A stretch of 64,000 nucleotides of DNA from Candidatus Tayloriibacteriota bacterium (GTDB lineage: Bacteria; Patescibacteriota; Minisyncoccia; Phycocordibacterales; PALSA-1337): the NCBI GenBank assembly GCA_943350765.1, contig CALRAJ010000001.1:96689-160688 (forward strand). The letters are read 5' to 3'. The translations under genes and the position numbers were made by a program. Positions within the stretch are counted from its first letter, which is position 1, and the number at the start of each line of letters is the position of its first letter. Under the pieces are notes generated by a model. That model searched no databases. It saw only the letters and a list, made by a program, of their open reading frames with translations, and was not told where the DNA came from. Shown one piece after another: positions 1 through 64,000 of this stretch.

Positions 1-1269
1 CACTAGACCTTTTTGCCCCTCAGACAGACTACCGATCTTTGTATCAATCACATCAGAAGTAATAAGGAATCCTGATGCTACTGCACGCACCCGCTCTTGA
101 TCAAAACCTCCGGCCGCGGTCATCAAAGACTTGAGTACCGTCTCCTCAAAGTTAAGTGTTGAGAAATCCTGTCTATAGTAGCCTACCTTTACACCGCTAG
201 CGATTTTAGTACCCGGAGCCGTACCCCGTGCCATCGCTTCGAGCAAAGTGCTTTTACCAATACCGTTTGGACCACGCAAAAGTAAATGCTGGTTTTTCTT
301 TAAAGAAATGTGTACTTTTTTGGCGACGGGTTTGTGGTTTTTACCGATTACGGTGTACGAAGAAATGCTGACCAGCTCGCCCAAAAGATCTTCTTGGTTT
401 GGAATAATAAACGCTCTGATAGTTCTATCCTCTTTACGCACATCCACTTTTTCATCCTCCAGCTCCTCTGCCTTTTCTCGCATTCTTTTTGCTACCAAAC
501 GCATCTGACCACCTTTTTGAGCAAAAAAGTTGGCCTTGTCTTTGTTGTCTTGAATCTCTTTGGCGAGCTGAGCATTCTTACGATTTTCTTTTTCGATACG
601 AGCAGAAATTTCCTTTACTACATCAAAATAGTTACCATGATACTGCTCTACTTTTCGAGTATGAATATCTAGATAGAGTACACCGTCAGTAAAGGCATTT
701 AAGAAGTCGGCATCGTGGGAAATAACCACAACTGTTTTTTGATAGTTGATTAAAAATTGCGTAAGGTGCTCAATACCAGATTTATCGAGATTGTTGGTCG
801 GCTCATCGAGTAGAAGTAGGTCTGGATCTTGAATGAGAGCTGAGGCTAGTAGAAGACGGGCTTGCTGACCACCAGAAAAGCTTTTGACTATCCGATCATG
901 CATCTTCCCATGACCTTTGAGATTGACCACTTCGAGTACAGCGTCAATGCGTGGATCAATATCATATTTCTTTTCGGTAAAACATTTTTCAAAAAAAGCA
1001 CGGACAGTGAGCTCTAGGTCTGACCGAGGTATCACTTGTCTAGAAAGTGCAATACTTACGCCATTGGTTAGATTTACTTTTCCTGATTCTGGCTTGAGAG
1101 CCTTGGTTATAAGTTGAAAAATGGTACTTTTACCAGCACCGTTTTGACCCATAAAGGTTATCTTTGTCCCACGGCGTATGACAAAATCAGCCCCATCTAA
1201 AATAGGTTTATTTTGCCCATACTCAAAGGACACTTTTTCAAACGAAACGATACTGTCGGTTTTTGCCAT
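1..1269 (-). CDS. ABC-F family ATPase (EttA/Uup-like translation factor), C-terminus truncated by window edge
   Basis: ATG at 1267-1269 on the minus strand. The translation begins MAKTDSIVSFEKVSFEYGQNKPIL. It has two Walker A motifs (GQNGAGKST and GPNGIGKST) and an ABC signature (LSGGQQARL) arranged as tandem ABC domains. No TM region. Confidence 0.85.
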   Translation of the reverse strand, partial: MAKTDSIVSFEKVSFEYGQNKPILDGADFVIRRGTKITFMGQNGAGKSTIFQLITKALKPESGKVNLTNGVSIALSRQVIPRSDLELTVRAFFEKCFTEKKYDIDPRIDAVLEVVNLKGHGKMHDRIVKSFSGGQQARLLLASALIQDPDLLLLDEPTNNLDKSGIEHLTQFLINYQKTVVVISHDADFLNAFTDGVLYLDIHTRKVEQYHGNYFDVVKEISARIEKENRKNAQLAKEIQDNKDKANFFAQKGGQMRLVAKRMREKAEELEDEKVDVRKEDRTIRAFIIPNQEDLLGELVSISSYTVIGKNHKPVAKKVHISLKKNQHLLLRGPNGIGKSTLLEAMARGTAPGTKIASGVKVGYYRQDFSTLNFEETVLKSLMTAAGGFDQERVRAVASGFLITSDVIDTKIGSLSEGQKGLV

Positions 1270-1343
1270 GAGGAGATACTTTAACACGATAATTTAATAG
1301 AATCAAGCACTATGTACAAGAATTGAGATCTTGGTTGCAAACT

Positions 1344-1375
1344 AAAACAGCACGACCTTTCGGTCGTGCTGTTTT
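1344..1375 (-). terminator. Rho-independent terminator downstream of csp
   Basis: aaaacagcacgacc-tttc-ggtcgtgctgtttt, a perfect 14-bp stem followed by a T-run on the minus strand. Confidence 0.6.
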
Positions 1376-1390
1376 AGTTATAACCAAAGC

Positions 1391-1591
1391 TTACGCTCGA
1401 GCTACATTTACCGCTGATGGACCTTTTGGACCATCACCGATTTCAAAAGTAACTTTGTCACCCTCTTTTAGAGTGTCAAAAGCTACTCCATTCAAATCTT
1501 TTGAGTGGAAGAAAAGATCCTTTACTTCGCCTTCGCGAGCAATAAATCCAAATCCTCGATCAGTAAGAGTTTTGATTGTTCCTGTCATCAT
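1391..1591 (-). CDS. cspA: Cold-shock protein (CspA family)
   Basis: 66 aa, MMTGTIKTLTDRGFGFI...; the RNP1 motif GFGFI and the FFH/VAF motifs are present. Confidence 0.95.
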   Translation of the reverse strand: MMTGTIKTLTDRGFGFIAREGEVKDLFFHSKDLNGVAFDTLKEGDKVTFEIGDGPKGPSAVNVARA

Positions 1592-1660
1592 GTGAGTATT
1601 TTGTTAGTATAAACTAAGAAACTCGACTGCGTTTCTGTGCCTCTAGGCACCTTACCCATT

Positions 1661-1689
1661 AGTATATACTATCTCGATTATTTTGTCAA
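1661..1689 (-). promoter_or_regulatory. sigma70-like promoter for csp with a long 5' UTR
   Basis: On the minus strand: TTGACA, 17 nt, TATACT, followed by a leader of about 70 nt, which is typical of cold-shock mRNAs. Confidence 0.45.
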
Positions 1690-1786
1690 GCTTTTTTATC
1701 AACACTCTTAGCATATTTGTCATAAAAAGCTTACAAGGCAACAAATACCGTACTGTCTCACGATTATAAAATGTCTAGTGGTTAAA

Positions 1787-1819
1787 CAAAAAACGCAGGG
1801 GATTTGCCTGCGTTTTTTG
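1787..1819 (-). terminator. Rho-independent terminator after the SWIB gene
   Basis: aaaaaacgcagg-ggatttg-cctgcgtttttt. Confidence 0.6.
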
Positions 1820-1840
1820 TTTTTAAATCCTTAATTTTAT

Positions 1841-2098
1841 TTAAGAAAGATGCTTTGAAACGAGCTTTGTCATTTCAAACATATTCACAACATCTTTACC
1901 GCCAAAGACTTTCTTTAGGGGAGCATCGGCGACAATGTTTCGCTTATTTTTCGGATCTTGAAGGTTCTTGCCTTTGATATAGACCCAGAGAGCTTTTACT
2001 ACTTCTGACCGAGGCATTGGTCCTTTACCCACAACGACAGCTAAGTCTGCACTCACTGTTAACGGCTTCATAAATGCTGAATTTGTTTTTGGTGCCAT
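1841..2098 (-). CDS. SWIB/MDM2 domain protein
   Basis: 85 aa; the run AVVVGKGPMPRSEVVKALWVYIKGKNLQDPKNKRNI...KVFGGKDVVNMFEM matches the SWIB fold consensus. Confidence 0.8.
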   Translation of the reverse strand: MAPKTNSAFMKPLTVSADLAVVVGKGPMPRSEVVKALWVYIKGKNLQDPKNKRNIVADAPLKKVFGGKDVVNMFEMTKLVSKHLS

Positions 2099-2244
2099 AT
2101 ATTTTGTTTATTTAATAACTACCTGATTGTATCATACAAGCAAGATATTGGGAAGCGACCTTATAAACACCTCTCCACTAAGGATACTTTTTGACAGTTC
2201 TGTATTTATCTATATTCTACATATTTTAGCTGACTGAAATAGGC

Positions 2245-2613
2245 CTATTTTATATTAATTGAGGCATTTTCTAGTATTCTAAGTACTTCGTCTAATTTTG
2301 GGTCAGGAACAAGTCCTTTACTTTTTCTAAATTCAATCTGAAAGCTAACAGATGCTATTTTACCACTTAACCACTTTTGGAACTCCTCGATGCTTTTGCT
2401 GTTATGTCTTTTACTTTTAATATAATTTTCATCAATCACAATCGATGGTGCATTTATAATCAAGGTATACACTACCCCTGTAACAATAGCCATCAACAGA
2501 AAACTTACCTTTGATTCAATATGTGTATTGATAAGGTAGATGAGAACTATACCTGCTACAAAATATATAAATTGTCTGAAAGTAAGTGGTCCAAAAATCT
2601 TATCCTCGTCCAT
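2245..2613 (-). CDS. Hypothetical membrane protein, co-operonic with the SPFH gene
   Basis: 122 aa with two TM helices. Its start lies 1 nt from the SPFH stop. Confidence 0.5.
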   Translation of the reverse strand: MDEDKIFGPLTFRQFIYFVAGIVLIYLINTHIESKVSFLLMAIVTGVVYTLIINAPSIVIDENYIKSKRHNSKSIEEFQKWLSGKIASVSFQIEFRKSKGLVPDPKLDEVLRILENASINIK

Positions 2614-2614
2614 T

Positions 2615-3355
2615 TTATTTCTTTATAAAACCTTCGAGTGCCTTTAGCGCTTCAACAGGTACCATGTAGACTACTGTATTACTCTGGTCAGACGACATGT
2701 CGTTTATTGACTGGAGTGTTCGAAGGTGGAGAGCGCCTGGGGTTTTTGCAAGCATCTCAGCAGCCTTGGCGATATTTTCTGATGCAGCGAGCTCACCCTC
2801 TGAGTTTATTATCACTGCTCGTTTTTCACGCTCAGCTTCTGCCTGCTTACCGATAGTTCTTTCCATTTCCGCTGGTAGACTAACATCTTTGAGTTCAACA
2901 TTTTGTACTTTCAGACCCCACGCATCAGTTTCTTTGTCGACAATCTCTCGTATTCTGTCCGCAATCTTATCTCGGCTTGAAAGAAGCTCGTCTAGGGTTA
3001 CTTCACCGACAATATTTCTCATGGTTGTCTGGGCGTATTGAGATATGGCATATTTAAAATCCTCTACTTCGACAATAGCTTTGTTGGCATCGCTCACCTT
3101 GTAATATATAACTGCGTTTACACGAACAGTAACATTGTCTCTGGTAATCGCATTTTGATCTGGCACATCTACAGCCTTTGTTCTTACATCCACTTTCTGA
3201 TAGCTTTGAATAACTGGCCAGACGATTCTCCAGCCAGGCTCCATGATAGAAGTAAACTTACCAAAGGTAAATTTTACCCCTCGCTCATATTGATTTATCT
3301 GACGAATACTGGTGATAATCAAAAAAGCAATTATTCCTAAAATTGTATAGAACAT
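2615..3355 (-). CDS. SPFH/band-7 (stomatin/prohibitin-like) protein
   Basis: 246 aa. An N-terminal TM is followed by an SPFH core (VDVRTKAVDVPDQNAITRDNVTVRVNAVIYYKV) and a coiled-coil A/E-rich tail. Confidence 0.85.
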   Translation of the reverse strand: MFYTILGIIAFLIITSIRQINQYERGVKFTFGKFTSIMEPGWRIVWPVIQSYQKVDVRTKAVDVPDQNAITRDNVTVRVNAVIYYKVSDANKAIVEVEDFKYAISQYAQTTMRNIVGEVTLDELLSSRDKIADRIREIVDKETDAWGLKVQNVELKDVSLPAEMERTIGKQAEAEREKRAVIINSEGELAASENIAKAAEMLAKTPGALHLRTLQSINDMSSDQSNTVVYMVPVEALKALEGFIKK

Positions 3356-3491
3356 ATAAAATTAGATATTATTTCGGTCATTGATTGATAATTTTTTAAT
3401 AATAGCACTATTACCCCAAAAGCGTAAACTAATGGGTTTAACCTTTTAAATATGGACATGTTTTTCGATTTTTCCATGATATACTATCCCT

Positions 3492-3863
3492 ATGACTAAC
3501 ATGAAAGACATCTTAAAAATTAGCTCGATTCCGGTCTTGCTTGCCTCGCTGTGCTGTCTATCGCCGATTATTTTGGTGCTTCTGGGGGTTACTACGGTCA
3601 GTTTCGCTTCGTCTTTTAGTGACATTTTGTACGGAGAGTATAAATGGTATTTTCGGCTGGTTGGTCTGCTCGGCTTAGCATTGTCCCTTGTATTTTATTT
3701 CCGTCAAACAAAAGGGATCTGCACTGTAGATGAAGTAAAAAAGCGACGCAATGAAATAATCAACACCATCGCACTTTCGGTGATTGCTGGAGTAGTCGGA
3801 TACATTTTCTTTTTGTATGTGGTGGTGCATTATTGGGGTGTGTTTTTAGATTTGTGGAAGTAG
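3492..3863 (+). CDS. MerT-like small membrane protein (CC motif in TM1)
   Basis: 123 aa with 3-4 TM helices. LLASLCCLSPIILVLLGV resembles the MerT TM1 CC(L/V)xP motif. Only one further Cys is present (ICTV). Confidence 0.4.
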   Translation: MTNMKDILKISSIPVLLASLCCLSPIILVLLGVTTVSFASSFSDILYGEYKWYFRLVGLLGLALSLVFYFRQTKGICTVDEVKKRRNEIINTIALSVIAGVVGYIFFLYVVVHYWGVFLDLWK

Positions 3864-3896
3864 ATTGGGTATAAGTAAAAATTAGGCCTAAAAATT

Positions 3897-5054
3897 ATGA
3901 ATAATTTCACAAAAATCAGTATGGTTTTATTCCTTATAATCGGAGGATTTTTTGTATGGTTTTCATCGTGGTATCAAAAGTCGAAGCCACATCTCATTCC
4001 ACCGATTGCAATAGATAACTCAGTAGCAACGAGTACTGCAATTCTCGCTGGAGGATGTTTTTGGTGTGTTGAGTCTGATTTTGAAAAGCTTGATGGGGTA
4101 CTTGATGTAGTGTCTGGGTATTCGGGTGGTACTACTGCCAATCCAGATTATAAAAACTACGCACAAGATGGTCATCGTGAAGTAGTAAAAATTACTTATG
4201 ATACTGACAAACTCACATTTGCAAATTTAGTAGAATATCTCATAAAGCATAGCGACGCTACAGACTCAGGAGGATCTTTTTATGACCGAGGTCAGCAATA
4301 CGCTTCGGCAGTATATTATGCAAATGATACTGAAAAGAAAAGTGCTGAAAAAGTAATTGCTGACATCAATGCGCTAAAAGTGTATGAAAAGCCACTGGCA
4401 CTCAAAGTACTTTCTCGAGCCACTTTTTATCCCGCAGAGGACTTTCATCAGGATTATTACAAAAAGAACACACTTCGTTATCAGTACTACCGCAACGCCT
4501 CGGGCCGAGATGCATTTGTACAAAAGTATTGGGGGGACAAGACAGGAATTTTTTCAGTGTCTACTATTATTTCATCAATAAACATGACAAATATACATAA
4601 ATCAAAATGGGGATCATTCATAAAGCCGAGTGATGCCGAGCTTCGAGCAAAGCTGTTGCCACTGCAATACAGGGTTACTCAGGAGGAGGGGACTGAACGA
4701 GCTTTTAATAATGAGTATGATGCCAATAAAGCTGTGGGTATTTATGTAGATATTGTTTCGGGCGAGCCGTTGTACTCGTCGAAAGACAAGTATGATTCTG
4801 GTACTGGCTGGCCTTCTTTTGTAAAGCCGATTACTGCTGACGCAGTAGCACTTTATGTGGATAATGGACTTTTTACGACTCGTACTGAAGTTCGTTCTCG
4901 ATACGCGGACTCACATCTAGGACATGTATTTGACGATGGTCCAAACGACCGAGGTGGCAAGAGATATTGTATGAACTCTTCGGCAATGCGTTTTGTTCCG
5001 AAAGAAAAGATGATGGAAGAGGGGTATGGGGAGTATGTGAAGTTTTTGGAGTAA
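3897..5054 (+). CDS. msrAB: Membrane-anchored peptide methionine sulfoxide reductase, MsrA-MsrB fusion
   Basis: An N-terminal TM is followed by the MsrA active site GGCFWCVE, then the MsrB motifs [10 protein letters not shown] and [11 protein letters not shown]. Confidence 0.9.
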
Positions 5055-5205
5055 TGGTTCCCATTCTCCCTTGGTAAAGGGAGTGGTCCGAAGGCCGAGG
5101 GATTTGAAACTCAAAAATCCCTCCACGCCAGAGTACTGGCGGTGCTCCCTTTACGAAAGGGAGAATAATAGCAGGTATAATTTTAGGGTGGTATACTATA
5201 AGCAT

Positions 5206-5574
5206 ATGAAAATAAATGAAATCGCATTTGTGTGTTATCCAGTAAATGATATCAAACGGGCTCGGGCTTTTTATGAAGGAGTGCTTGAGCTAAAGCCAGG
5301 AAATGTTTGGGAAGGTGAAGGTATGGCTTTTGTTGAATACGAGCTTGGTTCGCATACTTTGGCCATAGGGTATGGTGCTCCAGAATGGAAGTCTGGTAGG
5401 ACGGGTGCTACGGCGGCACTTGAAGTCGAGGATTTTGATGAGGCAGTGAAGAAACTTAAAGACAGCAAGGTTGAGTTCATCTATGAGCCTCACGAAACTT
5501 CTGTTTGTCACATGGCTCTTTTTGCTGATACTGAGGGAAATCAAATTATGATTCATAAAAGAAAGACGAAATAA
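5206..5574 (+). CDS. VOC/glyoxalase-bleomycin resistance family protein
   Basis: 122 aa starting at the internal ATG at 5206 (MKINEIAFVCYPVNDIKRARAFYEGVLEL...), a typical VOC beta-alpha-beta N-terminus. The upstream part of the track ORF lies over a hairpin cluster. Confidence 0.6.
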   Translation: MKINEIAFVCYPVNDIKRARAFYEGVLELKPGNVWEGEGMAFVEYELGSHTLAIGYGAPEWKSGRTGATAALEVEDFDEAVKKLKDSKVEFIYEPHETSVCHMALFADTEGNQIMIHKRKTK

Positions 5575-5584
5575 TTTTTCCTTT

Positions 5585-6361
5585 ATGGATATAGAAAAAC
5601 ATAAAAAACAATTTGGTAATCAGGCTGAGAATTATACAAAGTATAGGAAACCGTATATAGAAAAACTATATGACCTTTTGTTTTCTCTTGTGCCAACAGA
5701 AGATAGTAAAAAGATCCTCGATGTTGCTTGTGGGACGGGTAAATCGACTGAATCTTTGGTGAGAGAGAATGTAGAGGTTTTTGGTTGTGATCATGATCCG
5801 CTCATGATTTTAGAGGCCGAGAAACAGGCACATCTGAAAGGTCTTCCAATAAGCTATTCTGTAGGGGAAGCAGAAAACTTACCGTTTAAAGGCGGGCAAT
5901 TTGATGTGGTCACGGTGGGGACAGCCTTTCATTTTTTTGTAAATGACAAATCAGTTTTAGAAATAAAACGCGTTCTCAATGACCGTGGGTTATTTTTTGT
6001 TTTTTGGACGCTAACCACAAAAGATATTCTAGAAGAGGATTCTGTGCCAGCGAGCTTTTTTCAATCATTTAAGTGGGATAGGGTTCCTTCTCAATTGCGG
6101 GATTTAGATACTATTTCCGACTTTTTAAAAGATCAGGGTTTACAGCGAGTTGAGACAGCCAGAATTTCATTTACTCACAATGATACTGTGGAGGAACAGG
6201 TGGGCTTGATGAAAACCGCTTCAAGCTATGGGCTTCTTTCTGAGGGTGAGAAAGAAAGGTTTGTCAGTGAGCTTACAAAGCTTCTCACAATCAAACTCGG
6301 CACCAGACCTTACTTTACATTTGAAGAAGAAATTCAAGTGTGTTACGGATTTAAAAATTAA
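5585..6361 (+). CDS. Class I SAM-dependent methyltransferase
   Basis: Motif I ILDVACGTGKST and the post-I acidic residue are present; Methyltransf_11/25-like. Confidence 0.8.
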   Translation: MDIEKHKKQFGNQAENYTKYRKPYIEKLYDLLFSLVPTEDSKKILDVACGTGKSTESLVRENVEVFGCDHDPLMILEAEKQAHLKGLPISYSVGEAENLPFKGGQFDVVTVGTAFHFFVNDKSVLEIKRVLNDRGLFFVFWTLTTKDILEEDSVPASFFQSFKWDRVPSQLRDLDTISDFLKDQGLQRVETARISFTHNDTVEEQVGLMKTASSYGLLSEGEKERFVSELTKLLTIKLGTRPYFTFEEEIQVCYGFKN

Positions 6362-6390
6362 TTGAGTAAGTCTCGTGTTACAATAACTCC

Positions 6391-8103
6391 ATGACCCAAA
6401 AGGAAGCACTCTCGTTTTTAAAAATTGGAGCAAATGTTTTTCTGACAGGGGAGCCTGGGTCGGGTAAAACTCATACTATCAACGAGTATGTAAAATATCT
6501 CCGTTCCCACGGTATCGAGCCCGCCATTACCGCTTCGACCGGTATCGCTTCGACACACATCGGGGGCATGACAATACATGCCTGGAGCGGTATCGGTATC
6601 AAAAAGTTTTTATCTGAAAATGATCTCGACGAGCTGTGTCAGAGGGAGCGACTCGTCTCTAGAGTGTCAAAAACCAAAGTACTTATAATTGACGAGATTT
6701 CGATGCTAGACGCCCAGACACTCACGGCAGTAGATATGGCGTGTAAGGCACTAAGGCGTCGTGAAGAGCCTTTTGGGGGCATGCAGGTGGTCTTTGTGGG
6801 TGATTTCTTTCAGCTCCCACCGGTAAACAGGGCTGGGCAGGATGTATCACTTTTTGCCTATCTAGCTCCTATTTGGCAGGAAACAATGCCGATAGTGTGC
6901 TATCTTTCCGAACAGCATCGTACTGAGGACGCCAGTTTTCTCAAATTTCTTTCAGCAATACGCAGTGGGGAAATTACTGAAGATGTTCACGCGACTTTGC
7001 AAGCACGCATTACTACTAAAACTGAACATGGCAATGCTACTCGACTCTACGCTCATAATGTAAATGTAGATCGGGTAAACATCGAAAAATTAAACGCCCT
7101 CACACATACAGGTAGGACTTTTTCAATGTCTGCTCGAGGCGGAGAATATTCTATCGAGTCATTGAAAAAAAGTTGCTTGTCTCCCGAATCGCTTTCTCTC
7201 AAAGTCGGTGCGCAGGTCATGTTTACTAAAAATGTTTTTGAGTCGGGGTATGTGAACGGGACCCTCGGCGAGGTGGAAAGCTTTACTGCGAGTGGTGATC
7301 CAGTCGTGCGGACGAAAAAGGGGAAGCGTATACAGGTTGCACCACAAGATTGGACGATGAGTGACGGCTCACGGATCCTCGCGACCATCTCTCAAATACC
7401 GCTTCGTCTCGCTTGGGCTATCACCGTACACAAAAGCCAGGGCATGACACTCGATGAGGCGACGATTGACCTACGAGAGGCTTTTGAATATGGTCAGGGG
7501 TATGTCGCGCTTTCTCGTGTGCGGTCTTTTTCTGGACTTTCGCTTTTGGGCTACAATGCTCGCGCACTTGAGGTGCATCCAGAGGTGGCATCTGTCGATA
7601 GTCAGTTTAAAGAAGCGTCATTGAAGGCGGAAAATTCGCTCGACAAGATCGTTGAAGCTGAGCAGATCAAACTCGAGCATAATTTTATCCACGCCTGTGG
7701 TGGCAGTGTTGACCCAAGTAAGGTTAAAAAGAAAAAAAGTAAATCTGCGGGGGGATTTGGTGTTGCAAAAGTCAGTACCTATGATCAAACCCTCTCACTT
7801 TGCAAAGATGGTAAGAATGTTGATGAAATTACAAAATTACGTAATGTTACAAAAGGCACTATTATTGGTCATCTCGAAACTCTTTTTATGCGGGGGGATT
7901 TAGGTATTGATGTGATCAAGAAAATCATACCAAAAGAGTTAGTCCCTCAGATTCCAAAAATCAGCGAAGCATTTATCGAATTAAAAACAGAAATTTTGAC
8001 CCCCGTATTCGAAAAGCTTGGTAGCAAAGTACCTTTTGAAGACCTCCGTCTCGTGCGATTATATATGATGGCGGAGAGGGTAAAGATAGGGAAAAAAGAG
8101 TAA
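6391..8103 (+). CDS. PIF1/RecD-family ATP-dependent DNA helicase with C-terminal HTH domain
   Basis: Walker A GEPGSGKT, VFVGDFFQLPPV, and ITVHKSQGMTLDEA (Pif1 motif V). The C-terminal helix-turn-helix (DEITKLRNVTKGTIIGHLETL) is typical of bacterial Pif1. Confidence 0.85.
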   Translation: MTQKEALSFLKIGANVFLTGEPGSGKTHTINEYVKYLRSHGIEPAITASTGIASTHIGGMTIHAWSGIGIKKFLSENDLDELCQRERLVSRVSKTKVLIIDEISMLDAQTLTAVDMACKALRRREEPFGGMQVVFVGDFFQLPPVNRAGQDVSLFAYLAPIWQETMPIVCYLSEQHRTEDASFLKFLSAIRSGEITEDVHATLQARITTKTEHGNATRLYAHNVNVDRVNIEKLNALTHTGRTFSMSARGGEYSIESLKKSCLSPESLSLKVGAQVMFTKNVFESGYVNGTLGEVESFTASGDPVVRTKKGKRIQVAPQDWTMSDGSRILATISQIPLRLAWAITVHKSQGMTLDEATIDLREAFEYGQGYVALSRVRSFSGLSLLGYNARALEVHPEVASVDSQFKEASLKAENSLDKIVEAEQIKLEHNFIHACGGSVDPSKVKKKKSKSAGGFGVAKVSTYDQTLSLCKDGKNVDEITKLRNVTKGTIIGHLETLFMRGDLGIDVIKKIIPKELVPQIPKISEAFIELKTEILTPVFEKLGSKVPFEDLRLVRLYMMAERVKIGKKE

Positions 8104-8207
8104 AAAATACAAACATAGTTTTTAGACTTGTACAGATTGACTTTTATCGTATACTATTTTAGTATACAAACAAAGTTCTTAAACAACAAACAAGGAAAGG
8201 GGACTGT

Positions 8208-9305
8208 ATGTCAGAAAATATTCTGGATATTAGCGGATTGGTGGAACGGATCATGGCAGTAGCCGGAGTGGGTGAGACAGTAGTGTTATGTGCCGAACGC
8301 CTACTACTAAAAGGCCTCGAGGATTCAGAGCTTGAGTACGCAGTAACAATTAACAGCTTACTCAGTTTTACTCCAGAAGAGATTGCTTTTATGCAGGAAA
8401 ATACCTCAAAGTTATCGATCGCTCAGATGACTAAAAGCCTAAAAAAGCCATTCAAGCTTGTCAAGAAAGCTATGAGAAGCCTTTGTGTTGAATACATAAA
8501 AACACACTGGGAAAGTCAGACTGATGTGGTGTTGGCTGAGAGCTTGAAAATCAAACCTCAGGTAGTGCGCTGGATCAGGAATACTCATGGCTTATACAGA
8601 AAACGCGGTCCTAAGTATGGTCCTCCGCCTGATACCAAAGTTGTGGAGTACATTGCACTCCACTGGCTAACGCAAACTGATTCTGAAATGGCTGAGGTTT
8701 TAGGATGCAAGTCTTCGGAAGTAGGTTGTGTCAGAAGGTCAAATGGTCTTCATAGAAAAAGAGGTATGGAGCCGTTTGTTCACCGAAAACTCAACCTTAA
8801 TAAAGCTGAGCTTGAGGATTTGCTAAAAAATCAGGGTTGTATTCTCGAAGATGTTGGCAAGATTTTCAAGATTACTAGGGAAAGAGTGCGTCAGATTGCC
8901 AAGGAAATGGGAATCAAAACAAGCTCGAAGAGCAGATCAGTCCTGTGGTATGCTCATCGCTACAAGCTACCAGAGTTTGCCGACAAGACTGTTTTCGAAC
9001 AGGCTTTATATAATGCTGGTAGCAATGATCGATTAGCAAAGTCTCGCATGACTAGCATTGGCAAAATCAATCGGTTGCTGAAATGTCACGGTATTCGTTC
9101 AGAAAAAGCTGAATATGCTGTACTGATGTGTAGCAATCCTAAATGTGGAAAGAGTTTTTCTCGCCTTAAAAGTGTGGCTGAAAGAACTCAAACCAAAGAT
9201 CCGACTTGTAGTCATAAATGTCGTAATGCTATGCATTCTGGCTTGGTCGCAGCACTGGCAAAAAGGGGGATAGAGTACTCGCCACCTGTCATGGCTATGC
9301 ACTAG
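8208..9305 (+). CDS. Hypothetical DNA-binding protein with sigma-70 region-4-like HTH repeats and a C-terminal Cys4 zinc ribbon
   Basis: ITRERVRQIAKEMGI is a sigma70 region-4-like HTH. There are internal repeats containing GL(Y/H)RKRG. The C-terminus is CSNPKCGK...CSHKC. Confidence 0.4.
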   Translation: MSENILDISGLVERIMAVAGVGETVVLCAERLLLKGLEDSELEYAVTINSLLSFTPEEIAFMQENTSKLSIAQMTKSLKKPFKLVKKAMRSLCVEYIKTHWESQTDVVLAESLKIKPQVVRWIRNTHGLYRKRGPKYGPPPDTKVVEYIALHWLTQTDSEMAEVLGCKSSEVGCVRRSNGLHRKRGMEPFVHRKLNLNKAELEDLLKNQGCILEDVGKIFKITRERVRQIAKEMGIKTSSKSRSVLWYAHRYKLPEFADKTVFEQALYNAGSNDRLAKSRMTSIGKINRLLKCHGIRSEKAEYAVLMCSNPKCGKSFSRLKSVAERTQTKDPTCSHKCRNAMHSGLVAALAKRGIEYSPPVMAMH

Positions 9306-9323
9306 CAGACCTTATCTACACAG

Positions 9324-9350
9324 CTCGTGAGCAATCACGAGTTTTTTATT
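9324..9350 (+). terminator. Rho-independent terminator
   Basis: ctcgtga-gcaa-tcacgag followed by tttttta. Confidence 0.6.
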
Positions 9351-9357
9351 TAATTTG

Positions 9358-9386
9358 ACAAAATAACCCATAGGGTGTATAATAGT
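9358..9386 (+). promoter_or_regulatory. Near-consensus sigma70 promoter
   Basis: TTGACA, 17 nt, TATAAT (ttgacaaaataacccatagggtgtataat), about 290 nt upstream of the DEAD-box helicase start. Confidence 0.6.
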
Positions 9387-9529
9387 CTATGTAACTGAAT
9401 CTCATCGTTTTTTGTGTTTGGGGATAACTCTCTAAACCCCTGAAGTCATAAGGCTTTTAAGAACTTTTGAGACAACCTAGTCACTTTTTTATTATAAAGA
9501 CTGGAGGGTTATATTGATCTCGAAACAAA

Positions 9530-9650
9530 AATTCTTACTTGGCACATCTTTTAAAAGGCACGAATATTTTTCTGGTGAAAAATTTCTCAAGTCTCGGCTA
9601 CCCGCCTTGCGAAGTCCTTTTAAAAGATACGCCTACGACGAATTTTTGTT
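9530..9650 (-). mobile_element. Degenerate copy (E) of the MITE-like repeat family, located in the DEAD-box helicase 5' leader
   Basis: Shares cttggcacatctttt, ctcggctacccgcc and aaaagatacgcctacgacg with copies at 12912, 20237, 24183 and 28448. Confidence 0.5.
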
Positions 9651-9680
9651 TCTTCGAAAGAGGGATTTTTTAAAAGAATT

Positions 9681-10979
9681 ATGTATACAAAAAACGCAAA
9701 CACAGGAGGGTCTTCACGACCTTCTACTTATAAGCCATCTTCATCTTTTCGCCCAGGTGGACCGTCGCGATTTTCTCGTGGAGGAACTAGCGGTGGATAT
9801 CGTGGAGGAAGCGGTGGAGGATTTCGAAGTCGACCATCTTTTGGTGGTAGTAGAGGAGGTGGTCGTGGCAGAACTGATAACATCAGTCACTCAAGATTTA
9901 TAAACAAAGCGGTGATTACTGAGGAGGTCGTGAACTTTGTACCGGAGCACAAGTTTCAGGATTTTACTTTCGAACCTTCACTCAAGCAGGCTATTATTAC
10001 CAAAGGCTATCTACTTCCAACACCTATTCAGGACCGATCTATTCCACATGTACTAAAAGGTACAGATGTAGTGGGTATTGCAAACACTGGTACAGGAAAG
10101 ACAGCGGCATTTCTCCTTCCACTTATAAACAAGGTTTTACTAAACCGAAAACAACAGGTACTCATTGTCGTTCCGACTCGAGAGCTTGCTATACAGATTG
10201 ACGCTGAGCTAAAAACTTTTGCTGGTGGTATGAAAATGTACTCAGTATGTTGCGTAGGAGGAGCAAGCCTCAGTAAGCAGATTAACGATCTCCGCTATCA
10301 GTACAACTTTATCATCGGGACACCAGGACGACTAAAAGATTTGATAGATCGCAAGATGATTTTCCTAAAAGAATTTAATACTATTGTGCTCGATGAGGCA
10401 GACCGCATGCTCGACATGGGATTTGTCAACGACATGCGCGCGGTGATGGCTGGTATGCCAAAGGACAGACAGACACTTTTCTTTTCCGCGACACTTTCAC
10501 CAGAAATAGAAAAGCTTATTCATGAATTTTTGAAGGAACCTGTAAGAATTTCAGTAAAAACTCAAGATACTTCAAAAAATGTTGACCAAGATGTGGTCAA
10601 AGTGGCTCGTGGAGCAAACAAAATAGATGTACTTCACGATTTACTCAAGCAAAAAGAGTTTAGCAAAGTTCTTATTTTTGGTCGTACTAAACATGGGGTA
10701 GAAAAGCTTTCAGGAATGCTGGTACAAAAGGGTTTCAAGGCGGACTCTATCCACGGTGATAAAAATCACTCTCGTCGACAAAAAGCTCTAACCATGTTTA
10801 AAAACAATCAAATGCAGGTGCTTGTGGCAACCGATGTGGCAGCTCGAGGACTAGATATTGCCGATGTTAGCCATGTGATCAACTACGATATTCCTGCAAC
10901 TTATGACGACTATGTACACCGTATTGGTCGTACTGGACGAGGTAATAAAAAGGGTAAAGCATTAACATTTGTAGAGTAA
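9681..10979 (+). CDS. DEAD-box ATP-dependent RNA helicase with N-terminal Gly/Arg-rich (RGG) tail
   Basis: Q motif (TPIQ), motif I ANTGTGKT, VLDEADRMLDMGF, SAT, HRIGRTGRG. About 75 aa of N-terminal G/R/S-rich low complexity. Confidence 0.9.
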   Translation: MYTKNANTGGSSRPSTYKPSSSFRPGGPSRFSRGGTSGGYRGGSGGGFRSRPSFGGSRGGGRGRTDNISHSRFINKAVITEEVVNFVPEHKFQDFTFEPSLKQAIITKGYLLPTPIQDRSIPHVLKGTDVVGIANTGTGKTAAFLLPLINKVLLNRKQQVLIVVPTRELAIQIDAELKTFAGGMKMYSVCCVGGASLSKQINDLRYQYNFIIGTPGRLKDLIDRKMIFLKEFNTIVLDEADRMLDMGFVNDMRAVMAGMPKDRQTLFFSATLSPEIEKLIHEFLKEPVRISVKTQDTSKNVDQDVVKVARGANKIDVLHDLLKQKEFSKVLIFGRTKHGVEKLSGMLVQKGFKADSIHGDKNHSRRQKALTMFKNNQMQVLVATDVAARGLDIADVSHVINYDIPATYDDYVHRIGRTGRGNKKGKALTFVE

Positions 10980-10991
10980 GCTATATAAACA

Positions 10992-11018
10992 AAAAAACCA
11001 CCTAAGGCGGTTTTTTTG
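10992..11018 (+). terminator. Rho-independent terminator
   Basis: aaaccacc-taa-ggcggttt followed by ttttttt. Confidence 0.55.
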
Positions 11019-11086
11019 TGTACTTTGTAATACATATATTAGGGTGTATAATTACAATATTATTAATTTATTAAATTTTAATTATT

Positions 11087-11392
11087 ATGTCATCTAAAAC
11101 AGTTGTTGTTATCGTTGTTGTTGTTCTAATTTTGCTAGGTATATATTTTTATTCAAATAACAAGGAAGTAGCACCTGTGGTTACCGCACCAGTTGAAAAT
11201 CCTATAGTCGCAGAGCAAACGAAGACTGAAGTGGCTGTAACCCCTTCAAACACTAGCTCAAATGATGAGATTGTTGATTACCTTGTCGATGGTCTATCCG
11301 TTGATGCAAAAACCTCTGCAAAGGCTAGTATAGATAGCACTACTGTGCCATCACAGGATCAAGTGGGTGCGGCCATTAATACTAATTTCTAA
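11087..11392 (+). CDS. Hypothetical small membrane-anchored protein
   Basis: 101 aa with an N-terminal TM (VVVIVVVVLILLGIYFY). Confidence 0.5.
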   Translation: MSSKTVVVIVVVVLILLGIYFYSNNKEVAPVVTAPVENPIVAEQTKTEVAVTPSNTSSNDEIVDYLVDGLSVDAKTSAKASIDSTTVPSQDQVGAAINTNF

Positions 11393-11403
11393 TACACATA
11401 TCC

Positions 11404-12279
11404 ATGAATAAAATACTTTCAACGCTCATTATTGTAGGTATGCTCGCACCGTCCCTGTCTTTTGCTCAAACAGACACATCTAGACCAGCTATCCGAGCTA
11501 CACGACCGTCCCAGAATGAAGATAGAAAAATGATGGGTACTCAGCCGAATAAAGATAGAGAAAGTGGCGAGGGTAGGATGAATAGCTCTACCACTCGTGC
11601 TGAAGCTAAAAAGGAAATGTTTTGTACACAGATAGATAAAGTTTTGGCTGGTTTAGATACAAAAGGTATAAGAATGGAAGAAAAGCGTGAGGAAAAAGGT
11701 ACAAAGAAAATTGAAAAGAGAGGTGAAGCTAGAGAAAAAGTTGATATCAAAAGAGATGAGAATGATGCAAAGAAAAAAGCTCAGCTCGCAGAGCTAACAT
11801 CTAGGGCAAAAAATGATGCTCAGAAACAAGCGATATCAATTTTTACAGCAACTATTGAAAAGGCGATTGCGGTTCGAGATAGTGCGGTAGATGCTGTACT
11901 GAAAACACATAGAGATGCTATAGACGCCACTGTAGCATCTAGAAAGACTGCTATGGATACTGCGATTGCCACCTTAAAATCAGAAATTGAGTCTGCAAAG
12001 TCAATAGCAAAATCTGATTGTGGAACTGCAGGAGTATCCCAAGAAACAATCAGGACAACACTTCGAACAGCCGTAAAGACTGCTCAGGATAAGTTTAGGA
12101 CAACAGTACAGTCAATTGAAAAGGTCAAAGATATTTCAATGGCAGAAAAGGAGTCTAGAAAAGATCAGATAGAAAAAGCTCATGCTGATTTCAAGCTTGC
12201 AACAGATCAAGCAAGAAAAGATCTAAAAATAGCACTAAAGCCAGTATCGGTGACGGCTTCGACCACAGTGAGTCAGTAA
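11404..12279 (+). CDS. Hypothetical secreted K/E/A-rich coiled-coil protein
   Basis: 291 aa with a signal peptide (MNKILSTLIIVGMLAPSLSFA) followed by low-complexity charged repeats. Confidence 0.5.
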   Translation: MNKILSTLIIVGMLAPSLSFAQTDTSRPAIRATRPSQNEDRKMMGTQPNKDRESGEGRMNSSTTRAEAKKEMFCTQIDKVLAGLDTKGIRMEEKREEKGTKKIEKRGEAREKVDIKRDENDAKKKAQLAELTSRAKNDAQKQAISIFTATIEKAIAVRDSAVDAVLKTHRDAIDATVASRKTAMDTAIATLKSEIESAKSIAKSDCGTAGVSQETIRTTLRTAVKTAQDKFRTTVQSIEKVKDISMAEKESRKDQIEKAHADFKLATDQARKDLKIALKPVSVTASTTVSQ

Positions 12280-12300
12280 TAGATAAAATTAGGTAAAATA

Positions 12301-12339
12301 GCTTCAAAGGCTCAACGGGCGCCGTTGAGCCTTTGAAGC
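12301..12339. repeat. REP-like perfect palindrome (family F1 variant)
   Basis: gcttcaaaggctcaacgg-gcgc-ccgttgagcctttgaagc. Confidence 0.8.
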
Positions 12340-12349
12340 TTGTGAGGTC

Positions 12350-12387
12350 ATACCCCACGAAAATCTACTGATTTTCGTGGGGTATTG
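12350..12387. repeat. Hairpin (ataccccacgaaaatc / gattttcgtggggtat)
   Basis: Perfect 16-bp stem lying between two REP-like palindromes. Confidence 0.6.
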
Positions 12388-12416
12388 TAATCGTATTAAA
12401 TGGCTCATCAAAGCCG

Positions 12417-12454
12417 TTTGAACGGCTCAACAGGGCTGTTGAGCCGTTCAAACT
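12417..12454. repeat. REP-like perfect palindrome (family F1)
   Basis: gtttgaacggctcaacag-ggc-tgttgagccgttcaaac; related copies at 38550 and 47107. Confidence 0.8.
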
Positions 12455-12461
12455 AATGTGT

Positions 12462-12869
12462 CTATCTATTATTCTCAGGTCTTATTTGTATCGATTGAGC
12501 ATTCATACTACCGTCAGGATTTTTGCTACCTGTGATTGTTACTTGCGTACCAGTAATAATGTCATTTAGTGACCCTACACTACTCTTTTGTATAGTGGTA
12601 CTCGAGTTTAGAAATACAATATTTGAGCCACCTTCGCGTAGCTTTACCGTAACACTCTGAGCATCTTTTGTGATAATTTCACCTGTAATAAACGCCCCAC
12701 CTTGTCGAACGGCACGATTGCCACCATTTAAATTTGCTCTAAATTGCCCTGATCCAGCCTGTGTCTGTGTATTTTTTGATGAACCATACTTTATACCAGC
12801 ATAAAAAGCTATCCCAGCTACAATTATCACTACAACAACAATTTTTATAATATTTTCTTTATTTTTCAT
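12462..12869 (-). CDS. Hypothetical secreted/membrane-anchored protein
   Basis: 135 aa with an N-terminal TM. Confidence 0.5.
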   Translation of the reverse strand: MKNKENIIKIVVVVIIVAGIAFYAGIKYGSSKNTQTQAGSGQFRANLNGGNRAVRQGGAFITGEIITKDAQSVTVKLREGGSNIVFLNSSTTIQKSSVGSLNDIITGTQVTITGSKNPDGSMNAQSIQIRPENNR

Positions 12870-12911
12870 ATAATTTTGTAAAATTAACTAACTAAATAAT
12901 TACTAATTTAA

Positions 12912-13076
12912 TCCCAAATTACAAAATACTGTCGCAGGCGTATCTTTTTGAAAGACTTCGGAGGCGGGTAGCCGAGACTTGAGAGATTTTCTAGTAAGAA
13001 AATACAAGGGCTTCGTCTACAGATGCCTATCCCTAACCGATAGGCTTCAAAAAGATATGCCAAGAAAGGTATTTTG
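12912..13076 (+). mobile_element. MITE-like repeat copy A with perfect 16-17 bp terminal inverted repeats
   Basis: TIRs cccaaattacaaaatac / gtattttgtaatttggg. Internal conserved core cgcaggcgtatctttttgaaag...ggcgggtagccgagact...aaaaagatatgccaagaaagg. Confidence 0.7.
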
Positions 13077-13100
13077 TAATTTGGGATAACTTACTTCCCA

Positions 13101-14324
13101 CTACTCATACCTCAACGCCTCGATTGGGTGCAATCTCGACGCTCGTCTGGCAGGGTAGTATCCGAAAATAATACCGATGCCAGTCGAGACACCGAAAGCG
13201 AGAAATATTGAGGAGAGAGATACCGAGGTTTGAATAATACCAAAATAATTTACCGCAAAAGATATAGCCCACCCAAAAACAACACCGACAACACCACCTA
13301 TAAAAGTCAGTACCACTGCTTCTATTAGAAATTGTAGATTTATATCTTTTCTCTTTGCTCCAATAGCTTTCCTTAGACCGATTTCTCTAGTCCTTTCTGT
13401 AACTGTAGTTAGCATCATATTCATAATTCCTATTCCACCGACCACAAGTGAGATACCAGCAACAGCAGATAAAAGCACTGTAAATATCCCCGTAACACTA
13501 GAGGCAGTAGCTACTATGTCAGCCTGATTTAAAGTACTAAAATCAGCCTGAGTTGGATCACTGATATTATGACGGTCGAGAAGTAAGACTTTTATCTGAT
13601 CCTGAATCTCGGTCATGGATTCTGGATTATTCGCTTGTACGCTAATGGTGGTTACATACGCATCACCAGCCAAAAAGCGTTGAGCGGTGGTAAGAGGGAT
13701 AAAGATCATATCATCCTGACTACCAAAGCCTGTGCCACCCTTGGCTTTTGTTACACCAATGATTTTAAATACGATGTTTTTTATTTTAATCGTCTCACCA
13801 ACAACATTTGCTCCCTGACCAAAAAGATCGTCTCTTGCTGTAGGACCGATGACAGCAACTTTTGAAAGACTTTTTAGGTTTTGATCAGTAATAAATGATC
13901 CTTCGCTTATTTCTACATTGCGTACACCTAGGTATGAGGAGTTTGTACCGATAATAGAAGTATTGGTGTTTTTACCCTTACTGGTTACTTGATATCTACC
14001 AGAGATTTCTGGTGATACCGCTTTTGCCAGAGTAACTTCTTTGATTATGGCGTCTGCATCGCCTTGTGTTAGCGTCCGTGCGGTACCACGACCTGAGCTT
14101 ACCTGAAATCCCTGCCCACGCTGAGCACCAGGGGTAACCAAAACTAGATTTGAGCCAATAGACTGAATACTCGATGCTATAGAAGCTTGTGCGCCTTGAC
14201 CAATAGCCGTCATGGCTATTACAGAACTGATACCTATCACAATACCAAGCATAGTGAGTCCTGTTCTGATTTTATTTGATTTTAAAGCAATATATGTTTC
14301 TTCAAAAATATCGAAAATGGTCAT
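13101..14324 (-). CDS. ABC transporter permease, MacB/FtsX family
   Basis: 407 aa. One N-terminal TM, a large periplasmic domain and three C-terminal TMs (FtsX domain). Confidence 0.85.
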   Translation of the reverse strand: MTIFDIFEETYIALKSNKIRTGLTMLGIVIGISSVIAMTAIGQGAQASIASSIQSIGSNLVLVTPGAQRGQGFQVSSGRGTARTLTQGDADAIIKEVTLAKAVSPEISGRYQVTSKGKNTNTSIIGTNSSYLGVRNVEISEGSFITDQNLKSLSKVAVIGPTARDDLFGQGANVVGETIKIKNIVFKIIGVTKAKGGTGFGSQDDMIFIPLTTAQRFLAGDAYVTTISVQANNPESMTEIQDQIKVLLLDRHNISDPTQADFSTLNQADIVATASSVTGIFTVLLSAVAGISLVVGGIGIMNMMLTTVTERTREIGLRKAIGAKRKDINLQFLIEAVVLTFIGGVVGVVFGWAISFAVNYFGIIQTSVSLSSIFLAFGVSTGIGIIFGYYPARRASRLHPIEALRYE

Positions 14325-15061
14325 GGGTGTGTTTGAATGGTTTTATTTTCTTGTATGGATGTAATTATTCTTCGTTCGTGTATTTTGCTATCCTCAACAA
14401 TCAAACCATCTCTGATTGTTATTATTCGTTCGGCATGTTCTGCTACATCACGCTCATGAGTAATGAGTATGATTGTACGACCTAGTTCCTTGTTTAGTTT
14501 TTGAAATGTTCCAAGTACAATCTCACCTGTTTTTGTGTCTAAGTTACCAGTTGGCTCATCAGCTAGTATTAGGGTAGGGTTGTTGACCAAAGCTCGAGCT
14601 ATCGCAACACGCTGTATTTGACCTCCAGAAAGCTGATTTGATAAATGTTTAAAGTGAGTTTCCTCTAGTCCAGCCGAGATCAGAGCTTTTTCTGCACGCA
14701 ATTTTCTTTCATCTCTGTCTATACCAGCATAGACCAGTGGTAACATTACATTGCGTAAAACAGTAGACCTAGAAAGGAGATTGAATGATTGAAACACAAA
14801 ACCAATTTTGTTTTTCCTTATATCAGCCAGCTCATCATCAGTTAGTTTAGAAACATCCTTTCCATCTAAAAAGTATGAGCCGAGAGTGGGGGAGTCGAGT
14901 GCGCCAAGTATGTGCATTAGGGTAGATTTGCCTGATCCAGACGGACCCATGATAGCTACAAATTCACCGTCATTTATAGCAAAGCTTACTCCCTGCAAGG
15001 CTTGAAAGGTATTTTCATTTCCTTGACTAAATGTTTTTGTTATGTTTTTAATTTCAATCAT
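14321..15061 (-). CDS. ABC transporter ATP-binding protein (MacB/LolD-like)
   Basis: Walker [10 protein letters not shown], signature [15 protein letters not shown], Walker [12 protein letters not shown]. Overlaps the permease gene by 4 nt. Confidence 0.9.
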
Positions 15062-15073
15062 ATTGTAGGATTT

Positions 15074-16918
15074 CTACCTAACAACTCGAGTAGACGCACC
15101 AGTAGCACTATTTCTATTACCTGTTATAGCTCCAAAAATACTTGGCGTAGCGGTAACCCCAGTATTTGTACCAGCAGTAATAGTTCGTGTAATGATCTGA
15201 TCGCCCTCTTTTAGTCCAGAGATTATTTCAACTGAAGTGTCGTTTGATAGACCTGTTTGAATATTTTGCCTTTTGGGTGCTACTGATGATCCGACGCCCT
15301 GATTTTGTGAACCCTGAGGTACCGAGAGGGGTGTATCGAACATTTCCACATAGCTAGATACAGCATCAGATTTGACAGCACTATTTGGAATAATGAGTAT
15401 ATCTGATTTTGCATCAGTAATGATTGTAGCGGTAACACTCATACCGGATTTTATTCGTATATCTTGTGTATCGAGTGTAATTTGGACACTATAAGTTACC
15501 ACACCCTGCGACACTGTACCTATTGCATCTATCCCTGTAACCCTACCAGTCATTTCCAATCCATCTATTGCATCAAAAATAAGTGTAGTTTTTTGACCAA
15601 TCTCTATCTTTGCCACATCTACTTCATTTAGAGGTATGGACACAATCTTTTGACTTGTGATGAGTGAACCTATCACACTACCGGAGGAGATTGACTCACC
15701 TTTTTTCAAGGTTATTTTAGTAACAGTGCCTTCAAAAGGAGCTCGAATAAAATAGTCAGCAAATTTATCCCGTGCATCAAGTAAGGCATTTTCTCTTTGT
15801 ATTACTGCAAGCTCTTGTGAGCGTATATCGAGTGCATCGCTCCCAGCCTTTAATTTTTCAAGCGACTGAGTATTTTCGACTATTGACCTTTCGGCATTCA
15901 CCTTAGCATCACTCGCACTACGAATACCATCTTTAATATTAAGTAAATTGATTAGATAAGTGTTTGTATTACCAGTGTAGGTATTAATGCTGGAGAGATG
16001 AGTTTCTGCAAGTGTGGCTACATTTAAGTTTCTTTTTACTAGCTCATCTTTATACATTGAAACGAGGTTATTGGCACTTTTTATTGCCTCAGCTATATTT
16101 CTAGTGGTTTGGTATGTCTCCTCTAAAAGAGCCTCAATTTCTGCCTCACTAGATACGCGTGTTACTATCTTATATCGTGTGAGATTTGCATCATAACTTG
16201 CCCGAGCTACTGTATACTTGCTATCCACATCTATTTTCAAAGAATCCGCCAAGGTATTGTACCTTCTAATAGTATCAGTATAGTAGTCAATATTTTGCTG
16301 ACCAGTACCACCGAGTCCAGCCTGGGTACTGTAGAGTATGTTTTGTAATCCACTCATTATATTTGGAAGAGTTAGGAATACATTAGTTACGGTATTGATA
16401 GCATCTTCGTAGTTTTGTTTGAGTTCGTTTGCCGAACTGATTTTTGTTTCGTTGGCTCTGGCAAGTGTATTCTCGGATTGAGTTACCGATAGAATGTCAG
16501 CTGGTTTTTTGATTTTTTCGAGCGATAACCTAGCACTTTCTAGATTTGCTTCAGCATCGCGTACAGCTTTTTGTGCATCACGAGTATTTATTTGTGCGAT
16601 GAGGGTACCTGACTTTACAATTTGTTCATTTATAACACCTATATAGACCACATCACCGGAGGCTTTTGCTTTTAAATCCATTTGATTTAGCGTAGAAACC
16701 TGACCACTGCCAGTAACTGTAGTAATAAGTGTGCCTTTTTCAACTAAGGCGGTTACATATTGTGGGGGAGTATTCTGGTTTTGTATTGTTGTAATAGCCC
16801 AATAACCAATCCAGACTAAAACAACAGCCAAAATAACACTTATTATTTTATGTGCAATGGCAAAGTTTTTTACAATATGTGTTATGTGGACGGTTTTGTG
16901 AAAAATTGTGCTGGTCAT
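15074..16918 (-). CDS. Periplasmic adaptor / membrane fusion protein (HlyD/MacA family), unusually long
   Basis: 614 aa. An N-terminal TM is followed by a long coiled-coil hairpin, lipoyl-like and beta-barrel segments. It lies in the same operon as the MacB-like genes. Confidence 0.75.
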   Translation of the reverse strand: MTSTIFHKTVHITHIVKNFAIAHKIISVILAVVLVWIGYWAITTIQNQNTPPQYVTALVEKGTLITTVTGSGQVSTLNQMDLKAKASGDVVYIGVINEQIVKSGTLIAQINTRDAQKAVRDAEANLESARLSLEKIKKPADILSVTQSENTLARANETKISSANELKQNYEDAINTVTNVFLTLPNIMSGLQNILYSTQAGLGGTGQQNIDYYTDTIRRYNTLADSLKIDVDSKYTVARASYDANLTRYKIVTRVSSEAEIEALLEETYQTTRNIAEAIKSANNLVSMYKDELVKRNLNVATLAETHLSSINTYTGNTNTYLINLLNIKDGIRSASDAKVNAERSIVENTQSLEKLKAGSDALDIRSQELAVIQRENALLDARDKFADYFIRAPFEGTVTKITLKKGESISSGSVIGSLITSQKIVSIPLNEVDVAKIEIGQKTTLIFDAIDGLEMTGRVTGIDAIGTVSQGVVTYSVQITLDTQDIRIKSGMSVTATIITDAKSDILIIPNSAVKSDAVSSYVEMFDTPLSVPQGSQNQGVGSSVAPKRQNIQTGLSNDTSVEIISGLKEGDQIITRTITAGTNTGVTATPSIFGAITGNRNSATGASTRVVR

Positions 16919-16934
16919 ACTATTTTAGTTTGGA

Positions 16935-17426
16935 TTATTTTCTGATTGATTGGTTTGCGGTATCAGTATCTGATGGCATAATTCTAATCAAACGAGCCGA
17001 GATTTCACCAGTTTCAGTGGGTGTGCCAAGTACCATGACATTTGTATTTATCATAAGGTCTGTAGTCGATGCAATATTTCTAAATGAACGAATATCCGTA
17101 TCATTTTTAATTACAATCACTTTTTCTATATTGTCTTTCCCTTCAATAATAAGCGTTGGTAGGCTAACTCGGATTATTTTACCAATAGTGCCGTGTGCAT
17201 TCGGCAAATCTCTACCTCGAAAATCATTAAACATACCCATTCCATTACGGTGTCCGCCAAAGGTTCGATAATAATTATCACCCAACCCAAATGCAAAAGA
17301 AGCTTTTTTTAGTCCAACAAACATACCCGCTTGAAAGATAATAAGGGCGATAATTATGCCCCCAATAATGTACAGCACGCGAGTAGCTTTTTTTGACTGA
17401 AGCAAGGTTTTTATATCTATACTCAT
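16935..17426 (-). CDS. Hypothetical membrane protein (start taken at the internal Met after the anti-sigma stop)
   Basis: MSIDIKTLLQSKKATRVLYIIGGIIIALIIFQAG... with one TM. It sits downstream of the sigma/anti-sigma pair. Confidence 0.45.
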   Translation of the reverse strand: MSIDIKTLLQSKKATRVLYIIGGIIIALIIFQAGMFVGLKKASFAFGLGDNYYRTFGGHRNGMGMFNDFRGRDLPNAHGTIGKIIRVSLPTLIIEGKDNIEKVIVIKNDTDIRSFRNIASTTDLMINTNVMVLGTPTETGEISARLIRIMPSDTDTANQSIRK

Positions 17427-17439
17427 ATATTTTATTTTG

Positions 17440-17880
17440 TTATGCAAATTTATAAAACGCTTTTCGACTATCTCGCACCATCGACACAAGCCCACCGAGC
17501 AGTACAAATCCGCCAAAAAGTACCACCGTGATGCTAAATAGTGGAATAGTCTCTACTAAGGAAAGTAACAACTCCTTTCCATACAACATAGCTATACCAC
17601 CATCAGAGAAAACCAGCGAAAGATATTGAAAAAAATCAGAACTAGATAATTCCCGTACCAAATATGTATAGGAGTAACCAAATCCTATGGCAGTGCTGAG
17701 TACTAGCGTACTCCACAAAGCAAGTCTCAACCGTGCCATTAACACTTGTATCTTTTCTATTTTTGCGAGTATATTGCTATAGAGTACTGCTCGTGGCTCT
17801 ACAGATGGTATACCTTTTAATATCTGTGCATAATTTTTCTCCACAATACTTATACGACTGGATTTAGTTTTTTGGTGCAT
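17440..17880 (-). CDS. Putative membrane anti-sigma factor
   Basis: 146 aa with TM helices. It overlaps the 3' end of the ECF sigma gene, the classic sigma/anti-sigma arrangement. Confidence 0.5.
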   Translation of the reverse strand: MHQKTKSSRISIVEKNYAQILKGIPSVEPRAVLYSNILAKIEKIQVLMARLRLALWSTLVLSTAIGFGYSYTYLVRELSSSDFFQYLSLVFSDGGIAMLYGKELLLSLVETIPLFSITVVLFGGFVLLGGLVSMVRDSRKAFYKFA

Positions 17881-18439
17881 TAGTATCTGTGAGGATTTTT
17901 CTTAACAGAATAAGGCCTCGTCTATGCTGGCTACGAATAGTTTCCAGGGGTTTATTGACTATATGTGCAATTTCTATAAAGGATAGCTCTTGCTGATAGT
18001 GCAGTGTCAGTATTTCCTTGTACAGGAGGGGTAATTTGTCTAGAGATTCTGTAAGTAACTTTTTATTTTCTTCTTGCAGGAAAAGTTCATCTGGTAACAG
18101 CGTATTGTCCGCGAGAGATGTTGTAAAATAATTTTCACCTTCACTGTCTTCAAAACTAGAAAAAACAATAGCTTTTTTCTTTTTTAGCCAGTCTAGAGTA
18201 GTATTGTGAGCGATAGTATAGAGCCATGTTTTAAAACTATACTTTGTATCATATTTATCAAGATTTTTCCAAACTTTAATAAAAGTATCCTGAGCAATAT
18301 CCTCACTCATATCCTGATTATCTGTGAGACGATATATAAAAGCATATATAGGTTTGAGATACCTTTTTAAAATGCCGTGAAAGGCTTTTTCATCACCGTC
18401 TAGATGCTCTGTGACGAGCTGTTGATCTGTTTTATCCAT
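17864..18439 (-). CDS. ECF-type RNA polymerase sigma factor (sigma-70 regions 2 and 4)
   Basis: Region 2 IAQDTFIKVWKNL; region 4 LYKEILTLHYQQELSFIEIAHIVNKPLETIRSQHRRGLILLRKIL. Confidence 0.85.
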   Translation of the reverse strand: MDKTDQQLVTEHLDGDEKAFHGILKRYLKPIYAFIYRLTDNQDMSEDIAQDTFIKVWKNLDKYDTKYSFKTWLYTIAHNTTLDWLKKKKAIVFSSFEDSEGENYFTTSLADNTLLPDELFLQEENKKLLTESLDKLPLLYKEILTLHYQQELSFIEIAHIVNKPLETIRSQHRRGLILLRKILTDTNAPKN

Positions 18440-18638
18440 AGCTTGTAGATTTCCATTGTGTCATAGATGGACTTTATTGTCATACTTGCGACTTTCCTCG
18501 CACTCGCAAGAACCGTTCTTGCGAGGACTACCAAAAAAGCTGGGTCTAGGGCAGGGGATAGGTAATCTTCTATCTTTACACTACATTCGACAATGCTATA
18601 CTGTAGAGGTATTATTTATTATAAGCATTATAATCTAT

Positions 18639-19079
18639 ATGGAACTAGATATACTGAAAGAGTTGGTCAATCCGTGGGCGGTTTTGGTGTCAGCTATAGC
18701 AAGTATGATTATTGGTTCGCTATGGTATTCACCATTATTATTTTCAAAACCGTGTATGGCAATAATTGGAGTTACTCCAGAAAAAATCACCGAGAGTAAA
18801 AATAAGAGTATAGCCAAGTCCATGGTCATTGGATTTATTAGTGCGATGGTAACTGCTTTTTCGCTATCCTTATTGATCGGATTAATTGCACCAAATACGA
18901 TAGCGGGAATGTGGCTGGCACTTTATATTGCTTTTATTTTCTGGCTCGGCTTTATGGCTGTAATTCATCTCGATACTGTAATCTGGGAAGGCCGTCCATG
19001 GAAATACTTTTTTATAAATTCTGGCTGTCGTTTGGTAACAATTTTAGCCATTACCCTCATTTTATATTTTTGGCGATAA
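18639..19079 (+). CDS. DUF1761-like integral membrane protein
   Basis: Start at the internal ATG at 18639. 4 TM helices with the LWYSPLLFSKP motif. Confidence 0.5.
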   Translation: MELDILKELVNPWAVLVSAIASMIIGSLWYSPLLFSKPCMAIIGVTPEKITESKNKSIAKSMVIGFISAMVTAFSLSLLIGLIAPNTIAGMWLALYIAFIFWLGFMAVIHLDTVIWEGRPWKYFFINSGCRLVTILAITLILYFWR

Positions 19080-19112
19080 TTTACCTCCAGAAGACTTTTT
19101 TAACACAAACTA

Positions 19113-19550
19113 ATGCAAAAATATTCTGAATTATTTAAAAAATACAGTCTTCATGTCGCTTTTATTCAGTCTGTAATAGCTACCCTCGGTAGTCTCTTTT
19201 TTAGCGAAGTGATGCATCTCACTCCCTGTGTACTGTGTTGGTACCAGCGTATTCTCATGTATCCACTGATCTGGATTACCGCGGTTGGAATTATTAAAAA
19301 GGATAAAAATAGCCCACTATATATCCTACCACTCGCACTGTTCGGCTGGGTTATCGCCCTCTACCACAATCTCCTTTACTATAAAATAATCCCTGATACA
19401 CTTTCGCCATGTAGTCTCGGTGTCTCATGTACGACCAAGTTTTTTGCTTGGTACGGTTTTATCACCATCCCTCTAATGTCATTTACCGCCTTTTCTATAA
19501 TCATCGCCTGTGTGTTAGTATATAGAAAATATTTAAAAAATAATAAATAA
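19113..19550 (+). CDS. bdbC: Disulfide bond formation protein B (BdbC/DsbB family)
   Basis: 145 aa. CVLCWYQRILMYPL matches B. subtilis BdbC CELCWYQRILMYPL. A second Cys pair (CSLGVSC) and 4 TM helices are present. Confidence 0.85.
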   Translation: MQKYSELFKKYSLHVAFIQSVIATLGSLFFSEVMHLTPCVLCWYQRILMYPLIWITAVGIIKKDKNSPLYILPLALFGWVIALYHNLLYYKIIPDTLSPCSLGVSCTTKFFAWYGFITIPLMSFTAFSIIIACVLVYRKYLKNNK

Positions 19551-19558
19551 TAAATCAA

Positions 19559-20194
19559 ATGGAAAAAGAAACTCGGGTAGTAGCAGGTGTCGTAGTGGTT
19601 TGCATAGCACTCTTTGTGGCTGGCGCAATGTGGTATAACTCAGCTACAAAACCTGTGCCAGTAGATATGTCTCGCCTGATTCGTGAAAACAGCACAAAGA
19701 TAATGGTTCCTGATGCAAAGATAACCATCGTAGAATTTGCGGATTTTGAGTGTCCTGGCTGTGCTGGTATCCATCCTGTACTAAAAAGGCTCTTGACTGA
19801 CTATTCTGGAAAGATCAGTTTTGTTTACCGTACATTTCCGATCCATCGAGACTCGGCTCTAGCTGCTACTTTTGCCCTCGCTGCTGGTGAGCAAGGTAAG
19901 TTTTGGGAAATGCATGACAAGCTCTATGAAAACCAATCCAGCTGGGCAGGCAAGGAAAAACCACCTCGAGATATTTTCCTAGGTTACGCTACTGACCTCA
20001 AACTCGATATCGCAAAGCTTGAAAAAAGTCTAAGTGATAGTCATCTCGAGGCCCATGTAAACGCTGATCGTGATGATGCATTAAAGCTTGGTATTCGTGG
20101 AACCCCGACTATATTTATAAACGGTGAAATACTAAAAGGTATACCGAGCGACGGCGAGCTTCGTGCGAGAATTGATGTGATACTTGCGAAATAA
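19559..20194 (+). CDS. bdbD: Thiol:disulfide interchange protein DsbA/BdbD family
   Basis: N-terminal TM, thioredoxin fold with FECPGC active site, and a cis-Pro region (GTPT). Confidence 0.85.
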   Translation: MEKETRVVAGVVVVCIALFVAGAMWYNSATKPVPVDMSRLIRENSTKIMVPDAKITIVEFADFECPGCAGIHPVLKRLLTDYSGKISFVYRTFPIHRDSALAATFALAAGEQGKFWEMHDKLYENQSSWAGKEKPPRDIFLGYATDLKLDIAKLEKSLSDSHLEAHVNADRDDALKLGIRGTPTIFINGEILKGIPSDGELRARIDVILAK

Positions 20195-20236
20195 GATACA
20201 CGGTGGTTTTGTAATAATCTTTGGCAAATCTAAATA

Positions 20237-20378
20237 CCCCGAATTACGAAATGCCTTTCTTGGCATATCTTTTCGAGGGTACGGATAAAAGTTTACTAAC
20301 TTTTTCCTGAAATCTCGGCTACCCGCCTGCGAACCCCCTCGAAAAGATACGCCTGCGACGACATTTCGTAATTCGGGG
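20237..20378 (-). mobile_element. MITE-like repeat copy B with perfect 17-bp TIRs
   Basis: TIRs ccccgaattacgaaatg / catttcgtaattcgggg, with internal ctcggctacccgcc and aaaagatacgcctgcgacg. It is the reverse complement of copy A. Confidence 0.7.
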
Positions 20379-20443
20379 TAAATAAAAAATAGCGTTGGGT
20401 GAAAATCACCCTCGGCTGTTGTGTATTAAATATGAACCTTTTC

Positions 20444-20917
20444 CTACAAAAGCTCTGTGGTCAAGTCGATTACCTTTTGCCAGTCTGGTACCCCAGATAC
20501 AACATAGGGACTATCTGACAGACAGAGTATCCGACCACAGGTGGTACTACCGACGATTTCAAGTTCATGGATAACCGACCTGACAATAGATGATACTGTG
20601 TCATCCACCATAATATTTTGCACATCCACGAGTACAACACTTTTTCCAAGCGTAATAGCTAAACCGGTTGTGGATAGCCCTTTGATACGGCAATCAAATA
20701 CAGGATCAGTTTGAGGGCTTGGGATAAAGTCCGAACTGGGTTTGAGAAGTGTGACTATCAAAAGACCGATAGAAGCAGTATGATCTTTTAATAGCCTTGC
20801 GGCAACAATCTTACTACATGTGAGATGTAGATGTTCGTAATGAGTACTAGGAAAAGCTTGTATTGCGAGCCTAAGATCGGAAGGTCTAGCAAGTATCAGA
20901 ATGTTTGGTTTAGGCAT
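20444..20917 (-). CDS. Hypothetical protein
   Basis: 157 aa soluble protein with no recognisable motif. Confidence 0.4.
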   Translation of the reverse strand: MPKPNILILARPSDLRLAIQAFPSTHYEHLHLTCSKIVAARLLKDHTASIGLLIVTLLKPSSDFIPSPQTDPVFDCRIKGLSTTGLAITLGKSVVLVDVQNIMVDDTVSSIVRSVIHELEIVGSTTCGRILCLSDSPYVVSGVPDWQKVIDLTTELL

Positions 20918-21033
20918 ATTTTGACTTAAAGCTAGGGTTTTTGAAGAGCGTTTACTCTATTAAACCATAAGTTATGTCTTTATGCAAATTGTTTCAGTTT
21001 GCTTGATATAGTTATCCACGATATAATAATTAT

Positions 21034-22068
21034 ATGAATCATCAAAAAGGACAGCTCTACTTTCTCGGGGTACTTGGCTTAATAGCAGTAGTAGTAAATA
21101 TATTTATTTTTCTACCATTTCTCATGGTTATAGTTGTTTCTGCAATGTTTGCAGTGATCCTCACTCCACTGTACGATAGGCTAGAGCGGTTATTTTTAGG
21201 TAGAAAGACTCTTGCCTCGTTGGCAGTGATACTTATTGTAGCAGTAGCCATTATTGTACCTTTTGTGATTATTGCTCATCAGGTTTTTGCAGATGCCATG
21301 AGCCTCTACGCAAACATGCGAGATGGTGGGGTAGACGGATTATCAGTTACTATCAGCAAAATCGAGGCTCCAATACAGGAATTTTTCCCAAATTTCTCAA
21401 TCGATTTACAAAAATACGCATCATTTTTTGTAACATTTGTAACAAACAATTTTGGCAAGGTTTTTTCAAGCACAGCTTTTGGAGTATTCAATGTGTTCAT
21501 CGGTATCTTGATGCTATTTTATTTCCTAAAAGATGGTTCCAAGTTCAAAAAGGAAATTATGCGTTTGAGTCCGCTCGCCGATAAATACGATGGGGAAATA
21601 CTTTCTCACCTAGCACTAGCTATAAACTCGGTAGTCAAAGGCTCACTTTTAGTAGCACTAGTCCAAGGTATCTTTACTGGTATAGGTCTAGCATTTTTCG
21701 GTGTACCAAACCCCACTATGTGGGCGACCATCGCTGGTGTCGCTGCACTAGTACCAGGACTCGGTACAGCTTTTGTCACACTACCAGCAGTAATATTTCT
21801 TTTTATAACTGGTAATACTGGCTCATCGATAGGGCTTTTAGTCTGGGGAATATTTGCTGTAGGTCTTATAGATAACCTTCTCCTGCCAATGCTCCTTAAA
21901 AAGGATTTTAATATCCACCCAATGTTAATACTTCTATCTGTCCTCGGTGGTATTTCATTCTTTGGACCATTGGGTTTTCTTGTTGGTCCACTAGTACTCA
22001 GCCTGCTTTTTACCCTAGGTGATGTATACAAAATGATGGTGTCTCGTGGTGTAGCCAAAGACGAATAG
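21034..22068 (+). CDS. AI-2E family transporter (UPF0118/PerM)
   Basis: 344 aa with 7-8 TM helices and the FYFLKDG motif. Confidence 0.8.
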   Translation: MNHQKGQLYFLGVLGLIAVVVNIFIFLPFLMVIVVSAMFAVILTPLYDRLERLFLGRKTLASLAVILIVAVAIIVPFVIIAHQVFADAMSLYANMRDGGVDGLSVTISKIEAPIQEFFPNFSIDLQKYASFFVTFVTNNFGKVFSSTAFGVFNVFIGILMLFYFLKDGSKFKKEIMRLSPLADKYDGEILSHLALAINSVVKGSLLVALVQGIFTGIGLAFFGVPNPTMWATIAGVAALVPGLGTAFVTLPAVIFLFITGNTGSSIGLLVWGIFAVGLIDNLLLPMLLKKDFNIHPMLILLSVLGGISFFGPLGFLVGPLVLSLLFTLGDVYKMMVSRGVAKDE

Positions 22069-22086
22069 TTTTCTATCATATAAATA

Positions 22087-22503
22087 ATGCCTACCAGCCC
22101 TCGTTATGAAAAAGTGTTTTTAATACTGATCGTCATTATTTTTTCAGTGGTGGCATTTTATGCTGTATCAAATAATAGGCGAGTGGCAACTGGTGTGATG
22201 CCTGTAAAAATCGGTTTTATTTCTGCTCTGGGTAATGTAGGTGATAATAGTGGTGAGGAGGAACTCAAAGCCGTCCAGCTAGCAGTAGATGAAATAAACA
22301 AAAATGGTGGGGTAGACGGTCGGCAGATAGATCTAGTAGCGGAGAGCATACCTGCTTTTGATAAAAAAATATCCACGACCACCTCGGAGTACCGACGCTT
22401 TGAGGCTCGGTTTAAGGTGCGTTTTGGTAGATTACCACATGCTCCAGCTACTATTAGGGCATATGATGCGGTGTATAGGATTGTGGAGACGATGGGGAAG
22501 TAG
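22087..22503 (+). pseudogene. Truncated periplasmic substrate-binding protein fragment (LivK/ABC amino-acid binding, N-terminal ~100 aa only)
   Basis: A TM/signal is followed by VKIGFISALGNVGDNSGEEELKAVQLAVDEINKNGGVDGRQIDLV, which is the start of a type I PBP fold. The ORF ends at 138 aa, whereas these proteins are normally about 370-400 aa. Confidence 0.4.
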
Positions 22504-22716
22504 CTTTTTTGAGATTTGTATTTATTAAATTACAAAATAGTGTCTAGTCATTACATGGCTCTGTTGAGGCCTATTTAGGATAAAATACCTTAAATATATG
22601 TGTAGTCAATACCGCTATTGACTTTTATGTCTGAGTATGCTAGTATTAGGGTAAAGGTGCTGTGCGTGTGCATAGTACCGTTCGTTGAGAAAACAATCAA
22701 AATAAGTGAGTCATTT

Positions 22717-24048
22717 ATGATCATGCGTCTGTTTTGGAGTGTGTTAACTGGTGTCATGCTCGGGGTTGCAGTAGTCGGTTTCCAGCAGTGGTGGCTACGG
22801 CGTTCAGGCACCACCATGCCTCGGTGGGCAAAGGTTTGCTCAGTACTGGCGTTGTTGGTTGGGTGTCTGTGTTTGTACTTTGCCATCAAGTCAATGATGT
22901 ATATGGCAACTCCAACTCCACCGTCATTGGCACTTCCTGTGCCGCCGGCTCCTCCCACAGTGCCATCTACACCGTCGCCGTTCGACTTAACCCCACCACC
23001 GTCGGCTCCTCCCTCACCGCCGTTTACACCGGCTCCGCCACTGGCTAAGCCTCCGTCGGATTTACCCCCGACTCAGCCGCAGGCGCCGTTGGCACCTCCC
23101 GCACCTCCTGTCGCTCCGCCTGCTCGCGTAAAAGCGACGCCGGCGGATAACCTTCAGTCGGCACTCGTAAAGGGGCTGATTGAGGAGCGAAAAGAGAGTG
23201 ACGCTCGAGCGATGGTTCTACTCGAAGCGGGGATCGCGAGCTCAAAAACGCAACAAGTCGTTGCCTTTGAGCTACTCCGCGGTGCAGCAGGTCGGCTGGA
23301 TGCCGAAGCGGTGAGGACTGGTTTCGCAACCAGCAACCTCCTTGCATTGCAAGCCTCGATGTTCGACCGACAAAGTCGGGTAGCGGGAAAGGTAGCGACC
23401 GCCAACGGCCTCATGGAAGGATTGGTGGAAGCACGAAAGGCGATGCTCGCTCAAAAGGCTGGGATGACGGTGGTGACGAATATCATCAACCTCAACCCCC
23501 ACATCACGGTGCAACCTGCATCAGTGATCCTGCCTCAGCAGCCAGCACCTCCGGCCTACAATCCGCCGGCCTTGCCCGCAGTTCCTGCGCCACTGACGCT
23601 CCCGAGCCTCTCTGGAGGATCCACGAGTGTGGTACCCAGACAGTCCGCTCCGCCACCCAGCATCTCAGGGTTTGAGCATGGCGTTTACGCCATCACCAAT
23701 CTACACACGAGACAGCTCTCGAAGGGATTGGCAGAGGTGCCTGTAGTCGGTGGTTTGTTCAATAACAAACCCCACTACGGTGGAAAGATCGTGAAAAGGC
23801 AATTCAGGTTGCTGGTAACGGCAAGCACTGAGAACGATATCGACCTTGCCCGTGAAGCCCTCAGGGACTTTACGGAAAAGGACAAAGAGACAAAGCTTCG
23901 GGACAACAACGATATCGTTGACCCTGGCAATCAAGACCAACAAGCTCGTCTCCAGAAGCTCTTTCTGGAAAGTCTTGTCGGTAAGTGGGCAAAGGTGAAA
24001 TCGATGGATCCGAAGCTCACCATGGTCGCTCTGACGGTCATTCCCTGA
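22717..24048 (+). CDS. Hypothetical membrane protein with Pro-rich linker, encoded in a strongly GC-rich (about 60%) island
   Basis: 2 N-terminal TM helices, an 80-aa PxxP-rich region (PPAPPTVPSTPSP...) and a 300-aa C-terminal domain. Composition deviates sharply from the flanks, with many antisense ORFs. Confidence 0.55.
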   Translation: MIMRLFWSVLTGVMLGVAVVGFQQWWLRRSGTTMPRWAKVCSVLALLVGCLCLYFAIKSMMYMATPTPPSLALPVPPAPPTVPSTPSPFDLTPPPSAPPSPPFTPAPPLAKPPSDLPPTQPQAPLAPPAPPVAPPARVKATPADNLQSALVKGLIEERKESDARAMVLLEAGIASSKTQQVVAFELLRGAAGRLDAEAVRTGFATSNLLALQASMFDRQSRVAGKVATANGLMEGLVEARKAMLAQKAGMTVVTNIINLNPHITVQPASVILPQQPAPPAYNPPALPAVPAPLTLPSLSGGSTSVVPRQSAPPPSISGFEHGVYAITNLHTRQLSKGLAEVPVVGGLFNNKPHYGGKIVKRQFRLLVTASTENDIDLAREALRDFTEKDKETKLRDNNDIVDPGNQDQQARLQKLFLESLVGKWAKVKSMDPKLTMVALTVIP

Positions 24049-24182
24049 GGCTTCACAGCCTCGCACGGCACGCATTACACTCCGGTGTAAAGCGTGCTTT
24101 TTTATTTATCACCATATCACCCCACAACATTCCTCGATATTTATAGTTATTTTTGTTATAATCGACAGACACAACATATCTA

Positions 24183-24316
24183 GAATTCATAAATACCGTC
24201 GCAAGCGTATCTTTTTGAAAGACTTCGCAAGGCGGGTAGCCGAGACTGAGAGATTTTCTAGCAAGAAAATACTCGTGCTTTCAAAAAGATATGCTAAGAA
24301 AGGCATTTAAGAATTC
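24183..24316 (+). mobile_element. MITE-like repeat copy C
   Basis: Bounded by gaattc...gaattc. Contains aataccgtcgcaagcgtatctttttgaaagacttcgcaaggcgggtagccgagact...aaaaagatatgctaagaaaggcattt. Confidence 0.7.
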
Positions 24317-24334
24317 AAAAAAAACAGATAAAAC

Positions 24335-24817
24335 ATGTACTACTCTATTTCTCTAATCATTTCCATCATTTTACTCTTACCAGCCATTTTTCTGGTCTTT
24401 GTACCCGTTTTTCCAGCTTTATGGTACATGTTTTTTATTACTTGTCTTTTTGCCTTTATAGATGGATTTACACATATCACACTCTCAGGTCTCGGCATTC
24501 TCGGAATAATAGTATTACTTTCTATGCTGATAGATACCCTAGCGGGAATAGTCGGTGCAAAATATAGCGGTGCTTCAAAAAAGTCTCTGATATACGGTTT
24601 TATAGGCGTCATTGTCGGTACTGCTTTATTTTTCCCATTTGGCGGTATACTAGGACTTTTCGGTGGAGTTTTACTAGGAGAGCTTTTACAGCAAAGGAGC
24701 AGTAGGGTAGCTCTCAAGTCGGCGACAGGAAGCGTCATTGGAACTTTTGCAGGAATGGTTATAAACTGTCTCCTAGCTATTACATTTCTGATACTTTTTT
24801 TAATTTTTGTGCTTTAA
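24335..24817 (+). CDS. DUF456-like small integral membrane protein
   Basis: 160 aa with 4 TM helices and Gly-zipper motifs (GGILGLFGGVLLG). Confidence 0.45.
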   Translation: MYYSISLIISIILLLPAIFLVFVPVFPALWYMFFITCLFAFIDGFTHITLSGLGILGIIVLLSMLIDTLAGIVGAKYSGASKKSLIYGFIGVIVGTALFFPFGGILGLFGGVLLGELLQQRSSRVALKSATGSVIGTFAGMVINCLLAITFLILFLIFVL

Positions 24818-24827
24818 AGACTGACTT

Positions 24828-25826
24828 ATGAATAATCAGATAAAAACAAAGTTAGCTACAAAATACCTATACGCTATTTTTGCGGTAATTATCATTTTTG
24901 CTGGCATCTTTTTTATTCTAAATAGTAAAAATGACCCCATATTATCAGCACCAAACATAGACATAGATCAAACAAAATCCTTATCCGCGATTACAGACAC
25001 ACTGATTTTACCTAGAAAAGCCCGTGCGGATTTTCAATCTATCATTTCTACAATAGAGCAGGAAAAATCATTTGAATCAGCTATGGTAAAGGACAACGAA
25101 ACTACCCTCGATAATTTCCCCGAGATAAATAATGATTACTTTACTAAAATAATGAGCGTGCTGGATGTATTACCGACAGATGGTGCAAAAAGCTTTTGTT
25201 CAAAATTACCAGAATATTCTGATTTAGTAAATGCTCGGATAGAAGAAACTAAGGGAAAAATAGACACCTTACTAGATAAAGATCTAGGTACTTCTGATAC
25301 TTTAGAAATCTCAGTCAAAAACAAAAAGATTCGTAATAGGGAACTGCGTAATAGCCAAATCGAAACCTATTTTTCTCGTATCGAAAGTGTGGTCGCCACC
25401 AGCACCATGGTAGAATTTGAAAATATACATACAGATATTCTGAAAAAGCTTTCTGAAACTCGAAAGGGAACGGATACAGCTACTCAAGCGATGGATATGG
25501 GTGTGCGAGATATTCTAGTGGTATATCAAAAAGGTATCGATTCTATTTTTTCAACATTCGCTACGCTTATCTCAAATAGTCTTACAGGTGCTAAAAATGA
25601 TTGTTCTGCAAAAGTCCCGTCGAATGTAGTCAGGCTAAGTACATATGCGAGCTTTACTGTATATAGGCAAAACTTTTCAAATTTGCTTAAAAAGTCTCAC
25701 TACCCAAAAGACGAGCTACAGAGACTACTATATGCGAGAAATGAAGCTCTAAAGTCAAATACGGCACTTATAGACACACTACAAAAGCAACTCCAACTAA
25801 TCCTTTCAGCTATTCCAAAAAAGTAA
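24828..25826 (+). CDS. Hypothetical membrane-anchored protein
   Basis: 332 aa with an N-terminal TM. Confidence 0.45.
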   Translation: MNNQIKTKLATKYLYAIFAVIIIFAGIFFILNSKNDPILSAPNIDIDQTKSLSAITDTLILPRKARADFQSIISTIEQEKSFESAMVKDNETTLDNFPEINNDYFTKIMSVLDVLPTDGAKSFCSKLPEYSDLVNARIEETKGKIDTLLDKDLGTSDTLEISVKNKKIRNRELRNSQIETYFSRIESVVATSTMVEFENIHTDILKKLSETRKGTDTATQAMDMGVRDILVVYQKGIDSIFSTFATLISNSLTGAKNDCSAKVPSNVVRLSTYASFTVYRQNFSNLLKKSHYPKDELQRLLYARNEALKSNTALIDTLQKQLQLILSAIPKK

Positions 25827-25901
25827 GTAAATTGGCCCAAATTACAAAACACCACCACAAGTATTTTATAATTTTACTTAAAATGCTATAGTATTTCTGC
25901 T

Positions 25902-26792
25902 ATGGACAAAGGCAAATACACGATAATTCTATTTTATAAATATACCCAAATCGATGACCCTACAGCACTGATGACCGAGCAAAAGGCCATCTGTACCAAA
26001 CTCGGCATGACTGGACGAGGAATTATTGCTCGTGAGGGTATAAATATGACATTCGAGGGTACAAATAAAAACATTGATGCTTATTGCAAAGCTTTACTTG
26101 CCGATCCTCGTTTTGCCAGTACTCATATCAAAAAAAGTGAGGGTACAGGGAAGGCGTTTCCCAAGCTTTCTATAAAAGTACGGGAGGAAATAGTAACCCT
26201 CGGCCTAGGTAATGCTGATTTTAACCCCACCGAGATGACGGGTAAACATCTTCCACCAGAGGAGCTTTATAAGTGGCTAGCTGAAGGTAAAGAGTTTGAG
26301 ATTGTAGATATGCGTAACGACTATGAGCATGCCATCGGGCATTTCAAAAACTCTATCCTACCACCACTTGAAAACTTTCGAGATTTGCCAAAAATACTGC
26401 CGACGCTGGAGCCATTAAAAGATAAAACGGTTTTAACAGTCTGTACTGGCGGTGTTCGTTGCGAAAAGGCCTCAGGATATCTTTTGAAGCAGGGTTTCAA
26501 GGATGTCTACCAGCTCGACGGAGGTATTGTGAGCTATATGGAAAAATACAAGAACGACGACTTTCAGGGCAAGCTTTATGTATTTGATGAGCGGGTAGCG
26601 ATGACCTTTACTCCAGACGAAAAACGCACGGTAATCGGGAAGTGTTTCAAATGCGCCTCATCTTCAGAAAATTATGTAAACTGTGCTTATTTGATGTGTC
26701 ATCGTCATTTTATTTGTTGTGAAGACTGTTTATCATCATCTGGTCAGGCATTTTGTGAAGAAAAATGCGAGAAAGTTTTTGTCAAAGTGTAG
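25902..26792 (+). CDS. trhO: Rhodanese-domain tRNA U34 hydroxylase TrhO (YceA/UPF0176) with Cys-rich C-terminal extension
   Basis: MDKGKYTIILFYKY...; the rhodanese active-site loop CTGGVRCEKAS is present, and the C-terminus has 9 Cys (CFKCASS...CAYLMCHRHFICCEDC). Confidence 0.8.
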   Translation: MDKGKYTIILFYKYTQIDDPTALMTEQKAICTKLGMTGRGIIAREGINMTFEGTNKNIDAYCKALLADPRFASTHIKKSEGTGKAFPKLSIKVREEIVTLGLGNADFNPTEMTGKHLPPEELYKWLAEGKEFEIVDMRNDYEHAIGHFKNSILPPLENFRDLPKILPTLEPLKDKTVLTVCTGGVRCEKASGYLLKQGFKDVYQLDGGIVSYMEKYKNDDFQGKLYVFDERVAMTFTPDEKRTVIGKCFKCASSSENYVNCAYLMCHRHFICCEDCLSSSGQAFCEEKCEKVFVKV

Positions 26793-26949
26793 TTTGGCAG
26801 ACCGACTATTTTAATTCAAAAAACACCAAAACTCTGTCCCAAACGGTGGCTCTACTGTGTACGACATTTCTGGGGTATTGTCAAGCATTTTAGCCTTATT
26901 TTGAGCCATTTTATGGTGTTTGACATACCCATTTTTATATTGTAAATCA

Positions 26950-26979
26950 TTGACAAAAGTAAAGGAAGGTGCTATAATG
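26950..26979 (+). promoter_or_regulatory. Consensus sigma70 promoter
   Basis: TTGACA, 17 nt, TATAAT (ttgacaaaagtaaaggaaggtgctataat). Confidence 0.55.
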
Positions 26980-27025
26980 GATACACATCAGATTTAGGTC
27001 TGGTGTTTTCATTTTAAACACTTAT

Positions 27026-27496
27026 ATGATTGAATTAACTACAAGTCTAATGATGCTTATGTCTGTGATGTATGCAGGCTCTGGAACAACTCTAGATACT
27101 GCTCTACCTATCCAAACAAAAGCTGAAATTGTTGTAAAGGAACAGATTGTTACCCCTGGGCGGACTACTGTTGCTAACCTCGAAGCCTATGTTCGTGAAT
27201 ACTACAAAGATATCCCTATATTGGCTGAGGTATCGAAATGCGAATCAAGATTTATCCAATTTAGTAAAAACGGTAATGTGATGCGTGGGTTTGAAAATCC
27301 AGATGATGTCGGTCTAATGCAGATCAATGAATACTATCACGCAGAGACGGCAAAAAAGCTTGGTTATAAGATCCACACTGTCGAAGGAAACCTTGCATTT
27401 GCTAAGTACCTCTATGACAAAAAGGGGACAGCCCCTTGGTCAGCTTCATCTCCATGTTGGGGAAAAAAGGTGGGAGCTCAGGTAGCGATACGATAA
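27026..27496 (+). CDS. Secreted lytic-transglycosylase-like (SLT/lysozyme-like) protein
   Basis: Signal peptide, catalytic-Glu context SKCESRF and a GLMQIN motif. Confidence 0.5.
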   Translation: MIELTTSLMMLMSVMYAGSGTTLDTALPIQTKAEIVVKEQIVTPGRTTVANLEAYVREYYKDIPILAEVSKCESRFIQFSKNGNVMRGFENPDDVGLMQINEYYHAETAKKLGYKIHTVEGNLAFAKYLYDKKGTAPWSASSPCWGKKVGAQVAIR

Positions 27497-27505
27497 TAAC
27501 AAAAC

Positions 27506-27539
27506 AAAAAACCACCACATTAAAATGTGGTGGTTTTTT
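27506..27539 (+). terminator. Rho-independent terminator
   Basis: aaaaaccaccacat-taaa-atgtggtggtttttt. Confidence 0.7.
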
Positions 27540-27580
27540 GTATTATGACATATGACATGTCTTGGTATATAGTTATATAT

Positions 27581-28006
27581 ATGATTTACGATAAAAGACC
27601 GAAAGATTTTTCTCTCAAATTTCAGGTTGTAAGTTGCTATATAGAGTATCAAGGTACTTTGCTATTTCTTCATCGTTCGATACATAAGTCACATGGAGGG
27701 ATGTGGGGTGTGCCAGCAGGCAAGGTAGAGGGTGGCGAGACCAACGATGATGCTATGGTACGCGAAATAGTGGAAGAGACAGGATTAAGTATAGATAAAA
27801 ATAGCCTAAACTTTTTAAAAAGTATTTTTGTAAGGCATTCTGGTTATGACTTTATATACCATATGTATAAACTTGAAATAAATGAAATTCCAAAAATTAA
27901 GATAAATTCTACCGAACATCAGGATTATAAATGGGCGACCCCGCAGGAAGCATTATCACTTGATCTTGTTACAGACCTGGACGAGTGTATCAAGATGTAC
28001 TACTAG
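27581..28006 (+). CDS. NUDIX hydrolase
   Basis: Nudix box GGMWGVPAGKVEGGETNDDAMVREIVEETGL. Confidence 0.8.
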   Translation: MIYDKRPKDFSLKFQVVSCYIEYQGTLLFLHRSIHKSHGGMWGVPAGKVEGGETNDDAMVREIVEETGLSIDKNSLNFLKSIFVRHSGYDFIYHMYKLEINEIPKIKINSTEHQDYKWATPQEALSLDLVTDLDECIKMYY

Positions 28007-28145
28007 GGAAGGCCCAGCGGGAGATCTTACGAGCATAATTATCTCCAAGGCAGAGCATGTCGCACAATATATCTTTTAGACATATATAGTAGTATCAAGC
28101 CTGAAGTGTTTTGTGTGAACATTATGACGACTCGAATGTACATAC

Positions 28146-28391
28146 CTACACAACCTTAGACCAGACCAATCGTATAAAAAGATTCCAAAGATAACTCACA
28201 GGTCTAGCTAGATAGTTTTCATACACTCCTACCACAAGATCCTTCATATAGACTAGATTTTTATGTACTGTGGGCGAATCAATAATCTTTTGTAAATCAA
28301 AACCAAAATAACCCAAGACTATCAATGCTACGACGATTATGATGATTAGCTTAATAAAACCAGCCTCTCGAACCTTATGTGTGTGTACCAT
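28146..28391 (-). CDS. Hypothetical small membrane protein
   Basis: 81 aa with one TM. Confidence 0.35.
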   Translation of the reverse strand: MVHTHKVREAGFIKLIIIIVVALIVLGYFGFDLQKIIDSPTVHKNLVYMKDLVVGVYENYLARPVSYLWNLFIRLVWSKVV

Positions 28392-28447
28392 ATCACCTAA
28401 TAATACTAAATCTAGCTCAAAATACTAGCCTACACAGCAAATTACTA

Positions 28448-28734
28448 AATGCGTTGAAGGCATATCTTTTAAATGGACTTCGCAGGTCGACGAGCGAAGG
28501 CGAGGAAGATACTGTAGCTACCAAGATACATGTGCATGGGTAGCCCCGCCATTCGTGAGTATACTACGGCGTGGCACGCGAGATTTCAGGAAAAAATTAC
28601 CAAATTTTTATCCGTACCCCGTCTACAGGTGTCTATCCATAACTGATAGACCTTTAAAAGATATGCCAAGAAAGGTCGATCGTTTGTGATCGACACCTGT
28701 AGACGGTATTTTGTAATTTGGGGTATTTATAAAA
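28448..28734 (+). mobile_element. MITE-like repeat copy D (long variant with internal insertion)
   Basis: The right TIR tattttgtaatttgggg is identical to copy A and the left end is degenerate. Shares cgcgagatttcaggaaaaa...ttatccgtacc with copy B. Confidence 0.65.
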
Positions 28735-30046
28735 AAGAAATCGGATTCTGATATGCATCTAGACTAGCACTCGGGACTGCAACCGAGCTACAGTACTTAC
28801 TATTAGGATTTTTTAGTATTCTAACACCTTCTGTGGCGAGTACTCCAAAATGTAAATGTGGTCCAAATGAGTAGCCAGTATTACCACTGTAGCCAATAAC
28901 ATCACCCGTAGTGACAGCCTGACCGACTTGAACACTCACTAGCGACAAATGTCCGTAAACTGTCGAAAGACCGTTTGGATGCTCAACCAGTACCCAGTTA
29001 CCATACGAGTAGCAACCTTTGGCTAGGTCAGTATTTCCTGTACCTTTTACTACCCCGCCGAGTGCAGTTTTTACTCTAGTACCTACTGATGCCCTTAGAT
29101 CAATGCCGTTATGCCCTCTACCACCGTATGGATTATTTGCCACAACAAATTCTGTATTTCCATAATATTGAGTCACAAAAACTTTATCCAATGGCCACGA
29201 AAGCGCCTTTGAACCCACAGATGGAATATCATTTAAGTTTATAGCTATACGAAGTTCTGATTCATATTGAAAGAGTTCTCTAGCGTATTCATCATGTTTT
29301 GCCTTTTTCTCTGCAAGAAGCTTTTTATAGCTATCTTCCTGATTTTTTGTTTCTGCAAGAAGCTTATTCTTTTCCTTTTTATTTTCTTCTAGAACACGGA
29401 CTTGATACTTGAATTCTGATCTTAGGGTGACCAGCTCTCTGTTTTTTGCTTCAATTTCTTTTTTATTACCCTCCAAACCTCGTTTGGTAATCTTTAGATT
29501 ATCCACCAAATCAGTAATCCCCTGTTGTATCTTTAGTAAAGAATACACCTCATCTGATCCACTCGAGATAGACTCTTGTAATAAAAAAGTTTCTATTATT
29601 GAAGTGGAATCCTTCCTGTAAATACTTTGAAAAGATTTTTTAATTATTTTTCTATTCTCGATTATAGAGTCATCTTTTATACCGATCTGGATACCCAATC
29701 TTTGTACCTCAAGATTTGTGGTTTTAATTTTATTCTCGGTCAGGGCTACAGACGCTTCGATCTTTTTTCGAGATATATCAAGAGAAAGTATTGTATTTGA
29801 AAGTGTATTGGCACTTTTACTCAAAACATCTATTTGATCTTGGTAGCGGGCAATCTCTTTTTCCAATTCGGTCCGTTTACTTTGTGTCTCAGTAATCGAG
29901 CTTCTAAGCTCGTCAACAGATTTTGCACCATATGTCTGTATAGGCATCAAAGATAATAAACCGCAAAAAGATATTATTAAAAAAGTTAGAGGTAAAAAAA
30001 CCTTTACAAAGCCACGGCTATTTTTTAATAAGAATATCTCGTGCAT
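28727..30046 (-). CDS. M23 family metallopeptidase with N-terminal coiled coil (EnvC/NlpD-like murein hydrolase)
   Basis: Signal/TM, 250-aa coiled coil, then LytM motifs HNGIDLRA and HLHFGV. Confidence 0.85.
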   Translation of the reverse strand: MHEIFLLKNSRGFVKVFLPLTFLIISFCGLLSLMPIQTYGAKSVDELRSSITETQSKRTELEKEIARYQDQIDVLSKSANTLSNTILSLDISRKKIEASVALTENKIKTTNLEVQRLGIQIGIKDDSIIENRKIIKKSFQSIYRKDSTSIIETFLLQESISSGSDEVYSLLKIQQGITDLVDNLKITKRGLEGNKKEIEAKNRELVTLRSEFKYQVRVLEENKKEKNKLLAETKNQEDSYKKLLAEKKAKHDEYARELFQYESELRIAINLNDIPSVGSKALSWPLDKVFVTQYYGNTEFVVANNPYGGRGHNGIDLRASVGTRVKTALGGVVKGTGNTDLAKGCYSYGNWVLVEHPNGLSTVYGHLSLVSVQVGQAVTTGDVIGYSGNTGYSFGPHLHFGVLATEGVRILKNPNSKYCSSVAVPSASLDAYQNPISFL

Positions 30047-31376
30047 AATTTAGTCTGTTTAGAGTTTCCTTTTTGCCGAGTAATTCTGTTAAAATAAACG
30101 GGTCTGGTGACTTTTCAAGCCCCGACAGTGCATATCGCATCGGCCAAAGTACCTGTCCCCTACCAACACTTTCCACATATGTCCAAATCGCCTCCTTTAC
30201 AGTATTTTTATCAAATGTTTTTTCAGAAATTAAACATAATATCTCAATAATTTTCGATAGATACCCAGCCGTCTCCTCAGGTGTAGCCTTACCTTTCCAG
30301 AGTAATGCATCGAAAGTGTAGCTAGGTGTACTTTGTAAATAGCTAAAATCACCATCTTTTTCCATTTGTGAAATTTCACCAAGTGTACTTATTCGTTCAA
30401 AAACCAGCGGTGTAAGCTTGACGAGTGTATTCACATCGAGCGAGTCGAGCTTTGGCGCCCACTGTGTGAGTAGTTTTGTTTGCTCAGCTAGAGGAATCTT
30501 TTTAATATATTCTTTGTTTACCCACTGAAGTTTTTCCTCATTGAAAATAGCACCAGATTTGTTGATGCGTTCGATTTTAAACTCCCGAATGAGCTCATCG
30601 AGACTAAATATTTCCTGTTCGGTACCAGGATTCCAACCCAAAAGAGCTAGATAATTGATCAATGCCTCTGGTAAATAGCCCTTTTCCCGATATTCTTTTA
30701 CAGAAACAGCACCATGTCTCCCAGACAGCTTGCTTTTATCCTTTGCTAGAATAAGTGGCAAGTGCGCATACATAGGTCGAGTCGCACCAATAGCTTCCTG
30801 GATCAAAATCTGACGAGGGGTGTTTGAAATGCCGTCTTCCCCACGAATAATGTGTGTGGTACCCATTTCAAAATCATCGACAACAACAGCGAGGTGGTAT
30901 AACGGCTCATTTACAGAGCGGGCTATAATAAAATCTTTTAGATCAGTAGTATCGAATGTGATTTCGCCACGGATAAGGTCTGTAAAGGTAATGATCTTGT
31001 TTGGGTTTTTAAAACGAATAACCTCGGTTCTAGTCCTACCTTCTATTTTATCAGCTTCTGTTGGATCTTCTTTTGATACATATGCAAAGCCAGTATCAAT
31101 CATTTTTAGCAAATACTTTTTATAAATATCAGTTCTTTGAGACTGCCAAAAAGGTCCTGTATCATAAGAAATACCTAGCCATTGTAAAGATTCAATAATA
31201 TCAGTTTGAAATTCCTTTTTTGAGCGTTCAGTGTCGGTATCTTCAAATCTAAAAACCATCTCTCCTTTATTTTGTTTGGAAAATATGTAGTTAAAAAGAG
31301 CGGTACGGGCACGACCAATATGCATAAAACCAGTCGGCGATGGTGGAAAACGAGTGATTACTTTTGTTGCTGACAT
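30018..31376 (-). CDS. gltX: Glutamate--tRNA ligase
   Basis: HIGH motif PSPTGFMHIGRART and KLSGR (KMSKS-like). Confidence 0.9.
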   Translation of the reverse strand: MSATKVITRFPPSPTGFMHIGRARTALFNYIFSKQNKGEMVFRFEDTDTERSKKEFQTDIIESLQWLGISYDTGPFWQSQRTDIYKKYLLKMIDTGFAYVSKEDPTEADKIEGRTRTEVIRFKNPNKIITFTDLIRGEITFDTTDLKDFIIARSVNEPLYHLAVVVDDFEMGTTHIIRGEDGISNTPRQILIQEAIGATRPMYAHLPLILAKDKSKLSGRHGAVSVKEYREKGYLPEALINYLALLGWNPGTEQEIFSLDELIREFKIERINKSGAIFNEEKLQWVNKEYIKKIPLAEQTKLLTQWAPKLDSLDVNTLVKLTPLVFERISTLGEISQMEKDGDFSYLQSTPSYTFDALLWKGKATPEETAGYLSKIIEILCLISEKTFDKNTVKEAIWTYVESVGRGQVLWPMRYALSGLEKSPDPFILTELLGKKETLNRLNYARDILIKK

Positions 31377-31422
31377 ACTGCGTATTATAACATAGTTTAG
31401 TCAAAATATCGCTCCAGCCAGT

Positions 31423-31452
31423 AGGCATATACGCCATGGCGTATATGCCTAT
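31423..31452. repeat. Perfect palindrome (family F4: atatacgccatggcgtatat)
   Basis: taggcatatacgccatggcgtatatgccta; a related 46-bp copy is at 34575. Confidence 0.75.
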
Positions 31453-31477
31453 AGTATCAAATTTTGTTTACACACAA

Positions 31478-31513
31478 ACCTAAACGGCTAAACACCAGTG
31501 TTTAGCCGTTTAG
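31478..31513. repeat. REP-like palindrome (family F3: acggctaaacacc.gtgtttagccgt)
   Basis: ctaaacggctaaacaccagtgtttagccgtttag; relatives at 33866 and 53309. Confidence 0.75.
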
Positions 31514-31574
31514 CGTGCCTACATAGAGCCATTTTCGTTTTTAGCAATTTTACACTGTTTTAGGCAAAAAGAGT

Positions 31575-31617
31575 CCAACGGCTCACTAGTTTTGAGATAA
31601 AACCAGTGAGCCGTTGG
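31575..31617. repeat. REP-like palindrome (family F2: aacggctcactggtttt...aaaaccagtgagccgtt)
   Basis: ccaacggctcactagttttgagataaaaccagtgagccgttgg; a relative is at 56330. Confidence 0.75.
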
Positions 31618-31628
31618 GTAGGATTTTA

Positions 31629-31652
31629 ACCCGCGGCGTACTCGCCGCGGGT
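31629..31652. repeat. GC-rich palindrome acccgcggcgtactcgccgcgggt
   Basis: Perfect 10-bp arms. Confidence 0.6.
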
Positions 31653-31720
31653 CTACCTCCCCTAGCAATCACTACCCTTCAAAATCTTTACCCAAAAAAC
31701 CTCTGTAGAGATTTACCCCT

Positions 31721-32422
31721 TTACCACCCCTTTTCCTTTAGTCCATTTTCTGCGGCTTTCTGCTCTGCTTCCTGTTTTGAGGGTCCTTCTCCAATCGCCA
31801 CCTGAACATCACCCAAAAATACTCCTAGCGTAAATACTTTGTCATGATCTGGACCTTCCTCGCGAAGAGTTTTGTAAGCTGGTGTTACACCGATTTTATC
31901 CTGTGCCTGCTCCTGAAAACGACTCTTTGCATCGAGCCATGTTTTATTCTTTACAATACTAGCAATGTCTATCAAATCAAATAAATTGCGTCTAATAAAG
32001 TCTTTGACAGCATCATAGCCTGCATCTACATACAAAGCACCGATTACCGCCTCAAAAGTATCCGCGAGAATAATCTGTCTAGCTCTGCCCATATCTTTTG
32101 CCTCACCTTTTGACAAAAGCAAGTAATCATTTATATCTAGGCTGGTCGAGGCTCTAGCCAAGCTAAGTGTATTTACCAATGCTGAACGATACGAGGTTAG
32201 ATCACCTTCTGTCTTGTCAGGATATTTTTTATATAAATAGTCTGTGGATACTAGTTCAAGTACAGCATCACCGAGGAACTCTAGGCGCTCGTTGTGAGAC
32301 ATTTTTAGACCTTTATTTTCATTCAAATATGAACGATGGGTAAAAGCTTGTATTAAAAGATTTTTATTTGTAAAAGTTATCCCTGCTTTTTTTTCGAATA
32401 CCGAAATATCTGTAGTTGCCAT
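31721..32422 (-). CDS. rnc: Ribonuclease III
   Basis: Signature ERLEFLGDAVLE plus a C-terminal dsRBD. Confidence 0.9.
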   Translation of the reverse strand: MATTDISVFEKKAGITFTNKNLLIQAFTHRSYLNENKGLKMSHNERLEFLGDAVLELVSTDYLYKKYPDKTEGDLTSYRSALVNTLSLARASTSLDINDYLLLSKGEAKDMGRARQIILADTFEAVIGALYVDAGYDAVKDFIRRNLFDLIDIASIVKNKTWLDAKSRFQEQAQDKIGVTPAYKTLREEGPDHDKVFTLGVFLGDVQVAIGEGPSKQEAEQKAAENGLKEKGW

Positions 32423-32428
32423 GATGTT

Positions 32429-33331
32429 TTATTTGCTGGTTAAAATAGTAACTGCCTTGGTCACAAGTGGTAAAATATCATTATATAAATTGAGCTCCGC
32501 TATTTCGGTCAATGGGAACCAGCGGAGATCATTTAGTCCACCACTGGTCTTGTCGAGAACGAGAGTAGAAAAATCGGTTTTTGCTAAGTAGTAAATAACC
32601 TGTTTTCGTATCTTCCCCTTTTCTGGATCAGAGGCAATGTACTCGTTGTCCCCTAGCTTTTCACCAGCTTTTATCACAAGACCGATTTCCTTTTGTACCA
32701 CACGCTCAGTCCCCACTTCATCACCCTCTTCTAAAGTAATGTGTCCCTTTGGCAATGTCCAGTGACCAAAAATATCATGGACAAATGCAAACTGAAACTG
32801 CCCTTTGTCGTCTTTGGCATAGACGACAGCACCACCAAGCTTTTCTATGGGCATTTCCTCATAAGGAACATTTTTGAATATCTTTTTCTTTGAGACACTG
32901 TCTTTGCCTGGCTCGCCGATCTCCTTGTATACAGAGCCGAGTACACCGTTGATAAATTTACTACTGTTCTCTCCACCAAATGTTTTTGCTAGTTCAATAG
33001 CCTCGTTGATAGCAACTTTGGCTGGAACCTCGGTGCGGTCAGCAAAAAGTAACTCATAAAGCCCGATACGGAGAATGTTTCGATCAATAATAGATATCTT
33101 GTCTATTGGCCAGTCAGGTGCAGCTTTTTCAATAATTCTATCGAGGTCAGGTTTTTTATTTAAAAGGTTCTCCACAAGCTGTTCCATAAACGAAAAATCT
33201 CCAAGACCTGGGGCAAATTCTTCCATATTACGGACGAAAATAGCCTTTGCCTTGGAAATATCGTAACTACGAAAATCCCACTCAAAGAGTGATTGGAGTA
33301 CTATTGATCTTGAAAGGTGCCTATTTGCCAT
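32429..33331 (-). CDS. nusB: NusB antitermination factor fused to a C-terminal NUDIX-like domain
   Basis: N-terminal 140 aa is NusB-like (MANRHLSRSIVLQSLFEWDF...AINEAIELAKTFGGE). The C-terminal 150 aa carries a Nudix-box-like GHITLEEGDEVGTERVVQKEIGL. Confidence 0.7.
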   Translation of the reverse strand: MANRHLSRSIVLQSLFEWDFRSYDISKAKAIFVRNMEEFAPGLGDFSFMEQLVENLLNKKPDLDRIIEKAAPDWPIDKISIIDRNILRIGLYELLFADRTEVPAKVAINEAIELAKTFGGENSSKFINGVLGSVYKEIGEPGKDSVSKKKIFKNVPYEEMPIEKLGGAVVYAKDDKGQFQFAFVHDIFGHWTLPKGHITLEEGDEVGTERVVQKEIGLVIKAGEKLGDNEYIASDPEKGKIRKQVIYYLAKTDFSTLVLDKTSGGLNDLRWFPLTEIAELNLYNDILPLVTKAVTILTSK

Positions 33332-33378
33332 ATATTTTTAAAGCTTCTTTCTTCAACTTACCCCCACTTATTCTTTTC

Positions 33379-33612
33379 CTATTTGGACTCTGCGGGGGCT
33401 GTTTTTGACTTTACCTTTTTCTCTGCCTTTTTTATCGCTACACTCATATCTATGATCACTTTGCCTCGGTATTTGCCACAATTGCCACAGGCAGTGTGGC
33501 GAAGGCGTGGTGAACTACACTCACTACAGACAGTGGTCTGGATATTGGTGAGGGCGTGATGTGATCGTCTATTGTCCCGATGGGCTCGGGTTGCTCGCAT
33601 TCGATTTACCAT
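33379..33612 (-). CDS. rpmF: 50S ribosomal protein L32
   Basis: MVNRMRATRAHRDNRRSHHALT...C.EC....HTACGNCGKYRGK; the L32 N-terminal motif and zinc ribbon are present. Confidence 0.8.
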   Translation of the reverse strand: MVNRMRATRAHRDNRRSHHALTNIQTTVCSECSSPRLRHTACGNCGKYRGKVIIDMSVAIKKAEKKVKSKTAPAESK

Positions 33613-33619
33613 ATATTTA

Positions 33620-33865
33620 TAGTATATAGGGTTTTATAAAAATAGCAAGCGCCATACAGGAGCCATACAGGAGCCATGACTTGTGGCGGGAGTACTAAAG
33701 CTCAACAGAGCGTAGTACTGGTGGCGAAGATGCTGAGTTTAGCGAAACGAAGTGCAAAGAGCTTAGCAAAGCGAATGTGCAAGAGCTGTAACCATTTATT
33801 TGTGTAAAAATCAATAATTTAGAGCAAATTTACCGATTTTACAATATGCCTCAACATAGCCATTC
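33620..33865. repeat. Composite repeated leader element upstream of rpmF (copy L1), ending in an F3 palindrome
   Basis: Shares gcaagcgcca, agagcgtagt, gcaaagagc.tagcaa.gcg and a terminal catcggctaaac.ccgtgtttagccgatgaaaaa with the element upstream of rplU (53095-53345). It contains the tandem gccatacaggagccatacaggagccatgac. Confidence 0.6.
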
Positions 33866-33896
33866 TCATCGGCTAAACACCGTGTTTAGCCGATGA
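33866..33896. repeat. REP-like palindrome (family F3)
   Basis: tcatcggctaaacaccgtgtttagccgatga. Confidence 0.75.
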
Positions 33897-33913
33897 AAAA
33901 TGCATGAATTGTC

Positions 33914-34543
33914 CTACTTAGCCCCGCTTTTTAAAAAGCTCTTGCGGTGTAGTGGTGATAAACCATACTTTTTTAGTTTTCCATAATGCTTTGCCGTGCC
34001 ATAACCTTTGTGTATTTCAAAATTATACTCAGGATACTTTTTTGCGTAAGCAACCATGAGCCTATCTCTCTTAACTTTTGCCACAATAGAAGCTAAACCG
34101 ATGATAGGCTCCTTTAGATCACCTTTGATAATAGTTTTTTGGTTTACATATTCTGTAGGAGCGTACAGACTACCATCGAGTAGAACTTGAATGTTGGCAG
34201 GATCAGGCGCCACCTTTTGTAGAGACTTTTGAAGCGCCTTTTTTATAGATGGGGCAAGGCCTTTTTCATCAATTTCCTTGGCAGATATAAAAGTCACGGC
34301 AAAATCAAGTACACCGGTCTTTTGTGCCAAACAAATTTTAGTAAACCATACTTCCCTATTTTCTGGCGAAATCATCTTAGAATCTTTTATCCCTGAAAAT
34401 AGATCTCGGAACCTAGCACGCGAAAGCTTTGCTTTCGCGTGCTTCACATCCACACACACCGCCCCTACCGCTACTGGTCCCGCGATAGGACCTCGTCCGA
34501 CTTCGTCTATTCCTACCACATATTTTAGATTAACTTTTTTCAT
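33914..34543 (-). CDS. rnhB: Ribonuclease HII
   Basis: VVGIDEVGRGPIAGPVAVGAV and the DDSK motifs are present. Confidence 0.9.
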   Translation of the reverse strand: MKKVNLKYVVGIDEVGRGPIAGPVAVGAVCVDVKHAKAKLSRARFRDLFSGIKDSKMISPENREVWFTKICLAQKTGVLDFAVTFISAKEIDEKGLAPSIKKALQKSLQKVAPDPANIQVLLDGSLYAPTEYVNQKTIIKGDLKEPIIGLASIVAKVKRDRLMVAYAKKYPEYNFEIHKGYGTAKHYGKLKKYGLSPLHRKSFLKSGAK

Positions 34544-34574
34544 AATATACTTTCATAAAGTATATCAAATTTCT

Positions 34575-34620
34575 TTACCCAAAACTCTAATATACGCCAT
34601 GGCGTATATTAGAGTTTTGG
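34575..34620. promoter_or_regulatory. 46-bp perfect palindrome in the divergent rnhB/dnaE intergenic region (candidate operator)
   Basis: acccaaaactctaatatacgccatggcgtatattagagttttgggt, followed by tataaaattatgctatagtatact (-10-like) before the dnaE ATG at 34652. Confidence 0.5.
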
Positions 34621-34651
34621 GTGTATAAAATTATGCTATAGTATACTCACT

Positions 34652-37600
34652 ATGGCTTCGAAATTTGTCCATCTGCATACCCACAGTCACTACTCTCTAC
34701 TCAATGCATTACCAAAAATAGATGAGCTAGTAAAAAAAGCCAAATCTCTCGGTCAATCTGCCATAGCTCTCACAGATGCAGGCAATTTGTACGGGGCTAT
34801 TGAATTTTATAAAACATCTAAAAAATTAGGTGTAAAACCTATCATAGGTATCGACGCATATGTTGCCCTCCGTACCCGAAAGGATATGCAAGCTGGGGTA
34901 GATAATCGTCGGGCAAGATTACTGCTTCTCGCAAAAAATCTAGCTGGCTATAAAAATCTCATTCAGCTTGTTACCAAATCCCATCTCGAAGGCTTTTACT
35001 ATAAACCTCGCCTCGATGCCGAGCTTATTGAAACTTACTCACAAGACTTAGTAGCTATAGCACCATCTTTTTCTAGCGAAATAAGTCTAGCTATAAAAAA
35101 TCGTGACCTCGAAAAAGCTAAAACAAAAATTGCCTGGTACAAAAAAGTCTACGGTCTTGAAAACTTCTTTATCGAAATCACCCATCATCCAGAAATAGAG
35201 GGTCATGAGGGACTTATGCAACAGCTCTTGAAACTCGCTCGCGAGACCGAGACCCCAATCGTAGCAGCTCACGATGTCTACTATATAAATCCAGATGACA
35301 GATCCGCACGGGACACCCTCATGCTCGTAAATACTCACGGTGATGTTTCAGACCGTATTTCTGACGATGATGATGAAAACTTTTCCTTTCTTTCTGGAGA
35401 AGAAATGGAAGATTTATTTAAAAATGAGCCTGACGCTATTGAAAACACTGCCAAAATCGCTGATATGTGCAACCTCGATCTTGAGCTAGGCAAATGGGTG
35501 TTTCCCGACTACAAAGTAGCCAGTGGACTTTCCTATGATGATGAGCTTCGTCGACTCGTGTACGAAGGTATTCCTAAGAGAAAAGTTGAGAAAACTGAAG
35601 AGGTTGAAAAGCGTATTGAGTACGAACTCTCAGTAATCAAAGCAAAAGGTTATGCACCATATTTTCTTGTAGTATCCGACCTACTTCAGTTTGCTCATGC
35701 CCACCATATCCTCACCACTATCCGAGGCTCGGTCGCAGGCTCTATGGTTACATACCTCGCAGGTATTACTAATGTAAATCCTATTGAATACAAGCTTCCG
35801 TTTGAACGCTTTTTGAATCCCGAAAGACCTTCTGCACCAGATATCGACATGGACTATGCCGATAACCGTCGAGATGAAATGATAGCCTATGCAAAAAGTA
35901 AATATGGTGAAGACAAAGTCGCCCAAATAGGTACTTTTGGTACTATGGCTGCCCGTGGGGCTGTGCGTGATGTCGCCCGTGCTATGGGTTTTCCTTATGA
36001 TGTTGGTGATAGAATCTCCAAACTTATCCCAATGGGTGCCCAAGGCTTTCCGATGACTATTGACCGCGCTATTGAGGAAGTCGCTGAGCTAAAAGAAATA
36101 TACGACAAGGAAGCCGATGTCAAGAAAATCATTGACATGGCAAAAAAGATCGAGGGCTGTGCGAGACATATCTCAGTACACGCAGCTGGGGTCGTTATTG
36201 CCCCTTTTCCACTGACAGACTACACATCTCTACAGTACGATACCAAAGGCGAAAATAAAATCATTACCCAGTTTGACATGCACGCTGTCGAGGACGCGGG
36301 TCTACTCAAGTTTGACTTCCTAGGTATAAAAAACCTCTCAATCCTCGCAGATGCTGTCGAACGAGTAAAGAAAATAGAAAATATCGAGGTAGATATTGAA
36401 AATGTACCACTAGATGACGCAAAAACTTTTTCAATGCTTGCAAAGGGTGAAACGGCTGGGCTTTTCCAGCTCAATGGTGCAGGTATGACCAAATTTCTAA
36501 AAGAACTCAAACCTAGTACTATCCATGATATCAACGCTATGGTGGCACTCTATCGACCAGGTCCTATGGAATGTATTCCTCAGTATATCGAGCGAAAGCA
36601 CAATCCGGAGCTTGTAAAGTATCTCGACCCTCGCATGAAAGATATTCTCGCTCAGTCATATGGTGTGATCACTTATCAGGACGATGTTATGATGATCGCT
36701 ATCAAGCTCGGTGGCTACTCGTGGCTCGAGGCAGACAAGCTTCGTAAAGCGATGGGTAAAAAGATTCCAAAAGAAATGGAAGAGCAGAAAGGCAAACTTC
36801 GAGAAGGTCTACTTAAAAATGGCATGAGTGAAAAAAAGGCCGACACACTCTGGAAGCTCATCGAGCCTTTTGCTGCCTACGGTTTCAACAAAGCCCATGC
36901 CGCCTCATACGGTCGTGTCGCCTACCAAACCGCATACATGAAGGCCAATTTCCCCACCATATATATGTCTGCCGTGCTTACCGCCGACTCTGGTGATGTG
37001 GAAAAGATTTATGAATTCATTACCGAATGTAAACGCATGGAAATACCAGTTCTTCCGCCCGATATCAACGAAAGTTTTAGTCAATTTACCATCGTCAAAG
37101 GCGACAACACTCCTACAAACCCCGACCGCATTCGTTTTGGACTTGTAACAATTAAAAACTTTGGTCAGGGTATTGCGACCGCTATTATTGAGGAGAGAAA
37201 AAATGGAGGAAAGTTTAAATCTCTTAGTGATTTTCTTGACCGAGTAAAAGATAAAAATTTAAATAAAAAATCTTTAGATGCTTTGATAAAAGCTGGAGCA
37301 ATGGACTCTTTTGGTGAAAGAGGCTCAATGATCGGCAACATGGAACAGCTCCTCGCCTACAACAAAGAGAAAGGCAAACTACCCGACAACCAAGACTCAC
37401 TTTTTGGCGGAATGGCCGATCACTCTAGTATTCCAACCTTGCGCTTAGCCGAAGTTCCCCCTGCCAGCCCTTCAGAAAAGCTTATTTGGGAAAAAGAGCT
37501 TCTCGGTCTGTACATTTCGGGACATCCACTCGATAAATATCGCGAAACTTTTGCCAAAAGAGATGTGGTGATTAAAACCATCAAAGACACCCCTAAAGAG

Positions 37601-37849
37601 GGGCAAATAGTCGTGTTGGCAGGTATTATTGAGGAAGCAAAAATTATTGCTACCAAAAAAGGAGACAATATGATGTTTTTGAGACTGGCTGACTTTACTG
37701 GCTCACTCGAAGTAGTTGTTTTTCCTCGGGTATTTGCCGAAGCAAAAAGTTTCCTCACTCCAGAATCCTGTGTGGCTATAAAGGGCAAGGTTTCGCTTCG
37801 TAACGGCGAGGTGGGCTTCCTCGCAGAGAAAATAAAAAAGTTGACATAA
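34652..37849 (+). CDS. dnaE: DNA polymerase III alpha subunit
   Basis: 1065 aa with the PHP domain HLHTHSHYSLLNA, the polymerase core and a C-terminal OB fold. Confidence 0.95.
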   Translation: MASKFVHLHTHSHYSLLNALPKIDELVKKAKSLGQSAIALTDAGNLYGAIEFYKTSKKLGVKPIIGIDAYVALRTRKDMQAGVDNRRARLLLLAKNLAGYKNLIQLVTKSHLEGFYYKPRLDAELIETYSQDLVAIAPSFSSEISLAIKNRDLEKAKTKIAWYKKVYGLENFFIEITHHPEIEGHEGLMQQLLKLARETETPIVAAHDVYYINPDDRSARDTLMLVNTHGDVSDRISDDDDENFSFLSGEEMEDLFKNEPDAIENTAKIADMCNLDLELGKWVFPDYKVASGLSYDDELRRLVYEGIPKRKVEKTEEVEKRIEYELSVIKAKGYAPYFLVVSDLLQFAHAHHILTTIRGSVAGSMVTYLAGITNVNPIEYKLPFERFLNPERPSAPDIDMDYADNRRDEMIAYAKSKYGEDKVAQIGTFGTMAARGAVRDVARAMGFPYDVGDRISKLIPMGAQGFPMTIDRAIEEVAELKEIYDKEADVKKIIDMAKKIEGCARHISVHAAGVVIAPFPLTDYTSLQYDTKGENKIITQFDMHAVEDAGLLKFDFLGIKNLSILADAVERVKKIENIEVDIENVPLDDAKTFSMLAKGETAGLFQLNGAGMTKFLKELKPSTIHDINAMVALYRPGPMECIPQYIERKHNPELVKYLDPRMKDILAQSYGVITYQDDVMMIAIKLGGYSWLEADKLRKAMGKKIPKEMEEQKGKLREGLLKNGMSEKKADTLWKLIEPFAAYGFNKAHAASYGRVAYQTAYMKANFPTIYMSAVLTADSGDVEKIYEFITECKRMEIPVLPPDINESFSQFTIVKGDNTPTNPDRIRFGLVTIKNFGQGIATAIIEERKNGGKFKSLSDFLDRVKDKNLNKKSLDALIKAGAMDSFGERGSMIGNMEQLLAYNKEKGKLPDNQDSLFGGMADHSSIPTLRLAEVPPASPSEKLIWEKELLGLYISGHPLDKYRETFAKRDVVIKTIKDTPKEGQIVVLAGIIEEAKIIATKKGDNMMFLRLADFTGSLEVVVFPRVFAEAKSFLTPESCVAIKGKVSLRNGEVGFLAEKIKKLT

Positions 37850-37931
37850 GTTTATTTATTATTTTGTTTATCTACGCTTCGCTCCAATATCTATCTATTC
37901 TAGACTACGCTCGTGCCTATAACGCGTCTTA

Positions 37932-38324
37932 CTAGACCGTCACATTCGCTCTAATAAGCTCAGTACTCCCGCCACAAGTCATGGCTCCTGTATCTTCCTC
38001 GCCTACGCTCGTCGACATTCTACAAATCTCTTCGAAATGCTTTTCTAGAAGTGGTTGTATTGAAAGCCGATTTCCCACTTGCGTGACCGGGACACCATTA
38101 AGCCGAGGATTGGCCTTGATTAGGGATATTGAAACTGGATTTTTAAATTTCTCAACAAAAACCATATCTACCTGCATCCAAATAGGATTTTCCTCTGTAG
38201 ATTTAGGATCAAAGTGATCATCCTTTGGATCCATCGCAGTGGTATCGGGATATGCTCCACTACCGACTTTTACTACTCCGACCGCTGAGGGAGGATTGAC
38301 ACTCGAATGATAGAAAATCACCAA
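37932..38324 (-). pseudogene. N-terminally truncated EVE (PUA-like) domain protein fragment
   Basis: VIFYHSSVNPPSAVGVVKVGSGAYPDTTA...DPKS...RLSIQPL matches the EVE core, but the canonical N-terminus (about 40 aa, YWLMKSEP) is missing. Only a GTG/TTG start 4 codons after a stop is available. The 3' end overlaps a repeat copy. Confidence 0.4.
37961..37993. repeat. 33-nt exact inverted copy (L3) of a segment of the rpmF leader element
   Basis: cagtactcccgccacaagtcatggctcctgtat is the reverse complement of 33655-33687. Confidence 0.7.
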
Positions 38325-38549
38325 ATCCCCCTAAAACAATTTTTACTAAAAATGTTCGGGCGACCAAATTAGTAAATTTGGTTTAGCCACACATCCCATC
38401 ACGCATAAAATTCCTCGCCTGATAATTTCGTACCCCACCCCATGCAGTCTTTTTGTCTCGCTTTAAGTCATCTATTGAGTAGCATGTCGGCTCGCTTTTT
38501 ATCAACCAATAGTTTTTCATGGAATATAGTATAGCATGACCACCCTAAT

Positions 38550-38579
38550 CAACGGCTCAACAGGGCTGTTGAGCCGTTG
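38550..38579. repeat. REP-like palindrome (family F1)
   Basis: caacggctcaacagggctgttgagccgttg. Confidence 0.8.
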
Positions 38580-38717
38580 GAATCTTACTTAAAAAATTGT
38601 TTGACACCCACACAATACCGTGATAACATGCACCTCGGCTCTGTTCCTTGATAGTGTGAGGAATTGAGAAAAAATTCATACAGTAAACATTTCAATCGTG
38701 AAAGGTGTGGTGATAAT

Positions 38718-39347
38718 ATGACTCGTAAAATACGACTGCGCAAATTCATCATCCTGTTTGGATGTGTCGGGTGTGGCAAAGGTGGTGCTGGAAAGGAACT
38801 CCGGCGTGGTTATGACCAGCTAGTGATCGGGCAGAGCGATCTGTTGCGATTCTACAGTGGTTATTTCCCCAACAGTCCGGAGGCACACGACTTCCTTCGT
38901 GCATGCGATAATGGTGACTACGCTTCCGACGAAACAGCTCTCAGCACTCTTGAATATTTCCTGCCGAGCTTTCTCACTGGTCATGAAGTGGCTTTCGGTG
39001 ATGGAATGTGTCGCACACTTCCCCAACTCCAAATCATGTCATCCTTGGCAGCAAAGCATGATTTCGCCCTTGGTGGTGCGTTTATCAATCTGAATCAGGA
39101 TGAGTGTCGGACACGAATCCTAACATTTCGGAGAGCCACTGAAAAACGCTCTGATGATACTCCTGAGCGTGTTGATTTCAGAATCAAGCTCTATCACGAC
39201 AAAACCATTCCTGTAATTCGCCAGGTTCGTGAACAGTTTCCCGATGACTTCCTCGAGGTGCCTGGTATTCTGGAGCCAGCAGAGAAAGCTGAGCTCATCG
39301 CTCAGCACTTCAAACTCGAGAAGCACCGGCCAGCGACCTGCGGCTAG
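38718..39347 (+). CDS. Divergent adenylate-kinase-like P-loop NMP kinase, encoded in a GC-rich (about 52%) island
   Basis: FIILFGCVGCGKGGAGKELRRGYDQLVIGQSDLLRF parallels adenylate kinase ILLGAPGAGKGTQ...ISTGDLLR. Composition is atypical, with antisense ORFs. Confidence 0.5.
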   Translation: MTRKIRLRKFIILFGCVGCGKGGAGKELRRGYDQLVIGQSDLLRFYSGYFPNSPEAHDFLRACDNGDYASDETALSTLEYFLPSFLTGHEVAFGDGMCRTLPQLQIMSSLAAKHDFALGGAFINLNQDECRTRILTFRRATEKRSDDTPERVDFRIKLYHDKTIPVIRQVREQFPDDFLEVPGILEPAEKAELIAQHFKLEKHRPATCG

Positions 39348-39524
39348 ATGACCCAACACAGCCTGCCAGTTACTCTCCTAGTAGCTCGGCTCGCTTTTTT
39401 ATTTAATCAGTATTATATTGTGAAATCATCCCCGAATTTTCAGTAGAAAATTCGGGGATTGACTTCATAACTCTTTTAATGATATTATATCCATCTAAGG
39501 CCTTTGGGCTCTATTTTTAATTAT

Positions 39525-41306
39525 ATGGATATACGAAACATCGCAATCATCGCCCATGTGGACCACGGCAAGACCACCCTTACTGATGCTATTTTAAAGC
39601 AAACTGGTTTTTCAAAAGAAGGTGTTTCTATGGATAGCAATACCCTCGAGCTCGAGCGTGGCATTACTATTTATGCAAAAAATGCGTCTATTGAATACAA
39701 GGGTACCAAAATCAACATCGTGGACACACCAGGTCACGCCGACTTTGGCTCAGAAGTAGAGCGAGTTCTCCGATCTATTGATACTGTGCTTCTCATAGTA
39801 GATGCCCAAGAGGGTCCGATGCCCCAAACCCGTTTTGTACTCAAAAAGTCACTTGAGCTCGGTCTCAAACCTATCGTCGTTTTAAACAAAATCGACAAGC
39901 CCGCTGCCCGACCACAGGAAGCACACGATGAAATCCTTGAGCTATTTATTGAGCTTGGTGCTACAGACGATCAACTCGACTTTCCCTATGTGTATGCCAT
40001 AGGCCGACAAGGTATTGCAAAATACAAGCTCACAGATGATAGTAAAAATCTCGATCCTATTCTCGATACCATTCTCGCCAAAGTACCACCATCAAAAAAA
40101 GATATTTCTGCCCCACTTCGAGCCCAGTCATTCAATCTTGGCTATGACAACTTTCTCGGTAGACAAGCCATAATCCGTATATATGAAGGTATTATTAAGA
40201 CTGGTCAAACTGTATTTGCAAAAACAAACACAGGCACCTTGCATAGTGGTAAAATCACTAAAATCCTTGCTTTTGATGGTCTCGACCGCAAAGAAGTACC
40301 TCAGGCAGAAGCTGGTGATATAGTGATTATTTCTGGTCTACCAGATATCTACATCGGTGAGACTATTTGTGAAAAATCTGACCAGGAACCCTTACCTGCT
40401 ATTGCCATTGATGAGCCGACCATTTCTCTCACTTTTTTGGTCAACAACTCCCCTTTTGCTGGACGAGAAGGAAAGTTTCTTACTACTCGACAGATTCGTG
40501 ACCGACTAGAAAAAGAGCTCGAAATCAATGTGGGTTTAAAAGTAGACTTTGGTGCAAATGACACCTTCAAGGTCTTTGGACGAGGTGAGTTGCATATTTC
40601 TATTCTTCTAGAAAACATGAGACGAGAAGGCTATGAGCTACAGGTATCTCAGCCACAGGTAATCATAAAAGAAATTGACGGGGTCAAATCTGAGCCATTT
40701 GAGGAGCTCACTGTAGATGTACGCACCGAGCATACTGGTACGGTTATCGAAAAGATTGGTAAGAGAAAAGGTATTATGACCGATATGAGAGAAAGGGACG
40801 GCATCTCAAGAATTATTTTTGAGATCCCGACTAGAGGATTGCTTGGCTACCGTGGGCAATTTGTAATCGATACCAAGGGTGAGGGCATCATGTCCTCACG
40901 AGTACTTGGATTTAGAGAACATGTTGGTGAGATCAACAAACACGAAACTGGCTCTATGATTTCTATGGAAACTGGCAAGGCACTCGCTTTTGCACTTTGG
41001 AATCTTCAAGAGCGAGGTGTGCTTTATATCAAGCCAACAGATGAGATATACACAGGAATGGTAGTGGGTAATGTGACCAAGGGTGATGAAATGACCGTAA
41101 ATCCAACCAAGGGTAAACAGCTCACCAACATGCGTGCTTCTGGGTCAGACGAGAGTATTTACTTGACCCCAGCATGGGAACTCACCATCGAACGAGGCCT
41201 AGAAATCATGCACGAGGATGAGTACCTAGAAATCTGCCCTAAAAGCGTAAGACTTCGCAAGAAAAATCTAACCGATACTGATAGAGCAAAGGCAAAAAGA
41301 GTGTAA
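39525..41306 (+). CDS. typA: Translational GTPase TypA/BipA
   Basis: G1 AHVDHGKTT, G3 DTPGHADF, G4 NKID, and C-terminal EF-G-like domains. Confidence 0.95.
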   Translation: MDIRNIAIIAHVDHGKTTLTDAILKQTGFSKEGVSMDSNTLELERGITIYAKNASIEYKGTKINIVDTPGHADFGSEVERVLRSIDTVLLIVDAQEGPMPQTRFVLKKSLELGLKPIVVLNKIDKPAARPQEAHDEILELFIELGATDDQLDFPYVYAIGRQGIAKYKLTDDSKNLDPILDTILAKVPPSKKDISAPLRAQSFNLGYDNFLGRQAIIRIYEGIIKTGQTVFAKTNTGTLHSGKITKILAFDGLDRKEVPQAEAGDIVIISGLPDIYIGETICEKSDQEPLPAIAIDEPTISLTFLVNNSPFAGREGKFLTTRQIRDRLEKELEINVGLKVDFGANDTFKVFGRGELHISILLENMRREGYELQVSQPQVIIKEIDGVKSEPFEELTVDVRTEHTGTVIEKIGKRKGIMTDMRERDGISRIIFEIPTRGLLGYRGQFVIDTKGEGIMSSRVLGFREHVGEINKHETGSMISMETGKALAFALWNLQERGVLYIKPTDEIYTGMVVGNVTKGDEMTVNPTKGKQLTNMRASGSDESIYLTPAWELTIERGLEIMHEDEYLEICPKSVRLRKKNLTDTDRAKAKRV

Positions 41307-41313
41307 TTTTATA

Positions 41314-41359
41314 AAAAACAGCCGAATGATTTTTACATAAAATCATTCGGCTGTTTTTT
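41314..41359. terminator. Bidirectional Rho-independent terminator between typA and truB
   Basis: aaaaaacagccgaatgatttt-tacat-aaaatcattcggctgtttttt. Confidence 0.7.
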
Positions 41360-42131
41360 ATCTAAAATTTAAAACTTTCGAAATATCGTATTCCCCCACT
41401 TTTGTTCTCAAAATACTCAGTGCGAGTGCTGGTACTCCAAGCTTTTTACCTAGCTCATTTGCAATAGATCTGATATACACACCACTTCCACAGACTACTT
41501 TTATTTTTATAACAGGAAGTGTCTTTTGTGGATATTTTAGTTTAAAAAAGCTCTTCCATTTTTCAATTATTTCTGCCTGGCGAAAATCACCCGTAACTAG
41601 AGAAATATTTTTAAAGATTCGTGTCTCAAGTGAGAGTAAAGATATTTGTTCTATAGATATTATTTCTATACCGTAAACCTCGACTTCCCTGCTTGGAGTA
41701 TCCTCCTCCAGTAGAGTCTCACTTTTTGCGTATTCAAAAAGGGCCTTACCATGTAGGGTTTTTGAGGAATAGGGTGGGTATTTTTGTGCATATCTACCGA
41801 CAAATGACGCGAGGTGTGATTCTATGAGAGCATATTTTGACACACTAGTTGAAACAGGCTCAGGCAAAATACCCACAACTTTACCTAAAATATCGTATGT
41901 ATCTGTTCCCACTCCCAAAAGCACTTCGCATTCATACTCTTTATCCAGTCCAAGGTACTTCTCACGCTCCTTATTCTCCTCATCCACAAGCACGAGCATT
42001 AAACCCTCTGCCATGGGATCCAGCCTTCCTGCGTATGACAAAACTGTGTTTTTGTATTCGGGCTTTGCCAGTCGTAGTTCGTCCAAGCATTGCAAAGGTG
42101 TTTCCCCTATCTTTTTATATAAGCAAAGCAT
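41358..42131 (-). CDS. truB: tRNA pseudouridine(55) synthase
   Basis: GRLDPMAEGLMLVL (catalytic Asp motif). Confidence 0.85.
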   Translation of the reverse strand: MLCLYKKIGETPLQCLDELRLAKPEYKNTVLSYAGRLDPMAEGLMLVLVDEENKEREKYLGLDKEYECEVLLGVGTDTYDILGKVVGILPEPVSTSVSKYALIESHLASFVGRYAQKYPPYSSKTLHGKALFEYAKSETLLEEDTPSREVEVYGIEIISIEQISLLSLETRIFKNISLVTGDFRQAEIIEKWKSFFKLKYPQKTLPVIKIKVVCGSGVYIRSIANELGKKLGVPALALSILRTKVGEYDISKVLNFR

Positions 42132-42731
42132 TGATTATATTATATTTTATTTTTGTTACTGAGACTTTTGATAATGATTTAAATAAAAAACTTCGTGCAA
42201 AACAACCTCACGAAGCATAGAACTTATGATTGGTTTCCCTCACAAACAATACAGGTATAATTATAATACCCCATTGATTCAGATTAGCGAGACTCACCGC
42301 TGTTAGCCAGACCCGCCTTCCCATTTAAGCCTTCAACACACCTGTGTGCGTAGCGTATTTATTCAAGAATACTCGGCTAGGATTATCTGGCGCATTGTTG
42401 AGTCCCCGTTGTTTGTTTTCGGCGTTTTGGTATAAGGAGCCGTCTCATAAACTACTACCCCAGTTGTCCTGCAAGGGTAGGAGCTTCGCTTGATTACCTG
42501 CGTAAAAAAGCTCAACTCTGAGACAAGGAAGTTTGTGAGTAGAGGGATAATGTTGAGTCTTGCAGACCCTTTCACCGAAGAACAAAGTCTCTATTTTCCC
42601 CACATGCTCTCCCTTTATTCAAGGTACGCCAACCTCAAGTTCTAAGGACAGATGATAGCACCCCACTGACTAAATGTCAAGATTTTTATCCATAACTCTT
42701 TTTCACTAAGTTATGTTATACTATCTGTACA

Positions 42732-43406
42732 ATGTTGATAGAATTTTTTTTTGATAAAATCGCCATTTTTTTAAATAGTACATCAGTTATCAATATACTT
42801 TTTCTGATTACACTTATTATCAATGGTATTGTTTTTATAGTCGTACTTTATCACTGGTTTACATATCGCCCAAGTACTGCGGTCGTACTTGTACAGAATG
42901 AGCAGATACTGAGAGTTTACCGAAAACACTGGTTTAGATTTTTTACTGATGTTTTGATCATAGTCGCTCTTATTTTTATACCACTTACTCTTTCCTTACT
43001 ACCAAGTGATCAGATGCAGTGGTTTAAAAGTATCACTCCATTCCTAAATGCCCTCTATAGCTCATGGCTAGTCTTTTTACTATTTGGTTTTTTGATAATG
43101 GCAACAAATTATTTTCTCGATATCTGGGTTTTGACCAACAAACGTCTGGTAGATGTGGATCAAAGGGGGTTATTTAAAAGAGACATCTCTGAAATCCGGC
43201 TGGAAAAGATTGAGGATATAAACATCAAAATATTTGGCATCATTGATACTTTTCTAGGGATAGGTACTGTAGAAATAGAGTCTGCAGGAGCAGTAAAGGA
43301 GTTTTCTCTGAAAAATATCGCACATCCAGAACAAGCCCGAGCTGAGATAAGTGCAACAGCAAGTAGAAAGCTCGATGAGGTACAAGAAGTAAAAATCGTC
43401 GTATAA
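42732..43406 (+). CDS. Bacterial PH-domain membrane protein (bPH_2/YdbS-YdbT family)
   Basis: 3 TM helices followed by DIWVLTNKRLVDVDQRGLFKRDISEIRLEKIEDI...GIGTVEIES. Confidence 0.7.
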   Translation: MLIEFFFDKIAIFLNSTSVINILFLITLIINGIVFIVVLYHWFTYRPSTAVVLVQNEQILRVYRKHWFRFFTDVLIIVALIFIPLTLSLLPSDQMQWFKSITPFLNALYSSWLVFLLFGFLIMATNYFLDIWVLTNKRLVDVDQRGLFKRDISEIRLEKIEDINIKIFGIIDTFLGIGTVEIESAGAVKEFSLKNIAHPEQARAEISATASRKLDEVQEVKIVV

Positions 43407-43466
43407 TATATGTTAATTTTATCTAAATCACACTCTCTAGAGTTATGTTTGTGATATTATATACAA

Positions 43467-44381
43467 ATGAAACGGAGAATTCTAAAAACTTACTTTTTTA
43501 TTCTTTATATTCTTCTATTTTCTCTTGCTACTTCTGTCTTTTTTATTAAAACTTCCTACGCAGAAACAGTAAACGCTGGTCTAGTTACAGGTATCTGGTA
43601 CTCTAAATATCCCTTCTATTCCGATGATTTGGTCAGTATTTATTCTGCAATACAAAATCGTTCGGACATTGCTCTCTCTGCTAAGGTAGGGTTTTATATC
43701 AATAATACACTGATAGGAAGCACAAACATCGAAATAGCCAAAAATAGTATCTCCGTAGCTACTCTTCAATGGAAAGCGACTCTGGGAAGCAAGGTGATGT
43801 ACACAAAGATTATTGAACTGAAAACACCTGACGGTACCTCTGTTTCCACACAATCAATAAATACAGAAACGGCTCCCAGCTCGGTTCAGATAGTGCTAGA
43901 TCCTGAAATAGTTAGAGCGGAAGCTGAAAGAAAGTTGGCGGAGGAGAAAAAAGCAATTGCATTAAACGCTACAAATAAAACCCTTGACACCGAATCAACT
44001 TTAAATAGACTTGCTACCACTAAAGATATAGCCCCTATCCTTCAGAATACCGAAAATTCAATATATTCAACAATCAAAAAGATAGGTGATATTGCAGACA
44101 CTGGCTCAAAAAAGCTTGCCAAGTTTCTAATTGACCAAAAAAAGCCAGATACAGTCATAAAACCAAACACCAAACAAACAGATAAGTCTTCAAAGTTTTC
44201 ATTCCTGTCATCCTCCCCTTTTCTTGCAAATGCCTACACAAGTATATACAACAGATTTATAGATCTAAGTGCCACAGCCTTGATATTCTGGAAATTAGTT
44301 TTATTACTAATCATTCTTGTTCTCATTATTTTTAAAACTAAATCTTGGGCAAAACGAGGTGGAGGTGAGGGTGGGTATTAA
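43467..44381 (+). CDS. Hypothetical surface protein with signal peptide and C-terminal TM anchor
   Basis: 304 aa. Confidence 0.45.
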   Translation: MKRRILKTYFFILYILLFSLATSVFFIKTSYAETVNAGLVTGIWYSKYPFYSDDLVSIYSAIQNRSDIALSAKVGFYINNTLIGSTNIEIAKNSISVATLQWKATLGSKVMYTKIIELKTPDGTSVSTQSINTETAPSSVQIVLDPEIVRAEAERKLAEEKKAIALNATNKTLDTESTLNRLATTKDIAPILQNTENSIYSTIKKIGDIADTGSKKLAKFLIDQKKPDTVIKPNTKQTDKSSKFSFLSSSPFLANAYTSIYNRFIDLSATALIFWKLVLLLIILVLIIFKTKSWAKRGGGEGGY

Positions 44382-44434
44382 GCAAATAAAAAAAGTGTTC
44401 TGATCTATATCAGAACACTTAAACAAGGAAAACT

Positions 44435-45052
44435 TTAATCGAAACGATTCTCCCCAAATCTTACAGGCCAACAAAGACTACTGTCATCGAGACTTGGGAC
44501 AACCTGACCTATTCCCTGTTCCCGAAGACTAGCCTTTGACATAATCTCAAGCTGACCTGCGACCTGAAACACATTGTGTCCCCAGACACTAAATTCAAGT
44601 ACTGGTAAGCCTTCGGCCTCATCTTTTGGTAAGGGTAATACATCAAACACCCTAGTACAGAAAACATCTCCGTGTTTTCTAACTCTGCAAAGCAACCCTC
44701 TGTGACTGCCACAATGTGTAATAGGGTTACTTACCGAGGTCTCCAGGACTTGATCGGATAATGGCCAGATAGTGGGTACAGGTATCGGCCAGCAGGGCGC
44801 GAGGCTGTCAACACCTTCAATGAAGTGATTTCCTGTCCGACTAGACCAGTCCTTTACTGCCTTCGTGAGACCGCTAAGCGCAGTAAATATATTCAAATCA
44901 CGCGACTCAGCAACAACCAAGACAGAGTCGTCGTATTTCGCCACTGGTCCATTCCAGAGAACTGCTCGTAGCACTTTGCCATCTGGAGTACTGTTTTGTG
45001 CGGATCGGGTAAAACGCCCGCGGTGGACACTGAGGGATATGATGTGATTCAT
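44435..45052 (-). CDS. Hypothetical protein (moderately GC-elevated)
   Basis: 205 aa; His/Cys-containing motifs (HCGSHRGLLCRV) with no confident family. Confidence 0.4.
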   Translation of the reverse strand: MNHIISLSVHRGRFTRSAQNSTPDGKVLRAVLWNGPVAKYDDSVLVVAESRDLNIFTALSGLTKAVKDWSSRTGNHFIEGVDSLAPCWPIPVPTIWPLSDQVLETSVSNPITHCGSHRGLLCRVRKHGDVFCTRVFDVLPLPKDEAEGLPVLEFSVWGHNVFQVAGQLEIMSKASLREQGIGQVVPSLDDSSLCWPVRFGENRFD

Positions 45053-45125
45053 AGGTATTTGATTTTTTTGAGGAACAATTATTTTATTTCTTCATCCTTA
45101 GCACCGTAAATGCCAAGGTAAAACA

Positions 45126-45152
45126 AAAGTAGCCCTCAAGGGCTACTTTTTG
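45126..45152. terminator. Bidirectional hairpin terminator
   Basis: aaaagtagccc-tcaa-gggctactttttg. Confidence 0.6.
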
Positions 45153-45710
45153 TCATCGTTTGGTTAGAAAATAGTCTTCTTAAACAATAGCAAAAAGTAA
45201 TCCCCGAGAGAGGGTATTGGTTTTCTTGCTAGTATTTAAAATTGAAATACTTTTAATCATTGTTCCAATCATACCAGTAATGTAAAATAAATACAATGGG
45301 CTAGCAAAGATTGCTCTTACAGTAAGACTTTTTACTTCCAACAATGTTTCGTTTGGTGGATTTTACAGGAACTCTTCCTCTACGAGGACAGTATCCCGAT
45401 TGGATTTTTTTTACGCCAGTAGGCTTGAAAAAGTACTCAATCGGGCTTCGAGTCCTGTACGGAAGCGTCCCCACGCTTCCTACAGTCCAGCAAAAAATCC
45501 ACCAAAGGTGGATTTGTTTGTGGACCCTACAGGAATCTCTCCCTCGAATAATCCCATGCCGTCGCATGGAATTTTTCTGGGCACCGGATTCGCGACAAGC
45601 CCTACTGCGCTCGTAAACCGCGAATCCGTTCGAGTCCTGACGCAAAGCTCTGCTTTGCTTAGGGTCCACAAATTTAAAAACCACTTTATAAAAAGTGGTT
45701 TTTAAATTTG

Positions 45711-45783
45711 TGGACCCTACAGGACTCGAACCTGCCACCCCCTCATTGCAAATGAGGTGCTCTACCAGATGAGCTAAGGGCCC
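45711..45783 (-). tRNA. tRNA-Cys (GCA)
   Basis: Minus-strand sequence GGGCCCTTAGCTCATCTGGTAGAGCACCTCATTTGCAATGAGGGGGTGGCAGGTTCGAGTCCTGTAGGGTCCA. It has a 7-bp acceptor stem, the D-loop AGCTCATCTGGTAGAGC, anticodon loop TTGCAAT and T-loop GGTTCGAGTCC. No encoded CCA. Confidence 0.85.
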
Positions 45784-45819
45784 GTACTATTGACAGTACA
45801 GCCTCTAAAACTGCCTAGA

Positions 45820-45855
45820 TACTATAGCGAATGTTAGTACAGAAATCAAGTCATG
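45820..45855 (-). promoter_or_regulatory. Putative promoter of tRNA-Cys
   Basis: On the minus strand: TTGATT, 17 nt, TATAGT, about 35 nt upstream of the tRNA 5' end. Confidence 0.4.
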
Positions 45856-45913
45856 TCGTTTCCGCATGCGCCATACATACAATACCTTTGACTTTTTATA
45901 GATATTTATGAGA

Positions 45914-46882
45914 TTAAATTTTACCCCTCGCCAATTCAAGCGTATGCACTAAAAATTCAGGCATACTACTCCCCACTGCTGATAAAGAAAGAGGAAAAAG
46001 TGACTCATCGGTGAGGCCTGGGAGTGTATTGACCTCTAGTATATATACCCCCCTTTTTGGATGCACAATAAAATCAGATCTTGAATAGTGCCGTAAGCCC
46101 AAAGCCTTGTGGACAGTGACTGATGCGTCCTGAATCTTTTTTATTTCATCTTTGGTAAAGTTGCCAGGGCAGATTTCTTTGCTCTTGCCACTGTATTTTG
46201 CTTCATAGTCAAAAATGCCGGAGGCGCTACCATGTATAATCTCGACTGGTAAAAGTGAGTAGAATGCTTCCCCACGGAAACCTTCGATCACTCCACAGGT
46301 CACTTCCCTACCAGAAATATATTCCTCTACAAGTACTTCACTATCGTATTTGAAAGCTAGCACTAGACCTTGCTCGATTTCGGCAATATTATGAACAATT
46401 GAGACACCGCTAGATGAGCCAGCTCGTACTGGCTTTACCACAGCAGGCATAGGAAAAGTTTTAAATAAATCAACTATATCCGCATGAGTATATTCGTCTT
46501 TTTTTATTATCTTATGATGTGGCGTTTTAATACCGATATCAGAAAATATCTTTTTTGACAGGGCTTTATTCATTCCAAGAGCCGACGCAAGATAGCCTGA
46601 ACCAGTGTAAGGTATTCCGATAGTATCTAGGAGGTGCTGGACTTTTCCGTCCTCACCATATTCGCCGTGCAAAGCATTAAAAATTACATCAAAATTGTTT
46701 ATCATCTCTGCTGGCTTATAGGGCATGCCACCTTTGTGCCATTCGCCAGTTTTGGAAATAAAAATATCATGAACATCATATTTGTTTGATAAATGCTTCA
46801 AAACAGACGCACCTGTTTTAAGCGACACCTCGTATTCACTTGATGGTCCACCTCGTATTACTCCTACTCGTATTTTTGACAT
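45914..46882 (-). CDS. ddl: D-alanine--D-alanine ligase
   Basis: ATP-grasp fold; RVGVIRGGPSSEYEVSLKTGASV N-terminus, and C-terminal EVNTLPGLT. Confidence 0.9.
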   Translation of the reverse strand: MSKIRVGVIRGGPSSEYEVSLKTGASVLKHLSNKYDVHDIFISKTGEWHKGGMPYKPAEMINNFDVIFNALHGEYGEDGKVQHLLDTIGIPYTGSGYLASALGMNKALSKKIFSDIGIKTPHHKIIKKDEYTHADIVDLFKTFPMPAVVKPVRAGSSSGVSIVHNIAEIEQGLVLAFKYDSEVLVEEYISGREVTCGVIEGFRGEAFYSLLPVEIIHGSASGIFDYEAKYSGKSKEICPGNFTKDEIKKIQDASVTVHKALGLRHYSRSDFIVHPKRGVYILEVNTLPGLTDESLFPLSLSAVGSSMPEFLVHTLELARGKI

Positions 46883-47106
46883 GGGTATAGTATAGCAAAA
46901 GTATTCAGATGTTGGAGTGGATAACAATAAGAAAAAATATATGATTTACTACCATATCGTAGTAAATCAATAATACAAACATACACAAATACTAGACGGT
47001 CGCATATTATTTGTGTATTTTTTCAAAAAGATAAACTCCTAAAAGGCTTGAGGAGCTGAGGCGAGAACGGTCTAGCAAGACGCGTTACATAGGGCGAAAA
47101 GCTAGG

Positions 47107-47142
47107 TTTGAACGGCTCAACAGCCCTGTTGAGCCGTTGAAA
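47107..47142. repeat. REP-like palindrome (family F1)
   Basis: tttgaacggctcaacagccctgttgagccgttgaaa. Confidence 0.8.
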
Positions 47143-47158
47143 TCCCTCCGTAGAGCCA

Positions 47159-48421
47159 TTATTTACCATTACGATTTATGTCATTTTCACCTCCTTTGAA
47201 GATATTACCTCTTAGTACACGGTGATAACCGATGGCAAAACGGTGCGCTTCACTATTCACAAGCAGGATTTCTTTTTTATACTTTTCTACCATTTCTGCA
47301 TTACCAATAATTGACCTTGCCCGATGTCTCTCGTCTTTAGTCACCGACACTACTGGAATAAAAATATTTGCCTTGTTGATAACTTCCTCTACCGCTCGTC
47401 TCTGTACTTCATTTCCATCGGTAACAATCATCTGTGGAAATGTCCATTCTGGGTGAGTAAGTCGTCGTTCAATAATTTCTCTAAGATTAGCAATATCATT
47501 TGCCCCATCTTCTCTATTGATCTTAAACTTTCTATACTGCGACTTTTCTGGTAGTCTATTTTCAAGCACGGTCATTACACCCACAGTATTTTTACCTGAT
47601 AAATGGGCTATGTCATACGCCTCAATACGAAACATACTTTCATTTTCACCAACTTCTGACTCCATGATTTCTCTGGTTTTAATTAATGCCACATCCTGAA
47701 TGTGTGTCAATGCGAATATTTGCCTTTTCAATTCTCCAGCTTTTTCGAATTCCTGTTTTTTTGCATATTCCTGCATTTCCTTTTCCATTTTTCGTATCAA
47801 TATTGCTTTTTTACCCTCAAAAAACAGTTTGATACGGTTAATTATTTTTGCATAATCTTTTACTGATACATCACCCGTACATACCCCAGGACACAACCCG
47901 ATTTGAGCATTAAAACATGGTTTTCCTACCAAAGGCGCACACCTGTCTCGAAATGTGAAAATCTTACGAATTATTCGTAGACCCTCCACAATACTCGAAC
48001 CCTGCGGAAATGGTCCAAAAATATATTTTATCGTAAAATCAGATGTTTTTTGCTCTAGTTCCCTTTTGCGAACAACAAGAACTCTAGGAAAATCTTCTTT
48101 TGTAATCACCACACAATTGAAACTTTTATTGTCCTTTTCTTTTGTATTATATTTTGGCTGATGTTTTTTGATCAGGCTAGCTTCCAGAATAATCGCCTCG
48201 AGTACCGAATCTGTAACACTAAAACTCAGACTATCAGCTAGAGAAACCATGTCCACGAGAAGTTGTCCTCTGGTGGCACTTAAATCCAAACCAAAATAGC
48301 TTCTTACCCTGTCTTTGAGCGAAGTCGCCCTACCAATATACAAAATATCACTACCTTGTTTAAAAAAGTAGACTCCTGGACCGTTGGGTAGTTTTATCTT
48401 TGTAATTTCTTGACTATTCAT
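47159..48421 (-). CDS. uvrC: Excinuclease ABC subunit C lacking the C-terminal (HhH)2 domain
   Basis: GIY-YIG (PGVYFFKQGSDILYIGRATSLKDRVRSYF), a UVR motif (EFEKAGELKRQIFAL) and the RNase H-like endonuclease core (RIEAYDIAHLSG...MIVTDGNEVQ). Only 420 aa. Confidence 0.8.
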   Translation of the reverse strand: MNSQEITKIKLPNGPGVYFFKQGSDILYIGRATSLKDRVRSYFGLDLSATRGQLLVDMVSLADSLSFSVTDSVLEAIILEASLIKKHQPKYNTKEKDNKSFNCVVITKEDFPRVLVVRKRELEQKTSDFTIKYIFGPFPQGSSIVEGLRIIRKIFTFRDRCAPLVGKPCFNAQIGLCPGVCTGDVSVKDYAKIINRIKLFFEGKKAILIRKMEKEMQEYAKKQEFEKAGELKRQIFALTHIQDVALIKTREIMESEVGENESMFRIEAYDIAHLSGKNTVGVMTVLENRLPEKSQYRKFKINREDGANDIANLREIIERRLTHPEWTFPQMIVTDGNEVQRRAVEEVINKANIFIPVVSVTKDERHRARSIIGNAEMVEKYKKEILLVNSEAHRFAIGYHRVLRGNIFKGGENDINRNGK

Positions 48422-48451
48422 ATTATAAGACTATACAGTATCTAAAATACT

Positions 48452-49825
48452 TTAGCCCTTATCAAAATCACCAAAATCATTTTTCTCCATACTCATAAAA
48501 GTTGTCTTCTTTTCATCAAAGTATAGTTCTGCCACTCCTGTCGGACCATTTCGGTGCTTTTCTATCATAATCTCGGCGATATTTTTCTTGTCTGAATTCT
48601 CATTGTATTTATCCTCGCGATGAATAAACATCACCACATCGGCATCTTGCTCAATAGAGCCAGAGTCTCGTAGGTCTGAAAGTCTCGGCTTACCACCTCT
48701 CTGCTCGACTGCTCGAGAAAGCTGAGAAAGAGCGATCACGGGAACATCGAGCTCACGAGCTAGATTTTTGAGCGAGCGGGATATCTCCGTGACTTGCTGT
48801 ACGACATTGTCGGAGTTTCTGCTCTGGGTCGGTACCATAAGCTGGAGGTAGTCCACAATAATCAAGCCTAGCCCCTTTTCACTTTTTAGTCTACGAGCAA
48901 TAGATCGCATTTTCAGGATATTATTACCCGGCTGATCATCTATATATATCGGTGCCTTTGAGAGCTTGTCCATAGCATCACGAATACGACTAAAATCCTC
49001 CTCAATCGACAGATTTTGTCCTGTACGAATCTTCCACGAGTCCACTTGAGACTCAGCTGCTAGCATTCTATCTACCAGCTGTTGTGAGCTCATTTCGAGA
49101 GAAAAAATACCGACTGGGATATTGTGATTGATTGCTGTTTTGCGCGCAATGTCGAGTGCAAGCGAGGTTTTACCCATAGAAGGTCGTGCTGCAAGAATAA
49201 TCAAGTCTGACTTCTGGAAACCCGCGAGCTTGTTATCCAGCTCCTTGAAACCTGTCGGTACACCACGCATTTCACCTTTTGTCTTATGTAAACGGTCGAT
49301 TCTCTCCCATGCTTCCACGAGTGTATCCTTGAGCTCAATAAATTTGCTAGTGCCAGAGTAGTTGGTAACCTCAAAAATCTTTTTCTCGGCTCGGTCTAGT
49401 ATATCCTCAAGCTCAGAAGCTTCGTCAAAGCCTAGCTCACCGATATGCTCCGCAGCCTCGATCAGACCACGCATCATCGACTTTTTTTGAATTATTTCAG
49501 CATAATGCTTGGCGTTAGTCGAAGATGGCACGGCATTTACCAGCTCCGTGAGAAAACTCGCTCCACCCACCTGCTCTAGCTGACCTTTTTCTTTGAGACG
49601 AGACGAGAGTGACAAAAGATCTATTGGAGTAGCTTTACCAAAAAGCTCTAACATCGTCTTCCAGATCATTCTATGTTTTTCAACATAAAAAGACTGGGCA
49701 TTTGCGACATCCATAACTTCGTTTATAGCATCGGGGCGAATCATGATAGAACCGAGCAAGGCTTTTTCCGCCTCAATGCTTTGGGGTGGAATGCGGAGTG
49801 GAGCAGGTCGTATTGTTTTTTGCAT
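48452..49825 (-). CDS. dnaB: Replicative DNA helicase DnaB
   Basis: Walker A GKTSLALDIA, IIVDYLQLM and an N-terminal DnaB domain. Confidence 0.95.
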   Translation of the reverse strand: MQKTIRPAPLRIPPQSIEAEKALLGSIMIRPDAINEVMDVANAQSFYVEKHRMIWKTMLELFGKATPIDLLSLSSRLKEKGQLEQVGGASFLTELVNAVPSSTNAKHYAEIIQKKSMMRGLIEAAEHIGELGFDEASELEDILDRAEKKIFEVTNYSGTSKFIELKDTLVEAWERIDRLHKTKGEMRGVPTGFKELDNKLAGFQKSDLIILAARPSMGKTSLALDIARKTAINHNIPVGIFSLEMSSQQLVDRMLAAESQVDSWKIRTGQNLSIEEDFSRIRDAMDKLSKAPIYIDDQPGNNILKMRSIARRLKSEKGLGLIIVDYLQLMVPTQSRNSDNVVQQVTEISRSLKNLARELDVPVIALSQLSRAVEQRGGKPRLSDLRDSGSIEQDADVVMFIHREDKYNENSDKKNIAEIMIEKHRNGPTGVAELYFDEKKTTFMSMEKNDFGDFDKG

Positions 49826-49942
49826 AGAGCTATTCTAGCACGCCATTTATATTCGCAAAGATAAAAATAGGAAAAGTCTGTGTCTAAGCTGTGTACAAAA
49901 AAACATCTAAAAATAATCAGTTGTACTAATCTAGTGAATTCC

Positions 49943-49996
49943 TCCTCCTTGTATACCATAATTCCGCGACCGCGGAATTATGGTATACAAGGAGGA
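49943..49996. repeat. 54-bp near-perfect palindrome (26-bp arms, 2-nt centre)
   Basis: tcctccttgtataccataattccgcg-ac-cgcggaattatggtatacaaggagga. Confidence 0.85.
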
Positions 49997-50138
49997 TTGT
50001 TGTTATACTTGTGTAAATATGTAAAAAAGTGAACAGAAAGAAAAAAGACTTATTAAAATAAATCTGATCCAGAAAGTAATTCTTGATTCTATCATTACCA
50101 CGGGGATTCTATCTGTATCATTAATTGCTCCCAACGCA

Positions 50139-50600
50139 GTGCGACTTCTTAAATGGGCAGGGTTAGAGAAACGACTCAAAAGAAGCAAGCTTCAGATTAT
50201 TTCTAGAGCCAAAAAAGAGCTAGTTAAAAAAGGCTTGCTTGTGGTAGAAGATAGTTTACATGGAAAAGTTATGAGAATTACGGAGTTGGGTAAAAGTGCA
50301 TTGGAAAGAGAGCTTCTTATTGCAAAACGAGTAGATACAAAGTGGGATGGTAAATGGCGTGTAATTATTTTCGACATCCCAGAGAAAAGAAAGTTGACGC
50401 GAGATAAACTTCGATACAGTTTAGTTTCTGTTGGTTTTATAAAGATCCAAAATAGTGTATGGGTATATCCACATCCATGTGAAAATCTAATCTCATTACT
50501 CAAAGCAGATTTTAAAATAGGAAAGGATGTACTCTACCTTATCGTTGACCAACTAGAGGGAGATTCCTACTTACAGGAACAGTTTAATCTGAAAAAATAA
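50139..50600 (+). CDS. Winged-helix DNA-binding protein with C-terminal Cas2/VapD-like domain (start uncertain)
   Basis: N-terminal wHTH (QIISRAKKELVKKGLLVVEDSLHGKVMRITELGKSALE). The C-terminal WRVIIFDIPEKRKLTRDKLRYSLVSVGFIKIQNSVWVY resembles the Cas2 beta1-alpha1-beta2 consensus (Y/FDV...R.K....L...G.RVQNSVF). The track start is a GTG. The reading frame stays open upstream to 50025 and encodes a plausible hydrophobic segment, so the true start may use a non-ATG codon. Confidence 0.5.
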   Translation: MRLLKWAGLEKRLKRSKLQIISRAKKELVKKGLLVVEDSLHGKVMRITELGKSALERELLIAKRVDTKWDGKWRVIIFDIPEKRKLTRDKLRYSLVSVGFIKIQNSVWVYPHPCENLISLLKADFKIGKDVLYLIVDQLEGDSYLQEQFNLKK

Positions 50601-50654
50601 TCAAAAATATTTATATACACTATGTAGAACGATTAGATCAAACCATCATAATGT

Positions 50655-50712
50655 AAAAAACTATGTATACACATATTCCGCGGTCGCGGAATATGTGTAT
50701 ACATAGTTTTTT
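50655..50712. repeat. 58-bp near-perfect palindrome (28-bp arms, 2-nt centre), related to 49943-49996
   Basis: aaaaaactatgtatacacatattccgcg-gt-cgcggaatatgtgtatacatagtttttt. It shares the core attccgcgRYcgcggaat and the gtatac sub-palindromes with the upstream palindrome. Confidence 0.85.
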
Positions 50713-50806
50713 ATTGGTTTGATTGTTTTATTGTAATTGTGGAGAATATCCCGATGGCTTGCCGCGGGGAGTTTTATTTACGATACTATTTGCTATACTA
50801 ATCTCC

Positions 50807-51463
50807 ATGGACTCAATTCATTCGCTAATACAGTATTTTACCGAGCTACCTGGTGTCGGGCCACGACAAGCAAAAAGGTTTGTTTATTTTTTACTGAGTA
50901 GGAATGCTCGCTACCTCGACGAAATGTGTCGGCTGATTCAGGATCTCAAAAACACCATCAAAACATGTACCGAATGTTTTAGATTTTTCCCCAATGACAC
51001 TCGAGATGGTCTGATCTGCAATATTTGCAAAAATATAAATCGAGATAAAGCTAGTCTAATGATAGTCTGTAGAGATGTGGATTTTGAAACAATCGAAAAA
51101 AGTCATTTATACAATGGTAAGTATTTTATCCTCGGCGGTACTGTCCCTGTGCTTGAAAAAGTGCCAGAAAAGAAAATCCGCTTAAATGAACTTTTATCTA
51201 CCGTCGAAAGGCGAGCTGAAACTGAAGGACTCAGGGAAATAATCTTTGCCATGAGTGTAAATCCTGAAGGAGAAAATACTCTCGACTTCCTAAAACAATC
51301 CCTCACACCGGTCACACAAAAGTACAGCATCACAATGAGTGCGCTCGGTCGTGGACTTTCGACTGGCACCGAGCTCGAGTATTCAGATAGTGATACGATC
51401 AAAAATGCGTTGAAAAATAGAGTTTCGGAGCGAAAAAGTGATGACTCAATTATAAAAACATGA
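50807..51463 (+). CDS. recR: Recombination protein RecR
   Basis: HhH (LIQYFTELPGVGPRQAKRFVYFLL), a C4 zinc finger (CTEC...CNIC) and a Toprim domain. Confidence 0.9.
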   Translation: MDSIHSLIQYFTELPGVGPRQAKRFVYFLLSRNARYLDEMCRLIQDLKNTIKTCTECFRFFPNDTRDGLICNICKNINRDKASLMIVCRDVDFETIEKSHLYNGKYFILGGTVPVLEKVPEKKIRLNELLSTVERRAETEGLREIIFAMSVNPEGENTLDFLKQSLTPVTQKYSITMSALGRGLSTGTELEYSDSDTIKNALKNRVSERKSDDSIIKT

Positions 51464-51615
51464 AAAAGATTGTTACCATCATTTGTGTCACAATTCTTAT
51501 TTTAATATCTTTTATTTTTAGAGACCGTTGTTTAGGAAGAACAGGGGGTGAGGATAGCAACCCTGATTTACTGACAAAAATTGGACAACTTATGTGTCCT
51601 TACACAAACAAATAA
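51460..51615 (+). CDS. Small putative secreted peptide overlapping the recR stop (ATGA)
   Basis: 51 aa, MKKIVTIICVTILILISFIFRDRCLGRTGGEDSNPDLLTKIGQLMCPYTNK, with a signal-like N-terminus and 3 Cys. Not in the ORF track because it is under 60 aa. Confidence 0.3.
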   Translation: MKKIVTIICVTILILISFIFRDRCLGRTGGEDSNPDLLTKIGQLMCPYTNK

Positions 51616-51758
51616 AAGCTCAGCAACAAGTGTTTTACTAAAGTGGTCTATGTTGGCTTAATTTTCCTTAACCCCCGATTTTTCTACTGAAAAATCGGGG
51701 GGCTTCCTCATCCCACCGCTCTACAGAGCCATTAATCACCCACCACATCCACAAAACT

Positions 51759-51788
51759 TGACATTTACATACATAGTATGCTATAATA
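51759..51788 (+). promoter_or_regulatory. Consensus sigma70 promoter upstream of the GC-rich gene
   Basis: TTGACA, 18 nt, TATAAT (ttgacatttacatacatagtatgctataat). Confidence 0.55.
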
Positions 51789-52010
51789 AGCTGTAGAAGA
51801 TATAAATGGTTCTTTGATAAGGATTCGCCGACAGAATAGTGTGTGGGAGATATAAAATAAAATATCGGGTAGTAATTGCTCAACAAATTGATTTTTACCG
51901 CAATGTACCCTCATCTCTTCCCCACTCTTCTGTCGTGTGAACATCAAAAAACATACGCTGATAGTACCCTTGTCGGGTATGAGTTAGAAAGTCGGAAATG
52001 GAGAAATACT

Positions 52011-52595
52011 ATGAGTCAAGATACTGTCTGTGTGGACGAGGTCGTTATTCCTCTGGACGAAATCGGCACCACGGTTCCGACAGGCGGGGCGATACCGCCC
52101 ATCCTGATCGGAAGTATGAGCAATGTCGAGATGATCGTCCTTAAACATAAGGTCATCCGCGCAAACATCCCTCGGAAAACCTTCGAACGGACCCGCTCGA
52201 CCACGGCCTCACAACCCCGAGGTCTCCAGGTCATCAACAACCTGCCAAATGTCTCGCTGAGGCAGCTATTCCGCGGGCTTATCTGCACGGAATACCTGCT
52301 CAGCGAGGTCAACTACGACTACCTGCCGGTGGTCGCTGGACAGCCACAAATGGCGATGGTAAATGTTGTCTTCATGCACCAATCCATGGTGCGTGGACAG
52401 CTGGCACCGATCAGTCCCCTGACACTGGAGGACATCCACGAGATGATGGCGGTACCTGCACGATGGTGCCACGCCTTCCAGAACCCGGATCAAACGCTCG
52501 TGTTCAACTTTGTTGGGCTGGCAAACAGGATCCGACCTGAAAACCAACTCGTGGTCGAGGACACTCACATCAGGGTGGTTGAATTGAAAAAGTAA
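52011..52595 (+). CDS. Hypothetical protein encoded in a GC-rich (about 58%) island
   Basis: Start taken at the ATG at 52011 (MSQDTVCVDEVVIPL...). No recognisable motif. Strong compositional contrast, with antisense ORFs. Confidence 0.45.
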   Translation: MSQDTVCVDEVVIPLDEIGTTVPTGGAIPPILIGSMSNVEMIVLKHKVIRANIPRKTFERTRSTTASQPRGLQVINNLPNVSLRQLFRGLICTEYLLSEVNYDYLPVVAGQPQMAMVNVVFMHQSMVRGQLAPISPLTLEDIHEMMAVPARWCHAFQNPDQTLVFNFVGLANRIRPENQLVVEDTHIRVVELKK

Positions 52596-52696
52596 CCACC
52601 ACAAAAATAGGGAGTCAGACCCTGAAAAATAAACTGATACGCCCCGCGAGTACATGTAGTGTACTAGCGGTTTTTATTTTCATAAATCGGCAGTAC

Positions 52697-52718
52697 AAAA
52701 AACCCCTCTTGGGGTTTT
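52697..52718. terminator. Bidirectional terminator between the GC-rich gene and rplU
   Basis: aaaaaacccc-tctt-ggggtttt. Confidence 0.6.
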
Positions 52719-52757
52719 GGTTGTGTAAAAAACGCGTCAATTTTAGACTATCCTGTA

Positions 52758-53075
52758 TTATTTTATAGAATCAATAGCAACACGGAAGAATGGCTGACGA
52801 TGACCGTTTTTCTTAAAATATCGGCTCTTTTGCTTGTACTTGATAACATTCACCTTTGCTTCTCGGCCAATTTCTTTTAGAGTTGCTTCCACTTTTGCAC
52901 CATCAATAAATGGTGTGCCGATAGTGGTGTCTTTGCCGTTGTCTACAAGTAGGACTTTATCAAAGGTAATCTTGTCACCTTCGGCATAAGTACCTGTGAT
53001 TTTCTCAATATCTATAACATCGCCCTTGGCGACCTTGTATTGCTTGCCTCCTGTTTGTATAACCGCAAATTCCAT
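52758..53075 (-). CDS. rplU: 50S ribosomal protein L21
   Basis: MEFAVIQTGGKQYKVAKGDVIDIEKI... Confidence 0.95.
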   Translation of the reverse strand: MEFAVIQTGGKQYKVAKGDVIDIEKITGTYAEGDKITFDKVLLVDNGKDTTIGTPFIDGAKVEATLKEIGREAKVNVIKYKQKSRYFKKNGHRQPFFRVAIDSIK

Positions 53076-53094
53076 AGTGCTGGACAGTATATAT

Positions 53095-53345
53095 TAAATC
53101 CCAAATAAGTGCAAGCGCCAATTTATAAGGAGCGGAGCGACTTTATAAATTGTGCGTACCGAGGTATTTCCCTCGGTATCGGCCAATAGAGCGAAGCAAC
53201 CTTATGGTTTTTGTATTCTAAGCTCACCAGAGCGTAGTGCAAAGAGCCTAGCAAGGCGTAGGGCAAACAGATAGAGTCACCGAATGTACTGATTTCAGTA
53301 AAGCCATTTTCATCGGCTAAACCCCGTGTTTAGCCGATGAAAAAA
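53095..53345. repeat. Composite repeated leader element upstream of rplU (copy L2), ending in an F3 palindrome
   Basis: Shares motifs with 33620-33896. It contains the hairpin accgagg-tatttc-cctcggt and the terminal palindrome tcatcggctaaaccccgtgtttagccgatga (53309-53340). Confidence 0.6.
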
Positions 53346-53374
53346 TAGCGTATATTGAGTTCCATTATTTATCC

Positions 53375-54475
53375 CTACTCCTCCTGTCCAATATCTGGCT
53401 TTTCTATCGCCAAAGCCTCTATACCTGCCGAGGCACCCGTAATACGCAAAACATCCTTATCTATCTTCTGTAGCTCCTTTGAGGCCTTATTATAGTGATT
53501 TACCGTAGTAGAAAGCGAGCTACCCAGTGACCCCATAAACTGCTCATATGCCCCCAAATGCTTGCCCAAGTCCTCTACCCGCTTGCGAATATCCTTTGCC
53601 GACTCTTCTATCTGCAGTGCCTTTAAACCTTGCAAAACTGTCTGAAGATATGCCAAAAATGAAGTCGGGGAAACAATGATCACCCGCTTTTCCTTGAATG
53701 CATACTCTACTAGGTCGCGGGTATTTACCTTTACTGCACCCACCTGCGACACAAGGAGGTCATAATAGATTGCTTCATGTGGAATAAACATAAAAGCAAA
53801 ATCCATAGTATTTTCGGCTGGCTTTACATATTTTGCCGTCTCATCAATACGATTTTTTAAATCATTTTTAAATAGCTTTTCTAAACGCTCACGCTCAAGA
53901 GGATCTTTTTCCTCTACCAGACGATTATAATTTTCAAGCGAAAACTTTGAGTCAATGGGAATGACTTTGTCCTTTACAAAAACCACCGCATCTACAATAG
54001 TACCGTCACTAAAAGGGTACTGCATTTGAAAGTTACCTGGTGGTAGGACATTCTTGAGTAGTGTCTCCAGGTAGTACTCACCGAGAATCCCCCGCTGTTT
54101 TGGATTTTTCAAAATATCCTGCAGACTCTGGAGCTGATCAGCAAATGACACCACTTGCCTATTGGTTTCATCTAGCTTTGTAAGACCCTGTGTTACCTCT
54201 TTTATTAGCTTTGCTGACTCTCCAAACTGACGGTGTATGGTATCGCTCATACCCTTTGCAGACTCAGCCATTTTAGAATCAACAGTCTTGTTTAGCTCGC
54301 CAACCTTTATATCTACGGTACGGGTTAGCTCGTTCATCTGCTGGAGCAAAAGTTGCATACTACTCAGCTCAGTCGTCTCGCCCACACTCTTTTTTCGACG
54401 AATAATAAACACAACGAGGACAATATTCCCTACCACCAAAAGCCCAATTAAAAATATCAATATATTTTGAAGCAT
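53375..54475 (-). CDS. rmuC: DNA recombination protein RmuC
   Basis: N-terminal TM plus coiled coil, and a C-terminal RmuC nuclease-like core (DFAFMFIPHEAIYYDL). Confidence 0.85.
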   Translation of the reverse strand: MLQNILIFLIGLLVVGNIVLVVFIIRRKKSVGETTELSSMQLLLQQMNELTRTVDIKVGELNKTVDSKMAESAKGMSDTIHRQFGESAKLIKEVTQGLTKLDETNRQVVSFADQLQSLQDILKNPKQRGILGEYYLETLLKNVLPPGNFQMQYPFSDGTIVDAVVFVKDKVIPIDSKFSLENYNRLVEEKDPLERERLEKLFKNDLKNRIDETAKYVKPAENTMDFAFMFIPHEAIYYDLLVSQVGAVKVNTRDLVEYAFKEKRVIIVSPTSFLAYLQTVLQGLKALQIEESAKDIRKRVEDLGKHLGAYEQFMGSLGSSLSTTVNHYNKASKELQKIDKDVLRITGASAGIEALAIEKPDIGQEE

Positions 54476-54581
54476 TTTAAGATTATACCAATTATTAATC
54501 CATTATGGTAGTATTGGTATATTAAAAGTTGAAGATTTTAAACCAATTATAAACAACCCCCGACAATAATTATAAATAACC

Positions 54582-55037
54582 ATGTCATTACAACAAACAA
54601 TAAAAGACCAGATGAAGCCAGCCATGATTGCAAAAGATGCCGTGCGACTAGGTGTTATCAGAGGGCTTATGGCAGCATTTACAAACGACCTTGTTTCTAA
54701 AAATAAAGATACTCAGGATGCCCTCACAGATGAGGAGACAATGGCGATAATAAAAAAAGCTGTAAAGCAAAGGAAGGATTCTATCGAGCAATTTACAAAA
54801 GGTGGTCGTGAGGATTTGGCTGTAGATGAAAAGGCGGAGCTTGCAATACTTGAGACTTTTTTACCAAAAATGATGGGACAAGATGAGATTAGGAAAATCG
54901 CCGAGGCTTTAAAAGTAAAAATGGCGGTGACAGATAAAGCAAAAATGGGGCAGTTTATCGGTGCTGTGATGAAGGAAACAAAAGGTCAAGCGGACGGTAT
55001 GGATGTAAAAACAGTGGTTGAAAGTTTGTTTGCATAA
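54582..55037 (+). CDS. yqeY: GatB/YqeY domain protein
   Basis: 151 aa matching the YqeY consensus (…AMIAKDAVRLGVIRGLMAAF…GGREDLA…E.AIL..FLP). Confidence 0.8.
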   Translation: MSLQQTIKDQMKPAMIAKDAVRLGVIRGLMAAFTNDLVSKNKDTQDALTDEETMAIIKKAVKQRKDSIEQFTKGGREDLAVDEKAELAILETFLPKMMGQDEIRKIAEALKVKMAVTDKAKMGQFIGAVMKETKGQADGMDVKTVVESLFA

Positions 55038-55051
55038 GACAAAATACCAAC

Positions 55052-55357
55052 ATGCCAGATTCTTTTGAAAAGCTTTTTAAAGAACTCCAAGAGGTAGTAG
55101 ATCGGGCTGATTCTCCATCAGCAAAGAAAAAAATAGAAGAGGCAGAAGCCAAGGACAAAAGTATCGCCCAGCAAAATACTGTCGTTGAGCCAGATACGAG
55201 TGAGACTGTTGAGACATCCATGTCTACTGCTACTGAAACAGGTATATTAGAAGAAAGTCATGGAGAAAAGACTGATTGGTTGAGAAGACATGAGATGGAA
55301 ATGGAAGCGGAAGATGAAAAGCGAGGTCCAGTGCATGGTCCAGATAATGTGGTTTGA
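55052..55357 (+). CDS. Hypothetical acidic protein
   Basis: 101 aa, E/D-rich. Confidence 0.4.
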   Translation: MPDSFEKLFKELQEVVDRADSPSAKKKIEEAEAKDKSIAQQNTVVEPDTSETVETSMSTATETGILEESHGEKTDWLRRHEMEMEAEDEKRGPVHGPDNVV

Positions 55358-55378
55358 GAGATGGGGTAATTTAGATCT

Positions 55379-56248
55379 CTAAGACTTCTTGTACACCAAT
55401 TTTCCCAATAGTAATCCGATCAGTAGAGTGATAATGGAAATCCCGATGGTAAGTACTATCGACTTTTTACTCTGTGTTTGGCTGTCTGACTTTGAATCAG
55501 TGTCTGTTGCTATACTCACCTTGTCTGCTTCGTACACTACCAAGTTTCCCTCATTTGGCGTGAGTGCGGAGTTGCCCTTATAAAAATTCGTCATCTGACT
55601 CCTGTCTAGATTAGCGAGACCACTCACCACATGGAGTGTCTCACCTATATAGCCACCCTCAAAACAATCACCTTTTGTTGAAAGAAGTAATACTATCTTT
55701 TTATCAAAACCGGGAATAGCGTAGCCTTGGAAAAGAAATGGTTGGGTTATATTACAACCTACTATTGGAAACTCACTCACTTTTTTATTATTTTGATACA
55801 CAGAAGCGGTAAAGTGTCGGCGGAAAACCTCATTGGTATCAGGGCTGTAATTTTCAGAATCAGCACTGGTAAAAGTAACATCGATTGCGATATGGTTGGC
55901 TTTCAGACTGAGAGGAGTGAGAGGCTTGAGTCCTTCAATCATTTTATTGATTTCATCATTGGCTCCAGAGGAACCATATTCATAACCAGCTTTTTCTCCA
56001 TCATCACACGAGTAAACAATGTCAGTTTTCCCAGAAGCGAGGGAAAGTTTCAGGAGTTCGGGAGGACAGCCTCTGCCACCAGCATTTTGCATAATGTAGT
56101 AAACCGATTCGTTTGTAGGGTTATATGTAAAATTGTGTATAAAGGTCTCTCCACCGACTGTTGCGTAGGTAGGTATAGCGGTAAATAATGAGACAACCAT
56201 GACAACAGCAAACACCCCAAGAATGACTAATTTGATTTGATTTTTCAT
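55379..56248 (-). CDS. Hypothetical cell-surface protein (signal peptide plus C-terminal TM anchor)
   Basis: 289 aa. Confidence 0.5.
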   Translation of the reverse strand: MKNQIKLVILGVFAVVMVVSLFTAIPTYATVGGETFIHNFTYNPTNESVYYIMQNAGGRGCPPELLKLSLASGKTDIVYSCDDGEKAGYEYGSSGANDEINKMIEGLKPLTPLSLKANHIAIDVTFTSADSENYSPDTNEVFRRHFTASVYQNNKKVSEFPIVGCNITQPFLFQGYAIPGFDKKIVLLLSTKGDCFEGGYIGETLHVVSGLANLDRSQMTNFYKGNSALTPNEGNLVVYEADKVSIATDTDSKSDSQTQSKKSIVLTIGISIITLLIGLLLGKLVYKKS

Positions 56249-56329
56249 TTACTAATGATACCACAAAGAGTCGAACTTTGCTATCGCCCAGTATTCCCCT
56301 ACTATATAGGGTAATCCAATTTTAACCTT

Positions 56330-56370
56330 CAACGGCTCACTGGTTTTAAAGCGAAACCAGTGAGCCGTTG
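56330..56370. repeat. REP-like palindrome (family F2)
   Basis: caacggctcactggttttaaagcgaaaccagtgagccgttg. Confidence 0.75.
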
Positions 56371-56401
56371 GACTGAAATAAGCCTGTGTTTATGGGTGTT
56401 T

Positions 56402-56704
56402 TTACCTTTTTTCGTAGTAGACATATTTACCTTCCTTGCCAACCTGTATTATCAATTTTTCTTGCTCTAGCTCATCTAAATATCGGGTAGCGGTGGCATC
56501 GGATACATTTACCAGCCTCTGCACATCGTCGTTTGTTATTCGGGGCTTGGTAACAGAGAACAAACTCATTATCTCTCTCTTATACTCCGCTTTTAGTCTA
56601 ATCCGTTCGGCATCGGGGAGGTTTCTGTTGCTACGGTTGCGGTATGACCAGAGCAAAATAGCGAGGATGAGTAGGGTGGTGAGAATTATGAGTGTGGGGT
56701 TCAT
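56402..56704 (-). CDS. Membrane-anchored winged-helix transcriptional regulator
   Basis: N-terminal TM (LIILTTLLILAILLW) plus a wHTH (ITNDDVQRLVNVSDATATRYLDELEQEKLIIQVGKEGKYVYY). Confidence 0.55.
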   Translation of the reverse strand: MNPTLIILTTLLILAILLWSYRNRSNRNLPDAERIRLKAEYKREIMSLFSVTKPRITNDDVQRLVNVSDATATRYLDELEQEKLIIQVGKEGKYVYYEKR

Positions 56705-56746
56705 GGAGGTAGTATATCAAAAATTAAATAAAATTTGAATTAAACC

Positions 56747-56878
56747 CTACATCGCATCCAAAATTTCAAAGGCATCATCTACATCCAGTCCAGTTTCATC
56801 GACAACCTCCTGAAGCTTTTCTGCTTCATCTTTATCCAAATCTTCCTCTTTTGCTTTTTCAAATACTTCGGGGTCCAT
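56747..56878 (-). CDS. Small highly acidic protein (43 aa) translationally coupled to the hsdR stop
   Basis: MDPEVFEKAKEEDLDKDEAEKLQEVVDETGLDVDDAFEILDAM, 17 of 43 residues D/E. Its ATG lies 2 nt after the hsdR stop. Absent from the ORF track because it is under 60 aa. Confidence 0.35.
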   Translation of the reverse strand: MDPEVFEKAKEEDLDKDEAEKLQEVVDETGLDVDDAFEILDAM

Positions 56879-56880
56879 GG

Positions 56881-59850
56881 CTATGCATTAATCTTCCTTA
56901 CAACATACTCAAACACTCGCTCTTGAACAAATCTCTTTAGCTCCGGGCTCTGATCAAGCTTTTGATACAAACTAAAATGATTATCGAGCACCCCCACAAG
57001 TTCATCCTGAAATAGCTGATCAAATTTTAGCTTAGCCGCATCCTTACTATTATTTTTTACGGACCCGAGAAGTACCTTACTTTCTAGAAGTCTCTTGCTC
57101 AAATCATTAAGGATGACTTTATCTGAATTGTTAAAACTTGTTCCATAACGTTCATTAACTTCTTTAATGATTTTTGACAAAGCATCTTTCTCATCTTCTG
57201 TGATACCTTTTTCACCACCGCCACCCATTGGATCAATAACACCTTCAGCATTTTCAAGATGAAGATTTGTCTCAACTTTCTTTTCAATTCTATATGTTTC
57301 CATGTCTATTGCTTCAAGTACTTCATATGGAAGTGGGTTCTCTCGCTTTGGTAGCTTCCTGATCAAATACTTCAAGAATATAAACAACTTTTCAAGCTGT
57401 GGGTCCTCAAAAGTTACAATCTGTGAAATAAATGCGTACTTCTTAAGATAATCAAATACGGTAGTTTTGAAACTCCCCATTTCTTCTTCTGTAAGGTTCT
57501 CATCATTGATTCGAGAAACCACTCCATCAATAATGTGATTGAGTTTATCTGGAGTTGCTTTTGCATATAGCTCATCGACAAAACCATTCACTTCAAAGTC
57601 AGTGAAGAATTTAAATCCACGCACATCTCGCTCTAAGTCATGAAGAATGTTTGGATCAGTAGCTTCTGATAGGACCGTAGTTGTGTAGTAAGGTTGGAAT
57701 GATTCTTTTATATCATCAGTTTCATTAACGAAGTCCAGCACGAATGTATCATCCTTGCCGTATGTAGTTCTGTTGAGACGAGATAATGTTTGGACCGCAC
57801 CAACTCCACCGAGTTTCTTATCGACATACATTACAGAAAGTAAAGGCTGATCAAATCCAGTCTGGAACTTCTCTGCAACAATCAAGAATTTATATTCATC
57901 ATTTTTGAATTCTTCAGCTGTCTGACTTTCTGGAACCTTATTCATTTGACCTTCTGTATATTCAAGTTTGGTATCAATATCTTTAACGGTACCAGAAAAG
58001 GCTACGAGGGCTTTATGTCCATATCCCTTTTCCTTGAGATATTTATCGAACGCTAGCTTGTATCGCACAGCATGAAGGCGTGACTTGGTTACCACCATAG
58101 CCTTTGCTTTACCAGCAATGAGTGAAGCAATCTTCTCTTCAAAATGTTCTGCCATTATTGCGGTCTTTTTATCTATAGCATGCTCGTGTCGTTCAACATA
58201 TCCAACTATTAGCCTTTGAGCCTTCTTTTTATCAAACTCAGGATCATCCTCAACTTTCTTCAAAAGTCCGAAGTATGTTTCGTATGTTGTGTAATTCTTC
58301 AGCACATCAAGAATAAATTTCTCCTCGATAGCTTGCTTCATTGAGTAAAGAGAGAATGGACCGAATTTACCTGTAAGAGGATCTTCAGTTCCAAAGAGTT
58401 CCAGAGTCTTTTGTTTTGGTGTAGCAGTGAATGCAAAGAAACTCAAGTTAGGTGACGCAACCTTACGAGCTTTCATACGTTCAATGATTTGGTCTTCTAC
58501 GGTCTTAAATGCCTTCTCTTCGTTCTCTGTTTCTTTTTCAGCCTCATCAAGTGTTAGGACCTGGCGCAAATCAGCCGCAGATTCACCAGACTGTGATGAG
58601 TGGGCTTCATCAATAATCACAGCAAACTTTTTACCTTCCACTTTATCTACTGCATCAACTATCACTGGAAACTTCTGCAAAGTAGTAGTTATAATCTTTA
58701 CCCCTGATTCAAGTGCCTCTTTGAGTTCCTTTCCACCATTTTCAATATGTTTAACCAAGCCAGTGACCTGACTAAAGCTATCAACTGTATTTGAAAGTTG
58801 TCTATCGAGCACTCGACGATCAGTCACCACAATTACGCCATCAAATATATTCTTTCCTTCATCATTGTGTAATTCCGCAAGGCGATGAGCGGTCCAAGCG
58901 ATCGTATTACTTTTACCGGACCCTGCACTGTGTTGAATAAGATAGTTTTTTCCTGAACCATTCTTTTGGGCATCAACCACAATATTCTTTACTGTTTCAA
59001 GTTGATGATATCGAGGAAAGATTAATTTTTCTTCCTTTACCCTCTTTCCATTTTTATCTTCTTTTTCCTCGGTAACTTCCTGTATAAAATTTCCAAGTAA
59101 ATCAAATATACTATCCTTGGACAAGATCTCTTCCCATAGGTAGTAAGTCTTATACTTTCCAGTTGGGGCATCTGGGTTGCCTGATGAGCCTATATTGCCC
59201 TTATTAAACGGTAAGAAGTACGTTGTTAGACCTGTAATTCGAGTAGCCATGTATGCTTGCTCGGTATCTACAGCAAAGTGAGTGAGACATCGCTTGAATG
59301 ACAATAGCTTTTCTTTCTGATCTCGGTCCGTCTTGTACTGAGATATAGCATTGATAACATTCTGACCGGTAAATTGATTTTTGAGTTCGGTTGTAAATAG
59401 TGGGAGACCATTTACAAGGATAACCATATCAATTGAGTTTTCATTCTTAGTACTGTATTTCACCTGACGCATTACGCTCAAAATATTTCCAGCATAGTCT
59501 GAGAGCGTTTCTGGATTCTTATCATTCTCAGGCTTCCAATATGCAAGACGAATATTCACTCCTCGATCTTTAACACCTTCACGCAAAACACTCAACAAGC
59601 CACGAGATTCGATTTCCTCATCTACCCTATCAAGCACCCTTATTTCAACATCATCCCCATACTGCTCAACCAATTTATTCCAACTATCCTTTTGAGTAGT
59701 CTGAATAAACTCGAGGACCAACTCTGTGTCCATACACAAGTCCTTGTTGTATGAGGAACTTGGTCGTGATCTATATTTATGTAGACTCACTAGCTGTTGC
59801 TCAATGAATTCTTCAAATCCTGATTCTTTTGTGTTTGTTTTTGTTGTCAT
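56881..59850 (-). CDS. hsdR: Type I restriction enzyme R subunit
   Basis: 989 aa. SF2 helicase motif I HSAGSGKSNT and motif II DEAHSS, an N-terminal nuclease region and a C-terminal helical domain. Confidence 0.9.
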   Translation of the reverse strand: MTTKTNTKESGFEEFIEQQLVSLHKYRSRPSSSYNKDLCMDTELVLEFIQTTQKDSWNKLVEQYGDDVEIRVLDRVDEEIESRGLLSVLREGVKDRGVNIRLAYWKPENDKNPETLSDYAGNILSVMRQVKYSTKNENSIDMVILVNGLPLFTTELKNQFTGQNVINAISQYKTDRDQKEKLLSFKRCLTHFAVDTEQAYMATRITGLTTYFLPFNKGNIGSSGNPDAPTGKYKTYYLWEEILSKDSIFDLLGNFIQEVTEEKEDKNGKRVKEEKLIFPRYHQLETVKNIVVDAQKNGSGKNYLIQHSAGSGKSNTIAWTAHRLAELHNDEGKNIFDGVIVVTDRRVLDRQLSNTVDSFSQVTGLVKHIENGGKELKEALESGVKIITTTLQKFPVIVDAVDKVEGKKFAVIIDEAHSSQSGESAADLRQVLTLDEAEKETENEEKAFKTVEDQIIERMKARKVASPNLSFFAFTATPKQKTLELFGTEDPLTGKFGPFSLYSMKQAIEEKFILDVLKNYTTYETYFGLLKKVEDDPEFDKKKAQRLIVGYVERHEHAIDKKTAIMAEHFEEKIASLIAGKAKAMVVTKSRLHAVRYKLAFDKYLKEKGYGHKALVAFSGTVKDIDTKLEYTEGQMNKVPESQTAEEFKNDEYKFLIVAEKFQTGFDQPLLSVMYVDKKLGGVGAVQTLSRLNRTTYGKDDTFVLDFVNETDDIKESFQPYYTTTVLSEATDPNILHDLERDVRGFKFFTDFEVNGFVDELYAKATPDKLNHIIDGVVSRINDENLTEEEMGSFKTTVFDYLKKYAFISQIVTFEDPQLEKLFIFLKYLIRKLPKRENPLPYEVLEAIDMETYRIEKKVETNLHLENAEGVIDPMGGGGEKGITEDEKDALSKIIKEVNERYGTSFNNSDKVILNDLSKRLLESKVLLGSVKNNSKDAAKLKFDQLFQDELVGVLDNHFSLYQKLDQSPELKRFVQERVFEYVVRKINA

Positions 59851-59851
59851 A

Positions 59852-60907
59852 TTATTCCTTAGCTTTTCTTACTTTATCCAAGAAAGTATTTATTGGATCA
59901 ATTATTTTTTCGCCAAGATTTTTTAGCATAGAATCAATATTTACCATTGCGTTCTGTTCTAATGCTTTATCCTCATTAGCTGAATCATCTTTATTCGGAT
60001 GTTGATAAATATCTTTCATAGAAGACAAGACGAAATCGAGGATATCTTTCTTATATTCAACATCCCCAAAGCGCCTTTCAAGAACTTCAGTATAGTTCTC
60101 AAGCGCTTTCGCAGTTGCTGCTTTAAATGCATAACTTTCCATTAAGCGCTGAGATCGAGAATACTGTAGAGCGCTAAACCAAACAAGAAATATACCTGGA
60201 GATGAGTAGGTTATCTTATACAGAAACATTTCAATCCAATTCGCTCCACTGCTTAATGGATGTGAGTAAATGAAGTATAAAATACCTCCTAATATCAATA
60301 CGCTTATAATTGTTGCCCATTGCCAAAAAGAAACTCTTCCTTGGAGTGTGTCTTGCCTTTCAGAAAAAGAATGCGAAAGCCCTGAACCTGTAATAAAACC
60401 ATACATTATTTCAATTTCTTTTTTGTATCCTTCAATTTGCTCTTTATTCTTCTTAATCTGCTCATCGAGGTTTTTTGCATCAATCTCCAACTTGGAAATA
60501 GTTTCCACCATTTTGGTAGCTTCTGTAGACTTCTCAAAAGTTATCTGATTGTCTGTATTGATTTTAGAGATCACAAATTCAACCCCTGAGGTAGGGTCCT
60601 CAATTTTTGTTTTTAAATCTAGCAGCTTCTGATTGAGGGCTTCTATTTCGGATGTTTTTGTTTGTGCTTGCTGAAGCAAAGTATCGATTGACCCTTCCTT
60701 TGTAGCAACAGTTGCAATTTTTCCATCTAGATCAATAACTTTAGACTCCAAAATCTTCTTTGTTTTATCAGTATCAATTTTTACACTGTCAGCAATAGTC
60801 GCAATTTTGCCAAAAAGCGTATCAACTTCGGATTTCTTTGTTTTTATCTGACCTAAAATATCATCGGCTTCTTTATTTAATTGTTCAATTCTATTGTTTT
60901 CTTCCAT
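59852..60907 (-). CDS. Uncharacterised coiled-coil/two-TM protein (gene Y) inserted between hsdS and hsdR
   Basis: 351 aa. A 165-aa N-terminal K/E/T-rich coiled coil, two TM helices (WATIISVLILGGILYFIY and GIFLVWFSAL) and a 110-aa C-terminal soluble domain. There is 1 nt between the hsdR start and this gene's stop, and 4 nt between its start and the hsdS stop. No P-loop, so it is not PrrC-like. Confidence 0.6.
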   Translation of the reverse strand: MEENNRIEQLNKEADDILGQIKTKKSEVDTLFGKIATIADSVKIDTDKTKKILESKVIDLDGKIATVATKEGSIDTLLQQAQTKTSEIEALNQKLLDLKTKIEDPTSGVEFVISKINTDNQITFEKSTEATKMVETISKLEIDAKNLDEQIKKNKEQIEGYKKEIEIMYGFITGSGLSHSFSERQDTLQGRVSFWQWATIISVLILGGILYFIYSHPLSSGANWIEMFLYKITYSSPGIFLVWFSALQYSRSQRLMESYAFKAATAKALENYTEVLERRFGDVEYKKDILDFVLSSMKDIYQHPNKDDSANEDKALEQNAMVNIDSMLKNLGEKIIDPINTFLDKVRKAKE

Positions 60908-60911
60908 AAAT

Positions 60912-62210
60912 TTATATTTTTATTTTTCCTGTCACGACATTTGAAATTAGTGAGGATTTGAACTCTTGTAATAGTTCAATAGATTTTTCAATATTTAAAA
61001 TTGATGTTAAGTATATTTTCTTAATCTTTTGAACCTTGTCAGCAATTTTTTTTTGCTCATCATCTGGGGGAATAGTAATAACAACTTTTTTTAAATGGGT
61101 GGGTCCATAATGTTGCATTGCAGTCCCAGCTTTTTGCACTTCAACTTGCTCGTTGAAGTATTTTGAGTCTAATAGGCATTTTAAAAAATATCTATCCAAA
61201 CTTTTTGAGGTAATTTTAATTAGCCCTGTGTAAGCAATTGAGCCAACTGCTTCTTTTGTAACTTCAGCGACTATTCCAGAAGATGCACTCCCACTAATAA
61301 GTAAGTCTCCTTGTTTCAATTTAAAATGACTCCATTTACGCTCAACTTTTTCAGGATCAAGAAAGTTAGACCCTTCTAAGTCGACAAAGCCATTATTAAG
61401 ATTCTTAATTCTCAATAAAGGGACTCCTGTCTCTCTAAAATCCTCAGCCATAATTCCGGGTCCCTCTTGAATTTCAGTAACATATTTCAAGGGTAGCACC
61501 CTCCATCCCTTTGGGATATTATCAATCCATTCAACACCACTTTCTACCAATTCTACTTTTGGATCAAGGCCCTTTGTGACTGCATAATTAATATCGGCTA
61601 TGTGTTTTTCTTTTAAAAACTCAATCAGCTTTTGTTTTCTTTCAATAATTTGGTCAACCGAAGATGTTTTTTCATCAAGATACTTAGCAATCTTTATTTG
61701 TTCTTGTGATTTAGGAACTGTGATACAAATCCTCTTCATTTCACTCTCACGTGTGGTCCAAAGATCATCAACAATACCTCGTCCCCAACGATAGAATTCT
61801 TCTGAAAATAGTTTACTTCTAAATAGATAATGGAAATATTTTGAATCAGATAATTGATCCCTCTTTCTTAATACATTGTAGACAAGCGATACACCACCTT
61901 CATATTCAGACATTCCTACAGCACCTTTTCTATCGGACCGGCCGTTTATGGCAATGTCTCCAACTTTTACAAGCTTGCGAAGGCTACCTTCTGCAACCTT
62001 AGCTGCATTTTCTATTTGTCTTTTAATTCCATCATAAGTAACAGAAAGTGGTTCATGAGTCGCCTCTGTAACCTTCTGATTAGAAAAGTTAAATACAGAT
62101 ACTATTTTTTGTGCTTCCCAATTAGCGGGAATCTTTCCCAACCACTCAACACCTGAATCTTTGTATTCAGGATATTTCTCATATTTTTTTGTAAGTTTGA
62201 GTGTATGCAT
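60912..62210 (-). CDS. hsdS: Type I restriction-modification specificity subunit
   Basis: 432 aa with two target-recognition domains separated by conserved coiled-coil spacers (…LISNVVTGKIKI C-terminus). Confidence 0.85.
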   Translation of the reverse strand: MHTLKLTKKYEKYPEYKDSGVEWLGKIPANWEAQKIVSVFNFSNQKVTEATHEPLSVTYDGIKRQIENAAKVAEGSLRKLVKVGDIAINGRSDRKGAVGMSEYEGGVSLVYNVLRKRDQLSDSKYFHYLFRSKLFSEEFYRWGRGIVDDLWTTRESEMKRICITVPKSQEQIKIAKYLDEKTSSVDQIIERKQKLIEFLKEKHIADINYAVTKGLDPKVELVESGVEWIDNIPKGWRVLPLKYVTEIQEGPGIMAEDFRETGVPLLRIKNLNNGFVDLEGSNFLDPEKVERKWSHFKLKQGDLLISGSASSGIVAEVTKEAVGSIAYTGLIKITSKSLDRYFLKCLLDSKYFNEQVEVQKAGTAMQHYGPTHLKKVVITIPPDDEQKKIADKVQKIKKIYLTSILNIEKSIELLQEFKSSLISNVVTGKIKI

Positions 62211-62211
62211 A

Positions 62212-62709
62212 TTAATTAAATAAACAAATTACCTTATCAAAATTACTAAATATAGCAGTAAGCAGAGCCGTAATTACTGCAACTAAAATTGGCAACCATA
62301 AATTACGAGAATCTGTGATTTGCTTATCTGTCTTAAAATTCTTATCAACAAAATCGTAAAAAGATGGCGTGATTGAAATATCTTTACCCCAATAGGATTT
62401 ATTCAAATCTGCAATAAAATGAATTCTGTCGGCCATATATTTACTATCACCTGTGGAAACAATTGAAAAGTTTGTCGGATTAAAGTCAGGTATTCCCAAT
62501 CCATAATTTTGTGTATCAATATTTATTAACTCCTCTTTTTCCAGGAAATACACAGTGTAATAAATCTGCTCAAGAGTTTTATAGTGTTCCGCTACATTCT
62601 GAATGTTGTTTCCTTCAAATTTCAAAATACACATATCTTTAATGATATGTCCGACCCAGCCATGTTTCTTTTCAGCCAATATTTTAATGAATTCTTTATT
62701 GATTTTCAT
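62212..62709 (-). CDS. Uncharacterised tail-anchored membrane protein (gene X) inserted between hsdM and hsdS
   Basis: 165 aa. A soluble N-terminal domain and a single C-terminal TM (LWLPILVAVITALLTAIFS). There are 1-nt gaps to both flanking hsd genes. Confidence 0.55.
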   Translation of the reverse strand: MKINKEFIKILAEKKHGWVGHIIKDMCILKFEGNNIQNVAEHYKTLEQIYYTVYFLEKEELINIDTQNYGLGIPDFNPTNFSIVSTGDSKYMADRIHFIADLNKSYWGKDISITPSFYDFVDKNFKTDKQITDSRNLWLPILVAVITALLTAIFSNFDKVICLFN

Positions 62710-62710
62710 T

Positions 62711-64000
62711 TTATAGTTGCTTTAGGAGAGTGAGTAATTCATTCTCAACCTTTTCTATATCAGTCTCTATCGCCTCAAGACTTCGTGGTGCTTCATACTT
62801 GTAAAAGTGTCGTGTAAATGGAATTTCATATCCAACCACACCAATCTTGCCATCTTTATGATCCACAACAGACTCATTGATCCATGCATCGGGAACATAA
62901 GGCTTTACCTCTTTATCAAAATATTCCTTGATATCCATCTCATATGGCACGTTCTCATAATCTCGAAGTGATTTATCTATTTCCACTTCCCCTTTTTTAT
63001 TTTTTACAACCTTACCATCAACCATAAGTGGTCGCTCTATGGTAATCTGTCTATATGCAAAATCGGTAGTCTTGAAAATCTTTGAAAATTCACTTTCTTC
63101 AAACTTCTCATATAGCTCTACTATTTTTTTCTTTGATTCAGCATCTATCTCGTGGCGCTTACTACCAAGACTCTTGCGAGTCTTTTTGAAGAATGTGCGA
63201 GCATCAATAAGCTGAACTTTACCTTTTCTTTCTTTTGATTTTCTATTTGTAACAAACCAAAGATAGGTATTAATACCTGTGTTGTAGAACAACTGGTCCG
63301 GTAATGCCACAATAGTCTCAAGCAAATCTTTTTCAAGAATCCAACGGCGTATTTCACTCTCACCACTTCCCGCATCTCCGGTAAAGAGTGGTGAGCCGTT
63401 GTGAACAATAGAAATACGTGACCCACCATCTTTTTCCGTCTTCATCTTTGAAATGAGGTGCTGAAGGAACAAAAGCTGACCATCTGAAATACGAGGAGTA
63501 CCTGCACCAAATCTTCCAGCATATCCACGAGATGCTTCTCGCTCTACAGCGTCTTTATCTTTTTTCCAATCAACTCCGTAGGGTGGGTTACTTAGCCCGT
63601 AGTCGAATACTTCACCAAAGAATTGATCATTGGCCAGTGTACTTGCTTTTGAATGGTCTTTTTCTCCACCTCGAATAAGATCTGGGTCATCTCCTTTTAT
63701 CAACATGTCGGACTTCGCCATGGCGTATGTGATTGAGTTGAGTTCCTGTCCGTATAGGAATATGTCGGCTTCTTTGTTTATATTTTCGAGAATATAGTCC
63801 TTTGCCACAGAAAGCATACCCCCGGTACCGCAGGCAGGATCATATATTTTCTTGATCACGTGAGGCTTTTTCAAATCCTTTTCATCAGGAGAAAACAGCA
63901 TCTCAGTCATAAGTCCAATAACATCACGTGGGGTGTAGTGTTCTCCAGCCGTTTCGTTAGACATTTCAGAAAACTTACGAAGAAGTTCTTCGAATACATG
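62711..64000 (-). CDS. hsdM: Type I restriction-modification N6-adenine DNA methyltransferase M subunit, N-terminus beyond window edge
   Basis: Motif I DPACGTGGML and motif IV NPPYG. The reading frame stays open through the window end (…FEELLRKFSEMSNETAGEHYTPRDV). Confidence 0.9.
   Translation of the reverse strand, partial: HVFEELLRKFSEMSNETAGEHYTPRDVIGLMTEMLFSPDEKDLKKPHVIKKIYDPACGTGGMLSVAKDYILENINKEADIFLYGQELNSITYAMAKSDMLIKGDDPDLIRGGEKDHSKASTLANDQFFGEVFDYGLSNPPYGVDWKKDKDAVEREASRGYAGRFGAGTPRISDGQLLFLQHLISKMKTEKDGGSRISIVHNGSPLFTGDAGSGESEIRRWILEKDLLETIVALPDQLFYNTGINTYLWFVTNRKSKERKGKVQLIDARTFFKKTRKSLGSKRHEIDAESKKKIVELYEKFEESEFSKIFKTTDFAYRQITIERPLMVDGKVVKNKKGEVEIDKSLRDYENVPYEMDIKEYFDKEVKPYVPDAWINESVVDHKDGKIGVVGYEIPFTRHFYKYEAPRSLEAIETDIEKVENELLTLLKQL

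Follow-up and report, generated by a model that had tools for sequence, protein, structure and literature searches.

Patescibacteria have some of the smallest and most gene-dense of bacterial genomes, and are thought to be poor in repetitive or selfish DNA. We asked what a non-coding repeat represents that occurs five times in 64,000 nucleotides of a Candidatus Tayloriibacteriota contig (the whole stretch analysed, hereafter the window). The window is an ordinary bacterial chromosome segment (~40% G+C) with genes for DnaE, DnaB, GltX, BipA, RNase III, a MacB-type exporter and a type I restriction system. A first-pass annotation, made from the letters alone, had offered two readings of the repeat: a MITE-like, non-autonomous transposable element, or a family of structured-RNA genes.

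Copies in the window

All five repeats were confirmed by direct reading, by alignment, by a repeat finder (families D2, D3, D7, D8, D13, D15 and I1–I19) and by R1, a covariance model built on 16 copies. R1 detected copies A–E in the window and nothing else (E-values 2e-11 to 5e-34). The copies are imperfect palindromes of 130–285 nt with 49–87% pairwise identity, and once put in one orientation they could be aligned over their whole length. The features are listed below. The strand given for each copy is the one carrying the asymmetric core, R2 is a covariance model of the apex only, and P3 and P4 are the apical helices of the fold described in the next section.

9355–9383: 12/12 promoter-like site before copy E, which lies between this site and the helicase start codon
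9522–9652, minus strand: copy E; R1 148.7 bits
9552–9622: apex of copy E, found by R2
9681: start codon of the DEAD-box helicase gene; copy E lies in the leader of this gene, antisense to it
12909–12911 and 13087–13089: TAA on both sides of copy A
12912–13086, plus strand: copy A, a complete element whose 17-bp termini are perfect, TCCCAAATTACAAAATAC / GTATTTTGTAATTTGGGA; R1 125.5 bits
12948–13019, plus strand: apex of copy A, a three-way junction with P3 (GGC-GGGUA-GCC) and P4; R2 58.5 bits
13025–13045, plus strand: extra hairpin of copy A
20231–20236: 6-bp direct repeat TAAATA, left of copy B
20237–20378, minus strand (the sense strand): copy B, termini CCCCGAATTACGAAATG / CATTTCGTAATTCGGGG; R1 137.4 bits
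20273–20342: apex of copy B, found by R2
20379–20384: 6-bp direct repeat TAAATA, right of copy B
24134–24162: extended −10 promoter-like site before copy C, which lies in sense orientation in the leader of a DUF456 gene
24183–24316, plus strand: copy C, outer termini partly degenerate; R1 150.2 bits
24215–24284: apex of copy C, found by R2
25836–25874, plus strand: arms-only remnant, CCCAAATTACAAAAC, 10-nt spacer, GTATTTTATAATTT; A/D-type termini, interior absent
28438–28723, plus strand: copy D, a decayed long variant; 60.6 bits with the whole model, R2 33.3 bits
28486–28582: replacement of the P3 loop of copy D by ~100 nt
28631–28651: extra hairpin of copy D, the same as in copy A
31721–32422: rnc gene

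The boundaries first assigned to copies B and C were kept and those of D and E were moved to the positions listed; the end given for copy A (13076) cut off its 3′ arm, the true end being 13086. Perfect terminal inverted repeats of 16–17 bp had been described for the family. They are indeed perfect, at 17 bp, in A and B, but they are partly degenerate in C, and copy D has lost part of its 5′ terminus by truncation. Likewise, exact matches to the supposedly common core (GGCGGGTAGCCGAG) number four, one each in A, B, C and E; D, where the loop has been replaced, has none. As described earlier, the copies are intergenic, lie in both orientations and have no coding capacity.

A 30-nt insert on the 3′ side of copy D includes nearby sequence in inverted form, a signature of template switching. 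The earlier division into sub-families A/C and B/D by a single internal insertion did not survive realignment: A, C and E stand against B and D as covarying apex variants. The extra hairpin is common to A and D, and D has in addition the insert and a rearranged 3′ side. All five copies fall inside 18.9 kb of the 64-kb window (p ~0.03, simulation). One public contig is 100% identical to positions 3101–24324 of the window, and another stops inside copy A, an assembly break at the repeat.

Fold and covariation

The consensus unit is an imperfect palindrome of ~150 nt. From the outside in, it comprises P1 (the termini, with the ancestral form TACCCCGAATTACGAAAT), a 6 × 6 internal loop (5′ strand GUYGAA, 3′ strand GAGAAA), P2 (a second inverted pair, GCGUAUCUUUU.. 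/ ..AAAAGAUAUGC) and a three-way junction with P3 and P4. The junction is strand-asymmetric: the short P3 hairpin is followed by GAGA, then by P4, with an ANCA loop and an A bulged three pairs above its base, and then by CGUGC or CGUAC. On folding, every copy formed a long hairpin (z −5 to −12 against shuffles). The hairpin forms on both strands, slightly better on the sense strand, with the exception of copy D.

The helices covary strongly. With a plain MAFFT alignment, RNAalifold detected compensatory changes in 27 of 40 pairs, an independent check on the alignment of 67 distinct copies, which was itself fitted to the model. In the latter, 94.3% of the cells pair as against 69.3% after shuffling, double changes are found in 39 of the 40 pairs, and the covariation score of 0.67 drops to 0.08–0.15 when the partners are slid; none of 500 shuffles attained any of these measures. 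Nearly all of the pairs top-ranked by mutual information are model pairs, and the same measure adds two further P2 pairs and an isolated covarying pair at 48–73 (C-G/G-C). A non-canonical A·G↔G·A covariation was observed in the junction (47–102), and the internal loop holds a C-G/U-A/U·G covarying pair flanked by potential tandem G·A pairs. The element has no conserved ORF; it is the stems that covary instead.

The apex was found by R2 on one strand only, also on scaffolds whose P2 is unlike GCGUAUCUUUU (L046:5449 and L012:12690), and the junction nucleotides are kept even where the P2 sequence is unrelated. In divergent members the P3 sequence is wholly replaced (GCGC-GACG-GCGC, GUCU-GUCG-AGAC and others), with the hairpin and GAG(A) retained. 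The long variants carry insertions in the P3 loop (copy D, L008:4063 and L005:1186) or an extra hairpin between P4 and P2 (copies A and D, and L025).

The ratio of G·U to A·C mispairs bears on which strand folds. A first count, 143 to 30, was biased upwards by search patterns that held the 5′ strand of P2 constant. The 19 copies that only the model detected give 14 to 3 in P2, 4 to 6 in P1 and 3 to 2 in P4; P1 of the pattern-found copies, where P1 was unconstrained, gives 25 to 10. The sense strand is moderately preferred as the folding strand, mainly in P2, and the excess of G·U there is compatible with a sense RNA or a sense single-stranded DNA. A purely double-stranded role is made less likely by the conserved, asymmetric apex.

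Extent, gene context and turnover

A collection of 185,579 species, one genome each, was scanned with the pattern TATCTTTT, a gap of 8–22 nt and GGCGGGTAGCCGAG. It yielded 11 loci, several of them from one and the same genome and all 11 labelled Patescibacteria, Parcubacteria, Saccharibacteria or Zambryskiibacteria; a metagenome scan added 35 loci. With R1, the sense strand matched 70 times across the window and 46 loci, 47 sequences in all (E-values 2e-11 to 3e-36), and the opposite-strand mirror matches scored ~100 bits lower. In some cases one 14-kb locus contains three or four copies. Five MacB-anchored contigs of other Patescibacteria (89 kb), chosen blind to the element, had a single copy between them, so the distribution is patchy and the window comparatively rich. 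The nearest MacB homologues belong to Magasanikbacteria, Wolfebacteria and other Parcubacteria.

Rfam 15 returned nothing over any copy at its gathering score, and no overlap with any copy at E ≤ 10 in a 20-kb scan; the copies searched singly gave chance matches to miRNA precursors, snoRNAs and sRNAs (E > 1). The pattern scan of viral contigs gave 0 loci, the phage and plasmid collections held no match to the element, and nothing relevant was found in the full-text literature on repeats or structured RNAs of Patescibacteria or the CPR.

The copies fill tight intergenic spacers, usually with 0–40 nt to each neighbouring gene. Both neighbours could be called for 65 copies. Those between co-directional genes comprise 33 antisense and 19 sense copies (p = 0.07); a further 9 have divergent and 4 convergent neighbours. 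Model scores of sense and antisense copies are equal (p = 0.77). Among the ~490 ORFs of the fetched loci, no neighbouring protein family recurred beyond local synteny. Over the 67 copies, upstream −10-like boxes showed no positional enrichment in sense relative to antisense, and a T-run comes after only 5 of them when read in sense and after 4 when read in antisense. The absence of promoter and terminator signals, together with unrelated neighbours, indicates that the copies are neither independent transcription units nor leaders of a gene class. Of the structured-RNA reading, the strong covariation, local hairpins included, holds, but that of independent RNA genes does not, for want of a consistent promoter or terminator.

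Comparison of related genomes revealed gain and loss. The spacer between macB and the next gene measures 231 nt in the window, where it contains copy A, and 22–45 nt in four other Patescibacteria with the same macB gene order (L050–L053), where it is empty. The closest relative (L047, MacB 85% identical) ends just past macB and was left out of this comparison. Three contigs with 80–88% identity (L032, L036 and L043, the last equal to L029) were compared at four sites. The first is occupied in all three; the second is filled in L032, empty in L036 and taken by an unrelated ~130-nt insert in L043; the third has a copy only in L032; and the fourth is filled in L043 and empty in L032. These empty and filled sites, like that of copy A, require real insertion or deletion.

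Relative to conserved flanks, the element is inverted at three of six orthologous sites. Sub-family and outer stem are the same on both sides of the L003/L009 flip, and differ in the L032/L043 and L004/L007 flips. We infer that the flips are not assembly artefacts, since the perfect inverted runs are shorter than 20 bp, below usual assembly k-mers. Interiors are exchanged as well. L036 and L043 share a site, orientation and P1. In the distal P2 and in P4 they diverge through paired changes clustered in blocks, which match variants known from other copies. In L001, two copies 1.3 kb apart have identical 95-nt interiors and unrelated outer stems. Flips, interior swaps and the L001 pair fit recombination or template switching between the arms, together with gene conversion between copies. 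Template switching can create and maintain hairpins (PMC8794818).

Persistence was also observed: the L003/L009/L028 site is still occupied among distant relatives, and some sites are occupied, with the fold intact, at 66–75% flank identity. Conservation at orthologous positions, which the first-pass annotation took as a sign of regulatory leaders, is therefore mixed, some sites being occupied across species but with the element flipped or replaced, and others being clear insertions. The element is gained, lost and flipped between related Patescibacteria, and behaves as mobile DNA.

The termini bear out part of the MITE description. An AATTACRAAA arm is common to 19 of the 67 copies (17 loci), and when these are aligned on it both ends read TAC-YYY-R-AATTACRAAAT, with conservation lost outside the TAC. 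The stop at TAC indicates that the inverted termini belong to the element, and allows an ancestral form to be stated. Gain and loss between genomes, these sub-family termini and the 6-bp repeat around copy B agree with a MITE-like, non-autonomous element, but the terminal sequences vary widely, in contrast to the TIRs of a classical element bound by its transposase: in most other copies the arms are quite different, yet complementary. Folded by themselves, the arms average −1.7 and −1.6 kcal/mol (z 0.17 and −0.16); they are not palindromic, and the element is therefore not a REP doublet.

Target-site duplications, which had been suggested as a check, gave a divided result. A general test for flanking direct repeats on all 67 copies showed no signal, but where the terminal motif sets the boundary, 3 of 15 copies have perfect repeats of 6–7 bp (~0.3 expected): copy B (TAAATA), L005, the top-scoring copy overall (TATTATA), and L006, with the second-best score (TATTTTA). 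Copy A has TAA. The three repeats are alike and AT-rich, so they may reflect a target preference or a terminal direct repeat instead.

The proposed search for an autonomous partner, a transposase with matching termini, found none. No transposase, integrase or reverse transcriptase was seen among the 30 window ORFs scanned, nor any transposase or other partner gene among the ~490 ORFs of the fetched loci. Unpaired 5′ and 3′ halves and solo termini, sought over 560 kb, revealed no ORF-bearing version. This search yielded the weak copy L045 and the remnant at 25836.

Origin and maintenance of the element

These data suggest, at a probability of roughly 0.55, that the repeat is a non-autonomous mobile element of Patescibacteria (a "structured MITE") whose fold is selected at the level of the element. 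A single-stranded folded form, DNA or RNA, would be recognised by a putative trans-acting machinery that copies or inserts it, and selection on the element would maintain the fold because this machinery reads the folded strand. The near-palindromic arms would allow recombination and template switching, by which interiors may be flipped and homogenised. Copies would ride passively in operon transcripts and leaders, where the ~35-bp P1–P2 duplex could serve as a substrate of an RNase III-type enzyme, and copies are left to decay, as seen in copy D and the arms-only remnant. The copies do lie in short AT-rich spacers that have no insert in relatives, in either orientation and beside unrelated genes, and modules have been exchanged among them. 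Several observations count against this reading: no transposase or partner gene was found (30 window ORFs and the neighbours elsewhere), no split copy flanks an ORF, and flanking duplications are absent over all 67 copies. The sites that stay occupied with an intact fold at 66–75% flank identity would also fit a host function, the P2 excess of G·U over A·C in model-only copies marks one folding strand, as in a functional RNA, and the junction nucleotides are kept on scaffolds with unrelated P2.

The main rival, which we regard as possible and distinctly less probable, turns these last points around. The repeat would be a structured RNA family useful to the host, a trans-acting sRNA or a cis element in operon transcripts (processing, stability or protein-binding sites); its many copies would serve a need of the cell at many loci, and its mobility would be incidental. 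Very strong covariation in every helix, P3 and P4 included, would follow directly, as would the conserved junction nucleotides, bulged A and internal-loop motif, the covariation at 47–102 and 48–73, an apex on one strand only, the G·U excess in P2 and the long occupancy of the L003/L009/L028 site; copies C and E, moreover, lie in leaders behind promoter-like sites. Against this, the copies have no promoter or terminator of their own, and P1 shows no G·U excess in the unbiased copies (4 to 6). Orientation is free, if anything antisense (33 to 19), with equal integrity both ways, and the element flips at orthologous sites. Free orientation, flips and the absent promoter together argue against a strand-specific RNA fed by read-through, which should not tolerate inversion. 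The patchy distribution, the want of any gene association, the lineage-specific insertion of copy A and the tolerance of decayed copies (D and the remnant) also speak for the mobile-element reading.

It is improbable that the repeat is an ordinary MITE with terminal inverted repeats and target-site duplications, moved by a DDE transposase, in which a functionless interior acquired its covariation as a by-product of palindrome homogenisation, through template switching from arm to arm or gene conversion. Conserved sub-family termini, 6–7 bp direct repeats in three young-looking copies and insertion polymorphism are what such an element would leave; the inverted neighbouring sequence in copy D is a mark of template switching, a process known to make and keep hairpins (PMC8794818). 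A sequence-specific transposase, however, would not tolerate termini that mostly differ completely yet remain complementary, and no transposase was found in the 30 window ORFs or the fetched loci. The most conserved part is the strand-asymmetric apex, which lies outside any palindrome, persists where P2 is unrelated and shows non-canonical junction covariation.

Two further readings deserve little credence. An invertible DNA switch, in which the arms are invertase sites and a flip of the core alters expression of a neighbour, would account for the differing core orientation in three of six orthologous pairs and for inverted arms around a ~70-bp core. It is very unlikely: the core has no promoter-like sequence on either strand (consensus reading), no invertase gene lies nearby, a double-stranded switch leaves the P3/P4 covariation unexplained, and in two of the three flips the sub-family and the outer stem differ as well, so that these look like replacement. 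We consider a cis-regulatory leader or riboswitch for particular genes the least credible of all, in spite of copies C and E in 5′ leaders and a multi-helix junction that resembles an aptamer, because the copies are not placed in sense upstream of a related gene set: the neighbours are unrelated, copies point either way, usually between co-directional genes and in many cases antisense, no expression platform is seen, and copy A is placed after macB, where relatives have an empty spacer.

Other identities were rejected. Insertion into pre-existing terminator hairpins, an idea that came from the L001 copies, does not hold generally, since there is no hairpin at the empty site of copy A or at that of the second L032 copy. 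Loops resembling those of the hairpin ribozyme (GUC/AGAA, AUAUUC) were discounted by reasoning, the loops lying 15 bp and ~3 bp from the junction and having no Rfam match. Retrons, Y RNAs, SRP, omega RNA and attC each lack a defining feature in the element (for instance, there is no free guide end and there are no R boxes), and neither a reverse transcriptase nor a Ro gene lies nearby.

In its behaviour the element is closest to ERIC, BOX, RUP, Correia-type repeats and REPINs, and it is a member of none of these, nor of any Rfam family. Three things set it apart: a three-way-junction apex, stems that diverge yet stay paired, and its host group. ERIC (or IRU) sequences are imperfect palindromes of ~130–150 nt, strictly intergenic, in either orientation and often inside transcription units; insertions at set internal positions give rise to longer variants, and the sequences are conserved across species. 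No enzyme is known to mobilise them. In all these respects the present element resembles ERIC. In contrast to ERIC, to which it has no sequence relation, it is hosted by Patescibacteria, its apex is a strand-asymmetric three-way junction, and far more of the stem divergence is compensated.

Correia elements and RUP have inverted termini and short duplications. Copies of BOX, RUP, SPRITE and Correia repeats are close in sequence within a genome, with conserved termini. In our element, unlike BOX, RUP and Correia, most termini differ and are complementary, the interior is conserved and no IS partner is known. The pneumococcal BOX, RUP and SPRITE repeats are, like it, small, non-coding, highly structured and interspersed; a patchy distribution and polymorphic insertion sites led to their being judged parasitic, and they are transcribed together with their neighbours (PMC3049150).

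REPINs, which are hairpin-forming, extragenic and non-autonomous, as is our element, are believed to work in single-stranded form (ssDNA or mRNA) and to be long-lived (PMC3116915). Unlike those of REPINs, the arms of the present element are not REP palindromes, and its spacer is a conserved structured apex rather than a variable sequence; no RAYT gene was seen near the copies of the fetched loci (~490 ORFs).

Integron attC sites and the end hairpins of IS200/IS605 elements (IS608) conserve a fold over a sequence, with bulged bases. The present element likewise keeps fold rather than sequence and has a bulged base, which suggests recognition of a folded single strand. It is nevertheless no attC site: it lacks complementary R″/R′ boxes (GTTRRRY), its loop strands GUYGAA and GAGAAA not being complementary, and its copies are dispersed in both orientations rather than arrayed in one orientation beside an integrase; no integrase was seen in the window ORFs scanned or in the fetched loci. 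Unlike IS200/IS605 ends, it has inverted termini.

Tentatively, the conserved apex (three-way junction, bulged-A hairpin, GAGA and CGUGC strands) and the structured internal loop may together be an active module, either the recognition fold of a hitherto undescribed structure-specific mobilisation system of Patescibacteria, acting through single-strand DNA or RNA, or a functional RNA spread as a cassette (a protein scaffold or ribozyme). The significance of the element would rise if the apex turned out to be active as an RNA, or to be what a new mobilisation system of this kind takes hold of.

The presence of a structured element in several Patescibacteria lineages, with turnover among close relatives, means that the intergenic spacers of these genomes are dynamic. 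The element is a ready marker for strain typing and accounts for some assembly breaks. It is also a new and well-supported structured family, with two covariance models available, for databases of RNAs and repeats. Its frequent flips and exchanges of interior at fixed sites offer a clean natural example of palindrome-driven rearrangement. The finding also raises the question of which machinery in such reduced genomes recognises the fold. If the apex and internal loop prove to be an active module, the Candidate Phyla Radiation would harbour either a new class of mobile element that depends on its structure or a widespread RNA class that is likewise new.

Dispersed repeats and palindromes

A second family of non-coding repeats (GTCGACGAGCGNAGGCGAGGAAGATACAGGAGCCATGACTTGTGGCGGGAGTACT...), distinct from the main element, was detected in the window and in a related genome (L047), and had no match in Rfam.

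Copies of the second repeat family
37912-38016 (-), window
33650-33720 (+), window
28486-28518, window, within copy D, the decayed long variant of the main element
L047:1106-1208, related genome

The window and L047 sequences are 83% identical across 103 nt, and the gene context of the L047 copy differs from that in the window. A perfect 32-nt inverted pair of this family (33665-33696 and 37962-37993) brackets rnhB and dnaE, and the insert of copy D begins with the first 33 nt of the repeat.

Several Patescibacteria contigs carry a perfect REP-like hairpin of 28 nt, CCCCGAWTTTTC-AGTA-GAAAAWTCGGGG, which is not followed by a T-run.

Occurrences of the REP-like hairpin
39430-39457 and 51673-51700, window
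L038:10562-10589, Patescibacteria contig
L046:5400-5427 and 6694-6721, Patescibacteria contig

The start of its stem resembles the terminus of the main element (CCCCGAATT), and two occurrences directly adjoin main-element copies. Downstream of recR, the hairpins of the window and L038 are orthologous, with the loop flipped between them.

More families of near-identical terminator-like palindromes are scattered across the window. Stems common to these dispersed palindromes include AACGGCTCA...TGAGCCGTT and CATCGGCTAAAC...GTTTAGCCGATG.

Terminator-like palindromes in the window
12416-12453, 38549-38590 and 47106-47140
31576-31617 and 56330-56371
33863-33899 and 53307-53343

Apex-like modules at L050

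Two tandem units were found at L050:4490-4900, downstream of tRNA-Leu and tRNA-Lys. Each consists of a bidirectional terminator-like hairpin followed by a module like the apex of the main element, with P3 (GCGC-GACG-GCGC) plus GAGA, and P4 with an AGCA loop. The usual P1/P2 arms are missing, and both the whole-element (R1) and the apex-only (R2) covariance models scored these units weakly. A downstream A-run is a potential alternative pairing partner for the hairpin's 3' arm.

Surroundings of the main-element copies

The gene directly upstream of copy C (22717-24048, +) has 51% G+C vs. ∼39% in its surroundings. Its product, a proline-rich protein of 443 aa with PPAPP/PSxPP repeats and an N-terminal membrane anchor, had no match in Pfam.

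Two perfect (12/12) matches to a sigma-70-type promoter (TTGACA, 17 nt, TATAAT) were noted in the window.

Promoter matches
9355-9383 (+), preceded by a terminator-like hairpin (9322-9343)
26950-26978 (+)

From the predicted promoter at 9355-9383, the DEAD-box helicase mRNA would have a leader of ∼290 nt containing copy E in antisense orientation.

The five main-element copies all lie within 9.5-28.7 kb of the window (clustering p ∼0.03). Across 4000-30000, positive GC skew at 4-12 kb gives way to negative skew beyond ∼28 kb. The genes change orientation along with the skew, a pattern like that of a replication terminus.

The main-element repeat breaks assemblies; a public short-read contig (Logan SRR13399486, L049) terminates inside copy A, at window position 13040. 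At L043:5948-6098, an unrelated ∼130-nt insert with small hairpins lies at precisely the intergenic position where L032 carries copy 2 of the main element; in L036, this position is empty. Spacers of these genomes seem to act as hot spots where several small elements occur.

Follow-up and report, generated by a model that had tools for sequence, protein, structure and literature searches.

Background

Several described bacterial RNAs are of the size and layout considered here. The RNase P RNA of type A (RF00010) is about 400 nucleotides long, its 5' and 3' ends are paired, and it is made from a stand-alone gene with a promoter and a terminator; tmRNA (SsrA) is of similar size. The RNAs of the hok/Sok and aapA1/IsoA1 systems are folded transcripts of several hundred nucleotides whose ends are locked by long-range pairing, with a terminator hairpin and a small hydrophobic ORF near the 3' end, in intergenic orphan elements. 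RNAIII of S. aureus is a stand-alone RNA of about 450-500 nucleotides, with many hairpins, paired ends, a motif repeated in loops and an embedded small ORF. Finally, OLE, ROOL and GOLLD are large non-coding RNAs of uncultured lineages, whose biochemical role is not known, and which form families defined by covariation across many genomes.

The genomes of the Candidate Phyla Radiation (CPR), or Patescibacteria, are small and dense, and their regulatory RNAs are almost uncharacterised. We describe here a locus in one of these genomes, the 600-base gap between truB and a divergent membrane protein gene, that shares with each of the above systems some part of its architecture. It is best described as encoding a candidate RNA of about 430-460 nucleotides, predicted to be an independent transcript, the support for which comes from the architecture of the transcription unit and not from conservation of structure.

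Results

A long gap that contains no convincing gene

The window is the whole stretch of 64,000 nucleotides that was analysed. The relatives of its TruB protein place the organism in the Patescibacteria, the nearest being Paceibacteria/Minisyncoccia-like MAGs. The gap, at positions 42132-42731, fills precisely the interval that separates the start codons of two divergent genes:

41358-42131, minus strand: truB (Pfam TruB_N, E=5e-25)
42732-43406, plus strand: gene of a membrane protein with a bPH_2 domain (Pfam, E=5e-7)

The original prediction described this gap as unusually long and devoid of coding features, and both statements hold. The median intergenic spacer of the window is about 100 nucleotides, and among the stretches that lack a convincing gene this one is in the longest two. 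Its longest ORF has 70 amino acids, with a GTG start, at 42363-42575 on the minus strand, and no frame has a coding-like codon usage: with a log-odds codon score trained on the long ORFs of the window, coding windows score 0.28±0.11, wrong or non-coding frames score -0.12±0.11, and the frames of the gap range from -0.13 to +0.05, the best of them being two standard deviations below the coding mean. No Pfam family is matched by any of the six frames at E<=1. Several other apparent large gaps of the window actually hold small genes, namely those of a cold-shock protein, of L32 and of a SWIB-like protein.

The neighbouring genes give no sign of a defence island or of a phage context according to PADLOC, and the bPH_2 protein has only a generic PHROG assignment, "membrane-flanked domain".

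A predicted transcription unit on the minus strand

The features that delimit the candidate RNA all lie on the minus strand, and are given below in the order of transcription.

42652-42680, minus strand: sigma-70-type promoter TTGACA-17-TGcTATCAT, matching the consensus at 11 of 12 positions and carrying an extended -10 TG (-35 TTGACA at 42680-42675, spacer of 17 nucleotides, TG at 42660-42659, -10 TATCAT at 42657-42652)
42629-42644, minus strand: 5' strand of the closing helix P1, UAGAACUUGAGGUUGG (pair probability 0.99; inverted repeat I1)
42218-42644, minus strand: core of the candidate RNA, 427 nucleotides bounded by the closing helix, with a GC content of 0.443 and more G than C on this strand
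42218-42233, minus strand: 3' strand of P1, CCAAUCAUAAGUUCUA, pairing with 42629-42644
42181-42216, minus strand: intrinsic terminator, a GCUUCGUG-loop-CACGAAGU hairpin followed by UUUUUUAUUU (-9.7 kcal/mol and U6)
42132-42180, minus strand: AT-rich spacer with truB's own -10-like boxes (TATAATATAAT) just before the ATG, outside the RNA

The predicted transcription start falls at about 42643-42646. Promoters that match at least 11 of the 12 consensus positions occur five times in the 128 kb of strand formed by the two strands of the window, against 2.4 in shuffled sequences. Each of the five is intergenic and, apart from the one considered here, they stand upstream of real genes, csp included, in the correct orientation; canonical sigma-70 promoters thus appear to be in use in this genome. 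No start codon is found 6-9 nucleotides past the promoter of the RNA, unlike what is seen for many leaderless-looking genes of the genome.

The second element, the closing helix, is a 16-bp duplex between the 5' and 3' ends of the core, with an energy of -23.6 kcal/mol. Among 5000 shuffles 6 match this value, as do 18 among 5000 pairs of genomic segments taken at equal spacing, which gives a chance probability of about 0.001-0.004 against the two nulls. On the plus strand, where two G-U pairs become C-A, the equivalent helix reaches only -17.4 kcal/mol.

The terminator starts two nucleotides past the closing helix, about 50 nucleotides upstream of the ATG of truB. Hairpins followed by U6 are found at 20 sites in the 128 kb of strand, or about one per 6.4 kb, mostly at the ends of genes. 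The plus strand has no U-run at this site, and the terminator would thus act on one strand only.

The composition of the core also sets it apart: its GC content is 44.3%, the flanks are at 24% and 33%, and ordinary spacers range from 21% to 29%, which argues against old neutral DNA.

The chance probabilities of the promoter, the helix and the terminator are about 0.003, 0.003 and 0.009. Since these are independent features that appear in the right order on a single strand, we consider it likely that a real transcription unit of about 460 nucleotides exists on the minus strand. The generic marks of a stand-alone small RNA gene, namely its own promoter and intrinsic terminator and the lack of a translated ORF, are all found here, each of them as a prediction from sequence.

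An ordinary fold with repeated loop motifs

The gap had been called hairpin-rich, but the stability of its fold is statistically unexceptional. The minimum free energy (MFE) of the 427-nucleotide core is -129.8 kcal/mol on the minus strand, with z = -2.9 (z = -3.4 on the plus strand), and about 21% of 136 windows of equal length from the same 64 kb have a z-score as low or lower. The features of interest inside the core are the following.

42289-42406, minus strand: most robust internal domain, an irregular hairpin of 118 nucleotides ending in a three-way junction (helix probabilities 0.8-0.95)
42531-42539, minus strand: CUCACAAAC, able to build a long-range helix of 9 perfect base pairs with GUUUGUGAG at 42239-42247 (inverted repeat I3)
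42614-42623, minus strand: first copy of the repeat motif CUUGAAUAAA, in a hairpin loop
42358-42367, minus strand: second copy of CUUGAAUAAA, in a hairpin loop
42274-42282, minus strand: variant CUGAAUCAA of the repeat motif, single-stranded

The helices of the 118-nucleotide domain, GGGACUCA/UGAGUCUC and GCCAGAU/GUCUGGC, are unchanged in the alternative fold. The 9-bp helix competes with the MFE pairing: a fold constrained to contain it is within 1.4 kcal/mol of the MFE, its pair probability is about 0.4, and, if formed, it would split the RNA into a 5' domain of 89 nucleotides and an inner domain of 283 nucleotides. As modelled, the secondary structure is ambiguous.

The pattern YTGAATMAA has nine matches in the 64-kb window, three of which are inside the candidate RNA, all on the minus strand; this count belongs to a motif that was defined post hoc, and in the self-alignment null a single repeated 10-mer is not unusual. 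The minus strand contains further repeats, GACUCAACA twice and UGGGGUAKUA twice. No GNRA or UUCG tetraloop, nor any other hallmark motif of large structured RNAs, was seen in the RNA.

Two other origins of the element were considered and rejected. Self-alignment of the element yields only short repeats, no better than those of shuffles, and does not indicate an internal duplication. A MITE, or another element with terminal inverted repeats, is not indicated either: as DNA, the ends agree at only 13 of 16 positions, no target-site duplication is seen, and the window holds no second copy.

An orphan at a species-specific synteny break

The region is 100% identical in six assemblies of the same species; these are clonal, so they carry no population signal. 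More distant loci were obtained through relatives of TruB drawn from GTDB genomes and from a large protein collection. Where TruB is 66-72% identical, the divergent neighbour of truB is hisS, across a spacer of 78 nucleotides; one of these relatives has a small membrane-protein gene between hisS and truB. Homologues of the bPH_2 protein at 54-62% identity have a tRNA-Ala, a DUF5679 gene or a sigma-factor gene upstream. The gaps that correspond to ours are thus occupied by tRNA-Ala, by small protein genes, or by the short hisS-truB spacer, and the junction between truB and the bPH_2 gene is a synteny break specific to this species. Such a breakpoint is also a place where leftover DNA could accumulate, an observation that counts against an RNA gene.

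The searches for relatives of the element itself were all negative. Using blastn and nhmmer, no homologue was found in about 160 kb of the relatives' loci, which also contain no GC-rich block without ORFs comparable to the core. The region searched as a pseudo-protein in two frames, by way of 11 degenerate windows of 24 nucleotides, against metagenome and viral contigs (two scans each) gave no relative; the blastn matches in phage and plasmid collections were all short, AT-rich and due to chance; and no protein among 5.8 billion has a word in common with the frame that is least interrupted by stops. A search by tblastn with HisRS, the product of the ancestral neighbour, detected no remnant of hisS in the region. 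The element is an orphan, sited exactly at the species-specific break, and with no homologue there is no covariation or conservation evidence for the candidate RNA.

A proposed stand-alone small RNA gene

Our preferred reading is that of an orphan small RNA that acts in trans, made from a stand-alone gene that is restricted to this species and lies on the minus strand of the gap; we give this reading an even chance of being correct. Transcription from the promoter, which is close to the sigma-70 consensus, would begin at about 42645. The 16 nucleotides at the 5' end would then pair with the last 16 nucleotides that precede the terminator, closing the 427-nucleotide GC-enriched core into one folded unit, and the transcript would end at about 42183, roughly 50 nucleotides ahead of truB, which has its own -10 box. 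The predicted transcript has no usable ORF. We infer that the RNA would act in trans, in a regulatory or a scaffold role. The closing helix and the terminator hairpin may shield its ends from exonucleases, and the CUUGAAUAAA loops, that is, the two hairpin loops and the single-stranded variant, would be the likeliest surface of contact with a protein or with a complementary RNA.

A possible non-functional remnant

A serious rival, which we hold to be unlikely, is that the element is a non-functional remnant, DNA stranded recently, for instance a decayed orphan gene or an acquired fragment, at the breakpoint of a rearrangement, in which case the promoter, the terminator and the complementarity of the ends would be residual or fortuitous. 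It is the location at a breakpoint and the lack of conservation that make it serious. The junction is specific to the species, since the relatives with a TruB 66-72% identical have hisS 78 nucleotides away from truB, and the relatives of the bPH_2 gene have different neighbours. Two further observations speak against an RNA gene and for a remnant: no homologue was found anywhere we searched, and the z-score of the fold is matched by 21% of genomic windows. In addition, over 142 codons one minus-strand frame is interrupted by only three stops, and with 0.05 its codon score is intermediate between the mean of coding windows and that of non-coding frames.

Against this, the same score is two standard deviations under the coding mean, and no frame has a protein homologue, either in the six-frame Pfam search or in the word search of 5.8 billion proteins; there is also no hisS remnant. 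In the specific form of a pseudogene, the explanation was rejected on these four negative results: six-frame Pfam, the word search with the fewest-stops frame, tblastn with HisRS, and codon scoring. A remnant also leaves unexplained a 16-bp helix between 5' and 3' ends that is fitted exactly to the interval from transcription start to terminator, and a GC content of 44% would be hard to keep in neutral DNA, with spacers at 21-29%, unless the event was recent.

A possible type I toxin mRNA

The stand-alone RNA gene has a second competitor, in which the transcript is a folded mRNA for a hydrophobic peptide of 38 amino acids, silenced by the pairing of its 5' and 3' ends as in hok and aapA1, and opposed by an antisense antitoxin transcribed on the plus strand from about 42274. 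The features involved are:

42208-42324, minus strand: ORF of 38 amino acids, MGRRVWLTAVSLANLNQWGIIIIPVLFVRETNHKFYAS, a candidate small hydrophobic peptide (codon score -0.006)
42239-42267, plus strand: weak candidate antisense promoter CTCACA-17-TATAAT, matching at 10 of 12 positions
42407-42424, plus strand: the sole terminator-like site of this strand, weak

Long-distance pairing between 5' and 3' ends, terminator stem-loops and sequestered start regions are descriptors of type I toxin mRNAs (PMC8594479). In the candidate RNA, the start codon of the peptide lies inside the most stable domain. Basic residues flank the hydrophobic stretch of the peptide on both sides, the TATAAT box of the plus strand faces the start region, and an orphan distribution such as that of the element is typical of type I modules (PMC2887945).

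Other properties of the peptide speak against this reading. Among 193 random small ORFs, its Kyte-Doolittle maximum over 19 residues, 1.71, is only within the top 12%, and its maximum over 11 residues only within the top 4%; the run of Ile stems from an AU-rich palindromic hairpin, and the codon score is about zero. No toxin or other family was matched in Pfam, NCBIfam or PADLOC (E<=10 or E<=0.1), and HMMER against 1.84 billion representatives returned a single match, a spurious tandem-repeat protein. Promoters at 10 of 12, the class of the antisense candidate, are found in the window at chance frequency (31 observed, 30.5 in shuffles), and the antisense terminator is weak. Finally, a Shine-Dalgarno-like motif precedes only 2 of 42 genes of the window, and many genes look leaderless, judging by how close their -10 box stands to the ATG; real starts are AU-rich or leaderless. 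An ORF whose start lies 320 nucleotides deep in a GC-rich fold is for this reason unlikely to be translated in this host. The 320-nucleotide 5' untranslated part, the lack of a family match and of a coding signal in the ORF, an antisense promoter at chance level and a host largely without Shine-Dalgarno-dependent initiation all separate the candidate from hok/Sok and aapA1/IsoA1, and we regard a type I mRNA as quite improbable.

A possible leader of truB

In a third competitor of the stand-alone gene, the RNA is a cis-acting 5' leader of truB, the terminator serving as an attenuator of read-through that perhaps senses tRNA by way of T-loop-like elements. The RNA is indeed on the same strand as truB, with its terminator about 50 nucleotides upstream of the ATG, and its GGUGAAAGGG and UUGAAUA loops contain what we take to be T-loop-like sequences. 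However, inspection revealed no alternative antiterminator pairing, and Rfam gave no match to a T-box or a riboswitch. The -10 boxes of truB, at leaderless distance from its ATG, together with relatives that express truB from a 78-nucleotide spacer without such a leader, disfavour this explanation, which is highly doubtful.

RNase P RNA and tmRNA

The original prediction named RNase P RNA and tmRNA as possible identities, and pointed to two motifs of the minus strand. The first, GGTGAAAGGGT, is present at 42576-42566, and resembles the region CR-II:

42565-42578, minus strand: CR-II-like UCGGUGAAAGGGUC, three mismatches from AGGGTGAAAGGGTG, a level reached by 17 of 500 shuffles

Within it, an 11-nucleotide segment, GGUGAAAGGGU, matches CR-II / J11-12 of the M1 RNA of E. 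coli. The second motif, GTGAGGGAAACCA, is also present, at 42243-42231, but it is not a tRNA-like 3' end, as had been thought possible: its GUGAGGGAAACCA is not terminal, and the RNA runs past it through the 3' strand of P1 into the terminator.

With Rfam 15, a search of the whole window at the gathering score, and searches at E<=10 of segments of 901 and 461 nucleotides, returned only chance snoRNA-like matches. The verification that had been suggested, with models of RNase P RNA (RF00010, RF00011 and related), tmRNA, 6S, SRP and introns, gave no match even at E<=10 on 461 nucleotides; 6S, SRP, group I and II introns and riboswitches had no covariance-model match at E<=10 on either the 461- or the 901-nucleotide segment. 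A cut-off of E<=10 would not list matches of 5-20 bits. RNase P RNAs of CPR bacteria are often too diverged for the Rfam cut-offs while keeping their conserved features, and the detection of rnpB needed sub-threshold scores in 10 of 35 circular CPR genomes (Lui et al. 2021, PMC8172020). For this reason, the conserved regions were tested directly.

The two strands of P4 are absent. CR-I (GAGGAAAGTCCGGGC) has no match with three mismatches or fewer in the whole window, and CR-V (ACAGAAnnnGGCTTA) none with two or fewer in the region; the best regional matches to the P4 strands CR-I (GAGGAAAGUCCGGGC) and CR-V (ACAGAAnnnGGCUUA) have 3-5 mismatches, as do those of 406-494 of 500 shuffles. CR-III and CR-IV are found in the region at chance level only (492 of 500 shuffles for CR-III). 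The CR-II-like motif, the only one above chance, is the 3' strand of a hairpin in one near-optimal fold and stands about 75 nucleotides from the 5' end; as it precedes every possible P4 strand, the order is wrong. The segment on the 5' side of the 3' strand of P1 is UGUUUGUGAGGGAAA, and not the ACAGAA...GGCUUA expected of the 3' strand of P4; GUAUUGUUUGUGAGGGAAA precedes the 3' strand of P1, and has no partner preceded by an A-rich J3/4. The candidate does have a P1-type helix that pairs its ends, yet such a helix is not specific to RNase P RNA, which is rejected on its defining feature, the P4 catalytic core.

For tmRNA, ARAGORN applied to both strands, permuted forms included, finds neither a tmRNA nor a tRNA in the region. 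The candidate shares with tmRNA an ACCA near its 3' part, but this ACCA is inside the region of the closing helix and not terminal, and there is no T-loop, no tRNA-like domain and no acceptor stem, with its G3:U70 pair, starting at the 5' end. In one frame, the codons GCC GAA AAC AAA... bear a loose likeness to the beginning of a tmRNA tag; this frame reads AENKQRGLNN...GVLKA* over 32 codons, too long for a tag and of little meaning without a tRNA-like domain. For want of such a domain, tmRNA is also rejected.

A highly diverged RNase P RNA or tmRNA missed by both Rfam and ARAGORN would account for the size of about 430 nucleotides, the closing helix and the CR-II-like segment, and has the precedent of the sub-threshold rnpB genes, but the chance-level CR-I, CR-III, CR-IV and CR-V, the misplaced CR-II, the wrong sequence beside P1 and the lack of any tRNA-like feature make it barely credible.

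Conclusions

The general idea that the gap carries a non-coding RNA gene is supported by a promoter, an end-to-end helix, a terminator, a contrast in GC content and the absence of a coding signal, all pointing to the minus strand; the identities proposed for it are not. As to the suggestion of a novel CPR ncRNA, the candidate may be one, with a thermodynamic signal that is ordinary and no homologue from which covariation could be computed.

A further-reaching reading, which we consider improbable in both its forms, is that the candidate RNA represents the first example of a new class of Patescibacteria RNAs, about 430 nucleotides long, closed at their ends and perhaps offering CUUGAAUAAA loops to a partner, or that it is the first dual-function RNA of the type-I-toxin kind in the CPR. 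To our knowledge, no such dual-function RNA has been reported in the Candidate Phyla Radiation; the paper that describes T1TAdb does not mention Patescibacteria (PMC8594479). Unlike the OLE, ROOL and GOLLD families, the candidate has no detectable homologue and no match in Rfam. As for RNAIII, the likeness is architectural only: there is no homology of sequence or structure, the candidate has no known targets, and the phylum is different.

For annotation, the labels rnpB and ssrA should be avoided for this gap, and both genuine genes have to be looked for in other parts of the genome. As long as it has no homologues, the candidate is of no help with broader questions. If it is expressed, however, an independently transcribed RNA of 430 nucleotides would be a useful entry point to the regulatory RNAs of the CPR.

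Reading frames in and near the candidate RNA

The minus-strand frame that holds the small hydrophobic ORF of 38 amino acids, inside the candidate RNA, contains only three stops in the 142 codons of interval 42211-42645: two UGA and one UAA. The remaining minus frames of the interval have 10-11 stops. The codon score of the low-stop frame, a log-odds trained on the long ORFs of the window, is 0.05, an intermediate value between those of coding (0.28 ± 0.11) and non-coding (-0.12 ± 0.11) sequences. The genes that flank the candidate RNA contain no in-frame UGA, and consequently the sequence gives no evidence of recoding.

A second reading frame is annotated as a gene in public assemblies:

44435-45052, minus strand, 205-amino-acid ORF

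Its GC content is 48%, against 40% for the genome, and Cys, Trp and His are abundant in its product; searches of Pfam, PADLOC and PHROG returned no match. Possible readings are an orphan gene and a spurious ORF.

Spacers and repeats

In relatives, hisS and truB are divergent and separated by a well conserved spacer of 78 nucleotides (TATTCTAGCAAAAC...TTCACAATC...TTTTTACTGTAGATTA), found at three loci:

L017, 7384-7461
L018, 6535-6612
L020, 9923-10000

This arrangement has been lost from the genome studied here, and hisS is absent from the 64-kb window.

Interval 45353-45783 of the window includes a tRNA gene:

45710-45783, minus strand, tRNA-Ala(UGC)

Downstream of the gene, the interval carries three direct copies of its 21-nucleotide 3' end (100%, 95% and 71% identity), spaced by 164-190 nucleotides, together with inverted T-arm fragments; a perfect palindrome of 28 bp overlaps the 3' end itself. 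For 45500-45927 the MFE z-score is -12.9. Breaks occur at 45036 or 45681 in other assemblies of the same species. The interval looks like attachment-site debris of integrative elements, or an array of tRNA-fragment repeats.

A 182-nucleotide spacer between convergent genes (z-score of about -11) holds three perfect palindromes, at 12290-12465, each 16-19 bp long with a loop of 2-4 nucleotides. The core GGCTCAAC occurs in two of them. The three palindromes may act as bidirectional terminators or form a small family of palindromic repeats. The 720-nucleotide gap 28007-28726 (z-score of -8.2) contains one ORF for a membrane protein of 81 amino acids, and strong inverted repeats:

28619-28637/28688-28706, inverted repeat
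28459-28473/28653-28667, inverted repeat

Promoters and translation initiation

A sigma-70 promoter with a perfect 12/12 match lies at 9355-9383, about 300 nucleotides upstream of the next ORF, which starts at 9681. The segment 9355-9680, for which Rfam yields no match at the gathering score, might represent a long leader or a further small transcript.

Over all gene starts in the window, an SD-like motif is found upstream of only 2 of 42 genes, and many genes have a TATAAT-like box ending 6-9 nucleotides before the ATG. Taken together, these two observations suggest that leaderless or SD-independent initiation is dominant in this Patescibacteria genome.

Follow-up and report, generated by a model that had tools for sequence, protein, structure and literature searches.

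Results

Gene and features at the locus

We analysed a stretch of DNA of 64,000 nucleotides (the window, 64 kb) in which a single small gene lies between the divergent dnaB and recR and is bracketed by two long palindromes, P1 and P2. The features of this locus are as follows.

48452–49825, minus strand: dnaB, divergent, with the extended -10 element TGCTAGAAT (minus strand, 49832–49840) 6 nt before its ATG
49943–49996, no strand: P1, predicted upstream operator; 26+2+26 palindrome without mismatches, dyad at 49969/49970
50001–50009, plus strand: extended -10 element TGTTATACT of the regulator promoter, with 9 nt between it and the ATG, for a near-leaderless transcript
50019–50024, plus strand: ancestral ATG (50019–50021) followed by an in-frame TAA (50022–50024), from the alignment of relatives
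50025–50600, plus strand: coding region homologous to the full-length (~190 aa) winged helix-turn-helix plus Cas2-like regulator, stop codon included
50058–50321, plus strand: winged helix-turn-helix region, residues 12–99 of the 191-aa translation (AlphaFold model, Foldseek)
50337–50558, plus strand: PaaX_M / Cas2-like ferredoxin-fold domain, residues 105–178 (Pfam, AlphaFold model, Foldseek)
50654–50713, no strand: P2, predicted second operator copy downstream; 29+2+29 palindrome without mismatches, dyad at 50683/50684
50791–51463, plus strand: recR, with the extended -10 element TGCTATACT (50791–50799) and its ATG at 50807, of the leaderless type

Protein family and fold

The encoded protein belongs to the PaaX regulator lineage, and PaaX_M describes its family far better than Cas2 does. 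Residues 105–178 match PF20803 (PaaX_M, the "PaaX central Cas2-like domain") with E=1e-21 and 77.2 bits against a cutoff of 24, a match by which the single gene predicted between the palindromes is real; the same domain is present in all of the 120 listed homologs. The Cas2-like character originally seen in the C-terminal half is borne out and was already recognised in Pfam under the name PaaX_M. The profiles confirm a Cas2-like fold there, but the matches to Cas2 models proper are weak and partial: PF09827 (15.9 bits, cutoff 23.8) and TIGR01573 (23.5 bits, cutoff 24.5) stay below their cutoffs, and the Cas2 models of PADLOC, with E=5.7e-6, cover residues 112–147 only. The family comprises 3,415 clusters at 50% identity, mostly of 185–205 aa.

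The AlphaFold model consists of a winged helix followed by a beta-alpha-beta-beta-alpha-beta domain. The best fold matches in the PDB by Foldseek are, in this order, E. coli PaaX (8a39, over an alignment of 181 columns), Rv0674 (3kfw) and Cas2 chains; the family profile run against the PDB likewise finds 3kfw best (E=0.012) and also 8a39. The model, the matches to 8a39 and 3kfw and a partial match to TIGR02277 bear out the predicted winged helix at the N-terminus. Helices are modelled at residues 12–25, 36–44 and 53–68, a wing at 72–85 and a further helix at 87–99, with helix 53–68 the likely recognition helix in this model; residues 53–99 are modelled confidently and residues 1–52, including helices 12–25 and 36–44, with low confidence. 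We considered the hydrophobic N-terminal segment as a membrane anchor and rejected this. The segment is homologous to the family, and the model places it in helices 1 and 2 of the winged helix rather than in a membrane segment, at the low confidence of this region.

The C-terminal domain of PaaX is missing. Neither the Pfam model of the PaaX N-terminus nor PaaX_C matches the protein, which ends about 13 residues after PaaX_M (191 aa), and the equivalog TIGR02277 gives 33.2 bits against a cutoff of 264.55, aligning only to its positions 40–136 of 279. The aspartate D117 at the end of strand 1 (FDI in the motif IIFDIP) is invariant in 117 family members and falls in the stretch aligned to the start of the Cas2 models; this Cas2-type aspartate is replaced in PaaX and Rv0674. 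The PaaX_M-type domain has been described as a dimerisation motif in the PaaX lineage (PMC9493321). We found no pointer to a nuclease or toxin, as had been suggested for this gene; its lineage is that of PaaX regulators instead.

Palindromes and promoters in the window

P1 and P2 share one pattern, GTATAC-N4-ATTCCGCG-RY-CGCGGAAT-N4-GTATAC, which has no third occurrence in the 64-kb window. P1 is built from the core CGACCG, the inner ATTCCGCG/CGCGGAAT and the outer GTATAC half-sites at 49951–49956 and 49983–49988, and the half-site spacing GTATAC-N26-GTATAC is the same in P2, which is flanked by runs of A6 and T6. The core ATTCCGCGRYCGCGGAAT was found only at 49961–49978 and 50675–50692 of the window even with 3 mismatches, while shuffles of the window gave a mean of 0.01 matches; GTATAC-N24-28-GTATAC likewise occurs at P1 and P2 only, with 0.03 expected in 64 kb. 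The common core and GTATAC sub-palindromes noticed originally are thereby confirmed as unique to these two places in the window, and two copies without dispersal in 64 kb do not suggest generic REP elements. The coordinates first given were exact for P1 (49943–49996) and one base short on each side for P2 (50655–50712). The two centres are complementary as predicted, AC in P1 and GT in P2 (AC/AC or AC/GT in relatives), but since the centre is not itself palindromic this difference means only that the copies have opposite orientation. Compensatory changes in the arms were observed in the relatives L001 and L003, for P1 as well as P2.

The -35 position of the regulator promoter (about 49981–49986) falls on the outer half-site of P1. 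The TGTTATA.T positions of the -10 element are invariant in the alignment of relatives, and in the window as well as in L001, L130 and L138 TGTTAnAnT lies at +32 to +40 from the dyad, which places the outer half-site at the -35 position in all four. Leaderless-type promoters are common in the window. The extended -10 element of dnaB is about 100 nt from P1, and the dyad of P2 is ~123 bp upstream of the recR ATG, outside the core promoter of recR. A replication origin was considered because of the adjoining dnaB and the divergent genes, and was rejected: the GC skew tracks gene orientation, with no inflection at the locus.

Sites at homologous loci

The layout of one gene between two related sites is a property of the family. 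The core C(TATA|GATC|GRYC)G occurs in both 150-bp flanks at 51 of 69 loci, against 0.66 expected by chance (at this stringency the remaining 18 lack it in one flank or in both). Over 40 bp, the two sites have an identity of at least 70% in 43 of these 51 loci. Comparing the 200 bp upstream with the 200 bp downstream, we found a common exact word of at least 12 nt at 44 of 79 homologous loci; among 400 shuffled pairs of loci, 20 had one. Within a locus the upstream and downstream sites are copies of each other, between loci they differ, and the locus-specific word was met elsewhere just once in 237 kb of homologous loci.

A dyad-anchored profile of 236 half-sites has an invariant G at +3 and a prominent outer motif T15-G16-T17-A18-T19, so that the outer TGTAT motifs stand about 28 bp apart. 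The dyad lies 15–23 nt before the start codon at 33 of 68 loci, exactly 17 nt at 26, and a TAnnnT hexamer is found at +6 to +11 from the dyad in 29 of those 33. Judged by these positions, the upstream sites overlap the gene's own promoter, either at the -35 position or at the -10 element together with the start codon. The downstream neighbour is convergent at 42 of 69 loci, and the downstream site is therefore no promoter operator for that gene. The type of site tracks the protein subfamily, a co-variation that shared ancestry alone could explain.

Helical phasing was examined as possible evidence for looping between the sites and rejected as such, the centre-to-centre distances giving no signal (n=13, p=0.2–0.4). 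A scan of contigs over 596 Gb with the core of 16 specified bases, for which we estimate ~140 chance matches, was too unspecific; nearly all matches lie in GC-rich genomes, and the only relevant one is L008, another Patescibacteria MAG, in which a near-identical palindrome stands alone.

Discussion

A regulator between two predicted operators

Our analysis suggests that the gene encodes a minimal transcription factor of the PaaX family and that P1 and P2 are its two cognate operators, used for negative autoregulation; we give this reading a probability of roughly 0.7. It draws on the domain identity, the site architecture, the conservation in the family, the co-variation with the protein lineage and the promoter overlap as observed above. 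Since the gene-between-two-sites layout recurs in most sampled relatives, a self-controlling switch is most likely, rather than a CRISPR relic or a toxin, and the comparative data favour the earlier suggestion of an autoregulated gene with paired operator sites.

The regulator would consist of a winged helix-turn-helix and a Cas2-like dimerisation domain, without the C-terminal inducer-binding domain of PaaX. Its operator would be a palindrome of ~40 bp, centred on a core of 6 bp, which is CG-RY-CG here, with GTATAC/TGTAT as the outer half-sites at a spacing of about 26–28 bp. By occupying P1, a dimer would mask the -35 position of the near-leaderless promoter, of the extended -10 type, from which the gene itself is transcribed, and would so repress it. 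P2 follows closely on the stop codon and may form a loop with P1 to act cooperatively; alternatively, as a roadblock or terminator, it may shield the gene from transcription coming from outside. The two sites would have grown into perfect hairpins of 54–60 bp in the clade of the window.

The interrupted start of the gene

The regulator may be absent as a product in this genome. The annotated product begins only at GTG 50139 and has 153 aa. The frame had been predicted to be open about 110 nt further upstream, and it is indeed open for 114 nt, from 50025, over a segment homologous to the conserved N-terminus of the family. Because this open stretch is bounded by an ATG (50019) and a TAA (50022), the ancestral start has been kept with a stop directly behind it. 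The window and the relatives L004, L005 and L006, four independent assemblies, all read ATGTAA, whereas L001 reads ATGGAA and L003 ATGAAA, codon 2 of relatives being GAA or AAA. With TAA at codon 2, ordinary decoding cannot yield the full-length protein in this lineage; here the module may have been disabled recently, or a near-cognate start may be used for its expression. The suspicion of a non-canonical start was right in that the GTG is too far downstream, but the cause is not obviously such a start; it is the TAA after the ancestral ATG.

The best-surviving rival concerns the present state of the module and not its identity: the unit could be dead or dying here, its regulator inactivated by the nonsense codon and P1 and P2 left as relic operators. 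We regard this as possible but rather doubtful. Beyond the four assemblies with ATG-TAA, it is favoured by the next canonical start, GTG 50139, which in the model would cost the winged helix its helix 1 and half of helix 2 and has no Shine-Dalgarno sequence visible before it, and by the use of TAA as an ordinary stop, for example at the regulator gene's own end (50598–50600). The remaining 191 codons are intact, however, both palindromes are still perfect, and dN/dS on the window branch is 0.11 over the 38 codons ahead of the GTG (codons 3–40) and 0.10 over the remainder, values which cannot date the TAA mutation. The in-frame near-cognate codons ATT 50052, ATA 50058, CTG 50064 and ATC 50067 could also give a product that keeps helix 1.

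Two further ideas about the start were considered. For a start at GTG 50029 followed by a -1 frameshift in the A-rich run we found no support: a proper slippery heptamer is missing from that frame, and L001, where the start is normal, simply reads the A-rich stretch as E-Q-K-E-K-R. The AAGGAGGA in the right arm of P1 was rejected as a ribosome-binding site, since it stands 22 nt away from the ATG, is absent in L001 (GGGAAA) and lies in a genome poor in Shine-Dalgarno sequences (2 of 43 genes).

Possible Cas2 ancestry and mobility

The Cas2-like domain raises the question of other roles. A self-contained Cas2-derived cassette, domesticated or selfish, whose protein cleaves, recombines or insulates at extruded hairpin or cruciform DNA, seems very unlikely to us. 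Such a role for the ~190-aa proteins of Parcubacteria would draw on the Cas2 aspartate and the signature over strand 1, helix 1 and strand 2, both lost in PaaX, and on the bracketing palindromes, long perfect hairpins in some clades. We also consider very unlikely a selfish or domesticated mobile cassette similar to RAYT/REP or IS200/IS605 elements, with the Cas2-like domain as a nuclease on the extruded hairpins. One gene between two copies of a lineage-specific palindrome would suit such a cassette, as would the invariant Cas2-type D117 replaced in PaaX and Rv0674, the partial match to Cas2 models, the lone palindrome of L008 and the flanking genes, which vary among distant family members. 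Closer relatives nevertheless keep the synteny, with dnaB upstream in L001 (88% identity) and recR downstream in L003 (87%) and L127 (69%); the window has a single copy of the gene and no dispersed palindromes, and Pfam finds only PaaX_M and Cas2 in the protein and no HUH/Y1 transposase or other recombinase. Strong purifying selection (dN/dS 0.10–0.11) also speaks against it, and so does the position of the sites inside the core promoter of the gene itself, where one would expect operators. The minimal selfish element of the original prediction is thus unlikely, given that the order dnaB-gene-recR or its recR side is kept at 69–88% identity while the palindromes remain undispersed.

A CRISPR relic, another of the earlier suggestions, conflicts with the ~3,400 clusters of ~190-aa proteins, with the result of TRF, which found no repeat array in the 64-kb window (as predicted), and with the neighbourhoods, where the 25 commonest Pfam families of each set of neighbours at homologous loci (63 upstream and 67 downstream proteins) include none of the Cas type and cas1 is not among the window neighbours tested by Pfam (uvrC, dnaB, recR, rmuC, ddl and yqeY). 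The paa genes are likewise absent from these window neighbours and from the 25 commonest families of each set.

Symmetry and hairpins

The symmetry of the palindromes appears, from the pattern of substitutions, to be maintained at the level of DNA. Changes on both sides were found in 20 of the 27 arm pairs (71 cells), which none of 500 shuffles reached, and slid controls gave 17–24 cells. No one-sided changes of the G-U type occur in the inner 18 arm pairs, nor is there a wobble bias among the mismatches of imperfect sites, and RNA-level selection on the hairpins was rejected for want of a wobble signature.

It is accordingly highly improbable that the palindromes are terminators or stabilising hairpins acting as RNA, unrelated to the protein and alike only because this genome favours long hairpins. 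In favour of this reading, the folding energy of both is about -45 kcal/mol (z-scores near -12), and the window has several more hairpins of this long, perfectly paired kind at gene ends. P2, between its runs of A6 and T6, also resembles an intrinsic terminator in both directions and is scored as one on either strand. The stems of 26–29 bp are far longer than those of usual terminators. But P1 has only a weak T tract and sits between divergent promoters, where no terminator is expected, and most sites of the family are imperfect and ~40 bp long, with perfect arms of at least 15 nt in only 7–9 of the 51 site pairs, so that most could not act as terminator hairpins. That paired sites are copies within a locus and different between loci, and that the upstream site keeps a fixed offset from the -10 element or start codon, does not fit RNA hairpins either.

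The perfect symmetry of 54–60 bp in the clade of the window exceeds the need of an operator, as a PaaX-like dimer needs ~40 bp. This excess suggests either that a hairpin or cruciform imposes a further constraint or that template switching corrects one arm from the other.

Comparison with known systems

The nearest characterised relative is PaaX, the repressor of the phenylacetate catabolon and the best fold match (8a39), with the same winged helix followed by a Cas2-like PaaX_M domain. The E. coli PaaX operator is TGATTC(N27)GAATCA; at the promoter of its own gene, PaaX acts as a repressor by sterically blocking RNA polymerase (PMC9493321). The geometry of the family sites matches this 6-N27-6 arrangement of two inverted 6-bp half-sites, from which similar binding is predicted. 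Unlike PaaX (316 aa), the window protein has 191 aa and lacks the helical PaaX_C domain, which answers phenylacetyl-CoA in PaaX; no paa genes were found nearby, and the protein scores 33 bits with TIGR02277, against a cutoff of 265, and keeps the Cas2-type aspartate that PaaX has lost. Its module has, in addition, a core of 6 bp conserved at the dyad of the predicted operator, and it repeats this operator downstream of the gene. Rv0674 of M. tuberculosis (3kfw), an uncharacterised PaaX-like protein, combines the same winged helix-turn-helix and PaaX_M and is the best PDB profile match and second-best fold match, but it has 247 aa with an extra C-terminal part and a strand-1 motif without the aspartate.

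With Cas2 the protein shares the ferredoxin-like beta-alpha-beta-beta-alpha-beta fold, the aspartate at the end of strand 1 and the signature hhhh(F/Y)DI...R...R..L...GF..hQ.SVW over strand 1, helix 1 and strand 2. In contrast to Cas2 it is fused to a winged helix-turn-helix and falls below the cutoffs of PF09827 and TIGR01573; TRF detected no array in the window, and Cas families are missing from the 25 commonest of both neighbour sets.

Lambda cI (OR/OL), lac O1/O2 and the flanking sites of phage 186 CI are cases in which operators cooperate by looping and sharpen autoregulation, and there too a regulator gene or promoter lies between two cognate operators. The proteins are unrelated to ours, however, and our module differs in having no detectable helical phasing and a downstream site that is a terminator-like hairpin. 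REPs are dispersed in tens to hundreds of copies, and RAYTs are HUH/Tyr nucleases. A RAYT/REP unit resembles our module as a single gene bracketed by lineage-specific palindromes that co-vary with the protein, whereas we found two palindrome copies in 64 kb, one extra in 237 kb, and a winged helix-turn-helix protein of the PaaX family. Our search of the literature on PaaX with Cas2, on Cas2-like domains with a winged helix and a palindrome, and on regulators of Patescibacteria returned nothing describing this module.

To our knowledge, almost nothing is known experimentally about the control of transcription in the Candidate Phyla Radiation (Parcubacteria/Paceibacteria), whose bacteria cannot be grown alone. 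The present analysis offers a concrete and testable regulatory module for a very widespread family (~3,400 clusters at 50% identity). It specifies the protein, a predicted operator grammar of ~40 bp (a C(TATA|GATC|GRYC)G core with TGTAT half-sites at +/-15–19 from the dyad), a leaderless-type promoter predicted to be occluded by the operator, and, directly behind the stop codon, a second predicted operator that is both conserved and unusual. A recurrent misannotation is corrected as well, members being publicly named "CRISPR-associated endonuclease Cas2", phenylacetate (PaaX) regulator or PadR-family regulators; in sequence the family is intermediate between Cas2 and the dimerisation domain of PaaX. 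If looping or a roadblock is true, the layout would be a compact insulation of a dosage-sensitive regulator in tightly packed genomes, and if the Cas2-derived cassette is true, the family would be an evolutionary bridge between Cas2 and PaaX regulators.

The DNA-repair genes among the neighbours also prompted the idea of a LexA-like SOS regulator. A LexA network in Patescibacteria was reportedly described by Sanchez-Osuna et al. in 2017, as cited in PMC8565304, and the bias among the neighbours may reflect the small genomes.

Two palindromes around a regulator gene

The unit studied here consists of a regulator gene between two palindromes, P1 and P2, both of which are predicted operators:

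49943-49996, P1, perfect palindrome (26+2+26) upstream of the gene
50001-50009, promoter element TGTTATACT, 9 nt before the ATG
50025-50600, plus strand, regulator gene, annotated start GTG at 50139
50654-50713, P2, perfect palindrome (29+2+29) downstream of the gene

Both palindromes of the original prediction are real; the limits of P1 were exact, and P2 is one base longer on each side than noted. They are 80% alike over 40 nt, with the common layout TGTATAC-N4-ATTCCGCG-(AC/GT)-CGCGGAAT-N4-GTATACA. In the 64-kb window, GTATAC-N24-28-GTATAC and CCGCGRYCGCGG are found in P1 and P2 only, and their 18-nt core has no third site with up to 3 mismatches (chance expectation 0.01). The complementary centres (AC versus GT), singled out earlier, carry no special meaning: since the 2-nt centre is the sole non-palindromic part, they merely mark the opposite orientation of the copies. 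The centres in relatives are AC/AC or AC/GT. The P1 centre is AC in the window and in L004 and L005, two contigs of other samples, unlike the GT in L006, a third such contig that starts inside P1 (L006:1-24 against window 49959-49980). Either the palindromic contig end was misassembled or the hairpin centre does flip within the population.

Domains of the encoded protein

Translation from 50025 gives 191 residues. Residues 105-178 match PaaX_M, "PaaX protein central Cas2-like domain" (Pfam, E=1e-21), while the Cas2 Pfam model stays under its cutoff. In NCBIfam the protein scores 33 bits against the PaaX equivalog TIGR02277 (cutoff 265) and 23.5 bits against Cas2 TIGR01573 (cutoff 24.5); residues 112-147 match PADLOC Cas2 models (E=5.7e-6). 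An AlphaFold model with 117 homologs as input (pLDDT 75, pTM 0.72, confident over residues 53-190) has a helix at 53-68, a beta-hairpin wing at 72-85 and a helix at 87-99, followed by a beta-alpha-beta-beta-alpha-beta domain. In the PDB, Foldseek ranks E. coli PaaX (8a39) and M. tuberculosis Rv0674 (3kfw) highest, ahead of many Cas2 chains, and the sequence profile of the family also matches 3kfw and 8a39. The winged helix and Cas2-like fold guessed from sequence are therefore right, and their combination is already recorded as domains one and two of PaaX.

The protein is not PaaX proper, since it lacks the C-terminal domain, ending ~13 residues past the Cas2-like domain, has no paa context (its neighbours in the window are uvrC, dnaB, recR, rmuC, ddl and yqeY) and misses the equivalog cutoff. 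Nor is it Cas2, because its scores miss the cutoffs and neither cas1 nor an array was found; TRF detected no repeat array in the window. It resembles PaaX in the PaaX_M domain and in the operator geometry, promoter occlusion and autoregulation predicted below. It differs in having no equivalent of the PaaX C-terminal domain, which is inducer-responsive, and in D117, the Cas2-characteristic Asp at the end of strand 1 (IIFDIP), which is invariant in the family and replaced in PaaX and Rv0674 according to the alignments. We would class it as a minimal Parcubacteria regulator of the PaaX family, with two domains.

A word-indexed search returned 888 homologs, nearly all 185-205 aa and all with PF20803, and those with a named source come from Parcubacteria/Paceibacterota MAGs; their labels read "hypothetical", "Cas2", "PadR" or "PaaX". 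An exhaustive search gave 3,415 clusters at 50% identity (E<=1e-3), or 1,587 at E<=1e-10, of ~190 aa and matching over the full length.

The start codon

The homolog N-terminus (MG.LE...KKR.R...IQK.IL...) aligns with the window frame that is open upstream of GTG 50139. In the model these residues form, with low confidence, helices 12-25 and 36-44, which correspond to helices 1 and 2 of the winged helix. The annotated product (153 aa) begins at residue 39 and would be without helix 1 and half of helix 2. This late start was annotated because the ancestral ATG, kept at 50019 in the DNA alignment, is followed by TAA as codon 2, where the closest relatives have GAA (L001, L002) or AAA (L003). The TAA is common to the window, L004, L005 and L006, and is therefore no read error. 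TAA is an ordinary stop in this genome and also ends the regulator gene itself. Codons 3-40 have a dN/dS of 0.11 on the window branch and the remaining codons one of 0.10, so the segment upstream of the GTG has been under equal constraint, a comparison that does not date the mutation. Either the TAA at codon 2 is a recent knockout and the gene is a pseudogene in this genome, or initiation takes place at an in-frame near-cognate codon (ATT 50052, ATA 50058, CTG 50064 or ATC 50067), each of which would keep helix 1 complete.

The palindromes follow the gene across the family

Both palindromes are present at the same positions in L001, L002 and L003 (87-88% protein identity), where the inner 24 nt are almost constant and a change in one outer arm is matched in the other, e.g. 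TCCTCC...GGAGGA to TTTCCC...GGGAAA and GTATAC...GTATAC to GTAAAC...GTTTAC. More distant homologs have other palindromes, yet again one upstream and a near-copy downstream (L127, at 69% identity, L130, L138, L139, L140, L187, L202 and others); L128 (53% identity), located between gyrA and a gene of unknown function, has an identical 20+2+20 on both flanks.

We examined 79 non-redundant loci, mostly from one metagenome scan. An exact word of at least 12 nt is common to both 200-bp flanks in 44 of them, against 20 of 400 shuffled locus pairs. Of the 69 loci whose flanks are complete, 51 have a 6-bp core, C(TATA/GATC/GRYC)G, in both 150-bp flanks, 11 have it on the upstream side alone, 3 on the downstream side alone and 4 on neither side; the background density of this core, 0.10 per 150 bp, predicts 0.66 two-flank loci by chance. 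Over 40 bp, 43 of the 51 pairs have upstream and downstream sites with 70% identity or more. Generic repeats would put palindromes at numerous unrelated loci, which was not seen within the available sequence: the shared words recur only once elsewhere in the 44 loci (237 kb, whole window included). By this comparison the palindromes belong to the regulator gene family-wide.

L130 carries its operator a third time (L130:1485-1540), 1 kb before the regulator gene, in the interval from smpB to a gene of unknown function. This copy is followed by ATGGGTAGTAAGTAA, a 4-codon ORF that resembles the beginning of the regulator gene, and may be what is left of a duplicated promoter and 5' end. In a Patescibacteria MAG (JBBTTN010000095.1, L008:636-673), the 34-bp palindrome ACTTAATAATTCCGCGACCGCGGAATTATTAAGT holds the 24-nt core of P1 exactly, upstream of a minus-strand small membrane-protein gene with TGTTATAAT + 7 nt + ATG. 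No regulator homolog was found in the 6.8 kb of sequence covered, and the palindrome may belong to a regulon of a related genome.

An operator-like site grammar

A profile of 236 half-sites anchored on the dyad has T/C, A/C, G and C/T at positions 1-4, with G always at +3, then an A/T-rich spacer and an outer motif T15-G16-T17-A18-T19. The long palindromes alone give the same profile. The full predicted site is thus ATACA-N~28-TGTAT with a small C...G core at its centre, in the window GTATAC-N26-GTATAC around CGACCG or CGGTCG. E. coli PaaX has the published operator TGATTC(N27)GAATCA and represses its own promoter through steric hindrance (PMC9493321). The site geometry would suit a PaaX-like dimer in which the central Cas2-like domain keeps the two winged helices far apart.

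Among 13 dyad-aligned window-type sites, 20 of 27 arm pairs have two-sided changes (71 cells), a value reached by 0 of 500 shuffles, with 17-24 cells in slid controls; no one-sided G-U type changes occur in the inner 18 pairs. The mismatches in imperfect sites (33 other, 8 G-T, 5 A-C) equal the random expectation. The symmetry appears to be a property at the DNA level. Most family sites are imperfect (median 15 of 20 symmetric pairs), and arms perfect over 15 nt or more are limited to 7-9 of 51 site pairs; the window clade, with its perfect hairpins of 54-60 bp, thus has an exaggerated form of the ordinary predicted operator. The reading of the palindromes as plain terminators fares badly, since P1 has divergent promoters on its two sides, the imperfections of most family sites would prevent terminator hairpins and the wobble signature is absent.

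Promoter overlap and predicted autoregulation

In the window, 15 of the 43 ATG-start ORFs have a TAnnnT with its end 5-8 nt upstream of the ATG, against 8.9% of random positions; 7 of the 15 carry the TGn extension. A Shine-Dalgarno-like motif (GGAG, GAGG or AGGA) precedes only 2 of the 43, and the genome appears rich in leaderless genes and poor in Shine-Dalgarno sites. Examples are dnaB (TGCTAGAAT + 6 nt + ATG) and recR (TGCTATACT + 7 nt + ATG). The TGTTATA.T positions of the regulator promoter are invariant among relatives.

The upstream site takes two layouts. In the first, the dyad precedes the start codon by 15-23 nt (33 of 68 loci, exactly 17 nt in 26), TAnnnT lies at +6..+11 from the dyad in 29 of the 33, and the ATG overlaps the outer half-site, so the whole core promoter is inside the predicted operator. 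In the second (window, L001, L130, L138), the dyad precedes the ATG by 46-49 nt with TGTTAnAnT at +32..+40, which places the outer half-site on the -35 position. Protein bound at the upstream site would occlude RNA polymerase in either layout; from this positional argument, the main one, we infer negative autoregulation of the regulator gene.

The role of the downstream site is the weakest part of this model. Its dyad lies a median of 31 nt past the stop codon. The following gene is convergent in 42 of 69 loci, and only 3 of 59 sites have an ORF start at operator distance (15-23 nt from the dyad), so the downstream site is not an operator of a neighbouring promoter. The P2 dyad is ~123 bp from the recR start, outside the recR core promoter. 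Between P2 and the recR promoter, ~50 extra bases (…GTAATTGTGGAGAATATCCCGATGGCTTGCCGCGGGGA…, window ~50722-50771), absent in L001, L002 and L003, put P2 ~50 bp further from recR in the window lineage. The second site may cooperate with the first by looping, as known for lambda OL/OR and lac O1/O2; we found no helical phasing in the spacing of the two sites, so looping gains no support from this test. Alternatively, it could be a roadblock or terminator, the roadblock keeping outside transcription, sense or antisense, off the regulator gene. P2 has A6 and T6 flanks, a terminator score on both strands and a folding energy of -44 kcal/mol.

An attractive alternative to an autoregulated gene is a mobile RAYT/REP-like cassette, given the two bracketing palindromes and the retained Cas2 Asp. 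However, dnaB is kept upstream in L001 and recR downstream in L003 and L127 (relatives at 69-88% identity), the available sequence has no dispersed palindrome copies, the protein has no transposase domain, and the sites sit within the promoter. There is a small chance that the conserved Asp and long hairpins reflect something more unusual, an activity on DNA structure. We found no description of the family-wide operator - gene - operator bracket or of the operator grammar in the searchable literature.

Neighbouring genes and other features of the window

DNA-repair and replication genes often adjoin the family, as do uvrC, dnaB, recR and rmuC in the window (47159-54475). Among 63 upstream and 67 downstream neighbours at homologous loci (L132-L211) we counted RmuC (6), RecF/RecN-type SMC_N (3), GyrB (2), RecJ (2), ExoX-like or RNase T exonucleases (4-5), RNase III (5) and LigA-type domains (1-2). 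This bias may merely reflect the small CPR gene set.

Other long palindromes are present in the window. A perfect 28+4+28 palindrome (45660-45719) overlaps the 3' end of tRNA-Ala (45710-45783, minus strand), and a perfect 23+5+23 palindrome with A and T runs (41311-41361), between convergent genes, looks like a bidirectional terminator. The 66-bp near-palindrome at 34567-34632 (centre GCCATGGC), in the intergenic region of a divergent gene pair, is a possible further operator. Between convergent genes lie two related hairpins with 18-19-nt arms (12300-12340 and 12416-12453).

An island of 60% G+C (22800-23700; genome ~39%) coincides with a 476-aa ORF (22618-24048), Pro/Ala-rich and of low complexity, with an N-terminal hydrophobic segment and no Pfam match. 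Two ORFs, also without Pfam match, overlap on opposite strands at 51876-52655: 51876-52595 plus (239 aa, TTG start) and 52266-52655 minus (129 aa). The annotation differs by assembly, L004 having the minus-strand ORF and L005 the plus-strand one.
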